A stretch of 62,371 bases of DNA, filler included, from Basidiobolus ranarum (lineage: Eukaryota): NCBI GenBank assembly GCA_040143965.1. It is 26 parts of 26 records of this genome, joined end to end, with 100 filler letters (N's around TTAATTAATTAA, not from the genome) between each part and the next. Parts side by side here need not be neighbours in the genome. Positions count along the whole stretch, not along the records: positions 31,310 to 33,609 come from JASJQH010003498.1; 25 more parts are not named here. The stretch is one strand, 5' to 3'. Shown in pieces: positions 1 through 62,371 of the stretch. Made by a program: the position numbers and the translations under genes. The stretch's first letter is position 1. Each line of letters starts with the position of its first letter. The notes under the pieces were generated by a model. It was not told the origin of the DNA and did no database searches. It saw only the letters and a list, made by a program, of their open reading frames with translations.

Positions 1-297
1 TTTTTCATTGGCAGAGATAATATGCTGATTTCCAGAAGCTGATTCCAAATTATCAATATCCTCAGAGTAATTATCAGGTTTTCTGGTATAAATTGGTGCA
101 TTTCCAGTGCTACCCAATGTTTCACTACTCATATAGCTGCTTGATTCCAGAATATCATATACTTGTTATATAGATATAGAAATATTCCTATTTAGAATAT
201 AGGGGCTATAGCTATGTTGCTTTCTGCTTCTGATATATGTATCATTACCAAAGTTAACTATGATGTTGAATAAAGATTAGTTATCCAACACCTCTGA

Positions 298-2275
298 TTA
301 TCCAAACCACCTCCAATATGCTCCCAAATACTTTAACAGGTTATGAGCCCCAACCTTGCACTCTCTCTAATGTTTACTTCTGAAATTATCAAACATTTCC
401 CTTGTCTGAAAAATTAGATTAAACCAATTATCAAGTTTGGAAAATTAAAATGAAGATACTGCAGCAAGAAAAAGGACTTTGGGACACTGTTCTACAAGAA
501 GAAAACAATGCAAAACTATCTTAAACCAAAGTGTTACTCCAGCTTAAAAAAGAACAAAGTGCTTTTAACTCAATTTGTCTTCATGTTAAAGACAAATTGC
601 TAATTCATTATTCCAGAGTTAAAACTGCCAACAAGGTATGGAAAGCCTTGTTAGACCCCTACCAAACAAGTTCTGCTGCCAACAGGTTGTTTCTAAGAAG
701 ATAATTCTTCAACTTAAAGAAGAAGTCAGGATAAGAAATTAAATCACTAATAAATAGAGTCACTATTTAAGTAGATGACATGGAATGCACTATATTACCT
801 GCCACTGATCAGGATAACATAGGTACAGTCCTGAATAGCCTACCACACAGGTTTCAGAACCTAGTAATGGCTGTAGAATTAAGAACTGACATTTTGACCT
901 TAAATTATATATTTGGAAGACTTCTGGATGAAGATTCACACAAATTAGGATCCAACCAAATGATGAAGAAAATGCTTCAGTAGGCTTTGGGAAACCTTCC
1001 TATAAAGGTAAAAGTACTTGAAGAGGAAAAGTAACACATTATGTCATCACTGCAAAAGAACTGACCCTTTAAGCAAGGATTGCTTTAAAAGAATTGCTAA
1101 AGAAAGAATCATACTGAATCTTGAAATATAGTTACTACAGAAGATCACCTGTACATATCTGCTCTATCCATGACTACCAACAAGAACTATTGGATGTGGT
1201 ATAATGATCTGGAGCCTCCCAACAGTTCACAGATGAAAAACATTGGTTTGTGGATTATGAAGAAATCCCAATTAGAAAGGTATTCTTGGGAGATGACTGC
1301 ACATTGGATGACTTTGGATTGGGAACAATTCAAGTTAATTTAACTGGAGCTTCTGAAGAGAAAGTGTATACCTTTAAGGATGTGCTACATGTTCCCTATA
1401 TTCCCAAGAAATTAATATCTATATACAAAGCAATCTCAGAAGGGCTAAAATTCGAATTTGATAAGTAAGGATGCACCTTCACTGATCAATATGGGATTTA
1501 TTTAGCTTTGAGAGAAAAGGATCAGAACTTATACAAACTGACATATAATCCAACAGGTTTGTGCGTAAATATATGTTATTCCAATCTAGAAACTATTCAA
1601 TTATGGCATAAGAGATCTGGCCATATTGGATTTGACTACTTGAGCAAAATGATCAAAAATTGCCCGATTTATGGAATTCAAATTAACCCCCAACCAAAAT
1701 GGAAATTTGTGAGAATTGTATATTTGGAAAACAAGCCAGGCAACCACTCAAGAGCCCTTGTTTAATCAAAACTGTCAAAAAATGGAATCTAATTCATTCA
1801 GATTTGTGGGGACCTGTGCAAAATTTATTTTCAGGCAGAAAAGATATTTAATCACATTGATTGATGATTATACAAGATATGCTTGGGCCTACTTCAAGGA
1901 AAGAAAAGAAGAAGCACTCTCTATCTTTAGAGACTTCAGAACACTTGTGGAGACTGAAACTGGAACTAAAAAAAAGAAAATATGTACTGATATTGGTAGA
2001 GAATATACCTCAACACCATTCTAGACTTGTGCAAAGTTCATGGAATTAAGCAAGAAGCTGCAGCCCACTAATCACCTCAGCAAAATTAAGTTGTTGAGAG
2101 AGCTAATGGGACTATAGCAGAAATGGCAAGATCTAAGAGAAATGCACAAAATTTAGCTTACAACTTTTGGGAGAAATTTGTTGCTATAGTTGTATATCTG
2201 AAGAATACAAGTTTTAATAGAAGTCTGTCTAACTCTACACCACATCAAGCTTGATTTGGAGTTAAACCTGATGTA
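298..2275 (+). mobile_element. Degenerate Ty1/copia retrotransposon (LTR family A): LTR 3' end, PBS, gag, protease, GAG-pre-integrase, integrase core
   Basis: LTR end ...CTTTAACA at 338, then PBS GGTTATGAGCCCC at 339-351. Fragments include VLNSLP (gag), VLHVP (protease region), LWHKRSGH (pre-integrase) and LIDDYTRY...TDIGREY (integrase DDE). Many stops and frameshifts. Confidence 0.92.
339..351 (+). promoter_or_regulatory. Copia primer-binding site complementary to the anticodon arm of initiator tRNA-Met (half-tRNA priming type)
   Basis: GGTTATGAGCCCC lies directly after the LTR-terminal CA. It recurs at 22023-22035(-), 39213-39225(+), 40648-40660(+) and 60343-60355(-), with degenerate versions at about 5529, 23436, 41297 and 57027. 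Confidence 0.85.
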
Positions 2276-2316
2276 TGTTGAAATTAGCATTGCCTAAACA
2301 CCTATATAGTCATATA
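2276..2316 (+). repeat. Start of a family A LTR nested in the integrase region
   Basis: TGTTGAAATTAGCATTGCCTAA matches the 5' ends of family A LTRs at 55052(+), 5887(-), 22369(-) and 60703(-). Confidence 0.8.
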
Positions 2317-2416
2317 NNNNNNNNNNNNNNNNNNNNNNNNNNNNNNNNNNNNNNNNNNNNTTAATTAATTAANNNNNNNNNNNNNNNNNNNNNNNNNNNN
2401 NNNNNNNNNNNNNNNN
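2317..2416. other. Artificial contig spacer (first of 25 identical spacers)
   Basis: 44 N + TTAATTAATTAA (stops in all six frames) + 44 N. The others start at 4732, 7146, 9559, 11970, 14380, 16789, 19196, 21602, 24005, 26408, 28809, 31210, 33610, 36010, 38409, 40808, 43206, 45603, 48000, 50397, 52793, 55188, 57583 and 59978. Contig lengths never increase, going from 2316 to 2294 bp. Confidence 0.99.
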
Positions 2417-3960
2417 ATAACTCAAATTTTACATATTTACCACTTGAATGTTGATCTGTCACTTTCAAAATCCCTTGTTTGTTTGATATATTCTCCTGAA
2501 TGTTATTATAAAGTTTGTCATACCCAAGATTTAGCTCATATCCAGCACAAGTTTGTATCAATATCTCCATCAAAGCCCACCACTGTATTAATGTTGCTGA
2601 ATCAACATTCTTCTAGCTATCTGGTGAATAACCAGAAATATTATGCCACTCTGTATTAAGTTCTTCCCAGATATCTGAATAGTCAATACCAGACTGAATA
2701 TCAAGTTGAATGGTCTTCTTTTGAAGCCACTTTTGGCATACTTGCCCTGCATATTTCTCTTCATACTTATGAAAATACTCTTCAGGCACTTATACTATTT
2801 TTATATGTCCTTGTAGTGTGACACTACACAGTGTGCTTTGCAGTGTTTGGGTGGCTTTTTGCTTGCCTTTAAGTTTGAGGCTAATTTCAACACTCTGAGA
2901 TGTTCCAGTTGAGATTGGAGAGCCATGAGTTTTATTTGCTGGTATTTTAGCTTGTTGAAAGGTGCCAGGTGTTGGATGAACTTCCAACATTTGCACTCTT
3001 CCAATTGGTATACTTAGTTGCATGGTAAAATTAAGCCTTTTTGCCAGTATATCTGCTAGTATATCTGACTCTAGAAATACAGATCTTTGTAAAGGTGTGA
3101 AGAATTTGGTCAGTGGGATAGTAGAGCCTAAACTCACTGGCTCCTTTGCTTTTCCCTTGGGTTTACTAACTTCCTGCTCCTTGAGTACATCATTAGCTGC
3201 TTGTCTTTCTTTTCCAAGTTGATAGTTGTGTATATTTTTGAGATGTTTCATGAATAGGCCTATACTAGCCCAATTGCCATTTGCTTGCAAAAACCCAGGA
3301 TATGCCACATGAAATAAATCAAGAATCTTCTGAGTAATGCCTGGTCTTTGGTTTTTCCATAATTGACTCAAATCAAGGTGATTTTGGGCAATATTCTGCC
3401 CTGTTTACAAAATGTTAAATTATTCATCATCAGATCAAGTGACATCAGCTCTGACATTCAAAGTCTTTTGTTTGCTGGTTTACCTATGAGATTTCTACTT
3501 TCATGTGCCTAAGCAATTTTGGGCTATTGTGTAGGCTTAATAGTTCAACACATATTCAGCTCTGCTGGATTGTCATGGTGATGTTCATATGTATGGTGTG
3601 GGATAGATTGAAAACCTGTATGAGAATGGACAAAGGGAGCAGCATATTGCTGTAACTCAAGTACAGCATTCTGAAGATCTTGTATCATAGTGGAGTGACT
3701 CTCTAACTATTGACTAGTTGCTTCAGAATGCTGCTTTAATTACAATATTGCTGCATTATTGCTTGTCATGGCCTGTATACCAACTTTGCAGTTTTTACTT
3801 ATGATTGCATACATATCATTATGGTATTCTGCCTGAGACTCCCATGTTATAATAATTATATTCAAATTGTCTATGGAGTGAAGTTCAATGGTTGGCAAAG
3901 TAGGCATTTCAGAAGTTGATGATCTTGATGATATTTCTGTTGAACTTTGCTCAACTATTA
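2417..3960 (-). mobile_element. CMC/EnSpm transposon fragment: degenerate second ORF (ORF X)
   Basis: ORF 2790..3371 (LWKNQRPGITQK...NGNWASIGLFMKHLKN) and its flanks match copies at 16889, 19296, 30890, 34065, 41675 and 62080. Several of those copies run into the ...TTTCTGTTAGGG terminus. Confidence 0.8.
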
Positions 3961-3999
3961 ATAAATAATATATTTCAGGCAATGCTAGTTTCAACAAAA

Positions 4000-4255
4000 T
4001 ACATACATTCTGGATCAAAATTTGATCTGATGGGATATTCAGATGCAAATTAGGGAAGAGATATTGAAGACAGGAGATCTACAACAGGATACTTATTCCT
4101 TTGCTGCAAAGGAGCTATTTCTTGGAATTCAAAGAAATAACCTACCATAGCACTTCCAACAACAGAAGCTGAATACATGGCTGCCTGTGAAGCAACAAAA
4201 GAAGCAATATGGTTAAGAAAACTCTTAACAGATTTGAGTTATTCTCAAAATTAAC
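4000..4255 (+). mobile_element. Copia RNase H fragment
   Basis: Translates as GYSDAN*GRDIEDRRSTTGY...ISWNSKK*PTIALPTTEAEYMAACEATKEAIWLRKLL. Confidence 0.9.
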
Positions 4256-5109
4256 ATAGCTTGATTAAGAAAACTACTCAACTTCTTAAGACCCATGGAT
4301 TAATTTGCTACTATTTCACAAGAAAATATCTAGCATGTTGTAGTAGGAAAAAATTACTGGATATGCAAAGAGCATGTAAGTAAGTTTGAATCACAATATT
4401 ATAAGAGAACCAATTGCTAATAGATATGTCTAGATAGCTAGCTATCTAAATGCACAAATATTGATTAAAATTTATACGAACCATTAAACAGCAATATATT
4501 CGAAATACCCTGCTACCTTACTCATTAGTCGCCCAAGTCCTTACTTTGATGAGGTCTTAACGATTCTCACAATATTCATCATATCAGCTGAACTCATCGA
4601 TTTGGCATTCAATGTGCTACAACTGAACATTCAAACCAATAACCCCTTAATGGCGGGCCCTGCATAACGAACATCCTCGTCACCTGTTGCTCTCCGCCGC
4701 ATCTGTAGCAAGTGTGGGAGAGACCATCCTCNNNNNNNNNNNNNNNNNNNNNNNNNNNNNNNNNNNNNNNNNNNNTTAATTAATTAANNNNNNNNNNNNN
4801 NNNNNNNNNNNNNNNNNNNNNNNNNNNNNNNCTTACATGGCCAGGTCTTTTTCAGTAATTGCAAGATATGTGATATCTCTTCTTGAAGTGCTTTGACCTT
4901 TATGAGATGGTTTCCCATAGCCTATTCAAGCATGATCCTAATATGCATAAATCTCATCCAGAAGTATGTCAAACAAATATTCTAAGGTCAAATTTTCAGT
5001 TCTGGATTCTAGAGCCATTACTAGGCTCTGAGACTTTTTGGCAGGCTACTCAGGACTGCAACTATGAAACTTGATCAGTAGTAGGAACTCCAATGCATAT
5101 TGCTTCATC

Positions 5110-5887
5110 CATTAATACAGTATTGCTACTAGTAGTGATTTAAAGTCTTCTCCTGGCTATATTTTTAAGATAAAGAATTGTCTTGTTAGAAACTTCTTCT
5201 TGATGGCAAAACATTTTTGGAGCTGTCTTCCAAGGCTTTCCATTCCTTCTTAGCAGTTTTAGCTCTTGAACATTGAATTAGCAATTTGTCTTTAACATTA
5301 AGTCAATTGGTGTTGTAGGCACTATGTTCTTTTTTAACCCAGAGTAAAACTTTGGTTTCATATATTTTGCATTGTTTTCTTCTCCTATAACAGTGTCCCA
5401 GAGTCATTTTTCTTGCAGCAGCATTTTCATTTTAATTTTTAAACTTGATAATTGGTTCCATCCAATTTGTCAGAAGAGGGAAAAATTCCATAAATTTGAG
5501 AAGCTGACTTTACAGAGAGTGTAAGCTTGGGTCTCATAACCTATAAAAGTATTTGAGAGCCTGTTGGAAGTGGTTTGGAGAAATAGCAAATTTGGTGGCT
5601 TTCTCTTATTAATTTATTGAGTAAAAGTTGATGTATATAGTTTGTCAAGGTATAAGCATACAACAGTGTAGAATGTGTTAAGGAAGGTCCTTGGAACAAG
5701 TGTGCAAAGTCTGGGACTTCTAGTATATGTATGGAAAATCTACATATCTGAGTACTTCTAAGTTATTAAAAATATTTCAAGTAATATTTGATTGAAAATA
5801 ATGGGTAATATCTTAGTGAATTATCATATAGCTTAGTACTAAGCTATACATGACTATATAAGTGCTTCATCAAAGCTAATTTCAACA
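5110..5887 (-). mobile_element. Copia family A: 5' LTR (5542-5887), PBS and gag start
   Basis: Reverse complement matches 298-720. The LTR of about 346 bp begins TGTTGAAATT. Confidence 0.85.
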
Positions 5888-6129
5888 GCAACATCCTCTA
5901 AATTCTCCTTTACCAAGGCCAAAATTGTAATACTAATGAACTGACTTTGCATGTAAGTACACCAATGCTGTGAATGGTTCATTTACATTCTTTGCATATC
6001 ATATCAGAGTGGCTGAAAGCAAGACTGCTACTTATATATATAAATCAGTAGAAAGGCAGTGATCAAGAAGTCGCACTATCTGCTTGAAATCTATCTGCCA
6101 TGAGCTTGTTGTATTTGACTTGGCTTTAA

Positions 6130-7030
6130 CTTATTAACAATGTATCAGCAAAATCAGTGATGGATGTAATGCAATGGGTTAAGGAGACTCCAGAGTATAT
6201 TAGCCTGCAAACAAAGGGCTCTCTTCACTGTGCTCATGGGTTTTTGCATTGTTTGAGCATAATAACAGCAACAAAGCCCAATCCATGGACACAAAGTAAG
6301 TACCTCTATAATTGGACTAATTTGCTTGTGTGATAATCTGATGGTATTTTTAGGAAAGCTTCAAGACTGACTTCTTGGTGAGATAGATGGAGATACATAG
6401 TATTTTTGTTTTAGCCATGAGGTAATCTATTCAAGCAATGACACATCTACTTGTGGCAGGACATTTGTTGACTGCAAGTTGGGGATATATTGGCTGAATT
6501 CTTCACAGAAATTTGCCAAAATCCAAGAGCTTATTCTCATTGCAAATGGTAACAAGAGTCAGCTATTTGCCAATTGTCAGTGCTATTCAAAATTTCAGAT
6601 GTTTAGCAATTTTTCCACCATTAGTTTGCTGGTAAAGCATATTGATGTTGTTGAGTTAAGTCTAATCAATCAAGTATGTGCTTATGTAGAGACTTGACAC
6701 AATGAAATTCTTGTTTTTTTTGATTCTCGTTATGGCTGATATACAAAGCCTAAAATATCTAAATAAAGGCATGCATATTAATTCAAATTCCTACAGCAGT
6801 AAACCCAGTAATTTGCCATTCAAAAATTATATTTTTGCAAAAATTGCAGAATATTGAATAATGCATGCCAAATTTGAGGATCAATTTTGTAACATATATG
6901 AATACCATTAAAATACAATCAAGAAACCGCCATCACACCATCAAAATCCCTGGTAGAATGCAAGCCACTGATATTGTGATGGTTCTCTGATGGTTTTGCT
7001 ATTTTTGAGGGTGGATCCAATCTGGATCAG
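6130..7030 (+). mobile_element. CMC/EnSpm transposase C-terminal region and right subterminal sequence
   Basis: Colinear with 32440-33609. Lacks the LTR insertion seen at 33093 (empty site GCAGTAAACCCAG at about 6796). Confidence 0.85.
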
Positions 7031-7739
7031 TACTCTGCTCAATCCTAGCTATCTTAGATCAACATCATAGCTATAAGTGATGGATGAAAGTTTACTTTAT
7101 TATTAATACAGATCTCAACACACCCTATGATCATGAGAACATCATNNNNNNNNNNNNNNNNNNNNNNNNNNNNNNNNNNNNNNNNNNNNTTAATTAATTA
7201 ANNNNNNNNNNNNNNNNNNNNNNNNNNNNNNNNNNNNNNNNNNNNAATTTTGGAAGTGGTGGTTTCCTGTACGAGAGTAGGGTATGAATCAGAAAGAATC
7301 TGTTATGACATGATACATAACTACCATATATATCTATGATGTTAGACTTTATTGGTGTCAATAAGAATTAGGGATCTTTTTGTATTATTTGTTAAAATGT
7401 CAAAGTTAATTTCCTATAGTGTGATCAAGCATAATGTGTTCCACTTTGAGCCATTTCAACATATATGCTAAATAAATTGATTTGGATTGAACTAATTAAC
7501 TTTGCTGATGCAGTTTATTATGTAATTTCCATGCAGTTACACATAATTGAAACAACTAGGATAATAAATGCAAGCAGAAATTTTATTATACAGAATGTAG
7601 GGAATTTGACCATGATAATTAAAATTCTTAGATAAATAACTTGCACATGCCAGATTGATCAGTATCATGTCAGCTCAATACAAGATTAATATCATGCTCT
7701 CCATCTACTCTAAATGGTCATTGCTCATTATTCCAAAAG

Positions 7740-8320
7740 CAACTACTGGCTTTCCTATCACCACCCTATAAGCTATATTTGAGAAATACTGTGGCTTGTA
7801 TACTCCAATACCTACCAGAAAGCAGCTAGTCAATTTGTTTTGTTACTACAAAAACTATTGTCAATCAGATTTCAGTGCACTATTAATAGTAGCAAAAGTG
7901 GGACAAGCTTCCACACCAGGCTTCAAGTAAGTGAGAATCATCTAGCTTCAGTGATGAATGATGTTGAAGGTGCCTGCAACAAAAGACTTAGAGACTCTAA
8001 TTTCCTTCCATTTCCTGGTGTATTTCCCAATAGAGTTGATATCGGAAATATTGTTGACACATTTCCAGTTGGAATTAACAGGCCCAAAAGCAACCATTTG
8101 TAAGATATGGGAAGACTATGGCTGATTTGGTATCTGTTGGGGAAGAATGCAGAAGGCTAGGATGTGTCACTGCTAACAAGAGGCCCTGAGGAGGGATACT
8201 CACAGAGAGACAAAAGTTTTATAATGACATTTTTTCCCATTTTAGAGCAGGGGTAGAACATAGCTTTGGTTTCCTAAAGAGATATAGCATTGTAGCAGGA
8301 AAGTATACAGGAAAATCACT
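7740..8320 (+). mobile_element. PIF/Harbinger- or ISL2EU-like (DDE_Tnp_4) transposase remnant
   Basis: Fragments IVDTFPVGINRPK, MADLVSVG (ADxGY-like) and QKFYN...FRAGVEHSFGFLKRYSIV match the RxxVEHxFGxLK motif. Frameshifted. Confidence 0.7.
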
Positions 8321-8344
8321 TTGTGGGCCTTAATCAAAGTTAGG

Positions 8345-8619
8345 CAAAGTAGTCAAAATCTTGATTAATTCTCAATACATTCATACTGAAAGATATTGAT
8401 CGAGAGCTCTAGACTTAAGACACTATTAATAAAGCTTTTATCATCTTTTAAATTTGCAATAATGTTCAAAAGTACTTTTCTTAAATATACCACATAAGTA
8501 AAATAAACTGTTTCCAAAATGGTAAATAACATTGTGCCGGATAGTGCCCAATCATGCCAGTTTGTGCTGGCACACTTTTTAGCTGGCCTAATCTGGCTCA
8601 ATAAAGTGGAACAAGTCTA
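8345..8619 (-). mobile_element. End of a young TIR DNA element, terminus (TA)GACTTGTTCCA
   Basis: Near-identical to 52634-52792(+). A different sequence ending in the complementary TGGAACAAGTC(TA) occurs at 40908-41022. The inner boundary is approximate. Confidence 0.65.
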
Positions 8620-9558
8620 TTTCAAGGATAGATCCACAGTACCTTTGAAATATCTGAAAATCCCCTTAACCACTATAATTTGATCAGATCCATACTTTTG
8701 AAGTTATTGGCACATAACTCCCACAGAATTTGCAATAACTGGCCATTTCCCAAACATGATATATATAAAACTACCAACCATAGAGTGCTGAGGAATTTTC
8801 TGGCTTTGATATGAATACAAAAACATCTGATTTGAGCCATTTTTGGTCAAGTTAAGATTGTCTCCATTGTGGTATGGATTACATTATTCAATTTTAAACA
8901 TCTTTTGTATATCTAGGATATATTTAGACTGGCTTAAATTTATTGTCTTGGTAGTTCTATCTATCTTAATTTGGATTGCAAGACGGTACATCAGTTCACC
9001 AATATCAGTCATTTAAAATTTGGCACATAATCTGGATTTAGTTTTCTCCAAAGTCTTCAAATCATTGGTTGCTACAATAAGGTCATCCAAATATAAGGCT
9101 AATAAAACTGGGTTTGTCTTATCTGACTGCAGTAGACACTGTAGTCAGCATTAATCTTTGGGAACTTGAGTGTTTCCAAAAAGGCATCTTAATTGCTATT
9201 CCAAGCTCTTGGAGATTGTTTTAAGCCATAGAGTGATTTCAGGAGTCTGCAAACTTTCTTAGGGCTTACAGGGTCCACAAATCTGTCTGGCTGGTCTATA
9301 TAGATCTCCTCAGCAAGCTCATTATTCAAAAAAGCAGCTTTAACCTCCGTTTGATGTATTAAAACTGATATTTAGCTGAGACTGCTAAAATCAATCTAAT
9401 TGAATTAAACATTGTTACAGGAGCAAAGGTTTCTGTGTAATCTATTCCTAGTGTTTGGGAATATTGTTTAGCTACTAGTTTAGCCTTTTACCTTTCTATA
9501 TTGCCATCAGAGTTGTATTTAACTTTAAACACCCATTGGCAGCCAATTGATTTCTATC
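8620..9558 (-). mobile_element. Copia reverse transcriptase, degenerate
   Basis: WVFKVKY, HQTEVKAAFLN, KSLYGLKQSPRAW, ALYLDDLIV and IFRYFKGT motifs on the minus strand. Confidence 0.93.
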
Positions 9559-9658
9559 NNNNNNNNNNNNNNNNNNNNNNNNNNNNNNNNNNNNNNNNNN
9601 NNTTAATTAATTAANNNNNNNNNNNNNNNNNNNNNNNNNNNNNNNNNNNNNNNNNNNN

Positions 9659-11969
9659 GGAAGATCCGAGGATGCCTCGGGGCTACCGGTGGGATTCACC
9701 AATAACTCCACCCTCAGAGCCTCCATTTGCTTAAGCATCATTCTTAATTGATGCTTTGACATAATAGTATTTCTACAAGCGGCACGGAGCATCAGCTGAT
9801 TTCCTTGTGGTTCCATTTCTACACTAACAGAGAACTTGGGGAAGGTTAGTGACCGCTTTAATATAACTACATAGAAATTCCCATTCAAAAAACTTACTTC
9901 AATTTCTGCTTTGCCATCTACAATGTCCCAAAGTAAATCATTATCAGTATCTGAGGAATCTGCACCTTTTTGGAACAAGAATAATGTGTCAAATAATCTT
10001 TGACCATTGGTTGATTTGATTGCTTGCTTCAAAATTGCTCTCAAAGGAGTATGTTGATATTTGATACTTTCAACATTCATTTCGTGTATTCCGAGCGCGA
10101 GGTCAGCATTGGTTTGATATTCATTGACGTTAATTCTACAAGGTATCGTGTTAAACGAAGGTCCCATTATTGCTTCTGCATTCTCCACTGGGACTGTTCT
10201 ACCGGAAACGACTCTACCGAAAGTAACATCAGGCTCACCGAGGTAACAAGCAAGTAATTTACCCCAGGAGGCTTGACCCACCGCTTGCATCGTGATATTC
10301 ATCGATTGGCATATGGTTTCGACTTCTTCGACTGTCATGCTGCATGAAACCTCATCCATATTAACATCTATAACTTGTACATCGTCTGCTAATTCCGTTG
10401 GAGATGGGAAAGTGGATACGACGCAATTATCCAGTAATTGAGCCCAGTAATTGTTCGCTTCATCCTCCGGACGTGAAACAATGTATTCCACCATTGCCCT
10501 GTAAGGAGGTCTGTCGGGAAGTGGTTGTTCATAGTAGCTTAAATGAACATCCTGTAAAATCAAGGGAAGACTCCAACCATCATATAGAGCATGATGCAAA
10601 GACATAATAAGAAGTGTCTGATCGGCTTTCTTGATAACGCTGAAGGATATCGGGGGACGTTGCATATTCTTTGTTTGTTCCACTGCAGCTTCAATATGTT
10701 CTTCTACAATCAAATTTATGTCGCAGTTCTCGTCAACATCTAACTCAGACCAAGGCATCCAGACATCGCGATTTACTACTTGTAAGTAGCTGAATGACGA
10801 GTCAGTAGAGGGATAAAAGCTGGTTCTGAGGATATCGTTTTTCTGAATTAAAGAATTCCAAGCTTCCTTTAAAGTGCTGACGTCTACAAAAGGCTTGAGA
10901 GCAAAAGTAGTGTGGTTGAAATAAAGTTTTCCATTGGACTGGAGAGTGTGGGTTATCATTCCTTCCTGCATTGGTGTGCAAGGATACACGGCTACAATAC
11001 TTTCTTCTGGAATGTTGAGACCCTGTGTGATGGACAATTTAGAACGGTCCTCTAAGTGTCTAATCATCTCCTTGGCTTTCTCGATTTGTTCCTCCTCATC
11101 AATTTGCTCTAGGTCAGAGGTTTCTTCAAGGCGATCAAACATACGAGCAATAGTAGGGTGCTTCATAATGTCGGATACAGATAAGATAATCCCCTCCTCT
11201 TTAAGTTTGGCTGACAGCTTGATAGCACTGATAGAATCAAGACCAAGTTGGAATATTGAAGAATGACGACCAATTTCTTTTACGGGAACTTGTGCTACGG
11301 AGGAAATAGCCTGGCAAATCAGTTGCTCACCCTTCGACCAAAGCTCATAATCCTCCTGGGCAAGATTCTCACTCAAAAAGAAAGATTCATCGAGACTTTG
11401 ATATTTCTGAGTGAGTAATTTACGATTGATCTTGCCCGTAGTTCCAAGCGGCATTTTGTTTACCAAACATATATGACTAGGCACCATATACATAGGTAGT
11501 TTGCGTGATGCTGCTTCTAAAGCTACTTTGATTACAATCTGGGATTCTTCACTGACCGCAGAACCGGCAACAAGGGCAATATCATCCGAATCTTGCTCCA
11601 CAAGGCGAGAGGCCATAAACCCTACAAGCTGAGCTCTTTGTTGTTGTGGGTGCTTTATCACAAGTGTCACAACATCATCAATAGCTTCATGTGCTTTAAG
11701 AAGTACGTGGTTGATCTCTTCAAGTTCAATACGGAGTCCATTAAGCTTCACTTGATCATCCATTCTTCCGACAAAATCAATGGTTCCGTCATGTAGGATT
11801 CTAACAAGATCACCTGTTCTATAGATTCTCTCCAACCCATTCGATGTTCGAATGCTGATAAACTTCTCGGCAGTCAAATCAGGTCGATTGAGGTATCCTC
11901 TTGCAACATGTCGCCCACCTATACAAAGCTCCCCAATCCCACCCAAAGGCACTGATTGGAAAGTAGGAG
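9659..11969 (-). CDS. Nonribosomal peptide synthetase, ferrichrome/ferricrocin siderophore type (SidC/NPS2-like); internal fragment with end of A domain, T domain and C domain
   Basis: Uninterrupted frame. A-domain motifs GELCIGG..VARGYLNRPDLT, YRTGDL and GRMDDQVKLNGLRIELEEI; T domain IFQLGLDSISAI; C domain HHALYDGWS. Truncated by both contig ends. One probable intron at 9835-9897. The siderophore subtype is inferred from motif style. Confidence 0.93.
9835..9897 (-). other. 63-nt spliceosomal intron in the NRPS (in frame, no stop codon)
   Basis: Minus strand reads GAA|GTAAGT...CACTAAC...CCAAG|TTC. The ORF track reads through it as VSFLNGNFYVVILKRSLTFPK. Confidence 0.85.
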
Positions 11970-14037
11970 NNNNNNNNNNNNNNNNNNNNNNNNNNNNNNN
12001 NNNNNNNNNNNNNTTAATTAATTAANNNNNNNNNNNNNNNNNNNNNNNNNNNNNNNNNNNNNNNNNNNNCTTGTCTTTTCATCTAATTCTGGAACAACCC
12101 AAACACTAGCCAAGTCTTTGTTATCTGATCACCTCTTTCTAGCCAAGTATTTGTCATCTTTCTATTTACTTCTAGCTAAGCAACCTTCTTCTGACACTAT
12201 GGATACATGATACACTAGTCAAGTCTTAGCGGCTGTAGAGGACAAGTAGAGTAATTCAGCAGCCTCCTAACGATGCAACTAAAGTAGCAACACAATGTTA
12301 ATGACTCCAAGGAGCATGCGGAGTTATTCCTGAAAATGGAATATTCTATCGCTTAACTTAATTTAGCTATGCCAACAGCTGATTGCTGATGGAATATTTT
12401 AGCACCCTACCTCCCTCCCACTCGCTTACCCATGGAAAGCATGTTTGTGAAACGAACATTCAGTTTGTACCGACTTAATCTAGTAAGCCATGCTCTTTGG
12501 TAAATAGAAGCATCGTACAATACAAATATCGTAGATTTGCCAAAAGAGGGCGTAAGGGGCCCAAAGAGAAATAGATATCAAATGATTTATTCTGATAAAC
12601 TTGATCTATCATTCCATAGCAGCTTTTCTTTTCCGTGGATTTTCCTTACGACGGTCTGGAACTAGTGTTAGTAAATATTATGGCTAATCTTCTTCCGCTT
12701 ATTAACAAGCTTTCGATGAAATGTTCTTGGAATATGATTACCCGATTACGTAACATATTATGATTAAGAATATAATATGATTGACATATTAAGTAACACA
12801 TCATGAACATGAAGTTAGGACTTTCATGTGGTTAATTTCCGTGATGTAAATATAGTCGTACATATTGGCCTGATTTTTCTATCATTCTATAAAGGGGTGC
12901 ATTGTGGACCTATAACGGGGTGTAATGTGGAGGGCAATGAAAACATTTGTACAAGTTTCTGGATCGAATAGATAGCGCAGCAAACTCTGAAGTGCCAAAT
13001 TTATTTTAAATAATTTCCGATACCTTAGTCTGGGTTAGGAGATTGTTGAGTAAGATTAACATGGATGCTTTGTAAATTAGCTTTATTCCATTACCTAGAG
13101 ATTTATTTATTGTTTATTAGGGGTGGTAGTACACAAGTTCTTGAAGAGTATCTAAGAAAAATTAGTCGGCAGAGCAGTGGCAGTCTCATCGTTGAAGTGA
13201 TGATAAGTTGATATGTTTTTGTAGAATCAATCATAATAGAGTATGGGTAACATTTCTTAGTATGGACACCGGCTGTGCTTCTTGTCGTTCATTTATTGAA
13301 AAGGTGGTAGCAGGAGTAGGTAACAACTTCCGTATGCATAAATTTTGATGAGTATGGGCCAGGTTGTGCAGGGTTATTGACTCTCGATGTTGTTCTCGTA
13401 GGGCTTAATCGCTTAACTAGTGTGGGTGATTGCTCTGTGAAGGTGAAGAATGCAATGGCTCTGTCAGGCATACGAACAGACTTTTATACCACTCATTTAT
13501 GTATCAACGTTTGTTTAAATGGGTCAAGAACAAAATTGTAAAGAAATATACTTAGTTTGTGCCATTTAACCATACGCTTTTGGCAATACTTAGGGGGATG
13601 AAAAGCACCAAATGGTGTGTACTTTATTTAGCTTAAATACTAATCTAAACAAAGTGACAATCAAGACATCAATCTTTAGGCTTAGGAGGGATGATAACCA
13701 CCACAGGGTGCAATATTTATTAAATAACTAGATAAACTACTATCAAATAAATAAGCCAATGTAGCATAATATGCTAACAATAAAAGGTGAAGTTAAAATA
13801 TAAAGAAAATAATGAAGTATGGAACTACTGAGGTTAGTGGAAAACTTAAGAGTTTGCTATTTCCCATAGATGTTGAATGTCAAAGTCTAGTGGAGAATGA
13901 AGTTCAACTGCTTGTTCACTGTAGTACTCTCTTAGATAATTGGTGACTTGAAGAGAGGGAGAGTTTTTTAGCAGACTGGTGAATCTTGCTAAAAGTTCCT
14001 TTTCCAAAGAGAAAGGTGCAAAAAGAGGGCTGTCAAT

Positions 14038-14265
14038 CCCTAACAGAAATTTGAGGATTCTTATCATAGGAAAACCATCACAATTTTAATCCATTTGGGT
14101 TTGACCAATTACTTATCATCATAAAATCATCAAGTTAGATTTGATTTTAATCAATTTTTTCAGTTTCAGCAGTGAAAGTTCAAGATCTGGCAAAATAGTG
14201 GTACATGATTGGCTACAATCTCAGCAAACTATAGATCAACACATGTGCAAAAAAGTAACTCAAAT
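14038..14265 (+). mobile_element. CMC/EnSpm left terminus (CCCTAACAGAAATTTGAGGATT...)
   Basis: Reverse complement of the termini ending at 17785, 21432, 31696, 34064 and 53232. Confidence 0.85.
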
Positions 14266-14724
14266 TTAAGGGGGGAGACAGTCACCAAAAGGTGAAATCT
14301 TTATTTCAAACAAAACAAAGAAGCCATAACTACTTTTGTAGTTTCTTAACTAATGTATGGAGATCTGGAGTATTTGTATNNNNNNNNNNNNNNNNNNNNN
14401 NNNNNNNNNNNNNNNNNNNNNNNTTAATTAATTAANNNNNNNNNNNNNNNNNNNNNNNNNNNNNNNNNNNNNNNNNNNNTTACTTAGTGTCAAGAATATT
14501 ACTATTCACTTCCTTGAGCCACCAATCAGCTCCTCATATATTAGCTTTCCTCAGGTTGTTGCAGTAAGAAGAAAACCACGTTAGTTGCAGCTAACTAGGA
14601 ATTCTTCTCACGACACAGCACACAGCAAACCACAACCTAAAAAAGGGTGGTCACTTTCGAAAGTTATATATAAGGTCGGGTTGGTCTCAAGGATTATACT
14701 ATCACCCGCCAATAATAATCTATC

Positions 14725-14961
14725 ATGAAGCTTCTTTCCGCCGTTTTGTTGATGTTGTCAGCTACCCTAGTCAGTGCTGGATATAGAAACTGCTACGACT
14801 GCTATCGAGTAGACGATGATAAGATGACTAATAAGTGTTGTGTCAGCGCTGGAGGTACAATATCCGCAGGAGGACCCGGTGGTCCACCTGGCTGCTACGG
14901 CTCAGACACTGTACATGTTGATTTCAACACCTGTTGCTTGAAGAACCGCTGCGAAAGTTAA
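14725..14961 (+). CDS. Small secreted cysteine-rich protein (78 aa, 8 Cys)
   Basis: TATATATAA about 55 nt upstream; ATCATG start context; signal peptide MKLLSAVLLMLSATLVSA; Cys spacing C-x2-C-x11-CC-x17-C-x12-CC-x4-C; normal CpG content. Confidence 0.85.
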   Translation: MKLLSAVLLMLSATLVSAGYRNCYDCYRVDDDKMTNKCCVSAGGTISAGGPGGPPGCYGSDTVHVDFNTCCLKNRCES

Positions 14962-14997
14962 GGTAGATGGGAGCATTCTCAGGTAGAGGGTACTTAA

Positions 14998-15082
14998 GAA
15001 CAGAACTTTTTTAAAAGGGACTTTTAAATAAAGTATTAATGAACAGAAATTTTTTAAAGGGGATTTTTAAAACAAGTATTAA
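14998..15082 (+). repeat. Imperfect tandem duplication of about 42 bp in the 3' flank of the Cys-rich gene
   Basis: GAACAGAA.TTTTTTAAA.GGGA.TTTTAAA..AAGTATTAA occurs twice. Confidence 0.7.
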
Positions 15083-15419
15083 AGCAAGTGGTCAAAAAAG
15101 TGGGTATTTTGTTGTAATTGGTAGTTTTTTTCCTTAATTGATATACGTCTAGGTGGGGAAAATATGTGGTTTTATACTAAAAGGTGGAAAAGACTCCAAA
15201 AATTGATAGCAAAGTAATGTTTAAAAAGTTACTGATGTAATTTTAACCTAAAATATGATAAATATATAACATGAAATGAATTTCGAACAACTTGCTAGAG
15301 ATTCCCTCCCGACAGGCATGTTTGACACATTACCTCAAGCAGTAAAGGATGCAATAATTGATTATGCCTGATTGAAAGCTAATGAACAAGAATACATCGA
15401 CTATTGAGAGCACCAGGCC

Positions 15420-16370
15420 CTACCACTTATGCCGTGCTGCTCTTTCGGTAAGAGTGCAAAATCTGACCATTTGATTCGTCAAAGTGGGTTAGGAATAGGC
15501 TTATTCCAGTAAGAGCGCATATGGTTAGATCACACTTTTCCCAGAATCTCTCTTATTACTTATACATTGTTCATTTATTGGTATGTTGTCACTAGAACGC
15601 TAACTAAGAGCGCCCTGCTCTACCAGAATTACCGTGCCTCTGAGAGCTGGTGGACCTTCTTCCAGTTTAACCATACCCTCCAGGGTAAGACCGTGGTTGG
15701 AAATGGAGGAGACAATCGCAATGGAAACGGCGGCACCGGAGCTGGCGCATATGATGCTGGCAAGGGTAGTAATTAAACAGTGACGGTAACAGTGGCAAAG
15801 ATAATGGAGGAGATAATTGCAATGGAAATGGCAATAATAGAGCTGGCACTTATAATCCTGGAAAGAGTGGTAGTGGAAGCGGTACTGGAAGTGGTTGTTC
15901 CAACAACAGAGGAGATAATGGCAGTGACCATGGAGGTGAAAGAGCTGGCCCTTATGATGCTTGAAATAGTTGAGACACTGGAAATGGTAACAGTGGCAAT
16001 AGAGCTGGTGCCTATGATACTGGAAAGGGTGGAAATGGTAACGGTGGTTCTAGTAATGGAGGGGATAATGGCAATAGCGCTGGCGCTTATGATGCTGAAA
16101 AGGGAGGAAATGGAGAAGATGATGGTAATGGCAACAGTGGCAATGAGCTTCGCACTTATGATACTGGAAACGGTGATAATGGCAATGGAGACGGTAATGG
16201 TGCTGCTGGAAATGGAGGACACAATGGAAATGGTGGTAATGGAGCTGATGCCTAAAATACTGGAAAGAGCCGTAATGGAGATAGAAATCGAAGCGGTGGC
16301 GCTGGAAAGGTGATGATAATGGAGCTGGTGCTTATAATGCTGGAAAGGGTGGTGCTGGAAATGGGTTAGG
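15420..16370 (+). pseudogene. Gly/Asn-rich repeat protein pseudogene (unit approx. GAGAYD(A/T)GKGGNGNG)
   Basis: GGN-AAY codon frame with a frameshift at about 15774 and stops at 15962, 15971 and 16253. Paralogous to 25570-26407(-). Confidence 0.7.
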
Positions 16371-16519
16371 GTCAGTCTCTACCTCAGCATGCGTTACCTA
16401 AGTTTGAACAAATATTATATCCGCCTTTGAAGTCTCCTGAGCTATGTTTAGTTTGATGGTGTATGATTTATTCTTTTGTTCGTGTGATATAAGATGTATA
16501 CATGAAGAAAAAATAAGGT

Positions 16520-16788
16520 CAAATTCCTGATCAGCTTAGTTCTGCACAGAGGTATTTCGGGAACGAGGGAACATAGTGATGGTTCATGAGCACCAGGGAC
16601 ATCGGTGTAATTGTTAGTCTTTCAAGTGAACCCATCCAATCCTTTGAGCATTCCATTCAAAAAATCTTTCTTCTTTCCAGCTAGAGGTATGGTATAAAAT
16701 ACTTATACTTGCTCTACATTGCCACTTGGTTCATAATGAAGACCACATTTGAGCAAAGACTCGGCGATATCAACCCATCTTTCTAGTT
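16520..16788 (-). pseudogene. C-terminus of the thioesterase domain of an A-T-TE NRPS-like gene (second copy)
   Basis: Minus strand gives LERWVDIAESLLKCGLHYEPSGNVEQV*VFYTIPLAGKKKDFLNGMLKGLDGFT*KTNNYTDVPG. Homologous to 25160-25380. Confidence 0.85.
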
Positions 16789-16888
16789 NNNNNNNNNNNN
16801 NNNNNNNNNNNNNNNNNNNNNNNNNNNNNNNNTTAATTAATTAANNNNNNNNNNNNNNNNNNNNNNNNNNNNNNNNNNNNNNNNNNNN

Positions 16889-17785
16889 AAATTCTTCACA
16901 CCATTACAAAGATCTGCAATTCCTAAGTCATATATACTGGCAAAAAAGATTAATTTCACCATGGAACTGGGTACACCAGTTGGAAGAGTTCTAAATTCGG
17001 AAGTTTATCCAACACCTGGCATCTGTCAACAAGCCAAAACACCAGTAAATAAATCTCATGGCTCTCCAACCTCAACTGGTACTTTTCAAAGTATTGAAAT
17101 TAATCCCAAAGGTAGAGGCAAGCAAAAAGCCACCCAAACACCGCAAAGCACCCTCAGCAGTGTCACACTACAAGGATGTACAAAAATAGTCAAAGTGCTT
17201 GAGGAGTATTTTCCAAAGTATGAAGGGAAAAATGCAGTGCAAGTATGCAGAAAGTGGCTTCTGAAGAAGAACATTCAACTCAACATTCAGTCTGGTGTTG
17301 ACCATGCAGATATCTGGGAAGAACTTGATACAGAGTGGCACAACATAGCAGGGTATCTGCCAGCTAGCTGGAAGAATGTTGATTCCGCAACATTAATACA
17401 ATGGTGGGCTTTGATGCAGATATTGACACAAACTCATGTTGGGTATGAGCTAAACCTTGGGTATGAAGAACTCTATAAAAATATTCAGGAGAATATATCA
17501 AAGAGACTAGGGATTTTGAAGGTGACAAATTTGCATTCAAGTGGTAATTGTGTAAAACTTGAGTCAAGTTTTTTGTACATGTATTGATCCGTAGTTCTCT
17601 GAGATTTTAGCCAATCATATGCAACTATTTTGCTAGCTCTTGAAATTTCACTCCTGAAACTGAAAAAATTGATGAAAATTGAATCTAACTTGACAATATT
17701 ATGATGGTAAGTAAATGGGCAATCCCAAATGGATTAAAATTGTCTTGGTTTTCCTACAATAATAATTCTCAAATTTCTGTAAGGG
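16889..17785 (+). mobile_element. CMC/EnSpm ORF X 3' half and left terminus
   Basis: Least-decayed ORF X segment (16961..17587, 208 aa), followed by ...CTCAAATTTCTGTAAGGG. Confidence 0.85.
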
Positions 17786-17794
17786 TCAAGGGAT

Positions 17795-18133
17795 ATTCAA
17801 TATTTGGCAAAGTAGGCGTTTTGGAAGTCAATAGTCTTGATGGTATTACTGTTGAACTTTGCTCAACTAGTTACTTACTTTGCAATTGGGGAATTAATAT
17901 CTCTACACATACACTATGGCTGGAAAGGAACAAATCAGGTATATTGATGAATGCTATATCATTGCTTAAGTTACTTTCCATCATGTTAATCCCTTCCAAG
18001 TACATAGTGGATTGCTAGACTGCTCATCAAATAAGTCCTCTATGCTTGCTGGTTTTTTTCCTTTTGAGCCAGCAGGTTTTTGCTAAGAAGCCAATTTGGA
18101 TTTAGATTTTGAATACTTTTTGAAAGGCATCAT
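17795..18133 (-). pseudogene. 5' end of CMC ORF X (MMPFKKYSKSKSKLAS*QKPAGSKGKKPASIEDLFDEQ...)
   Basis: Reverse complement overlaps the upstream ends of ORF X copies at 19296 and 62080. Candidate ATGs at 18133 and 18130. Confidence 0.65.
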
Positions 18134-18336
18134 TATTTTCAAATAGTAAACTTAGTGTATGAAATAGATTAGGAAGAGCTTACAATAAAACAAATTCCAT
18201 TACTGGAAATATCTTGTAAATCCCTTGATGACTCATCTAAGATGCCATCTCAGAAGCAACTGATGTTATTGATGGGATATACCTAAACTACCACCCTTAC
18301 ATAGGAGGTGTTCTCTTTTTCTACAACAGCCTTTAC

Positions 18337-19195
18337 ATGCCACAATATGAACATTTAAAGAAGTCCTGCTATTTTTGTCATAAAATCTTGTACTATGGGA
18401 GCCAGAGCCTTCACAGAAAAATTACCACAAGAACAGTCACCGTACAAAGCTACCAGCTGTACAAAGCCTTGTGAGTGTCAATAGTAATAAGGGCACAAAA
18501 TTGACTTTAGTTTTGCCCACTGAGTCCACTGGCTGTACTTTACTTTGAAGTTTTGTTAACACTGCTGAAAGTCAAGACACAGTTGAGTTACCACTGCTAT
18601 GTGACTAGAATGACCTAGGTAAAAGTGCAAGCTTAGTCAAATCAGTTAGTCCAGCAACTTTGAGGGCATGCTGCTAGATGTTGACCTTGTTTATTCTGGT
18701 ACTAATTGTGGTATAGCAGAAGATGAATAAGAAGATGATAGTTTTGTTACAAACTCTTTGTTATTGGCAAGCACTAGTTCACTGATGACAATTGGAGTAA
18801 AGGAAGCAGCCTATATTATTGTGGAGTGGAGAGTTCAATCCAATCTTAGCTACTAAGGGTTTATGGCTTTCTTACACCTTTGCCACAGTTGATTGGCAAC
18901 TGTTGCTTGCCACAGACCTGGTACAAGTGGAAAACACTTGTCAATTGTATGACTTATTATTCTTCAGCAATTCAACTACCTTCATGTCCAAATGGTTGTT
19001 TGGCATTCACCGGTGATCTGAAAAACTTGAAGTCATGTACTGTTTGCATGTAATTGGCAATCACTGAATCAGGTAAATATTGCTCATATTCAGCTTACAT
19101 ACCATTGATTCCCCATCTTAAAGTTTTGCTGAAATTACCCAAATATAGATCACTGATCCATGATCAAAGTAGCTATCATAGAGCTGATGGTGTTA
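18337..19195 (+). pseudogene. 5' part of CMC/EnSpm (Tnp2-type) transposase
   Basis: MPQYEHLKKSCYFCHK... followed by SCPNGCLAFTGDLKNLKSCTVC and AYIPLIPHLK, the CPNxC..CxxC and YxPLIPRL hallmarks of CACTA transposases. Second copy at 22498-23057. Confidence 0.85.
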
Positions 19196-19295
19196 NNNNN
19201 NNNNNNNNNNNNNNNNNNNNNNNNNNNNNNNNNNNNNNNTTAATTAATTAANNNNNNNNNNNNNNNNNNNNNNNNNNNNNNNNNNNNNNNNNNNN

Positions 19296-21432
19296 CTTTA
19301 TAGCAATAGTGTAAGTGAAGAGATTATAATCCCCCACTTATGTAGTAAATCAATAGTTAAGCAAAGTTCAACAGAAACACTGTCAAGACCATCAACTTCA
19401 AAAATGCCTTCTTTGCCAACTATTGAACACTCCTCAATAGACCATTTGAAAAGTAATCTCGCAACAAGGGTATCTGATTCAGAGCACCATTATGATTTGT
19501 ATGTGCTCATTAGTAATAACTACAAAGTTGCTATACATGCCATAGTAAGCAATAAAGCTACATTATTGGAAATAATGCAGTGTTCTGAGGTGATCAGTCA
19601 TCAGTTAGAGAGTCACCCAACAATGATACAAGATCTTTAGAATGCTGTACTTGAGCTACAGCAACATGCTGCTCCCTCTGCCCATTCTTATATGGGTTAT
19701 TGGTCACTTGCATATCATAAACACAAATGTCACCGTGACAATTTAGCAGAACAGAATATCTGTCAGACCATTAAGCCTACACAATGTTCTAAAATTACCT
19801 GTGTGCATAAAAGTAGTATTGAATTAGGAAAGTAACAACTCATTATTTGGTGGCTAGTTTACTTGTATTCTGATTTTATAGCACTAGATTCCAACATTCA
19901 AAAATATGTATTTATTGCTCTAGTTAATAGAAATATCTGTTAGATCACTTTTACCCATTTTGACTATTTTCTCAAAGCTTGTCCACATTGTTGCAAATCC
20001 TTACCCATGCTTTACAGCCATATTTGTTATGATCTAAGTATGTCCAGTAGTCCTATTTCATAATAAATTATTATATGGCATTTTCTGTTCAATAAAACCT
20101 AAGTGTCTATTTAACAAATCTGAATCCCCTAAACAGTTTTAGCAAGTAGATCTCTCTTGGGAAAACCAGCAAATAAAAGACTCTGAATAGCAGAGCTGCT
20201 ACCATTTCCTCTGATGATAACTGGTTTGAAATTTTGGAACTGTGCAGAATCATGTCCAAAAATACCTCAATTTGAGCCAATCATGAAAAACCACAAACCA
20301 GGCATTACTCAGAAGGTGTTGACTTATTTCTTGTGGCTCACCCTGGGTTTCTACAAGTAAATGGCAATTGAGCTAGTATAGGCCTATTCATGAAACATCT
20401 CAAAAATGTACTCAATTTTTCACTTGAAATAGAAATAAAAGCAGCTGAAGAAGTATTCAAGTAGCAGGGAGTTAGTTAACCCAAGGAAAGCAAAGGGGCC
20501 AGTGAGTTTAGGCTCTACTGTCCCACTTACTAAATTCTTCAAACAACTAATAAGAAATGTATTTGCAGAGTCAGATACAGCAGCAGATATACTGACAGAA
20601 GGCTCAATTTTACCATGGAACCAACTACACCAGTTGGAAGGGTGCTAAATTTGAAAGTTTGCCTAACACCAGGCATCTCTGAACAAGCCAAAACACCAGC
20701 AAATAAAATTCATGACTCCAACCCCAACTGGTACTTCTCAAAGTGTTGAAATTGGCCCCAAACTTAAAGGCAAGCAGAAAGCTGCACAAACACTGCAGAG
20801 CACCCCCAGTAGTGTCACACTACAAGGACTTATAAAATAGTCAAATTCCTTGAGGAGTATTTTCAAAAGTATGAAGGCAAAAATGACATGCAAGGTTGTA
20901 AAAAGTGGCTTCAGAAGAAGAGTTTTCAAATTTACATTCAGTCTGGTATTAACTGTGGAGATATCTGGGAAGATCTTAATACGGAGTGGCACAATATTGC
21001 AGGGTAACTGCCGGATAGCTGGAAGAATGTAGATTTAGCAATGTTAATACAATGGTGGGCTTTGATGGAGATATTGATACATACTTGTGTTGATATGAGC
21101 TAAACCTTGGGTATGAAGAACTCTATAAAATATTCATGAGAATATATTAAGGAAACTAGGAACTTTGATGTTGACAAATTAGTGCTCAAGTGGTGAATAT
21201 GTAAAATTTGAGTTACATTTTTTGCACATGTATTGATCCATATTTCCCTAAGATTTTAGCCAATCATGTGCAACTATTTTGCTAGATCTTGAATTTTCAC
21301 TACTCAAACTGAAAAATTGATTAAAACAAATCAAACTTGAAGATTTTATGCCATCAATTAAACAATCAATCCAAAATGGATTGAAAATGTGATAGTTTTC
21401 TTACTATAACAATCCTCAAATTTCTGTTAGGG
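19296..21432 (+). mobile_element. CMC/EnSpm: nearly full ORF X (degenerate) and left terminus
   Basis: Colinear with 2417-3960(-). Ends TTTCTGTTAGGG at 21432. Interrupted by a solo LTR. Confidence 0.85.
19817..20144 (+). repeat. Solo LTR, copia family B, with 5-bp TSD AGTAG
   Basis: Matches 40295-40647. AGTAG flanks it at 19812-19816 and 20145-20149. The empty site AAAGTAGAAATCTC is seen at about 41930 and about 3495(-). Confidence 0.88.
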
Positions 21433-21601
21433 TTCTGGCAGGTCCAAGAGACTCATATTGTAGGATAGCTTGCTTACAGGATTACTGCCTCCTATATCAA
21501 TGGCACAGTTGACTTCTCTAGCAGGTGGAAACTCTGTTATTTCCACTGGAAACAGATCCAGCTATTCCTTAAACACTTGTGCCATTGCAGTGTGGATATC
21601 C
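21433..21601 (-). mobile_element. Ty3/gypsy pol fragment (region just before RT)
   Basis: QVFKE*LDLFPVEITEFPPAREVNCAIDIGGSNPVSKLSYNMSLLDL matches the DVFP..LPP.R...H.I....P....PY.MS pattern. Confidence 0.75.
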
Positions 21602-21859
21602 NNNNNNNNNNNNNNNNNNNNNNNNNNNNNNNNNNNNNNNNNNNNTTAATTAATTAANNNNNNNNNNNNNNNNNNNNNNNNNNNNNNNNNNNNNNNNNNN
21701 NCTCCCATATAAGGTAATCTGGATGAACTGACACCAGATTGCCAAGAAGAGATGGCACAGTAGATATGATGTCATAATCTAATAATAGAAGAGTTCCATA
21801 TGCAGTGGATCAGTATGCCAAGATCAGAATCATGACAAAATCTTTGGTTTCAGATAATC

Positions 21860-22369
21860 TTGCGTTGTTTTCTTCTCCTATAATAGTGTCCTGAAGTCTG
21901 TTTTCTTTCAGCAGCATTTTCATTTTAATTATCCAAATTCAACAATTGGTTCCATCCAATTTTACAGAAAAGGGAAAAGTCCCATAAATTGGAGAAGTAG
22001 ACATTACAGAGAGTGCAGGCTTGGGGCTCATAACCTGTTAAAGTATTTGAGAGCCTAAGAAATGGTGAAATTGGTGGTTTTCACTTTTTGATTTATGGAT
22101 CAGAAAGTTGACATTTATAGTTTGGTCAAGATGTAAACAAACTAATGTGAATAATGTGTTAAGTAAGGTCCCAGGAACATGTGTTAAAAGTTTGTGGTTT
22201 CTAACACATATTTGAAAAAGCTATATGTCTGAGAACTGCCAAGTTGGTGAAACTATACTAAGTAAACTGCAACTAAGGATACAGGATAATATCCTGATGA
22301 ATTATAAGATAACTAAGTACTAAGCTACATATGACTATGTAGGTATTTGAATCAATTTTAATTTCAACA
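21860..22369 (-). mobile_element. Copia family A: 5' LTR (22036-22369), PBS and gag start
   Basis: TGTTGAAATT...TTTAACA LTR with PBS at 22023-22035. Confidence 0.88.
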
Positions 22370-22497
22370 TCTTTAACATTCAGAGTTTTTTGGCTTGCTG
22401 GTTTTCCTATGAGATTTCTACTCTCATGTGTCATAGCAATTTTGGGTTGTTGTGCAGGCTTTATGGTCTGACACCTATTGTTCTATGCTAGATTGTC

Positions 22498-23057
22498 TTG
22501 CCCACTGAGTCCACTGGCTGTGCTTTGCCTCAAAGTTTTGGTAACACTACCAAAAGCCCAGATACTGTGATGTTACCACACCTATATGACCACAATAATG
22601 TATATAGAAAGGCTACTTTGGTCAAACCAGTTAGTTCAGACAACTTTGAGGACATGTTGCCACATGTTAAACCTGGTTATTCCAGTCTTTGTGGTAGTAT
22701 ATCAGAAGTTGAAGAAGATGATGATAGCTTTGTTACAGTATCTCAGTTATTGGCAAACAACAGCTGACTAATAACACTTAGTGGAAAGACAGTAACTTGA
22801 CTTAATGACAAGTTGAGAGAGCTATCAAATCTCAGCAGCAAGGTGTGTATTGGTTTTCTTATACTTTTGCCACAGTTGATTGGCAACTGTTACTGGCCAC
22901 AGACCTGGTACAAGCGGAAAATACTTGTCAATTGTATGACTTATAAACCTTCATTAATTAACTTACCTTCATGTCAAAAGCAATGTTAGGCTTTCACCAG
23001 TGATCTAAAAACCTGAAGACATGTACTGTTTATACACATTTGGAAATCACTGATTCA
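22498..23057 (+). mobile_element. CMC transposase 5' fragment
   Basis: Colinear with 18513-19070; cut off by the family C LTR. Confidence 0.8.
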
Positions 23058-24004
23058 TGTTGAAGTTTATTGTCTTTATCATATTGATTATCTCTATCTT
23101 TTTACACCTAACTATTTTGTATATCACATATTAGTTAGTCAACATTACTTAGTCAGATATTGCTTAACTCAAAATTGGAACATATATTTTAAAACAAGTG
23201 AATTATGTGAGAATTAGTAATTCTGTGTTGGAAATTTCAAACTCATCCAAATTGCCCCAAAGATAGCTCATTTTACTCCCACAGATGTTATGAACTCAAC
23301 ACCATTGTTAGTTTTCTGTATTTCCATCAGAATGTATAAATGCTTAATTTCTGGTAAAATAAATAATTATATCACAAAGCTATTCACAACTCCACTTTGC
23401 TAAAGTTCCTCCGAACAGTCCATATGTTCCCAATATGTTATGAGGCCTGTGTTCTAACCTTTGCATCATGACAGAAACCACTACTACCACTTTTATTAAC
23501 TCAAGTGTTGAAAAGCTTCATGGAGAAAATTACAATTTCTAAAAGTTCAAATGCTAATCATGCTGGAGGACAGGGAGCTTTGGGATGTTTTCTCTGGAGA
23601 TGAAAAGGAACCTTCTGACCTTTCTTTATTGGAAGCTTACAAGTAAGGAGACAAGAAGGTCTTTAATGTTGTTTGCCAAAGTTTGAAGGATTCACAACTT
23701 GTGAATATTTAACATGCAATGACTTCCCATCAGGCTTGGACTATATTGGAAGAGTGTTATGAAGCAAAGAGTCTTGCTAATGGACTCTTTCTCAGACAAA
23801 CATTCTTCAATATCAAGATGGAGAAGTCTGAAAGTTTGATTACTCATTTGAAAATGAGAGATCTTTGGCAAAACAACTGGAAAATATTGGTGGAACTTTA
23901 CAGGAAGAAGATGTCATGATGACTCTTCTAAGTAGTCTACCAGAGCAGTATTCAAACTTGGTCACAGCTTTGGAAGCAAGATCTGACAAGTTGTCTTTGG
24001 AGTT
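23058..24004 (+). mobile_element. Copia family C: 5' LTR (23058-23435), degenerate PBS and gag
   Basis: LTR matches the solo LTR at 59007-59381(-). Gag fragments EKLHGENYNF*KFK, AWTILEECYEAKSLANGLFL and TLLSSLPEQYSNLVTALE. Confidence 0.88.
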
Positions 24005-24159
24005 NNNNNNNNNNNNNNNNNNNNNNNNNNNNNNNNNNNNNNNNNNNNTTAATTAATTAANNNNNNNNNNNNNNNNNNNNNNNNNNNNNNNNNNNNNNNN
24101 NNNNTTTACATAGGTAATTGGGTTACTCGCATGACAGCATAGAATGCTCATATTTGCAT

Positions 24160-25385
24160 GAATAGAGGAAAGCTGCGTCAACAATATGAAAAAGAAATAT
24201 GATCGTCAAACAAATTGTCCAAACAAGAAAGCCTTTGAAATATAAGAAGCCAACCTCCGATACCGAGATCGCTTTGGCTTCCTTCTTGTGTAAAATATTT
24301 GATGGATGATATGTGTGTATTAGATGTGTGTATTAGTATGGGAGGCTCGTCTCTAGAAGTTGTACAGTAACTTGATTTTCGTTAACCAATGCTTTTGTGC
24401 ATTCATTAAGCAGCTTTCTATTATTAAGCCGGTTTCTAATGTTTGGATACAAAGCAAGAATTATTGAACACCTCAATTTAGCCAAAGTAAGTCGAAAGTT
24501 GTACTACAGAATTGCCATGACTTTTTTACTAATCCATATTTTCCATTACAGAATTGCCAGTAATCAGAATTATGCAGCATCCAACTATTCGAGCACTTGC
24601 AACACATTGGATGCCACTGGAGGTTTGCCCAACTATACTGGAGGTTTGCCCAACCATCCTGTTACAAGTAACAGAGTCAGGCGTGCCCATAGTCTTTGTC
24701 CATCCTGGTGTAGGTGAAGTCCTTATCTTTGTCAACTTGGCCAAGTATTTTGTAAATGAACGTCCGTTCCACGCATTGAGAGCTCAAGGATTTGATGAAA
24801 TCAATGGAAGAAATAGCCAATATCTATACTGCAACTATTTGTAAACCTCAACTGGAAGATCCCCACGCTGTAGCTGGATATTCTTATGGTGGGGTGGTAG
24901 CATATGAGATTGCCAAGCGATTGGAAGCTCAGAACCAACAAGAAGCTTTTGTCGGGCTAGTAAACATTCCGCCTCACATATACTAAATTGGAGTGAAGGA
25001 TTCTTGAATATATCTTACTTCTTAGACCTTATCACTAAAGAAGAGGCTAAGAAGGTTTCCGCTCATCTTCACTTCTTGACTTACGCAGACCAGATCAATT
25101 ATGTCTGGTCAAAAGCCTCCCCCGATAGAATCAAGGAGGTGGAGATTAATCAGATTCAACTAGAAAAATGGGTTGACATCGCCAAGTCTGCTCAAATGTG
25201 GTCGTAATTATGCATTGTAGAGAATGTATCAGTATTTTATGGCATATATTTTACGTCATACCTCTTGCTGGAAAGAAGGAATATTGGTTGAGTGAAATGC
25301 TCAAAGGATGGGATGAGTTCACTCGAGAGGCTAACAATTACATCGATGTCCCTGGTGACCATTACACGCTCATGAACCATCAAAC
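24160..25385 (+). pseudogene. A-T-TE NRPS-like (atromentin/quinone-synthetase type) pseudogene: end of A domain, T domain and TE domain
   Basis: KPTSDTE, GGSSLEV (T-domain serine), HPTIRALA, FVHPGVGEVLIFVNLAKYFVNERPFHALRAQGF, AGYSYGGVVAYEIAK, VGLVNIPPHI and DVPGDHYTLM. Several frameshifts and a 21-bp tandem duplication at about 24616-24657. Confidence 0.88.
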
Positions 25386-25569
25386 TAAACATAGCTCAGG
25401 AGACTGCAAAGGCAGATATAATTATTGTTCAAACTTAGGTAATGCATTCTGAGGTAGAGACTGGCCAAGAGTAGGTAGATCTCCGGGTATAGTATCAGCG
25501 GAATCTGTATTTGTTATTTTCTGTGCATCATTACTCTCATTGTTGAATTTGAACCTATTATTTCCAAAT

Positions 25570-26407
25570 AAAGGCTACATCTCTTGGTAGGTTTTTCCAG
25601 CACCACCATTACCATCACCATCTCCACCCTTTCCAGCGTCACAGGCACTAGCTCTATTGCCATTATCCCTTCCATTACCAGAACCACCATGACTATTTCC
25701 GCCCTTTCCAGTATCTTAGACACCAGCTCCATTGCCATTGTTGCCATTACCATTGTCTCCTCCATTTCTTGTACCATTGTTTCCATCTCCATTGCTATTA
25801 ACATCCTTTCCAGTATCATATGATCCAGCTCTATTGCCACCGTTGTCATTGCCATTATCCCCTTCATTACCAGAACCACCGTTACCATCACCATTTCCAT
25901 TTCAAGCCATTCCAGTACCGTAGGTACTAGCTCCATGGCCACCATTGCCATTGTCTCAACTGTTTCAAGTATCATGAGGGCCAGCTCCTTCACCGCTGCT
26001 GTCATTGCTATTATCTCCTCTGTTGCCGGAACAACCATTTCCAGCACTGCTTCCACTACCACTCTTTCTAGAACCATAAGTGCTAGCTCCTTGATTGCCA
26101 TTACCATTGAAAATATCACCTCCATGACCTTTGCCACTGTTACTGTTGCTGTTCCCATTGCTACCCTTACTGGCACCATGTGCACCAGCTCTGGTGCCGC
26201 TATTTCTATTATGATTAGTTAAATTGTCTCCTCCATTTCCAAGCAAATGGTCCAATTTTGTACTCTTACCGAAGGAGTAGCGTGGGCTAATAGGTGGTAG
26301 GGCTAAAAGGTAGGATAAGTCCACTCTTGCCGTATGCACTCTTACTGGAATGGTTTTAACCCTAACCCTTTTTGACCAATCAAATGGTTTGATTTTGCAC
26401 TCTTACC
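25570..26407 (-). pseudogene. Gly/Asn-rich repeat protein pseudogene, second copy
   Basis: ORF 25965..26339 shows the GN frame (GNGGDN...GAGAHGASKGSNGN). Stops at 25965, 25956 and 25716. Paralog of 15420-16370. Confidence 0.7.
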
Positions 26408-26507
26408 NNNNNNNNNNNNNNNNNNNNNNNNNNNNNNNNNNNNNNNNNNNNTTAATTAATTAANNNNNNNNNNNNNNNNNNNNNNNNNNNNNNNNNNNNN
26501 NNNNNNN

Positions 26508-26747
26508 TGCTGTAACTGCAGTGACTAAATCTTGACAGCTCATCTTATCAAGATCTGTGGCGACATATCCAGATTTCTCGGGCTTTCCAACGCAAACAGC
26601 TACATCTAAACTAGCACCCAGAGTGTTGAGCTTATCCACTAGGCCCGTACAATACTTTCTTGAACTAGGATTTATTACATCATATACTGGTAATGCGGTA
26701 GTAGCGGAGAGTATGGCCACAAAAGCAACTGCAGAGGTGTATTTCAT
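26508..26747 (-). CDS. Secreted protein of unknown function, 5' part
   Basis: Signal peptide MKYTSAVAFVAILSATTA; TATAAAA about 65 nt upstream; motif CxxLVxxLxxLG...VC starts to repeat (CQDLVTAV). Truncated by the contig end. Confidence 0.75.
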
Positions 26748-28711
26748 AATATTTAGATGGGTGGAAGATGTGCTGAAGTATATACTACTGAGCAGTCCGA
26801 GAGAGGATTTTATAGCAATGATTATTCAGGAGTTTTCTCATTACACCAAAGAATGATCAAACCATATTAGTATCTGGTTAGTTTATTGTGAGCTAGTATA
26901 TCACCTTCATTGCTCCTCAATTACCGACCTTGCCGGAAAGAGCTCTTAATGGTAGCTTAATTTATTGATGAAACCTCGATTCAATACTTGAAGGGAAACG
27001 GAAATAAGCATCTCCTAAATAAACCAAGTTAACTCTCAGTAAATCAATACCACTCCCAATTTCTTGCAATATCTAATGAGCCCCTTGCACTGTACGAAGC
27101 AATCAATTGGATTGGAACAAATTCAAAACCAAAAACATTGATTCAACTGCTCATTTTGAGTAACTGAACTTCTATATGAAATGGTTAATTATCACTCGTT
27201 TATTGTGATTATTACACCAATTGGTTACAGTAACCACGGGAAGTGTGCCGAATTGTTGACATCTGAATAGGGTATCACACAAACTTGGGTTGGGGCCCCT
27301 CGGCCAGCAAGCGACTCTTTAGAACAACTATAGCCAGTTATAGGAGCCAAAGTGTTATAATCTTCCCAAATTAACCTAAATACACTGACAGCTGTCTATT
27401 CTGCCCTCATATCCAAATCAACAAAGAATGTGGGAAATGCTCTTTGAGCTTTGAAAAGCCAATTGTTGGTAAAGTGATTATGACTCATATATCACGAAGT
27501 TATGCTTGATGGTTTACAGTTATCTTAAATTTAGTAACATTATTTATTCTCACTTTCGTTACTGTTTCAACGCATGTCCATCTGATAGAGTGAGGTACCA
27601 CAAAGCATTCACTCTGGCTTGATCTTACCATCATTGCTTTTATGTAAGTAGTTCTGCCAATAGCATCACCTACTGGAACTTCCATACCACTCTGTAGTCT
27701 CACCGTTCTGTGAAATATAGAATGCGCCATACTACAACTATTGACTGGTATAGTTGAAGTACTGAGCTGTCAGGTTGAATCTCATTCACGTAGGTGAGTT
27801 AATTATTTACCATAACTTGTGGAGTTTATTAAATGAGATTCTCTTCAGTATCTTCGTATATATTTCTGGGTATTGACTAGTAATCAAGAACATAGTGAAT
27901 AGTTAATGATTGGTAATGGCAAATAGCGCGTAATCAAGATTAAACTACTTGCCTCATCACCTGCTACATGAATTTCTTCCATTCACAACTTTTCTAAAAC
28001 AAATGTCGGCGGGCACGGTGGCGTTAAAAATATACAAAATGAGAATGAAATCGTTGTAACATTCTACGCACTTTTCCTCTCACTGATATAGCTGATACCA
28101 TATCTATAGGCTCTTAATGTATGTAAATCAACTTAATCGTTAGAAATGATGATAAATGTAATCTTACCATTCAGTAGGTAAAAGGCACATCATAAAGATA
28201 AATAAAATCCTATGTAAATTCTACCAGTTAATGCAGTAGTTATTTAAAACTGTTTTTGGTCGGATTAAGGTTAGACTTCGTAACTGACCCAACTGCTCTG
28301 TAATCAAGCTCAAGTGGAGAGACTTCATCCATATAAGGCTAGTATATTGGGAAATGTTCTAGATCACTCTTTTGTTAAACACTGCCGATCGGGATCGCAA
28401 TTTTAAACCGTGGTTCCTTAATTAGCAATAGAAGTGAGTTTCTAATTTTGGAATCGATCTCTCCAATATTCCTATAACTTCGTTCATTCAATAGGGATGC
28501 TTGTCAATACTACTACTGTATGGTAATTTTCTTCTATTGGACAGTGGGCCCTACAGTACTTGAGCTTGGTTAAGCTTCTGTATTCCAGGCCCATCTATCC
28601 TAGTCTAATCTCATTTGAAGAATAGGTGATTTCTGTTCCAAGTAATCAGGATGTTTGGTGGCAACTGCGTATAAATACCACCCATATCATTCCAGAGAAG
28701 TATACAAAATC

Positions 28712-28808
28712 ATGAAGTTCTCCAATTTACTCACTGCCGTTTTCGCTTTTTCCGGGGTTGCTGTCTCCTTTGATGCTAATGTACTACTCGCTCTAGTTAA
28801 CCAACAGC
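28712..28808 (+). CDS. Secreted protein, probably CAP/SCP domain, 5' part
   Basis: TATAAATA at about 28670. MKFSNLLTAVFAFSGVAVS signal, then LLALVNQQ(R), typical of the first CAP-domain helix. Only 32 codons are visible. Confidence 0.6.
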
Positions 28809-28908
28809 NNNNNNNNNNNNNNNNNNNNNNNNNNNNNNNNNNNNNNNNNNNNTTAATTAATTAANNNNNNNNNNNNNNNNNNNNNNNNNNNNNNNNNNNN
28901 NNNNNNNN

Positions 28909-29017
28909 AAATCCCTGGCAGAATGCAAGCCAACAATATTGTGACGGTTCTCTGACGGTTTTGCTATTTCAGAGGGTGGATCCGATCCGGATCAAATCGA
29001 TTTTATTTTTGTTAGGG
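28909..29017 (+). mobile_element. CMC/EnSpm right terminus (...GATTTTATTTTTGTTAGGG), young CpG-retaining copy
   Basis: Same subterminal sequence as follows the transposase at 6945-7028 and 33520-33609. The terminal 13 bp are inverted relative to the left end, with one mismatch. Confidence 0.88.
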
Positions 29018-30885
29018 GTACTGGTTGATAGGTCCACATGAGTTAAGTTTCAGTTTCAGCACCCATCTATTACCAATAGTTTTTCTTCCTGTAGGTAGGT
29101 CTACAAGGATGCATGTGTTATTCTTAATTAGGGAGTGAATTTCATCATCATTGGCTTTTCTCCATTCTGTCACTTCATCAGATTTCAGAGCTTGTGTCAA
29201 ATTTTCTGATTCAGAAAATGCTATATTTGCAGATACATTCCACCCTTTTTGTGAATTGAAACTGTTGATTCATGCTCTGATTTGAGATATCCAAAGTCCT
29301 TGGTAGAATGGTCAGATGTTTCACTTACAGGATCTTTCTGATTTCCACTTGGTAGGATTTCTGAGACCTGATTGTCTGAATTTTGTGATTGCTTGAATAC
29401 TTGTTGTGATTGATTGCATACTTACAATAATTGTTTGCATCCAATCTCAGCCAAATTGAGAGTAGTATATTTCTTTGGTATTTGATTGGTCAGAAAACTA
29501 TTGCCTTGTTTCTGAGCCCAATTTCCTGATTTCTGATTGGCTGGAAAATATCCTTTTTCTGATTACTATACTTTTTATTGGCAGAGAAAACATGCTGATT
29601 TCCGGAAGCTGGTTCCAAATTATCAGTATCCTCAGAGTAATTATCAGGTTTGCTGGTATGAATTGGTGCATTTCCCATGCTGCCTAACATTTCACTACTT
29701 GTGTAGCTGCTTGATTGCAGAATATCATATAATAGTTTATTGGCCTTGGTTTCAGTACTCATGGTGAAGTTTGAGACAGGATTATTGCTTGCTTGTTTTC
29801 TGCTAGGAATATTCATCACTGAGATTGAAAATGATTTGAGCTTTGTTATATATTCATTGGTGGCTGATGTTTAAGACCTTGTCCCAGATGTGATATTTTC
29901 AAAATTTGGATAATGTTGATAGATAGTTTCGGATTCCAAATATGGCCTAATTCCAGTATCTATTTCCAATGTATCATTTTCCAAGTTGGTTTCAGTACTT
30001 GTTAGCTCAAGATTGGTTTCAGAACTTGTTAACTCAGAATTCAAGTTGTTGAGAAATTGATTTTCAGCCAAAATCAAATTCCCTTGATTAGAAGATTTGA
30101 GATTTTCTTGAATGAATATGGTATCTCTGGAGTTGATGATTTGATTTGTGCCAGCAATCAGGAGACAACAGCCTTTGTTCTGATATCCTAATAGGATACA
30201 TTTAATTGCCTTTTTGTCCAATTTCCTATGCTAAGGTTTAGAAATATGAGTATATACTATAAATCCAAAAATTCTGAGGTGATTCAGATTAGGCTGGTTT
30301 CCAGTCCAGATTTCAATATGAGTTTTGGAATCATGCCTGCTACATGTTGGACTTCTATTTTGGAGATATGTAGCTGCTAAAATAGCTTCATCCCAACAGG
30401 TCTTGGGCAGATCTGAATTAATCTGCATTGTATGTGCTTTCTCAACTAAAGTACTATTCATCCTTTCTGCAACTCCATTTTGTTCTGCACTATATGGAAT
30501 AGTTAATTGTTGTGGAATTCCCTTTTCTTGAAAAAAGCTAGTCATGGCTTCATTGCTAAATTCAGTTCCATTACCACTGCATATGTATTTGATTTTTCTT
30601 CCTGTTATGGATGTGCCCATTGCTTCATATATCCCAAAATATTAAAGCACTTCTCCTTTGCTTGACAGAAGATATAAAACTGTGAAGTGAAATTTATCAT
30701 CAATAAAGATGAGTAGATATTGTTGCTTACTTGGTGTCAGAGTTTGCATTGGGCCACATAAGTCTGTATGAATAAGATCCAATAAATATTTGGCTTGGCT
30801 AGCTCCTTCTTTTGGAAATGGCTTTCTGGTGATTTTCCCTTGAATACAGCTTTCACATTTAGTAATATCTGAGGGCTTCAGATCC
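29018..30885 (-). mobile_element. Copia pol fragment: pre-integrase, integrase, linker and RT start
   Basis: CESCIQGK, LIHTDLCGPM, FIDD, EQNGVAERMN and LVDLPTGRKTIGNRWV motifs. The linker at 29570-29730 matches window positions 1-160. Confidence 0.93.
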
Positions 30886-30889
30886 ATTA

Positions 30890-31209
30890 CAGTACAGACT
30901 CAAATCCAGGTGATTTTGGGCAAGATTCTGCACAGTTTCCAAAATGTTAAACCACTCATCATCAGAGCAAGTGATGGCAGCTCTCACATTCAGAGTTGTT
31001 TGGTTTGCCAGTTTTCCTATGAGAATTCTACTTTTGTGTGCCCAAGCAATTTTGGGTTGTTGTGTAGGCTTGATGGTCCAACACATATTCTGCTCTACTA
31101 GATTGTCATGGTGACATTCATATGTATGGTGTGAGATTGACTGAAATCCTGTACGAGAATGGATGGAGGGAGCAGCATGTTGCTGTAGCTCAAGTACAGC
31201 ATTCTGAAG
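30890..31209 (-). mobile_element. CMC ORF X fragment
   Basis: TIKPTQQPKIAWAHKSRILIGKLANQTTLNVRAA...NHLDLS matches the other ORF X copies. Confidence 0.8.
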
Positions 31210-31309
31210 NNNNNNNNNNNNNNNNNNNNNNNNNNNNNNNNNNNNNNNNNNNNTTAATTAATTAANNNNNNNNNNNNNNNNNNNNNNNNNNNNNNNNNNN
31301 NNNNNNNNN

Positions 31310-31696
31310 CAATGGTGGGCTTTGATGGAGATATTGACACAAACTTGTGTTGGGTATGAGCTAAACCTTGGGTATGAAGAACTCTATAAAAATATTCAGG
31401 AGAATATATCAAAGAGACTAGAGATTTCAAAGGTGACAAATTAGCGTTCAAGTGGTAATTGTGTAAAATTTGAGTTACATTTTTTGCACATGTGTTGATC
31501 CATAGTTCTCTGTGATTTTAGCCAATCATTTGCAACTATTTTGTGAGATCTTGAAATTTCACTCCTGAAACTGAAAAAATTGATTAAAATCAAATCTAAC
31601 TTGACAATTTTATGACAGTAAGTAAATGGTCAATCCCTAATGGATTAAAATTGTGATGGTTTTCCTATGATAACAATCCTCAAATTTCTATTAGGG
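31310..31696 (+). mobile_element. CMC ORF X 3' end and left terminus, inserted into a CMC transposase copy
   Basis: Near-identical to 33710-34064 and 52893-53232. Ends TTAGGG. Confidence 0.85.
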
Positions 31697-33092
31697 TACT
31701 ATCCAAACACAACACTAAACTCCATGCTCTTACTGGCAAGAGCCAGGTCAGATTTCAACATGATCACTCACATCAATTCACTCAATTGTCAGTCTAACAT
31801 CAAGCATGATATTAGCTGTAAGCATAAGATTATTTTGCTAAAGGGGATCAGCTGGAGCCAGAGCTTCCCATTAGGCAGTATGCACTTACTATTCAACAAC
31901 ATTCCAATACTACTTACTCAGCTATATAGTGACAAATCAATATGAATGTGCTATTTGAGATAGGATCACAGTTTGAATCAATTGGGAAAATGCTTCAAAA
32001 TTCAAGATACCATCATATTTTACCAGGACTCCTATCAATATCCACTCATCTAGGCATTTATTCAAATGCAAAGATTGGAAGTATTGGATTTGTATGTGTT
32101 CAAGTAGAATTTGGAAATGTTTCTGCCTGATAAGTATTGGCAACATTGGGAGTTGTTTGTTGATATTGTTAATATATTCTTACAACATCAACTCACTTTG
32201 GCATATCTCAGGCAGATACAGCAACTGTGTGAAGCTTTTGTAGTTGGATATGAAAAACTTTGGTACAGGCTTAAAGAAGATGGACTGAATCTTTGTCAGT
32301 ATTCAATACATTCCCTGCTTCATCTTTCACAACACTTAGAGATTATAAGCTCCTGCTCTACATTCTGGGAGTTCCCAATGGAGTACACTTGTGGTGAAAT
32401 GATGCTCCATGTGAAATTGTCAGTATTACTGTATGCTAATCTGATTAACAATGTATCAGCAAAATCAGTAATGGATGTAAAGCAATTGGTTAAGGAGACT
32501 CCAGAGTATATTAACCTTCCAACAAAGGGCTCTTTTAATGTGCTCATGGATTTTTGCTTTGTTTGAGCCCAATAACAACAACAAAGCCAAATCCATGGAC
32601 ACAGAATAAGTACCTCTATAATTTGGACTAATTTGTTTGTTTAATAATCTGATGGTATTTATAGGAAAGCTGCAAGACAGACTTCTTGGTGAGATAGATC
32701 AAGATACACAGTATTATTGTTTTAGCCATGGGGTAATCTATTCAAGCAATGACACATCTACTTATGGCAGGACACTTGTTGACTGCAAGTTGGGGATATA
32801 TTGGCTGAATTCTTTATGGAAACTTGCCAAAATACAAGAGCTAATTCTCATTGTGAATGGTAACAAGTGTCAGTGCTATTCAAAACTTCAAATGTTTAGC
32901 AATTTTCTACCATTAGTTTGCTGGTGAATTATTGATGTTGTTGAGATATGTCTAATCAGTCAAGTATGTACATATGAAGAGACTAAACATAACAAGATTC
33001 TTGTATTTTTTGGTTCTCAGTATGGCTGGAATACAAAGCCTAAAATATCTAAATATTGGCATGTATATTGATTCAAATTCTTACAGCAGTAA

Positions 33093-33374
33093 TATTGAAA
33101 TTGTTTAGGGAGAATTATTGGTCTGGCCAGGATTTGAACCTGGGACCTCCTTCACTCTAGCAAGGTGCCCTAATCACTGAGCTACCAGTCCTTCTATGCT
33201 ATGTCCATATTGCTAGGGAGCCTTAACCTAGTCTGTCAATGTATGGTACTTTGGCATGTCAGCTATACAAGCAACTGATTGGCCTTAAACTGTGTGTTTG
33301 GATGCAGTCACCATACTGCATATTTTCCTCTTTAGGAATTACTGTTTGTAGCACAAGTCACCCAACTTTCAACA
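33093..33374 (-). mobile_element. 282-bp solo LTR containing a tRNA-like sequence (family D)
   Basis: Minus-strand termini TGTTGAAA...TTTCAATA. Flanked by AGTAA (33088-33092) and AGCAA (33375-33379). The empty site is visible at about 6796-6806. Second copy at 59853-59977. Confidence 0.85.
33119..33191 (-). ncRNA. tRNA-derived cloverleaf / Pol III promoter inside LTR D (73 nt)
   Basis: GGACTGG TAGCTCAGTGATTAGGGC A CCTTG CTAGAGT GAAGG AGGTC CCAGG TTCAAAT CCTGG CCAGACC A. It has A box, B box and four arms, with mismatches in the acceptor and anticodon stems. Confidence 0.8.
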
Positions 33375-33709
33375 AGCAAACCCAGTAATTTGCCATTTGA
33401 AAATTATATTTTTGTAAAAATTGCCAGATATTGAATAATGCTTGCCAAATTTGAGGATCAACATTTTGACATGTATGAATAGTGTCAAAATACTGTCAAG
33501 AAACTGCCATCACACCATCAAAATCCCTGGCAGGATGCAAGCCACCAATATTGTGATGGTTCACTGATGGTTTTACTATTTTGGAGGGTGGATCTGATCC
33601 AGATCAAATNNNNNNNNNNNNNNNNNNNNNNNNNNNNNNNNNNNNNNNNNNNNTTAATTAATTAANNNNNNNNNNNNNNNNNNNNNNNNNNNNNNNNNNN
33701 NNNNNNNNN

Positions 33710-35840
33710 GATGGAGATATTGACACAAACTTGTGTTGGGTATGAAGAACTCTATAAAAATATTCAGGAGAATATATCAAAGAGACTAGGGATTTTGAAG
33801 GTGACCAATTAGCATTCAAGTGGTAATTGTGTAAAATTTGAGTTATGTTTTTTGCACATGTGTTGATCCATAGTTCTCTGAGATTTTAGCCAATCATGCG
33901 CATCTATTTTGTGAGATCTTGAAATTTCACTCCTGAAACTGAAAAAATTGATTAAAATCAAATCTAACTTGATGATTTTATGATGGTAAGTAAATGGAAA
34001 AGCCCAAATGGATTAAAATTGTGATGGTTTTCCTACAATAGCAATCCTCAAATTTCTGTTAGGGGTTGGAGAGCAATAAGTTTTATTTGCTGGTGCTTTT
34101 GCTTGTTGACAGGCACCAGGTGCTGGATAAACTTCCAAATTTAGCACTCTTCCAACTGGTGTATCTGGCTCCGTGGTGAAATTAAGCTTTTTTGCTAGTA
34201 TATCTGACTCTGGTAATACAGATCTTTGTAACAGTGGGAAAAGTTTGTTAGGTTGGACAGTAGAGCCTAAACTCACTGGCTCCTTTGTTTTCCCCTTTGG
34301 CTTAACAACTTCCTGCTGCGTACATACTTCTTTAGCTATGTTTTTTTCTTTTCAAAGTTCTTGATTGCATACATTTTTGAGATACTTTTTAAATCAGCTT
34401 ACACTAACCCAATAGCCCAATGCTTGCAAAGACCACTGTACAGGCCATGAAAAGCAATAATGCTGCAATATCACAATAAAGCAGCACTCTGAAGAAACTG
34501 CTGTATTATTGTAACTGAACTAACAATCTTCCAGCCATCTGGCAAATACCATACAATTATATGCTGCTCTGTAAAAAGTTCTTCCCAGATATCTGCATGT
34601 CAACACCAGACTGAAGGTCAAGTTGAATGTTCTTCTTCTGGGCCACTTTCTACATACTTGCATTCTGTTTTCCCCTATATACTTTTGAAAATACTCCTCA
34701 AGCACTCTACTATTTCTATACATCTTTGTAGTGTGACAGTACTAAGGGTACTTTGAAGTGTTTGTGCCACTTTTTGCTCACCTTTAAGTTTGGAGCTAGT
34801 TTCAACACTTTGAAAAGTATCAGTTCAGGTTGGAGAGCCATGCATTTTATTAGCTTGTGCTTTGGCCTATTGAAAGGCGCCAGATGTTGAATAAACTTTC
34901 AAATTTAGCACTCTTCCAACTGGTGCACTTGCTTGCATGGAAAAATTACTCATTTTTGCCAGTATATCTGATGATGTATCTTACTCTGGAAATACGGATC
35001 TTTGTAATTGTGTGAAGAATTTGGTTAGTGGCACAGTAGAGCCATTGGATTTACTAACCTCCTGCTCCTCGAGTATATCTGTAGCTGCTTTTCTTTCTTT
35101 TCCATTTTGATAATTGTGTGAATTTTTGAGATGTTTCATGAATAGCTCTATACTGGCCCAATTCCCATTTACTTGCAAAAACTCAATATAAGACCTATGA
35201 AAAAAGTCAAGAACCTTCTGAGTGATGCATGGCTTTTGATTTTTCACAATTGGCACAAATCAAGGTGATTTCAGGCAAGAATCCACACAGTTTTGAACTT
35301 GTTAAGCAGCACATGATCAGAGCAAGTGACAGCAGTTCTGACATTCAGAGTGTGTTGGCTTGCTGGTTCTCCTATGCAATTTACGGTTTCACATGTCCAA
35401 GCATTTTTGGATCATTGTGATGGATTAATGGTCCAATCCATTTTCTGCTCTGCTAGATTGCCACAATCACATTAACTTGTATGATGAGGGATTGATCAAA
35501 ATTCCAAATGAAGATGGATGGAGGGAGCCGCATGTTGCCGTAGCTCAAGTACAGCATTCTGAAAGTCTTGTATCTTTGTTGAATGACTCACTTGCTGATG
35601 AATACTTGCATCAGAATGATGCTTCAAATGCTATATTTTGGCATTATTGCTCCTTATGGCCTTTATAGCAGCTTCATAGTATTTACCTATGATTGCATAA
35701 TAATCAGGTAGGTGTTCTGGAATCCCTTGGTTGTAGTAACCCTGTCCTAATTGTCTATGAAGATGTGTTCAATAGTTGGCAAAGTAGCCATTTTGGAAGT
35801 TGATGTTCTTGATGGAGCTTCTGTTGAACTTTGCTCAACA
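33710..35840. mobile_element. Nested CMC pieces: left end (+, to 34064) inserted into minus-strand ORF X fragments (34065-35840)
   Basis: TTTCTGTTAGGG at 34064 abuts ORF X coding sequence. ORFs 34013..34276, 34520..34723 and 34981..35256 are ORF X homologs. Confidence 0.82.
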
Positions 35841-35864
35841 ATTAATTTTGGGTATTATAGTCTC

Positions 35865-36009
35865 TTTACTTGCACTATGCATGGGGCTTATATAGATATT
35901 GCAAGGTGAAACATATTATACTGAATAGGGAGTATACTGTGCAAGTTTGAGAGTTGAGGTGTTGGGGACTACAAGGACCAATACAGAGAGGGATGATGTA
36001 ATGATGATC
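35865..36009 (-). repeat. Unclassified dispersed repeat, possibly an LTR
   Basis: Reverse complement matches 50497-50605. That copy runs on to ...TTGTGACA at 50780, an LTR-like end. Confidence 0.5.
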
Positions 36010-36109
36010 NNNNNNNNNNNNNNNNNNNNNNNNNNNNNNNNNNNNNNNNNNNNTTAATTAATTAANNNNNNNNNNNNNNNNNNNNNNNNNNNNNNNNNNN
36101 NNNNNNNNN

Positions 36110-37824
<1,715 letters not shown>

Positions 37825-38508
37825 TTAATGTATTGTCAGAAATATCATTTATAATACACTATAATCCACTGTGATTCTATTTAGAACAGCAACATGTATC
37901 TTTCATGTAATTATTTCCCGTCCTACACTTCTATTTTGACATTTACATAAGTTTGTGCATTCTCATTTATTTTTTTGACTCATCATAGCTTTTGTTTATG
38001 GTTATATTATATTTGCTCTATTGGCCATTCTTAGTATACGGATGGCACAAGTAATCGTTGGCGATCAACATTGTTAGCGTTGATGAAAATAAATTTTGAA
38101 ATTATGTTTGAAGAATTTCTTTATAAAAGAGGCCATACATTTGTCATCTGTACAATGAGGTATATAAACAGTCAAATACACCCAAACAAGTAGATTGAGG
38201 AAGGTTAGGTGCAATGATAATTGTTACCTGGATTTGCATTTACAGGACAGGGTCGAATTCAACCACTTCAGGCAAGTAATCCATCAACTTCTCCCGCTTA
38301 GTTATTTTAATGGCCTTGCGAGACCAGCGTCTTCGTCTAGTTAGCCTAGTCGCTCCACTCTGTTTACTATATGAGTCAAACTTTCTTCCACTATACTCCC
38401 AGCCTTCANNNNNNNNNNNNNNNNNNNNNNNNNNNNNNNNNNNNNNNNNNNNTTAATTAATTAANNNNNNNNNNNNNNNNNNNNNNNNNNNNNNNNNNNN
38501 NNNNNNNN

Positions 38509-38725
38509 TCATAACAAACATGCCTGTTAAGCATGGGTGAAAATTTGAGGTGATTTGGAGAAGTTTTGAGAAAATAGTGAAAATTGGTAAAAGTGATCTA
38601 ATTGATATTTCTATCAATTGGAGCAATAAACACACGTTTTTGAATGACAGAATTGAGTACTAAATAATCAGAATATGAATAAACTAACTACTAAATAATG
38701 AGTTGCTATTTACCTAATTTCAACA
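38509..38725 (-). repeat. Partial family B LTR
   Basis: Reverse complement begins TGTTGAAATTAGGTAAATAGCAACTC and matches 40295. Confidence 0.85.
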
Positions 38726-38860
38726 TATATGACTGGAGAGCCTGCTGGAGACTTTGGATGTTTGATAAATCCTTTCTCCAAATTTTCCTTGATATACTCC
38801 TTCAGAATGCTTGGCTCTGGCTGAGTCAACCCATTGAAAGGTCTAAATGGTGGTTGTATT

Positions 38861-40294
38861 TGTTAAAATTAGATAAATGGCAACTCAGTATTTAGCAGTT
38901 AGTCTATTCATATTCTGATTATTTAGTGCTCAATTCGTCCATTCCAAAATGTGTGTTTATTGCCCTATATGATGGAAATATCAATTAGATCACTTTTGCC
39001 AATTTTCACTATTTTCTTAGAGTTTCTCAAAACCACCTCAAATTTTCACTCATGCTTGACAGGCATTTTTGCTAAGATCCAAGCATATCTAATAGTCTGA
39101 TATCATAGTAAGCTATAAATAGGACATATTCAATTCTACAAAACTCAAGTGTCTAATTCTGAAATCCATATCTTTTCCAACTCACTTCCAAATCCACTCA
39201 ACACTTTTATCAGGTTATGAGCCCCAAGCTAGCTGTTGAAGGAATGTCTACCAGTACTATCCCAACCTTTTTGCATCTATAGAGAAGTTTGATAGTCAAG
39301 ACTTTCACCTTTAGAAGTCCAAGATGTAAATGGTGCTAGAAGACAAGGACCTTTGGGGATTTGTTACTGCAGAAGTAATATAGCTAGAGGGACCCCTAGA
39401 AGCTATCCTTGCCTTCAAAAAGAAGAAGAGGAAAGCACTCTCTACACTTTGTCTATATCATAGAGATTCTCAATTGAGGCACATACATTCAGCCAAAAAT
39501 GTTCAAACTGCTTGGTATACACTTGATGGACTATATAAGACTGAAAGTTTGGCTAATATGCTATATCATAGGTGAAAGTTGCTCTCAATTTGCAAGCTTT
39601 GTGTTGATTTTATGGCTATTCATATAAATTGGATAAAGAATATGGCCAATGAGCTCTCATCCGGTTGAGCATCTCTAAATGGAGATTTCTTAGTCATGAA
39701 ACTACTTGGGAGCATGCCAGACATATTTGTGAACCTTATAATTGCCCTAGAATGAAGATCAGAGCCATTGACAATGCAATATGTTGGTGCTTGGCTTTAG
39801 AATGAGTAATTAAGGAGATCTAATTCTTAGCAAAATAATGTAGATCACCATTTTTTGGAGCCAACAAACATCCGACAGGCTTCACAGGTGGTGCCTCTCA
39901 TATGAAATAAATTATCTGCAAGTATTACAGGAAACCAGGCTACTTTATCAAAAATTGCATAACAAGGATTTTTGCCAAATAAGCTCAAATCACAACAAGC
40001 AAATTCAATAAGCACTGATTGGGATCATTCATCTGTGTCTGTTCTATCTGTAACTACTAAGGAAAACTTGGATATGTGGTACATTAACTCAGGAGCCTCT
40101 CAGCATATGTCTAATAAGAAAGATTGGTTATTTAGCTTAAAACCCATCTAATCAAGAAAAGTCCACTTATGTAATGACTTTGCACTGGATATTGTTGGTA
40201 AGGGCATAGTTGTGTGCAATTAAGACCAAAATTCATCTATAGCATCTGCAAAATTTTTATGAGGTACTCTATCTTTCCAATTTTGCCAATAATC
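38861..40294 (+). mobile_element. Copia family B: 5' LTR (38861-39212), PBS, gag and protease (degenerate)
   Basis: LTR ends TTTATCA, then GGTTATGAGCCCC. Fragments include VLEDKDLWGFV, a zinc-knuckle remnant and WYINSGASQHM (copia protease). Confidence 0.9.
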
Positions 40295-40807
40295 TGTTGA
40301 AATTAGGTAACTAGCAACTCATCATTTAGTAGTGGGTTTATTTGAATTCTAATTATTTGGTACTGAATTATGTCATTCAAAAACATGTGTTTATTGCTCT
40401 AATTGATACAAATAGTAATTTGATCACTTGTACCAATTTTCACTGTTTTCTCAAATCTTCTCCAAATCACCTCATATTTTCACCCATGCTTAACAGGCAT
40501 GTTTTTTATGATCTAAGCACATCCTAAAAGTCCTACTTCATAGCAAAATATAAATAGGACATATTGAATTCTGTGAAATTTGAGGTTCTAATTCTCAAAT
40601 CCCAATCTTGTCCAAAATACTTGCAAATCCCCTGAACACTTTTATCAGGTTATGAGCCCCAACCAAGCCATTAAAGAAATGTCAACCAGTATTATTACTA
40701 TTGTTTTTGCCTTCCCCGAGAAGCTTGATCGTGAAGACTTTCACCTTTGGAAGTTCAAGATGCAAGTGGTGCTAGAAGACAAGGACCTTTGGGGATTTGT
40801 TACAGCA
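40295..40807 (+). mobile_element. Second copia B element nested in the first: LTR (40295-40647), PBS and gag start
   Basis: TGTTGAAATT...TTTATCA, PBS at 40648-40660, then EKLDREDFHLWKFKMQVVLEDKDLWGFV. Confidence 0.92.
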
Positions 40808-40907
40808 NNNNNNNNNNNNNNNNNNNNNNNNNNNNNNNNNNNNNNNNNNNNTTAATTAATTAANNNNNNNNNNNNNNNNNNNNNNNNNNNNNNNNNNNNN
40901 NNNNNNN

Positions 40908-41022
40908 TGTCCGATCAAGTGTTATAAGACCCAGCCATGGTAGTTGACAGATTGCGCCTGATGGTGTACTAGCAGGCTGGATCGAGCAGCATGATCTGAT
41001 CTGGACCAATGGAACAAGTCTA
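40908..41022 (+). mobile_element. Opposite end of the GACTTGTTCCA TIR element, inserted in copia B gag
   Basis: CpG-retaining sequence ending TGGAACAAGTC-TA, directly abutting gag sequence. Confidence 0.6.
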
Positions 41023-41660
41023 TTTTGGACATTTTTGGCCGATGGTATGTGCCTCAATTGATTGTCACTGAGATGTAGCCAAAGTGTAGAGAGTGCTTTC
41101 CTATACTTCATGTCAAAGGCAAGGATAGCTTCTGGTGGTCCCTTTGGCACTATTTCTTCTCCAGTAACAAATCCCAAAGGCTTTTATCTTTTGGCACCAT
41201 TGGTCTCTTGAACTTTCAAAGATGAAAGTCTTCACCGTTGATATTCTCTGTGGATGTTAAAACTTTGGTAATTGAAATCGCTTTAACAGCTAGCTTGGGG
41301 TTCAAAACCTGATAAAAGTGTTTAGGGGATTTAGGAGTGTTGGGCAAGACTTGAATTTGTGAATTAGATACTTGGATTTATTTCTAATTGAATGCATCCC
41401 ATTTACAGTTTACTATGAAATAGAACTAATGTGATGTGCTTAAATAATAACAAATGTGCCCATTAAGCATGGGTGAAAATTTATGGTGAATTGGAAAAGA
41501 TTTGAGAAAATAGTGAAAATTGGTAACAGTGATTGAATTGATATTTCTATTCACTCAAATAATAAGCACATGTTTTTGAATGACAGAGTTGCATATGAAA
41601 TATTCAGAAAATGATTAAACCAACTACTAAATAATGAGTTTCTATTTACCTAATTCAACA
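41023..41660 (-). mobile_element. Copia family B: LTR (41310-41660), degenerate PBS and gag start
   Basis: Reverse complement matches 38861-39505. Confidence 0.88.
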
Positions 41661-41674
41661 GAAGTGACGAGATT

Positions 41675-43205
41675 GTAATGCCCTATTACATAGTAAATCA
41701 ATAGTTGAGCAAAGTTTAACCAAAAAACCGTCAAGACCATCAACCCCCAAAATGGCTACTTTACACACTATTTAGCCACCCTCCATAGAAAATTTGGATA
41801 GAATTATTGCAACAAGGATATTGCATGCAGAACACCATGATGATATGTATGCATTCATGAGTAAAATTTACAAAGTTGCTGTAGAGGCCATGAAAAGCTA
41901 TAACACCACAATATTGCACTGAAAGCATGAAAGTAGAAATCTCCTATGCAAACTGGTAAACCAAAAGACTCTGAATGTCAGAGCAGCCAACACTTGCTCT
42001 AAAGATGAGAGGTTTAACATTTTGGCAACTGTGCAGAATCTTGTCCAAAATTAGCTAGATTTGAGCCAAGTGTGGAAAGCCTAAAACCAGGTGTTACCCT
42101 CAAGGTTCTTGACTGATTTCATGTTGCTTATCCTGGGTTTTTGCAGGCAAATGGCAATTGGGCTAGTATGGGCCTATTCATGAAACATCTCAAAAATGTA
42201 TGCCAATATCAGCTTTGAAAACAAAGAAAAAGAGCTAAAGAAATACTCAGTTGGCAGGAAGTTAGTAAACTTAAGGAAGAGCAAATGAGCCAGTGAGCTT
42301 AGGCTATGTTGTTGAACTTACTAAATTCCTCAAACCATTACAAATATCTGAATTTACAGAGTCAAATATACAGGCAAAAAAGCTTAATTTCACAATGCCA
42401 CTAGGTACACCAGTTTAAAGAATGCTAAGTTTGGAAGTTTATCCAACACCTGGCATCTCTCAACAAGCCAAAACATTAGCAAATAAAACCCAAGGCTCTC
42501 CAACCTCAACTGGTACTATTCAAAGTGTTGAATTTAGGCCCAAAGTTAGAGCCCTGACAAACATAAAATCATTTGATCCAGATCAGATCCACCCTTCTAA
42601 ATCACAAAGCCATCAGAAAACCATCACAATTTTTGTGGCTTGCATTCTGCCAGGAATTCTGATGGTGTGACAGTGGTTTCTTGATGGCATTATAATTGTA
42701 TTCATAGATGTTACAATATTGATACACATATTTGGCATGCTTTACTAATATCCAGCAATTATTGCAAAATGTAATTTTTGAATGGCAAATTACTGGGTTT
42801 GCTGCTATAGGAATTTGTATTAACATGCATGCCTTGATTTAAATATTTCAGGCTTTGTATTCCAGCCTTAATGAGAATCAAAAAATACAAGAATCTTGTT
42901 GTGTTTGGTCTCTACATATGCATATACTAGACTGATGTATTGAATACTGTCATAGATTCAGTCTATCTTCTTTAAACCTGTAATAAAGTCTTTCATATCC
43001 AATGACAAAATCTTTGCACAGTCACTGTATATGCCTGAGATCTGCCAATGTGAGCTGATGCCATAAGAATATATTAACAATATCTACAAACAACTCCCAA
43101 AGTTGCCAATACTTAACAGGCAGAAATCCTTCAAGATTCCACTTAAATATATAAAAATCCAATACTTTCAGTCTTTGCATTTAAATAAACACCTAGATGA
43201 GTAGA
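41675..43205. mobile_element. CMC ORF X (+, 41675-42551) interrupted by a CMC right end and transposase C-terminus (-, 42552-43205)
   Basis: CCCTGACAAACATAAAATC at 42552 is the right TIR. 42940-43205 is the reverse complement of 32040-32300. Confidence 0.85.
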
Positions 43206-44549
43206 NNNNNNNNNNNNNNNNNNNNNNNNNNNNNNNNNNNNNNNNNNNNTTAATTAATTAANNNNNNNNNNNNNNNNNNNNNNNNNNNNNNNNNNNNNNN
43301 NNNNNGGGGTTAGTGTCTTAGAATGGAGAGACTTCAGTGATAGTAACAAGGTACCTGCCCTGATAGATATGTGAAGAGTTTCGGTCTGGATCAAAACGTG
43401 CCATAAGAGATGGGGATCACAATTGGAGAGGGTGTAAAGGCAGCAACAAAGACAACGAGGACTTATATGCAAGTGGAAAGTACTGGGTATATTGATTCAC
43501 TTCATTGCTAGAGTCAGCCACATCACTATACTAAGTGTGATCATAGTCCTGATGAATATTCCAGTAAACCTACTGTAATTCAAGAGATTGGCTCAAGTTA
43601 AGGCATCAGCATTGAAGTCAATTCAGACCCATGTATAATTACCCCCGATAACATAGAATGTGCTAATGACCTCGGATTATCTAGCTTGGTATGAGATTCA
43701 TTCAATACCTAGATTGAATACATTTTGGTCTTGTCCAAAGTCTAAGGGATAGCTGCATTGGTGAAGACGATGGTAACCAGTGCGGACATAGCTCTCTGTT
43801 TGTATCAGGAGACAGTTACTCTTGAGGTGTATTTCTCTCTGTACAGGAATAATCCACACAATATCTTCGTAACATTTTGTATCCAACAATCGTATCCTCC
43901 CTTAATTCTTATAATGCAAGATCATTGCTCTGAAGCCAGGATGAGTAAAAGCCCCAATCCATACTGTGTGGACGCCAACTGAAAATGAGGGTCACGTGAC
44001 ACGAGGATAGTCATTCAAATCGTAGATTTATGGATACAAAAGGGCATTGCATAAATGAAATTTCAATCACAAATTGGGATATAATTCGGTTGGTAGCGTG
44101 ATAGGTGGATCTTAATTAAGCCTCAACGATAATAGGCTGTGAATAAGATCCAGACAATGGGTTGACTGTAACTAACCTGACAATTAGCCATAAAGTTTCC
44201 CGCAATGAGAGCCACGTATGAGTATGGACTCTAAGCCAGTGATGCGAATTCTGGCCTGGAAATCTCCATAGATGTGACTAGTAGTTACAACATTATGAAA
44301 CATGAGAGATCAACGTAATCTGGTTGGCATACGTGAACCATTGGAATATTATTCTCCCTCAAACAAATTATTCAAGTTAAAAATAGATCCGAGGTTAGTG
44401 GCTCGTACTACCATTGGTAGTTTTTAGCATTGTCATCTATTCTCATTAATTAGCCTAGTAGGTGTTGGACAATAAGCATTCATCACTATATAAATCCTCA
44501 ACTTGGTCAGGACTGGTTCATTCATATTCTCTTTACAACCAACACAACA

Positions 44550-45065
44550 ATGAAGGCTCAACTCGTACTCTTATCTGTGTTATTGGCATGTGTAGCTAAG
44601 CCTTCTTGGGCTCAAGGTAGGAACTTTACATTCACTGTGTTCACTTGTAAGTTCTAATTCAGCTGACATTGATTATAAGTCCAAACCAACTCTTCACAGC
44701 CTCCAGCTCAATCTCCAAGTAGTACTGATGGAAGCAGCAATGCCCTCTCACAAGCATCGGCAACATCACAGCCAACACAAGGAGGTAGCAATGGAAGTAA
44801 TCCTCAAACCTCACAAAACACAAGTAGTGGGATTAGTACGATTAGTACAGGAGCAGGACAAAATCAAACCCAAACGAGTACCCAACCTCAAAATACTCAA
44901 GGTTCCGCTGCAACGTTAGCGCCTACCGATTATCCAACACCATCAACTCATGCAACCGCATATTTCCCCAATGTCCACATAAATCCTAGTCAAGGAAATA
45001 CCTTAAAGATCCTAGAATTAGGCGGAATTACTTTAATTTTGAGCATCGTTCTTGGGATAAACTGA
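44550..45065 (+). CDS. Ser/Thr/Gln-rich secreted, probably GPI-anchored cell-surface protein (150 aa, 2 exons)
   Basis: TATATAAA at 44487. Exon 1 44550-44616 (MKAQLVLLSVLLACVAKPSWAQ), intron 44617-44679 (GTAGGA..GCTGAC..AAG), exon 2 44680-45065. Ends in the hydrophobic tail ILELGGITLILSIVLGIN*. Absent from the ORF track. Confidence 0.85.
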
Positions 45066-47451
45066 ACTATCCCGCATCGCATACATAGGAAACCAAATAA
45101 AATCTTGCATATTCAAGACATTCCTTAGATGATGTTCCATTTTTCAGTGAGATTGGCTATTGACAATGACAATATGGAGATTGGTTTCCCTTCATGGTAA
45201 TGGACTTTTCAGTACGTGATAAACTTGAGACCGATCCTTTTACACGCATACCATCTTTAAGAGGTATGTTTCTTAGTGGAAAGATACCTGTTTCTGGCCT
45301 CAGTTATCATTATCCGAGACTATTTATTTCGTGTTTGAGTTGGATGTATGACGGAGCACTATTCTTGTGTTGTTTTAGATAATTCAGGGAGTGTTAACAA
45401 ACTCGTGACGTTTAATAAGCCACTTGGAAATTCGCCAGATCAATTTAGAGTTCTGCTCCAGGCTTGATTGTGTAACCAAATTGACAGTTTCAATCTGGTG
45501 GTGCGATGGGACATATGTGGTGGAGCGTTCTTTTTTTAGATGAAGTTACACGCACCTTTTAAATATAGGGTCGAAAGAGTTGCTGATTCTCGCCTGGTGG
45601 TGNNNNNNNNNNNNNNNNNNNNNNNNNNNNNNNNNNNNNNNNNNNNTTAATTAATTAANNNNNNNNNNNNNNNNNNNNNNNNNNNNNNNNNNNNNNNNNN
45701 NNAAAAATGGTGGAATGGTTTCTTTCCCGAGATGGAATATTTAGATTCTATTCAATTATCCGTCACCGATACTCCCTTAATATTATAAACATCTATGCTA
45801 CTATGTAAATTTTAATCCTCCATAACGTGGTAAATAAAAGGATTCGATACCCTTCATATTGCATTAAAGTATATATCTTGTTAACCTTGAATATTTTTTA
45901 AATTACGAATAGTATATTCTTACATAATCAATCATTTGAGCTGATACTTTCTAATTAGGACAAAACTGACATTACACATTTATCCCTCGCAACTGACGAA
46001 AACGACATGGCTTAAACATCTAGTCATATAGTTAGCTACCTAAATTTCACTACGTTATTATCAGATATCTTCGCTCGGAATTTACTTGGAATATTTTTAC
46101 CAATGTTGAAGTTCTCAGATTATGCAAACTTTGCACACATGTTCCTGAGATCTTTCTTAACACATTCCATATTCAAATAATCTAATTCTTGACAAAAGTA
46201 CAAATGTCAGCCTTACACTCAATAAGTGAAAAAACTGTTGATTCTTCTAGTTCTCCAAGTCAGTTCCAACAACTCTCAAAACACTTTAACAGTAACATAT
46301 AAGAATTATATCAAATGACTTCCCAACTTTTATTTCAATGTTTGCTTCAACTACCCAAAGCTTTTGAAGAGAATTTCCAACAATATTTTAATATGAAACC
46401 TCTTTTAACATAGCTCCTTTATGCAATATATACAAATGAGAGTAAAGGGCAAGTAACCTATACATCATTTGGAATTCGCAGTCATATCTGGTTGCAAAAT
46501 TGACAACGGAAATCTTTTTAATTCCAAATTCTATTTAACTCCACAATCTTCGGAGTTGATTCTGACAGCTTCAGAGATGGCAGCTATGTTTTTCGCATTC
46601 GACCTGACCCTGATAAGACTTATGAAGTCTATACAGAAGGGAAGGCTCGGATCAGTATGGATAATTACTTTTAGGTGTTGTAAACGGACTCGAGAAAAAT
46701 CCAAACTTTAGCTATATGATTATGAGCCTATTGATGCTGATATTGAGGGTCTTCTTTGAAAATAAGGGATTTTTAGTGACGATAAAGAACTCGTTTTATG
46801 GTGGTCAAATATCTTTTGTACATCCATGAATACTATCACAAACAAGGACATTTCGTAGACAAGGCTTATGAATACTTTTCTGTTGATGAAAGTCACAAGT
46901 CTATTATACGTATTTGGGTTCTTGTGGAGATAGGTGGTCCAATTTTGTGTTCTTTTTCAACCATGGCTAGGCTCTGTTGCATGTACTAGAGTTAGAGTCA
47001 TTTCTTTCTACAATTAGTATACATGCGTAACAATATAAGTATTTACTGATGCAAGTCATGCACAACTAAATTGTATTTTAAACTTTTCTTGGGAAATAAG
47101 TAGGATATTCATTGTACGCGTCGCGGTTGAATAGAAGAATTTATATAAATCCTCCACCCAACCATAGTCCGTTATCTGGACTATCTTTTTGTTACCAAAT
47201 GTAAGCCAGCTAATTGGCTGCATTGACGTTCGATACTTTTATCGGAGTAAACGTAAGGCATTGAAGTCTCAATTTGGAGTTAGTCGCAAAATCAAAGAGT
47301 TCTGATTTGATGGGACCAAACCACCAAATTGTCAAATCTACACTTTACAATGTTAAGATCAGTACTTCACCTATAAATTGATTCATGTATCGGAAAATAA
47401 AAGAATTTTAATATCTGGACTTTTATTTCGCAGTACTAAGATTTCCATCAG

Positions 47452-47917
47452 ATGCGTAGAGAAAATTGTAATTTCAAATCTGTACTAACATTTTGTGTTC
47501 TTTTTCCATTGGTGTATTTGACACTACTTTTTGCTTTTGGTCAGAAAGCCGTGTTCTATGCTATAGATAGCACATCAAGGAATTATACTACCACTACCCT
47601 TGTTTCTGCATATTTTCCCCTCACAGCGTCTAAACATTCATCTGACGAATACAAAAAATGGCTTTCCAATTTTCTTTCCAATGTTAATACTCCTATGGTA
47701 ATATACACCACACCCCAATTTGCTCCAACTATTCAAGAACTTCGAGGGGATTTCCCAACCATAATTCGTACTCAATACGAAAGCCCTTTCAACGTAACTC
47801 CTTTACAGGGGTTGGAAGAGATATACAATGGAAAACAACACGACCTTGACCGAGAAAAGGCCTATCATAATGGTAACTTATACGCCATTTGGAATTCAAA
47901 AGCTTTTCTTGTTGCAG
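47452..47917 (+). CDS. Type II membrane protein, putative glycosyltransferase-like (HtrL/YibB-like N-terminus); 3' end disrupted or truncated
   Basis: N-terminal TM helix, then TTLVSAYFPL..SKHSSDEYKKWLSNFL...TPMVIYT...DREKAYHNGNLYAIWNSKAF. The family assignment is from memory of the motif. Confidence 0.6.
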
Positions 47918-47999
47918 GTATTTGTAGATGACATTGGCATAAAAGGATCACCTATCAAAGACACAACTGAAGTACTCCCAGGAGTAAGAAGATTTGTAT
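47912..47999 (+). mobile_element. Ty3/gypsy RT core fragment
   Basis: VFVDDIGIKGSPIKDTTEVLPGVRRFV resembles the FxDDxxIKG...PGIRRFV motif of fungal gypsy RTs. Confidence 0.65.
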
Positions 48000-50165
48000 N
48001 NNNNNNNNNNNNNNNNNNNNNNNNNNNNNNNNNNNNNNNNNNNTTAATTAATTAANNNNNNNNNNNNNNNNNNNNNNNNNNNNNNNNNNNNNNNNNNNNA
48101 GTTATTGATATGTCGCTTTTAAGAATTTTCCCACCAAGACTTGCACTTCGACCATTCAATCCGGAGAATGTGCAACGTCAACAATTTAGGTTTGAACGTC
48201 ACGAATAGAGTCATTTGGTATACCTAGAAATTTAAGAACCACACACGCTGTTTCTGATGTAAAGGAGGCAATCGTGAAATAAATGTTGCATGACCTACCA
48301 AGGATATAACTAGAATTGCTGTTTGTTGTAATATCAATCTGCTGACGCTCTATGAACGGTTATTAAAAAAAGATATTAATGATGTACATTTTGCCACCCT
48401 TCACTGTTGGTAGTTAGTCACCTATTATGTGGAGAATAGGTAGATAGTAGCAATGATAATCTGTCTTGAGTGGAATTTGGATGATATTATGGTAAAGATA
48501 TGGTGGTATAGACAAAGTGGTCATAGTCTCAGTTCTGTAAACATTTAGGTTTCACAGAACTCACAATCCTTTCTGCCATGAATGTTGATTCACCCATATG
48601 CCCATTTTTGTATTTATTGCTTCTTTCTTCGGCTATGTAACCATCCAGTATAGATGGTACTTTCATGTATAGTCTATTTACTAAGGTGCTGGAGGACCAA
48701 CCTTTAACTTCCTCATTACTATTCATCTAAACATTATAAAGTTGCACCGTTCACATTCTCGTTTTTTTATCTTTCTTTCACTTACACAAACCGCTTTGTA
48801 CTTAGCTCCAACGATTTTCGATTAGAGAACGTATATTACGTATCGATTACCACTCCGATCATCCCGCTGTCGAGTCCCAACGTAACTACTACCACTGGAT
48901 TTGCAGTCTACTAAGCGACTAGTAATCCTATTTTGCAGCGGAAAATCTTCCTGTGTTGGAATCTCCTCGTCCATAGCAATACCATGACTCTTACCTATCG
49001 GTGGGTTGTTGACCTGGGTTCGCTTAACAATATGGCATACATGTCAAATCCTTTTGGCTTTACTGTTTAAAATTGGTCATCTCTGCTAATAGGCATGCCC
49101 TTGGGAATAATTTCCATTATTCCAATGAGTTAGGTAATTATGGAACATACAAGCTCTAGATTCTGCCGGTTCTGTATGGGGCAATCGATCTATCAGTAGA
49201 TTGTAACGATTTGTTATCGCCCCAGTTAAGCAACATGAATACAGAAATGGAAAGAGAAGTAGCAAACCAGACTGCTCAAGTTCAAAGCGCATTCGTACTC
49301 CACATTTCGACAATTTAGGTAGTGACCAGAGAATTTTTGAATGAACTCCCGCTCCTGCATCACATCCACAGTGAACGCAAGTAGAAACCATCATTGCTTA
49401 ATTTTCTATAGAAACTTCGATCATTCAATGAGGTTGTCCAAATTTCCGATCGGCGAGAGAATCACTATTTTCCAATATGGCCGTATCATTATTTCCTTAA
49501 ATGGATAATTTTGGTATTGCGTTTTCTATTACTGCCACAAGTATCTTGTCCAATGATATCTCAATCATGAAGTTCTAATCACTAATCAATAGCTATTGGG
49601 TGAACTTCGATTTTAAGTTACTAGGCCATATCCCAATTTCTGGAATACTTGATGAATCCGGATTCAATCCGTATTTTTTGTGGTTGGTATGATTTTCTCA
49701 TAAAATCCGGTAGTGGAGAACTTGTTTATTACTTCAACTAGGGGCCGAGTGGCTTTAAGCTTCACACTCTCCACACTCTATTTTTATCACTTAATTATAT
49801 AATGATTAAAGAATTTAATTCTCTTTCTTATTTCGAATGCAATAATAAGAATACTAAGTTATATCAAGATGTTCTGACTGTACTTGAAATGGTCTGGCTT
49901 AGTTACTGTGCATATGGTGGGAAAAATATCCAATATTTAGTTTAGTTTCATTGAGAATAGGAAAGTGTAGGCTAAAGTCACAGGCTACTGTATTGGTTGG
50001 TTAAACACTACTTTATTCCACGGGAGTATTCTTTGGTCCGCTTACGTTAAGACTCATGGTAAATGGATTCGAATAGAGGGCAACGAACTGTATAAAAGGT
50101 GCACAATCTATTTGTGAGTAGGCATCATCCCGAGATTCAAGTTGCTCCCTGCTCAACAAACTAGA

Positions 50166-50396
50166 ATGTTCAAATCAGCCATTACTCTTTCTCTCTGCCT
50201 CCTATCTGCTCAGGCTATTCTTGGAGCTCAATTTGCAGGATATGCTGATCTTCACCAGAAGTCATCTCTGAGCAAGCGTGACTACAGTGGAGATGGTACT
50301 TACTTCACTCCTGATCGGGATGCGTGCTCGAAGCGAGGCGATACCTCCAGTGAGAACGATATGATTGCTGCCCTTAGTAAGTATCAATTTGGCCAA
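50166..50396 (+). CDS. Secreted RlpA-like double-psi beta-barrel (expansin/loosenin-like) protein, 5' part
   Basis: TATAAAA at 50091; signal peptide; KR Kex2-type site; YSGDGTYF...DAC...SENDMIAALS motif. Truncated by the contig end. Confidence 0.82.
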
Positions 50397-50899
50397 NNNN
50401 NNNNNNNNNNNNNNNNNNNNNNNNNNNNNNNNNNNNNNNNTTAATTAATTAANNNNNNNNNNNNNNNNNNNNNNNNNNNNNNNNNNNNNNNNNNNNTTTG
50501 TATTGGTCCTTGTAGTCTCTAACACCCCAACTCTCAAACTTACCACAGTATATTCCCTATTAAGTATATTATGTTTCACCCTGCAATATCTATACAAGCC
50601 TCATGTATTCCTTTATCAGACTGAGGTCTGATGAATGCCAGTTATCATAAAGATTCTTGCCAAAGTATCTTCCTTGTCCAGTCTTCTCTTGTCTTGTCTT
50701 GTGGTCTACGCCCAAGTACTCTCCTGCCTTCTAGCCTCTTGTTGTTGTTCCCAGTTCTTGTCCAGTTCCTTATTGTGACAGCAACAAAAGGGTACAGACT
50801 CCATGACACTTAAAATAAGGGGGCCAATCAAGTCAAGGGACATGGCATTACTGAAGAAGAAAGTTTTTAATCAAAACAATTGAGGATCAAGAAAACAAC

Positions 50900-52633
50900 C
50901 AAAAATTGACGAGATCAATAATGGAAAAGAGAATATCAAAGTTTCACGATCAAGATTTACCAAAAAGGCTCTGGGGTGAATTGGTTGCAACTGCAGTATG
51001 TATTATGAATAGATTTCCTTCAAGATCTCTATTGGCTATGACACTTTATCAAGCTTGGTTTGGAAGTAAACTTGATGTGGCTAATCTTATGTTTTGTGGA
51101 AGTACTGCATATGCAATGATTCCAGACCAGAAGGGAACAAAATTAGACCAATAAAGCCAGAAATGTCTTGTTTTGAGATATTTTGATGCGACACAAGGGT
51201 ACAGACTCTACAACACTGAAAATAAGAAGCTAATCAAGTCATGGGATGTGGAATTTGCTAAAGAGGAAAAGTTTTCAATCAAAACAATCCAGGATCAAGA
51301 ACAACAACCTAAAATTGATGAAAATTCTTCTTTCTCTCACCAGATCCTGATCAGTAGGAAAAATGTTGGAAATTCCTCACCAGCAGTCTCCTCAAATAAG
51401 CCAGAGATGGCTTCATTGCCTAAATTGGTACCCAAAGTTGTAGTGCCAATTTCTCATCTTAGGAGATCCAATTGGATGAGATCTCCACCTGATTACTACT
51501 CTAACACTAGCCAAAAGGAGCCTGATGCTAATTTAGCCTTTTCTGATGAGCTCAAATCATTATAGGAGGCTACTGAGAGTCCCAACACAATGTTCTGGAG
51601 TGCTGCAATGGTAGGGGAGTATCAATCACTCATAGATAACCAAACTTGGACTTTGGTTAAGTTACCTGATGATCAAAAATCAATTGGCTGCATATGGGTG
51701 TTTAAACTTAAACAGCAAGCTGATGGAGCTGTAGAAAGGTATAAAGCCAGACTTGTAACTAAAGGATACTCCCAATTAGAAGGAGTGGACTACAATGAAG
51801 CATTGACTTCTGTAGCAAAGTTTAATTCCATTAGAAAGGTACTAGCAGTGGCAGCAAAGTAGAGGTCAAAAATCCATCAAATGAATGTTAAAACTGCTTT
51901 TTGGAATGGGGCTTGGAAGAAGATATTTTCGTGGATCAGCCAGATGGTTTTGTGGATCCTGAGCACCCTAAGGATGTGTGTAAGCTACAAAAACACCTTA
52001 TGGACTTAAATAATCACTCAGGGCCTGGTACACTAAGATAGACACATACATGAATCTCTTGATTTCCAAAAGAGTATGGCAGATTTTGGGAACTACTTTA
52101 AAACAGTTAAGGACAGTAAGGCAATACTTGCCTTATATGTTGATGATCTGATTATAGCTACCAATAATGATGAAGCCCTCAGGAACACCCAATGCATCTA
52201 TCAGTTCAATTGAAGATGACCAATGTAGGTGACCTTACATTTATTGGGCCTGCTGATCCATACAGATATATTGAGCAAATCTATTACTCTGAATCAATCT
52301 AAATACATCTCAGACTTTCCCAGACATTACAGGATGAAGAATTGTAAGCTAGTAGCAACTCCCATTGCTCCAGGTCTGAAACTAGTCAAAAATCCCATCA
52401 AAAATGATGATAATCAGCTAAAAATGGCTCAAAATATATCATTTGAAAGCCTTGAGTTCCCTTATCAATATATTTTAGGTAGCTTCATCTATGCCATGAC
52501 TGGGACCCAGCCATATATCTCTTTTGCAGTGGGGGTAGTTAGCCAACATGTGCCAAACCTAGGATCTGAGCATTATGTAGCCATTAAATGGATTTTCAAA
52601 TATTTGAAGAGGACACTTGATCTGGGATTAAGA
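50900..52633 (+). mobile_element. Copia pol: integrase C-terminus, linker and RT (degenerate)
   Basis: LWGELVATAVCIMNR, WVFKLK...RYKARLV, ALYVDDLII and IFKYLKRT motifs. Confidence 0.93.
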
Positions 52634-52792
52634 GACTTGTTCCATTTTATTGAGCCAGATCAGGCCAGCTAAAAAGTGTGACAGCACAAATTGGCATGAT
52701 TGGGCACTATCCGGCACGATGTTATTTACCATTTTGGAAACAGTATATTTTACTTATGTGGTATGTTTAAGAAAAGTACTTTTAGACATTAT
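52634..52792 (+). mobile_element. GACTTGTTCCA TIR element end, second copy
   Basis: Near-identical to the reverse complement of 8460-8617. Confidence 0.7.
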
Positions 52793-52892
52793 NNNNNNNN
52801 NNNNNNNNNNNNNNNNNNNNNNNNNNNNNNNNNNNNTTAATTAATTAANNNNNNNNNNNNNNNNNNNNNNNNNNNNNNNNNNNNNNNNNNNN

Positions 52893-53566
52893 GAGCTAAA
52901 CCTTGGGTATGAAGAATTCTATAAAAATATTCAGGAGAATATATCAAAGAGACTAGGGATTTTGAAGGTGACAAATTAGCATTCAAGTGGTAATTGTGTA
53001 AAAATATGAGTTACATTTTTTGCACATGTGTTGATCCATAGTTCTCTGAGATTGTAGCCAATCATGCACAACTATTTAACAAGATCTTGAAATTTCACTC
53101 CTGAAACTGAAAAAATTGATTAAAATCAAATCTAACTTGATGATTTTATGACAGTAAGTAAATGATCAATCGCAAATGGATTAATATTGTGATGGTTTTC
53201 CTACAATAACAATCCTCAAATTTCTGTTAGGGTATATCCTAGGCATGAAGTAGTTTGTGACAATTTTTAGGAGAAGATAGCAAAGAAACTGGAGATTTTG
53301 AAGGTGACACATTAGCATTTATGGGGTAAATTTTTAAAATTTGGGTTAAAATTTTAACATATGTGTTGACCCATAGTTTTCTAATACTGTGGCCAATTGT
53401 GTGGAACTACTTTGCAAGATCTTTAAGTTTTGCTCTTGAAATTGAAAAAATCAATTAAAATCAAACCTATCTTGATGATTTTGTGATGGTGTGTAAATGA
53501 GCAATCATTAAGGCATCAAATATGTGACAGTTTTCTGACAACAACCATCCTCAAATTTCTGTAGGG
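52893..53566 (+). mobile_element. Two CMC left ends in tandem (young copy ending 53232, older copy ending about 53566)
   Basis: CAATCCTCAAATTTCTGTTAGGG and CCATCCTCAAATTTCTGTAGGG. Confidence 0.85.
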
Positions 53567-53619
53567 GTACTTTAACAAGTCCCTGCATTAGATATATACC
53601 TGCACAGCCCTAATATGTG

Positions 53620-54590
53620 AGTTCCAGAATGTACCAGAGGCTTAGAATATCCCCAATATGAAATTGTAGTGATCTGCAATAGCTGATGAGCACCAGGCTT
53701 TGATTGATAATTAAACTTGAATTTTGACCAGTTTACCAGAGTAGAGAAAATCAGTTGGCTGCCAATGGATGTTCATGGTTAAATACAAACCTGATGGTAC
53801 AATGAAAAGGAACAAGGCTTAACTAGTAGCCATATGCCTGCTTTAAACACTGGAATAGATTATTCAAAAACTTTTGCTTTTGTAATAAAGTTCAATTCTA
53901 TTAGATTGCTTTTAGCAATTTTGGCAAAACTTTGGTTGATCTTACATCCAATAAATATTAAAACATTGTTTTTGAGAAGTGAGTTTACTGTGGAGATCCA
54001 TATGGACCATCCATATTGGTTTGCATATCCAGAAAACACTGAACAGTTTGCTGAATTTATTAATCACTCTATGGCTCAAAACTATCTCTAAGAGGTTTAA
54101 ATAGCAAAATTCACACTTTTTTGGAAATACAAGTATTCTAAAAGAGTAACAGTGATGATAGTATCTACTTCAGGCCAGATAAGTCAAGCCCCATTTTATT
54201 AGCCTTATATGTGGGTGATCATATTATAACAACCAATCACTTGAAAATCTGGGAGGAAACTAAACCCTACATATCTGCCAAATTCAAAATGACTGATCTT
54301 GATGAGCTGACAAACTATTTTGGAATCTAAATAGAGACAGATAGAGGTAGTAAAACCATAGCTTTGAGCCAGCCTAACCATATCCTAGATATATAAAAGA
54401 AGTTTAAAATGTAAGAATGTAATCCAGCATCCATCCATTGGAAACAAATCTTAAACATATATTGTGCAAATCAGACATTTTTGGATTCAAATGAGCACCA
54501 GAAATCTCCTTATTAATTCATGGTTGGTAATTTGATGTATATCATGTCTGGAGTATGTCCAGATATTGCAGATTCTGTAGGAGCTATGTA
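53620..54590 (+). mobile_element. Copia RT, degenerate
   Basis: GIDYSKTF, IKFNSIRLLLA, ALYVGD and KFKMTDLDEL motifs. Same family as 8620-9558. Confidence 0.9.
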
Positions 54591-55051
54591 GGAATTCTCT
54601 CAAATTTGTTGATATGATCTAATCACAGTTATTACAAATTGTTTTCACCAACTTACAAGTTAGCATATATGTAGAGTTTTCAAAGTTATTGTAAATGCCC
54701 CAAACTTGGTATACATGATCTCAAGACCTTCTTTAATATACTTACATGTTTGATTGTTTATCTCCTGGCAAAACCATAAATGTCAACTTTCTATCCAACA
54801 CATAAATGAGCGAAAGCACCAATTATTCTAGTTCTCCAAAACACTTCCAACAAACTTCAAAAATACTTCAGCAGTTGAAATAATAGATTAGTGATTATTG
54901 AGCTGTTTTGATTCCCAAAAACCTGGACTTCATATGTTTGTGGTTGAGAATTTTTATTGGAATCCCTGATTTTACTGATATTTGGATAAAGATTTTAACT
55001 CTGTTTTGTGTGCTTTACTCATACTATTCCTATTCTTCTTAAAGGTCTGAT

Positions 55052-55187
55052 TGTTGAAATTAGCATTGCCTAAGCACCTATATAGTCATATATAGCTTAG
55101 TACTTAGTTATCTTATAATTTACCAAGATATTTTCCATTATTCTCAATTGGAATTTACTTAGAAGTTCTCAGATATATAGATTTTTC
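55052..55187 (+). repeat. Family A LTR, 5' part
   Basis: TGTTGAAATTAGCATTGCCTAAGCACC. Confidence 0.85.
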
Positions 55188-55287
55188 NNNNNNNNNNNNN
55201 NNNNNNNNNNNNNNNNNNNNNNNNNNNNNNNTTAATTAATTAANNNNNNNNNNNNNNNNNNNNNNNNNNNNNNNNNNNNNNNNNNNN

Positions 55288-57388
55288 GCTGGATATTTTG
55301 TCAGACACTTCCTGAATAGTGCCAATTGTGGTTTCTGGATCAAAAACTCTGATATGAGGCAATAAATATGCTTTTTCATCCAAAATCACATCTCTGCACT
55401 TAATTAATATCTGATCTTAGGTATCAAACAGTCTGTAGGTCTTAGATCCATCACAGTAACCAAGAAATAAGCATTCTCTGCTTTTGGGATCCAATTTGGA
55501 GCATTTTTGACATAGAATTAGGCAATAAGCTACTCAACCAAAGATCCTGCAATGATCCACACTTGGTTTTGATCTATGTAAGGCTTCAAACGGAGCAGAT
55601 TTATGTATCAATTTTGTGAGGTATCTGTTTTTCACATAGCCTGCAATGGAAACAGATTCAGCCCAATATTGGTGATCCAACTATTGATTATGTAACATTG
55701 ATCTTGCCTTCTCCACTATGGTCCTATTAGCACATTGTGCAACTACATTTATCTGTGGAGTATAAGGTACAGTAGTGTGTTGCTTAATTCCCTGTTTAGA
55801 ACAAAACCCAGTAAAGTCTCCAGAACAGTATTGTTCCCCATTATCACTCCTTGGTACCCTTATTTTTGTCCTGCTTCTTACCCTACTATTGCTTTGTAGT
55901 GCTTGAATGCAGCTACGGCTTCAGATTTTGATTGGAAAAAGAATACCCAAGGTCATCTTGTTTTGTCATCATTAAAGATCATAAAGTGCCTTTTCCCACC
56001 TAGTGAGATGTTTTTTATGGGCCCACAAAAGTCAGAATGAAACAGGGCAATATTCTGAGTGGATTTGATCTCTCCAGCAGTTGAAAATGGCCCTTTGTGA
56101 TGTTTTCCATATATGCAACCTTCACACAATCTAATTTAGTGATTTTTTCAATTTCTAAGCCTGAAACAAGCTGATATCCAAACATTTGGGTTAGTTTGTG
56201 TTTTCCAATGTGGCAGATTCTTCTATGCCACATTTGATAGCTTGTTTCACCAGCTTTGGCCAAGTTTGCACACTCAGAATGCAAGTTGATTATTTCTAGC
56301 TTGTATAAGTTTTGAGTTTTAATCCCAGTATCTAATTTGTTACTATTCTGATCTGAGATAGTGTGTCCAGCCTTGCTGAATGCAAAGCTCAGTCCTCAGG
56401 TAGTTGCTTGGCTTACTGAGAGTTGATTCTTGGCTATATTTGGTACATAGAGTACATCATCTAATTTTGCATATGGGGTAACTGAGTTTTGGTCTTGATT
56501 GAGTACATCTGTGCCCTTACCTACTGCACCTAGTGCATAGTCTTCACCTAGGTAGACTTTCCTTGTTTGGATTGGTTACAAGCTGGAAAACCAGTTTTTC
56601 TTGTTTGACATATGCTGGGAAGTTCCTGAAGCAATGTACCAGGTTTTTCAGTCTTCTTTAGTTGTTACTGATAGGGCAGACACAAGTAGATGATCCCCAT
56701 CAGTGCTTTAGTTTCAAATAGTCCCTCAAGTGTTTCCCAGGCATTTCAGAAATTTTGGGCTAGTTGTATAAGCCTCAATTGATAGTCTCCAAGATATAGA
56801 TAACGTGAACAGAGTTCTTTCCTCTGCTTCTTTTGAAAGGCAAGAATAGCTTCTGGTGGTCCCATTGACTCTATTTCTTCTCCTGTAACAAATCCCCAAA
56901 GGTCCTTGTCTTTTAGCACCATTTGCTTCTTGAACTTCCAAAGGTGAAAGTCTTCACTATGAAACTTCTTTGTGGATGAAAGACATTGGTAATAGTACTG
57001 ATAGACATTCCTTTGACAGCTAGCTTGTGGCTCCTAACTTGATTGAAGTGTTTAGAGAATTTGGAAGTGTTTTGGACTAGATCAGGATTTGTGAATTAGA
57101 CACTTAAGTTTTATTGAATTGAATTTGTCCACTTATAGTTTGCTATGAAGTAGGCCTGTTGGATGTGCTAGATCATAACAAACATGCCTGTTGAGCATGC
57201 GTGGAGATTAGAGGTGCTTTGCATAAGTTTTGAGAACAAAGTGAAATTTGATAAAAGTGAACTAATTAATATTTCTGTCAATTGAATCATTAAACACACA
57301 TTTTGATTGGCAGAATTGAGTGCTAAATTACCAGAATATGAACAAACTAACTACTAAATAATGAGTTGCTATTTACCTAATTGCAACA
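55288..57388 (-). mobile_element. Copia family B element with an internal gag deletion: LTR (57040-57388), gag, protease, pre-integrase and integrase
   Basis: LTR matches family B. WYIASGTSQHM, WHRRICH, DNGEQY and TVPYTPQ motifs. Gag jumps at about 56710-56725 relative to 39520-40010. Confidence 0.9.
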
Positions 57389-59006
57389 TCAACAGGTAGG
57401 ATCAATATTTCACCATGTTGATGAAAGTGTTTAGCTGGCTCTGAGCTTGATTTGAGGGCAATAATAAGGTTCCCCAACTCATCTGGCAGGCTCCCCAGTA
57501 GCGTCATCCCTCCCTCAACTTCATTTGGTGTGGCTCCAATGGATGAGACCAGATCAGCCATAGTTTTTATCCGATTTATATGNNNNNNNNNNNNNNNNNN
57601 NNNNNNNNNNNNNNNNNNNNNNNNNNTTAATTAATTAANNNNNNNNNNNNNNNNNNNNNNNNNNNNNNNNNNNNNNNNNNNNAATTTCATTGGGCCGAAT
57701 ATAGCTAACATATCTGGAGAGGACTGGAACATGCGCGCCAATATTTTTCCGAGGTGCATAGGACGCTAGTGGGATTCTTCAGGAGTGAGTATGACTTCCT
57801 CACTCAACATAAAATCGGGAATGATGAAGTCAGTGCTAGGAATAGCCATATTCTCATTTTCGGGGTAGACGGCGACTTGAGTTCGAGCAAGATTCTCAGT
57901 TAGTGTACTTAGTTTAGCATCGTATGCATTAATGAGGGAGGCGAAGAGGAAGACCTCGATAAAGGTAATTTGAGGGTACTTATTTGGAATGCCAAACCCA
58001 TTGTTGATAAGCAAACAAAGGCTATCAGAAAATCAGGCCAAAGCAAGCCATTTTATACAGGCAATTTTGTTTTATCATTGGCGCAACCATGTTGAAATGG
58101 TGATACTTAGGATTAAGCATTCACTACATTTAAGTGTGAGTTTAATAAATACTATATATACGTTACAATATTATTGACAGCTCTTGGCATTTATGAGCCT
58201 AAAGCAGCCGAATATATTTCAATAATTTTGCAAACTAGTAATGATCAGTCTTTTTTTAGTAGCACTAAGATGAGCACTTAACTTAGCAAATTCAATCTTA
58301 ATATATAGGAAATATAACCGCTTGTGATGTTGAAGAAATGCTGCGTTAAATGAATTATAGAGTTGTCAATACTGGCCAAATTTAATGAATGAGCGGCAGT
58401 TACTCTGTGAAAATCCTCCATCTGAGATATCATCAAGATGTTGTGTTGATTTAATACTTAATCGATAGAAACCATGATTTCTATTACTAGTACGAAATGC
58501 TAATATAGAGATACTGAGTTAACTATAGATTTATTATTAGTACCAAAATTGGAGAAATGCGTAGTAGTGATCTAAGTTTAATTTTAATATTTGGTTTTGA
58601 GATTTAACTTCATATTGTGCTGCTTATAATCAGTACCCTAAACAATATCACTAAAACTTAAAACTTAGTAAAATCAAAAGTGCACTGGTAACCTTGCAAA
58701 AGTCTTATAAATTGCATCATTTACAACAAACCCAATTTTGATTGGAGCAATTGAAAAGAAACATCACAATATCAAATCCACCTAAGGACTTGTAAGTGAC
58801 AGCTGGAACCAGAGTCAGGAGTCTATCTAACCCGGATATTGGACTAACAATAGAAACTGTATCTAACTTTACAACAAATACTTTTGGAAACTTGATGACT
58901 TGGTAGCAATACTTGGGTTATCTAAGTATAATAGTGTGAAACTATGACACAGAAATAACCTATGCACTAGAATGGATCTTGAGGCCTTAGAAATTACTAA
59001 ATGTGA

Positions 59007-59381
59007 TATTGGGAAAATATGGGCTATTTGGAGGAACTTTAGAAAAGTCAAGTTATGATTTACTTGTGGGATAATAGCTTATTATCAAGATATAAAGCAT
59101 TTATACATTTTGGTAAAAATACAGATAACTAACACAGGGGTTGTGCTCAAAACATCTGTAGAAGTAAAATGAGCTATATGTGTGGCCATTTGGACAAGTT
59201 TATAGTTCCTGCATAGAATTGCTAATATCAGATAATTCACACATATATAAAATATATGTTCCAATTTTCAGCCAAGTGATATTTGACTAAGTAGTGTTGA
59301 CTAACTTATATGTGATATATGAAATAGTTAGGTGTATAAAGGTAGAGATAACAAATATGATAAAGACAATCAATTTCAACA
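59007..59381 (-). repeat. Solo LTR, copia family C, with 5-bp TSD TGTGA
   Basis: Matches 23058-23435. TGTGA flanks it at 59002-59006 and 59382-59386. Confidence 0.9.
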
Positions 59382-59714
59382 TGTGAAGGTGTTGAAGTTA
59401 AATTTGGCAATGAGGTCATGACTAGATTCTGTTAAGAAAAGGGTCTTCAGCAACAATGTATTATTCCATATAGTGTAGAATGAAATGGAGTTGCAGTAAG
59501 AATGAATAGGACCTTTGTGGAGAAAGCTTGTGTCATGCTGACTGATTCAGATCTGTCTATGATCTATTGAGGTGAGGAAAGTTCAACAGCAACATATGTT
59601 AAAATTAGAGGTCCAATGCATAGCCACCAGGATTCTGATGCTCCTATGGAAATTTAAACCAGAAACAAGCATACTCTGATTCATCTCAGAAAGGCAATTA
59701 AACATATCCTATAG

Positions 59715-59852
59715 CCATAACAAAAATACACATAATCTGCTCCAATCTGGGATTGAATACACCCTTCTGGATTGCAAAACCATCAGAGGACCATCACAGT
59801 ATTGGTGGCTTGCATTCTGCCAAGGATTCAATGGTGAGATGTTGGCTTCTTG
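59715..59852 (-). mobile_element. Degenerate CMC right end
   Basis: CCATAACAAAAATA... aligns with 42552-42682. Confidence 0.7.
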
Positions 59853-59977
59853 TATTGAAATTATTTAGGGAGAAATATTGGTCTGGCAAGGATTTGAACC
59901 TGGGGCCTCCTTCACTCTAGCAAGGTGCTCTAACCACAGAGCTACCAGTCCTTGTATGCAATGCCTATATTGCTAGG
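59853..59977 (-). mobile_element. Second copy of tRNA-containing LTR D (truncated by the contig end)
   Basis: Aligns from the same terminal base as 33093, but in a different flank. Confidence 0.85.
59879..59951 (-). ncRNA. tRNA-derived cloverleaf inside LTR D, copy 2
   Basis: GGACTGGTAGCTCTGTGGTTAGAGCACCTTGCTAGAGTGAAGGAGGCCCCAGGTTCAAATCCTTGCCAGACCA, with a perfect GCTC/GAGC D-stem. Confidence 0.8.
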
Positions 59978-60077
59978 NNNNNNNNNNNNNNNNNNNNNNN
60001 NNNNNNNNNNNNNNNNNNNNNTTAATTAATTAANNNNNNNNNNNNNNNNNNNNNNNNNNNNNNNNNNNNNNNNNNNN

Positions 60078-60703
60078 CTTGAACATTGAATTAGCAAATT
60101 GACTTTAACATCAAGACAAATTATGTTAAAGGCACTTGGTTCTTCTTTAACTTGGAGTAAAACTTCAGATTTAGATAGTTTTTTATTGTTTCCTTCTCCT
60201 ACAACAGTGTCTCAAAGTACTTTTTCTTGCAGCAGTATTTTCATTTTAACTTTTCAAGCTTTAAAATTGGTTTCATCCAGTTTTTCAGAAGAGGGAGTAA
60301 TTTCATAATTTGGGAGGTACATATTACGGAGAGTGCAAGCTTGGGGCTCATAACCTGTTAAAGTACTTGGGAGCCTGTTGGAAGTAGTTTGGAGAATTAG
60401 AGGAATCGGTGTATTTGACTTTTTGATTTATTGAGCAGAAAGTTAACATTCATAGTTTTGTCAAGATGTAAACAGACAAGCATGTAAGGTGTGTTAAGGA
60501 AGCTCCCAGGAACATTTGTGCAAAGTTTGGGACTTCTACCACAAGCTTGAAAAATCTACATATCTGAGAACATCTAAGTAGAAAAAAATGTTGTAAGTAA
60601 ATTCCAATTGAGAAAAATGGATAATATCTTAGTGAAATACAAGATAACTCAGTACTAAGCTATATATGACTATGTAGGTGCTCAGGCAGTGCTAATTTCA
60701 ACA
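60078..60703 (-). mobile_element. Copia family A: 5' LTR (60356-60703), PBS and gag start
   Basis: 348-bp LTR TGTTGAAATT...TTTAACA with PBS at 60343-60355. Confidence 0.9.
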
Positions 60704-60939
60704 GAGGTTTGTGTACTACTGTTGTGGCATCTTCAAGCTCAGTAAGGGCTTCACTATCATTCTCAAAAACTTGTTGTCTTGGTCTTGTGGGGTCAGTGAT
60801 GTAATTTTTGCTTAGTAAGAAAATTCTTAATATATTCCAATTGAAATAATTGATAATATTGTAATCAATTATGAAATAAGTAAGTACCAAGCTATAAATG
60901 ATGTTATAGGTGTTTAGGCAATGTTAATTTCAACATCTC

Positions 60940-61205
60940 TATTGCTTCTCTAAGAAAAGGATATTTAATATTCATATGTTTTGCTATAGCATCAAATGTA
61001 GGGTTTTAATCTAATGAAAAACAACTTTGATTTTCTTCAAATACAGTAATAGCATAATTTGACATGTCCCAAATCTGTAGATAATTTCCTCAAACACATA
61101 GCTTCTTGTGTAGTAGCAGAGGCAGCAATATACTCTGCTTATGCAATGTTAAGTGCTAAAGTTGGTTGCTTCTTGCTCTTCCAAGTTATGGCACTGTTGC
61201 CTCTC
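60940..61205 (-). mobile_element. Copia RNase H fragment
   Basis: AITWKSKKQPTLALNIA*AEYIAASATTQEAMCLRKL on the minus strand. Confidence 0.85.
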
Positions 61206-61654
61206 AAATCCAAACCTTCCAAGCAAAAAGAGTTCATACCTTTAGTTTGAAACCAAACCCCAGACAAAGCATTGGCATCTTTGGCATCTGCCACCTGAAA
61301 ATTAAATAACAAAAGCAAAATCTTTGATTAATCCACACCTACCTTTACACATTGTACAATATGCAATCCTGATGGCTTTAAATGATAACTAATATGTTTC
61401 TTTTAATTTTTTCTTAGGATTAAGAATTTTGATCAAATGTCTGATGTAGAAGAATTCTTTTCCTCAGACAGTTTTGTTTGAAACATGGAAATAAGCAATG
61501 AACCACTATACCTTACACTCAATAGTAAAATGGAGTTGCATAACATACTGTTTGGACCATAGTGGAGATGTCTAGATCAATTTAACGCGATCAAAAGTTA
61601 GAATACCAATATTGTGATTAATTTGTTCATGGCATTTGGAAGTGTTTTTTTCAA

Positions 61655-61966
61655 CATTTGGATTTGTGAATTAAACACTTGAGATTTGTTGAGTTAAATA
61701 TGTGCTATTTATAACTTGCTATGAAGTAGCACTGTTTGATGTGTAAATATCATAACAAACATGCCTGCAAAGTATTGGTGAAACTTTGAGTAGGTTTGAA
61801 GAAGTTGTGAGAAAATAGTGACAATTGGTAAATGTGATCTAAATGATATTTCTATCAATCAGAGCAGTACACACATGCTTTTAAATGGCAGAGTTGAGTA
61901 ATAAATAATCCAATTATGAATAAACTAGCTATTAAATAATGAGTTGCTATTGACCTTTTTTCAACA
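61655..61966 (-). repeat. Family B LTR, partial and degenerate
   Basis: Matches 41350-41660. Confidence 0.8.
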
Positions 61967-62079
61967 TTCCCAGCCAACTAATTATTTTACATATTTATAT
62001 GAGTAAACTACTAAGTCACAAGTTGCTATATACCTAGTCTCAACATACCCACTTAACTAATTATTTTGTATATTTCTTA

Positions 62080-62371
62080 AACCTAACATGCTGGAAACTA
62101 ACTCAAGTAAAGATGAAGCATTAATCAATTTACTGGATGTGTTCATTTCCAGCAATAGTGTAAGTAACGGGATTGTAATCCCCCAATTAGACAATAAATC
62201 AATAGTTGAGTAAAGTGCAACAGAAACACCATCAAGACCATCAAATTCTAAAATGGTTACTTTGCAAACTATTGGACAACCCTCCATAGAAAATCCAGAT
62301 GGAATTTTTACCACAAGGGAGTCACAGGCAGAGCCCCATAATGATTTGAATGCATTCATGAGTAAAAGCCA
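62080..62371 (+). mobile_element. CMC ORF X 5' fragment
   Basis: Matches 19296-19515 and the reverse complement of 17800-17990. Confidence 0.8.

What the first reader, a model, noticed from the sequence alone, without database searches (positions are those of the whole stretch)
33093..33374. LTR carrying a complete tRNA-like gene: candidate Pol III-driven LTR retroelement family in a fungus
Seen: a 282-bp insertion with TGTTGAAA...TTTCAATA ends and a 5-bp target duplication (AGTAA/AGCAA), absent from the homologous site at about 6796. This is the structure of a solo LTR. It holds a 73-nt cloverleaf with A and B boxes ending 26 nt from the LTR end, with no T4 terminator after it. A second insertion at a different site (59853) has the same boundary. 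The LTR end TCTCCCTAAACAATTTCAATA resembles the copia family B end TCCCCTAAACACTTTTATCA. Known: Cassandra elements carry 5S rRNA in their LTRs; I recall tRNA- and 5S-bearing non-autonomous LTR groups (Ajax, Helenus), but I do not recall a tRNA-bearing LTR with copia-like ends in fungi. Inference: a probably non-autonomous element transcribed by Pol III from the 5' LTR into its internal region and mobilised by copia machinery.
Basis: partly seen in the sequence, partly recalled or inferred. Interest (0 to 1): 0.85.

Follow-up and report, generated by a model that had tools for sequence, protein, structure and literature searches.

The report
tRNA-bearing solo LTR in Basidiobolus
This is a leftover single LTR of a retrotransposon family whose LTR carries a tRNA-like sequence, a kind already described in 2024 as Helenus in rust fungi, here seen in the distant fungus Basidiobolus ranarum.

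Summary
A 282-bp insertion (33093-33374, sense on the minus strand) has a 5-bp target duplication (AGTAA/AGCAA). It is absent from two paralogous sites. It carries a 73-nt tRNA-like cloverleaf (Rfam tRNA 51.1 bits) that ends 26 nt before its 3' end, and its sense strand has no TTTT. A second copy (59853-59977) shares the 3' boundary but is cut by a contig end.

Both termini match resident Copia LTRs. The 5' TGTTGAAA is the start of at least two, probably three, local LTR families. The 3' 21 nt match Copia-B LTR ends at 14 of 21 positions (about 2 in 10,000 background 21-mers). A Copia-B solo LTR in the window also has a 5-bp duplication.

Kojima 2024 (PMC10886601) described Helenus: small LTR elements with a tRNA-like sequence in the LTR, 5-bp duplications in fungi, and likely mobilisation by Copia.

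What is new is the host. The window is Basidiobolus ranarum (Zoopagomycota), whereas fungal Helenus is listed only from Pucciniales and a few Agaricomycetes.

Paired LTRs, a primer-binding site, a polypurine tract and Pol III transcription could not be tested, because no genome or reads were available. Verdict: new member of a known kind, modest interest.

The parts
33093..33374 (-). 282-bp solo LTR. Sense strand reads TGTTGAAA...TTTCAATA. It divides into a U3-like part (nt 1-183), a tRNA-like part (nt 184-256) and a 26-nt tail.
   Evidence: It is absent from two paralogous sites. BLAST breakpoints are at contig-14 positions 1783 and 2066. Its termini match resident Copia LTRs.
33119..33191 (-). 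73-nt tRNA-like sequence. Anticodon position reads AGA (33156-33158). A box lies at 33174-33184 and B box at 33130-33140.
   Evidence: ARAGORN. Rfam tRNA 51.1 bits, E 4.8e-08, with non-standard pairs A3.A70 and G31.G39.
33088..33092 (.). Target-site duplication, left copy (AGTAA).
33375..33379 (.). Target-site duplication, right copy (AGCAA; 4 of 5 identical to the left copy).
6798..6802 (+). Empty paralogous target (AGTAA) in another copy of the host repeat, on contig 3.
42799..42803 (-). Second empty paralogous target (AGCAA), on contig 18.
59853..59977 (-). Second copy of the LTR. Only its 3' 125 nt are present (LTR nt 158-282), because the contig ends there. It sits in the same host-repeat family about 122 bp from the first site, in the opposite orientation. 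The DNA beyond its 3' end is host repeat, not a primer-binding site, so it is a solo LTR or a 3' LTR.
   Evidence: 91.2% identity over 125 bp. Flank homology. Sequence.
59879..59951 (-). tRNA-like sequence of copy 2.
   Evidence: ARAGORN. Rfam 46.8 bits. It has the same two non-standard pairs as copy 1, plus one in the T stem.
40295..40664 (+). Reference for comparison. Resident Copia-B LTR (40295-40647, TGTTGAAATTAGG...CACTTTTATCA) followed by the primer-binding site GGTTATGAGCCCCAACC. This is the candidate type of autonomous partner.
19812..20149 (+). Reference for comparison. Copia-B solo LTR (19817-20144) with a perfect 5-bp duplication AGTAG on each side.
   Evidence: Homology to contig-17 LTRs.

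Best explanation
The 282-bp insertion is a solo LTR, and 59853-59977 is a truncated second LTR copy. They belong to an LTR-retrotransposon family of Basidiobolus ranarum whose LTR carries a tRNA-derived module. That makes it a Helenus-type element (TRIMp3 in Kojima 2024).

Shown here: integration with a 5-bp duplication, LTR termini shared with resident Copia LTRs, and a tRNA-like cloverleaf with A and B boxes inside the LTR in both copies.

Inferred by analogy with Cassandra and Helenus:
- The full element is a short non-autonomous unit: LTR, primer-binding site, short internal part, polypurine tract, LTR.
- RNA polymerase III starts at the tRNA-like +1 (LTR nt 184) of the 5' LTR and reads through the T4-free tail, the internal part and the 3' LTR. 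The 99-nt stretch from tRNA +1 to the LTR end then serves as the terminal repeat (R) for strand transfer.
- Reverse transcriptase and integrase come in trans from a resident Copia that shares its LTR ends. Such a Copia is primed at a site of the GGTTATGAGCCCC type.
- LTR-LTR recombination then left the solo LTR.

The tRNA-like part is probably a promoter relic and not a working tRNA. It is 73 nt with AGA in the anticodon position, and two stem mismatches are shared by both copies.
For: - Exact insertion with a 5-bp duplication, checked against two empty paralogous sites.
- The 5' octamer TGTTGAAA opens the Copia-A and Copia-B LTRs and a third repeat family. It occurs 23 times in 124,742 strand positions; my own composition estimate expects about 4.5.
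- The 3' 21 nt match Copia-B ends at 14 of 21. Only 18 to 29 of 118,700 background 21-mers match as well.
- A Copia-B solo LTR has the same build and a perfect 5-bp duplication.
- Copia proteins are present in the window: gag_pre-integrs, rve_3, SH3_retrovirus.
- The tRNA-like module scores 51.1 and 46.8 bits in 2 of 2 copies, which are 9% diverged. No stand-alone tRNA-like hit appears elsewhere in the window at E<=5.
- The sense strand of the LTR has no TTTT.
- The module's +1 lies 99 nt from the LTR end. The TATAAATA of the Copia-B LTR lies about 90-100 nt from its end, so the two promoter regions occupy comparable positions.
- Published Helenus has the same set of traits in fungi (PMC10886601).
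Against: - No paired LTRs, internal region, primer-binding site or polypurine tract of this family were seen. Only 2 copies exist in the window, one of them truncated.
- No genome, no sequencing runs and no hits in metagenome or genome collections.
- The lack of TTTT is not significant: 15.1% of 282-nt windows here lack it.
- The termini are TG...TA, not the canonical TG...CA.
- The rest of the LTR shows no similarity to the Copia-B LTR.
- Folding energy of the 73-mer is no better than shuffles (z 0.16 and -0.12), and copy 2's lowest-energy fold is not a cloverleaf.
- The tRNA-like part is not clearly more conserved than its flanks: 5 of 73 differences against 6 of 52.
- There is no RNA evidence for Pol III initiation.
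Confidence: 0.6

Rival explanations
1. It is the LTR of an autonomous or large Pol II-transcribed Copia family. Such a family could once have taken up a tRNA- or SINE-derived fragment in its LTR. The tRNA-like part would then be a passenger, not the promoter.
For: Copia-type termini and a 5-bp duplication. A CCAAT motif followed by a TATA-like TGTATAG lies about 70-85 nt upstream of the cloverleaf (nt 100-118 of the sense strand). No short internal region was seen. The tRNA-like part is not clearly more conserved than its flanks.
Against: None of the Copia LTR-to-primer-binding-site junctions found in the window carries this LTR: 5 exact junctions and 1 variant. The cloverleaf and both boxes are kept in two copies that are 9% diverged. 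In the published fungal cases such LTRs belong to short non-autonomous elements.
Confidence: 0.2
2. It is a small DNA transposon (MITE) with 8-bp terminal inverted repeats and a 5-bp duplication that happens to contain a tRNA-like sequence.
For: The ends TGTTGAAA and TATTGAAA are inverted repeats matching at 7 of 8 positions. The size fits a MITE.
Against: The inverted repeat does not extend beyond 8 nt. Both ends, in the correct orientation, match the 5' and 3' ends of resident Copia LTRs, and the 3' similarity runs over 21 nt asymmetrically. A Copia-B solo LTR shows the same build.
Confidence: 0.07
3. It is a tRNA-derived SINE mobilised by a non-LTR (LINE) element.
For: It contains a tRNA-like module with A and B boxes.
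Against: The tRNA-like part lies at nt 184-256 of 282, not at the 5' end. There is no A-rich or simple-repeat tail. The boundaries are fixed, with TG...TA ends and a 5-bp duplication.
Confidence: 0.03
4. The cloverleaf is a working tRNA gene that the LTR spreads around the genome.
For: Full-length match to the tRNA model, 51.1 bits.
Against: A 73-nt molecule with an AGA anticodon lacks the long variable arm of serine tRNAs (general knowledge). Both copies share A3.A70 and G31.G39 mismatches, and copy 2 has a further T-stem mismatch. Kojima found most Helenus tRNA-like parts non-functional.
Confidence: 0.03

Closest known systems
Helenus (TRIMp3), fungal families of Pucciniales such as LTR-1_PTrit and Helenus-9_PSt. 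Source: Kojima 2024, Biology 13:119, PMC10886601.
   Same: A tRNA-derived sequence with conserved A and B boxes sits inside the LTR. Duplications are 5 bp. Solo LTRs are common. The tRNA-like part is often called Ser-AGA or Thr-AGT by tRNA finders but is not functional. The LTR body is unlike the partner's LTR. Dependence on Copia is inferred, and the partner Copia is primed at the anticodon loop of initiator tRNA. Resident Copia elements in this window have a primer-binding site that looks to be of that type.
   Different: The host is Basidiobolus ranarum (Zoopagomycota). The paper lists fungal Helenus only from Pucciniales, Agaricus, Coprinopsis and Amylostereum, and its screen was seeded from Repbase and extended only to relatives of positive genomes. 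Here the LTR ends do resemble the resident Copia LTR ends. No full-length copy is available. Sequence relationship to any named Helenus family is untested.
Cassandra: plant short LTR elements (TRIMs) with a 5S rRNA sequence in the LTR (Kalendar et al. 2008), as summarised in the introduction of PMC10886601.
   Same: A Pol III-type small-RNA module sits inside each LTR of a short non-autonomous LTR element.
   Different: Cassandra carries 5S, not tRNA. It has a conserved Pol III terminator in the 5S part that yields an 18-bp terminal repeat. This LTR has no T4 at all in its sense strand, so the terminal repeat would be the 99 nt from tRNA +1 to the LTR end. Cassandra is found in plants, not fungi.
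Resident Copia families A and B of this genome, for example the LTR at 40295-40647.
   Same: The 5' end TGTTGAAA, a similar 3' end, and a 5-bp duplication.
   Different: There is no similarity across the LTR body. The Copia-B LTR has a TATAAATA box where this LTR has the tRNA-like module. The LTR is 282 bp against about 352 bp.

Membership tests
Helenus (TRIM with tRNA-derived sequence in its LTRs; Kojima 2024) | tRNA-derived sequence inside the LTR, with box A (TRGCY ... YGG) and box B (GGTTC) conserved. | tested here: met
   TAGCT and GGTTC are present in both copies. The YGG position reads TGA in copy 1 and TGG in copy 2. Rfam tRNA scores 51.1 and 46.8 bits. This rests on the 282-bp unit being an LTR.
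Helenus (TRIM with tRNA-derived sequence in its LTRs; Kojima 2024) | The unit is an LTR: two direct copies flank an internal part. | not testable with these tools
   Only one solo copy and one truncated copy lie in the window. The indirect evidence is positive: the termini and duplication are those of resident Copia LTRs.
Helenus (TRIM with tRNA-derived sequence in its LTRs; Kojima 2024) | A primer-binding site just after the 5' LTR and a polypurine tract before the 3' LTR. | not testable with these tools
   No internal region of this family is in the window. All 5 exact copies of GGTTATGAGCCC and 1 variant follow Copia-A or Copia-B LTR ends, not this LTR.
Helenus (TRIM with tRNA-derived sequence in its LTRs; Kojima 2024) | Short, non-coding full length (311-1263 bp in the paper). 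| not testable with these tools
   No full-length copy is available. The LTR length of 282 bp lies within the published LTR range (120-323 bp are the figures mentioned).
Helenus (TRIM with tRNA-derived sequence in its LTRs; Kojima 2024) | 5-bp target-site duplication (fungal and plant Helenus). | tested here: met
   AGTAA/AGCAA, with a 5-bp overlap of breakpoints against two empty sites. This rests on 1 copy only.
Helenus (TRIM with tRNA-derived sequence in its LTRs; Kojima 2024) | Sequence relatedness to a named Helenus family. | not tested
TRIMp3 (short LTR element driven by a Pol III promoter) | Transcription by RNA polymerase III from the small-RNA module. | not testable with these tools
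   No RNA data. The only support is a permissive condition: no TTTT in the sense strand, which 15.1% of random windows also show. Kojima states this is unvalidated for Helenus too.
tRNA-derived SINE | The tRNA-related head is at the 5' end, the 3' tail is A-rich or a simple repeat, and duplications vary in length. | tested here: not met
   The tRNA-like part lies at nt 184-256 of 282. There is no tail. The identical 3' end TTTCAATA appears in 2 of 2 copies.
Functional tRNA-Ser gene | Class II tRNA with a long variable arm and intact stems. | tested here: not met
   73 nt with a short variable region. A3.A70 and G31.G39 mismatches occur in both copies. The class II rule is general knowledge.

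The most novel reading that the evidence does not exclude
This is the first Helenus-type (Pol III-promoter) LTR element lineage outside the Dikarya. It would be an independently born family in the early-diverging fungus Basidiobolus ranarum that parasitises Copia elements primed at the initiator-tRNA anticodon loop. It would make its terminal repeat without any internal Pol III terminator, by read-through of the whole T4-free 3' LTR. That would show that swapping a tRNA module into a Copia-type LTR has happened repeatedly across fungi. It would also mean tRNA gene counts in Basidiobolus assemblies are inflated by it.
Probability: 0.45. Interest if true: 0.45.

Novelty: new member of a known kind. 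Interest (0 to 1): 0.3.

Why it matters
If full-length copies exist, the known range of tRNA-promoter LTR elements in fungi extends from Pucciniales and a few Agaricomycetes to the Zoopagomycota. That would support repeated origin of such elements.

There is also a practical annotation warning. tRNA finders will call these LTRs 'tRNA-Ser(AGA)' genes in Basidiobolus, as happened in rust genomes (Table 2 of PMC10886601).

The finding does not open a new mechanism. The concept, the Copia link and the 5-bp duplication are already published.

Tried and rejected
- Whole-genome search for more copies: no genome is held for this window.
- Earlier findings of this scan: none by sequence, by place or by words.
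- Two metagenome scans with conserved stretches of the tRNA-like part: 0 hits each.
- Prokaryote genome scan: 0 hits.
- Viral contig scan: 1 hit (L001). It is a 22-nt chance match in GC-rich coding DNA with no tRNA, so I rejected it.
- Protein search with the 49-aa open frame that runs antisense through the U3-like part, in the hope of finding spurious ORF calls on other copies that would extend into an internal region: no candidate.
- Sensitive BLAST of the element against the window: only the two copies, plus 16-18-nt chance matches. The 58636 match does not look like an LTR end.
- Alignment of the element to three Copia-B LTRs: no similarity beyond the termini.
- Rfam at E<=5: no further tRNA-like sequences.
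- Pfam on the ORF of the host repeat (32108-32563): no family, so the host repeat stays unclassified.
- Literature. A search for 'TRIMp3' listed 6 papers, and only Kojima 2024 is relevant. A search for 'Basidiobolus' + 'retrotransposon' + 'tRNA' found 13 papers, of which 5 were listed. None of the 5 is about such an element by title or abstract. One of them (10.1101/2023.09.13.557621) was checked by term search and says nothing on it.
- The supplements of PMC10886601 (consensus sequences, Table S1) could not be seen. They may bear on whether any Basidiobolus or other early-diverging genome was screened.

Full report
**What the window is.** The 62,371-base window is not a continuous locus. It is 26 contigs of 2,294-2,316 bp, sorted by falling length and joined by N44-TTAATTAATTAA-N44 linkers. 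The finding lies on contig 14 (31310-33609). The 'homologous site at about 6796' is on contig 3 (4832-7145). The second copy is at the very end of contig 25 (57683-59977).

An NRPS fragment on contig 5 is 97% identical, over 91% of the query, to 'hypothetical protein K7432_017227, partial [Basidiobolus ranarum]'. That protein's contig is 2,311 bp, the exact length of contig 5. The organism is therefore Basidiobolus ranarum, an early-diverging fungus (Zoopagomycota), at about 35% G+C. It is not a rust.

**Checking the observation.** The insertion is 33093-33374 (282 bp). Its sense strand, meaning the strand on which the tRNA-like sequence reads 5'->3', is the minus strand. That strand reads TGTTGAAAGTTGGG...CCCTAAACAATTTCAATA. 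It is flanked by AGTAA (33088-33092) and AGCAA (33375-33379).

Contig 3 has the uninterrupted target CAGCAGTAA|ACCCAG. I found a second uninterrupted paralogue on contig 18 (42799-42803, minus strand: TAGCAGCAA|ACCCAG). In both comparisons the BLAST breakpoints overlap by exactly 5 bp. The two empty paralogues carry AGTAA and AGCAA, so the single T/C mismatch in the duplication is an ordinary point difference. These paralogues are about 87% identical copies of an unclassified repeat, not alleles. Its ORF has no Pfam match.

**The tRNA-like part.** ARAGORN calls a 73-nt 'tRNA-Ser(AGA)' at 33119-33191(-) and at 59879-59951(-). The Rfam tRNA model scores them at 51.1 and 46.8 bits, against a gathering score of 29. 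These are the only tRNA matches in the window even at E<=5.

In sense coordinates the module is LTR nt 184-256, followed by a 26-nt tail. Box A reads TAGCTCAGTGA in copy 1 and TAGCTCTGTGG in copy 2. Box B reads GGTTCAAATCC. Both copies share two non-standard pairs, A3.A70 and G31.G39, and copy 2 has one more in the T stem.

A 73-nt molecule cannot be a true serine tRNA, which needs a long variable arm (general knowledge). The module is therefore tRNA-derived and probably not a working tRNA. Its folding energy is no better than shuffled controls (z 0.16 and -0.12). Copy 1's lowest-energy fold is the cloverleaf, whereas copy 2's is not.

However, 15.1% of 282-nt windows here (15,882 of 105,128) also lack TTTT, so this alone proves nothing.

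**The second copy.** Copy 59853-59977 is 91.2% identical over the 125 nt that the contig retains. It diverges from copy 1 exactly after TTTCAATA. It sits in another copy of the same host repeat, about 122 bp from the equivalent of the first site, in the opposite orientation. The DNA beyond its 3' end is host repeat, not a primer-binding site, so it is a solo LTR or a 3' LTR. Differences between the copies number 5 of 73 inside the tRNA-like part and 6 of 52 outside it. That shows no clear extra constraint on the module.

**Is it an LTR?** The window holds several Copia fragments (gag_pre-integrs, rve_3, SH3_retrovirus) and clear LTR-to-primer-binding-site junctions.
- Family B reads TGTTGAAATTAGG...CCCCT(A/G)AACACTTTTATCA | GGTTATGAGCCCC (38861-39212, 40295-40647, 41310-41659 minus).
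- Family A reads TGTTGAAATTAGCATTGCC...CTTTAACA | GGTTATGAGCCCC.

The element's 5' octamer TGTTGAAA is the 5' end of families A and B. It also opens a third repeated family, whose LTR nature I did not check. The octamer occurs 23 times in 124,742 strand positions, against my own composition estimate of about 4.5. By my reading of the contexts, at least 13 of the 23 begin copies of those three families.

The element's last 21 nt match Copia-B LTR ends at 14 of 21 anchored positions. Only 29 of 118,700 (B3 end) or 18 of 118,700 (B4 end) background 21-mers do as well, and those counts include the Copia-B ends themselves. Against family A ends the match is weaker: 10-11 of 21, with background fractions of 0.012-0.038.

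A Copia-B solo LTR at 19817-20144 has a perfect 5-bp duplication, AGTAG. It has the same architecture as the finding. Outside the termini the element and the Copia-B LTRs do not align. The inverted repeat at the element's ends is only 8 nt (7 of 8 matching), as is usual for LTRs and short for a MITE.

The ends are TG...TA in both copies, a non-canonical pair. From memory, LTR-finding software lists TG...TA among known non-canonical pairs; no call checked this.

Taken together, the solo-LTR reading is well supported. It rests, though, on termini and the duplication, not on seeing an LTR pair.

**What is known.** It is recorded. Kojima 2024 (PMC10886601; abstract, methods, results, discussion, legends and tables read) defined Helenus as short LTR elements (TRIMs) with a tRNA-derived sequence in their LTRs. 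The paper reports the following:
- 113 families in Pucciniales, plus Agaricus, Coprinopsis and Amylostereum.
- 5-bp duplications in fungi, and many solo LTRs.
- tRNA-like parts that are mostly non-functional and that inflate counts of 'tRNA-Ser-AGA' and 'tRNA-Thr-AGT' genes.
- LTR bodies unlike those of the Copia partner.
- Pol III transcription proposed but not validated.

Every feature I could test here agrees with this description. The resident Copia primer-binding site GGTTATGAGCCCC looks to me like the initiator-tRNA anticodon-loop type. That is my own reading of the sequence, since no tRNA gene of this genome was available for comparison.

**What differs.** The host is the main difference. 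The paper's text has no mention of Zoopagomycota, Mucoromycota or Ascomycota, and its screen was seeded from Repbase and extended only to relatives of positive genomes. I found no paper in the searchable library reporting such an element in Basidiobolus.

A second, smaller difference is that here the LTR termini do resemble the resident Copia LTR termini.

**Mechanism.** The following steps are inferred, not shown.
1. By analogy with Cassandra, where Pol III transcripts start in the 5S part of the 5' LTR, Pol III would start at LTR nt 184 of a 5' LTR.
2. It would read the 73-nt module, the 26-nt tail, a primer-binding site, a short interior and a polypurine tract.
3. Because the LTR has no T4, it would then read the whole 3' LTR and stop at the first T-run in flanking DNA. 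That T-run lies 48 and 74 nt downstream of the two copies here.
4. The terminal repeat for strand transfer would then be the 99 nt from tRNA +1 to the LTR end.
5. The module's +1 lies 99 nt from the LTR end. The TATAAATA box of the Copia-B LTR lies about 90-100 nt from its end. This fits a swap of a Pol II core promoter for a Pol III one.
6. Copia proteins supplied in trans would reverse-transcribe and integrate the copy, recognising the shared ends.
7. LTR-LTR recombination would leave the solo LTR.

**Limits.** I could not obtain any further copy.
- Two metagenome scans and one prokaryote-genome scan found nothing.
- One viral-contig hit was a chance match.
- A protein search with an open frame crossing the U3-like part found nothing.

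As a result, non-autonomy, the primer-binding site and polypurine tract, full length, copy number and Pol III transcription are all untested. So is the relationship to named Helenus families. A Pol II-driven autonomous Copia with a passenger tRNA fragment remains a live rival (about 0.2).

**Verdict.** It belongs to, or works like, the published Helenus/TRIMp3 kind. The only new element is the host lineage, so this is a new member of a known kind, with interest of about 0.3.

Noticed in passing
window 1-62371: The window is a chain of 26 unrelated small contigs (2,294-2,316 bp, sorted by falling length) joined by N44-TTAATTAATTAA-N44 linkers. Distances and 'neighbourhood' between contigs therefore mean nothing.
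   Followed up: yes
window 9661-11967 (-): NRPS fragment with adenylation-end, carrier and condensation parts. It is 97% identical to a partial Basidiobolus ranarum protein, and this match identifies the organism.
   Followed up: partly
window 38509-40807 (contig 17): A nest of Copia-B LTRs. Two direct LTRs (38861-39212 and 40295-40647) are each followed by GGTTATGAGCCCC and a decayed gag. An inverted partial LTR starts at 38725(-). Five exact copies of this primer-binding site occur in the window: 339+, 39213+, 40648+, 60355-, 22035-.
   Followed up: partly
window 19812-20149: Copia-B solo LTR (19817-20144) with a perfect 5-bp duplication, AGTAG. Its first dinucleotide has mutated from TG to TA.
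   Followed up: yes
window 33093 and 59853, with host repeat copies on contigs 3, 14, 18 and 25: Both tRNA-bearing LTR copies sit in copies of the same unclassified repeat, about 122 bp apart in repeat coordinates and in opposite orientations. This could reflect a target preference or simply the abundance of that repeat.
   Followed up: no
window 15600-16378 and 25514-26402: Two related low-complexity stretches (contigs 7 and 11) have long open frames on both strands and internal repeats. Their nature is unknown.
   Followed up: no
window 36298-37125 (+): Open frame with Zap1-type C2H2 zinc fingers (Pfam Zap1_zf1, E 1.2e-16).
   Followed up: no
window 52906-53569 (contig 23): Two adjacent direct copies of a unit of about 330 bp (77% identical). 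The same unit also ends contigs 8, 9, 6, 14 and 15. It is a terminal region of some other repeat family.
   Followed up: no
window 2892(-), 20744(+), 34807(-): A third repeat family whose copies begin TGTTGAAA(T/C)T(A/G)GC...AAACTTAAAGG. It may be another LTR family sharing the same 5' end.
   Followed up: no
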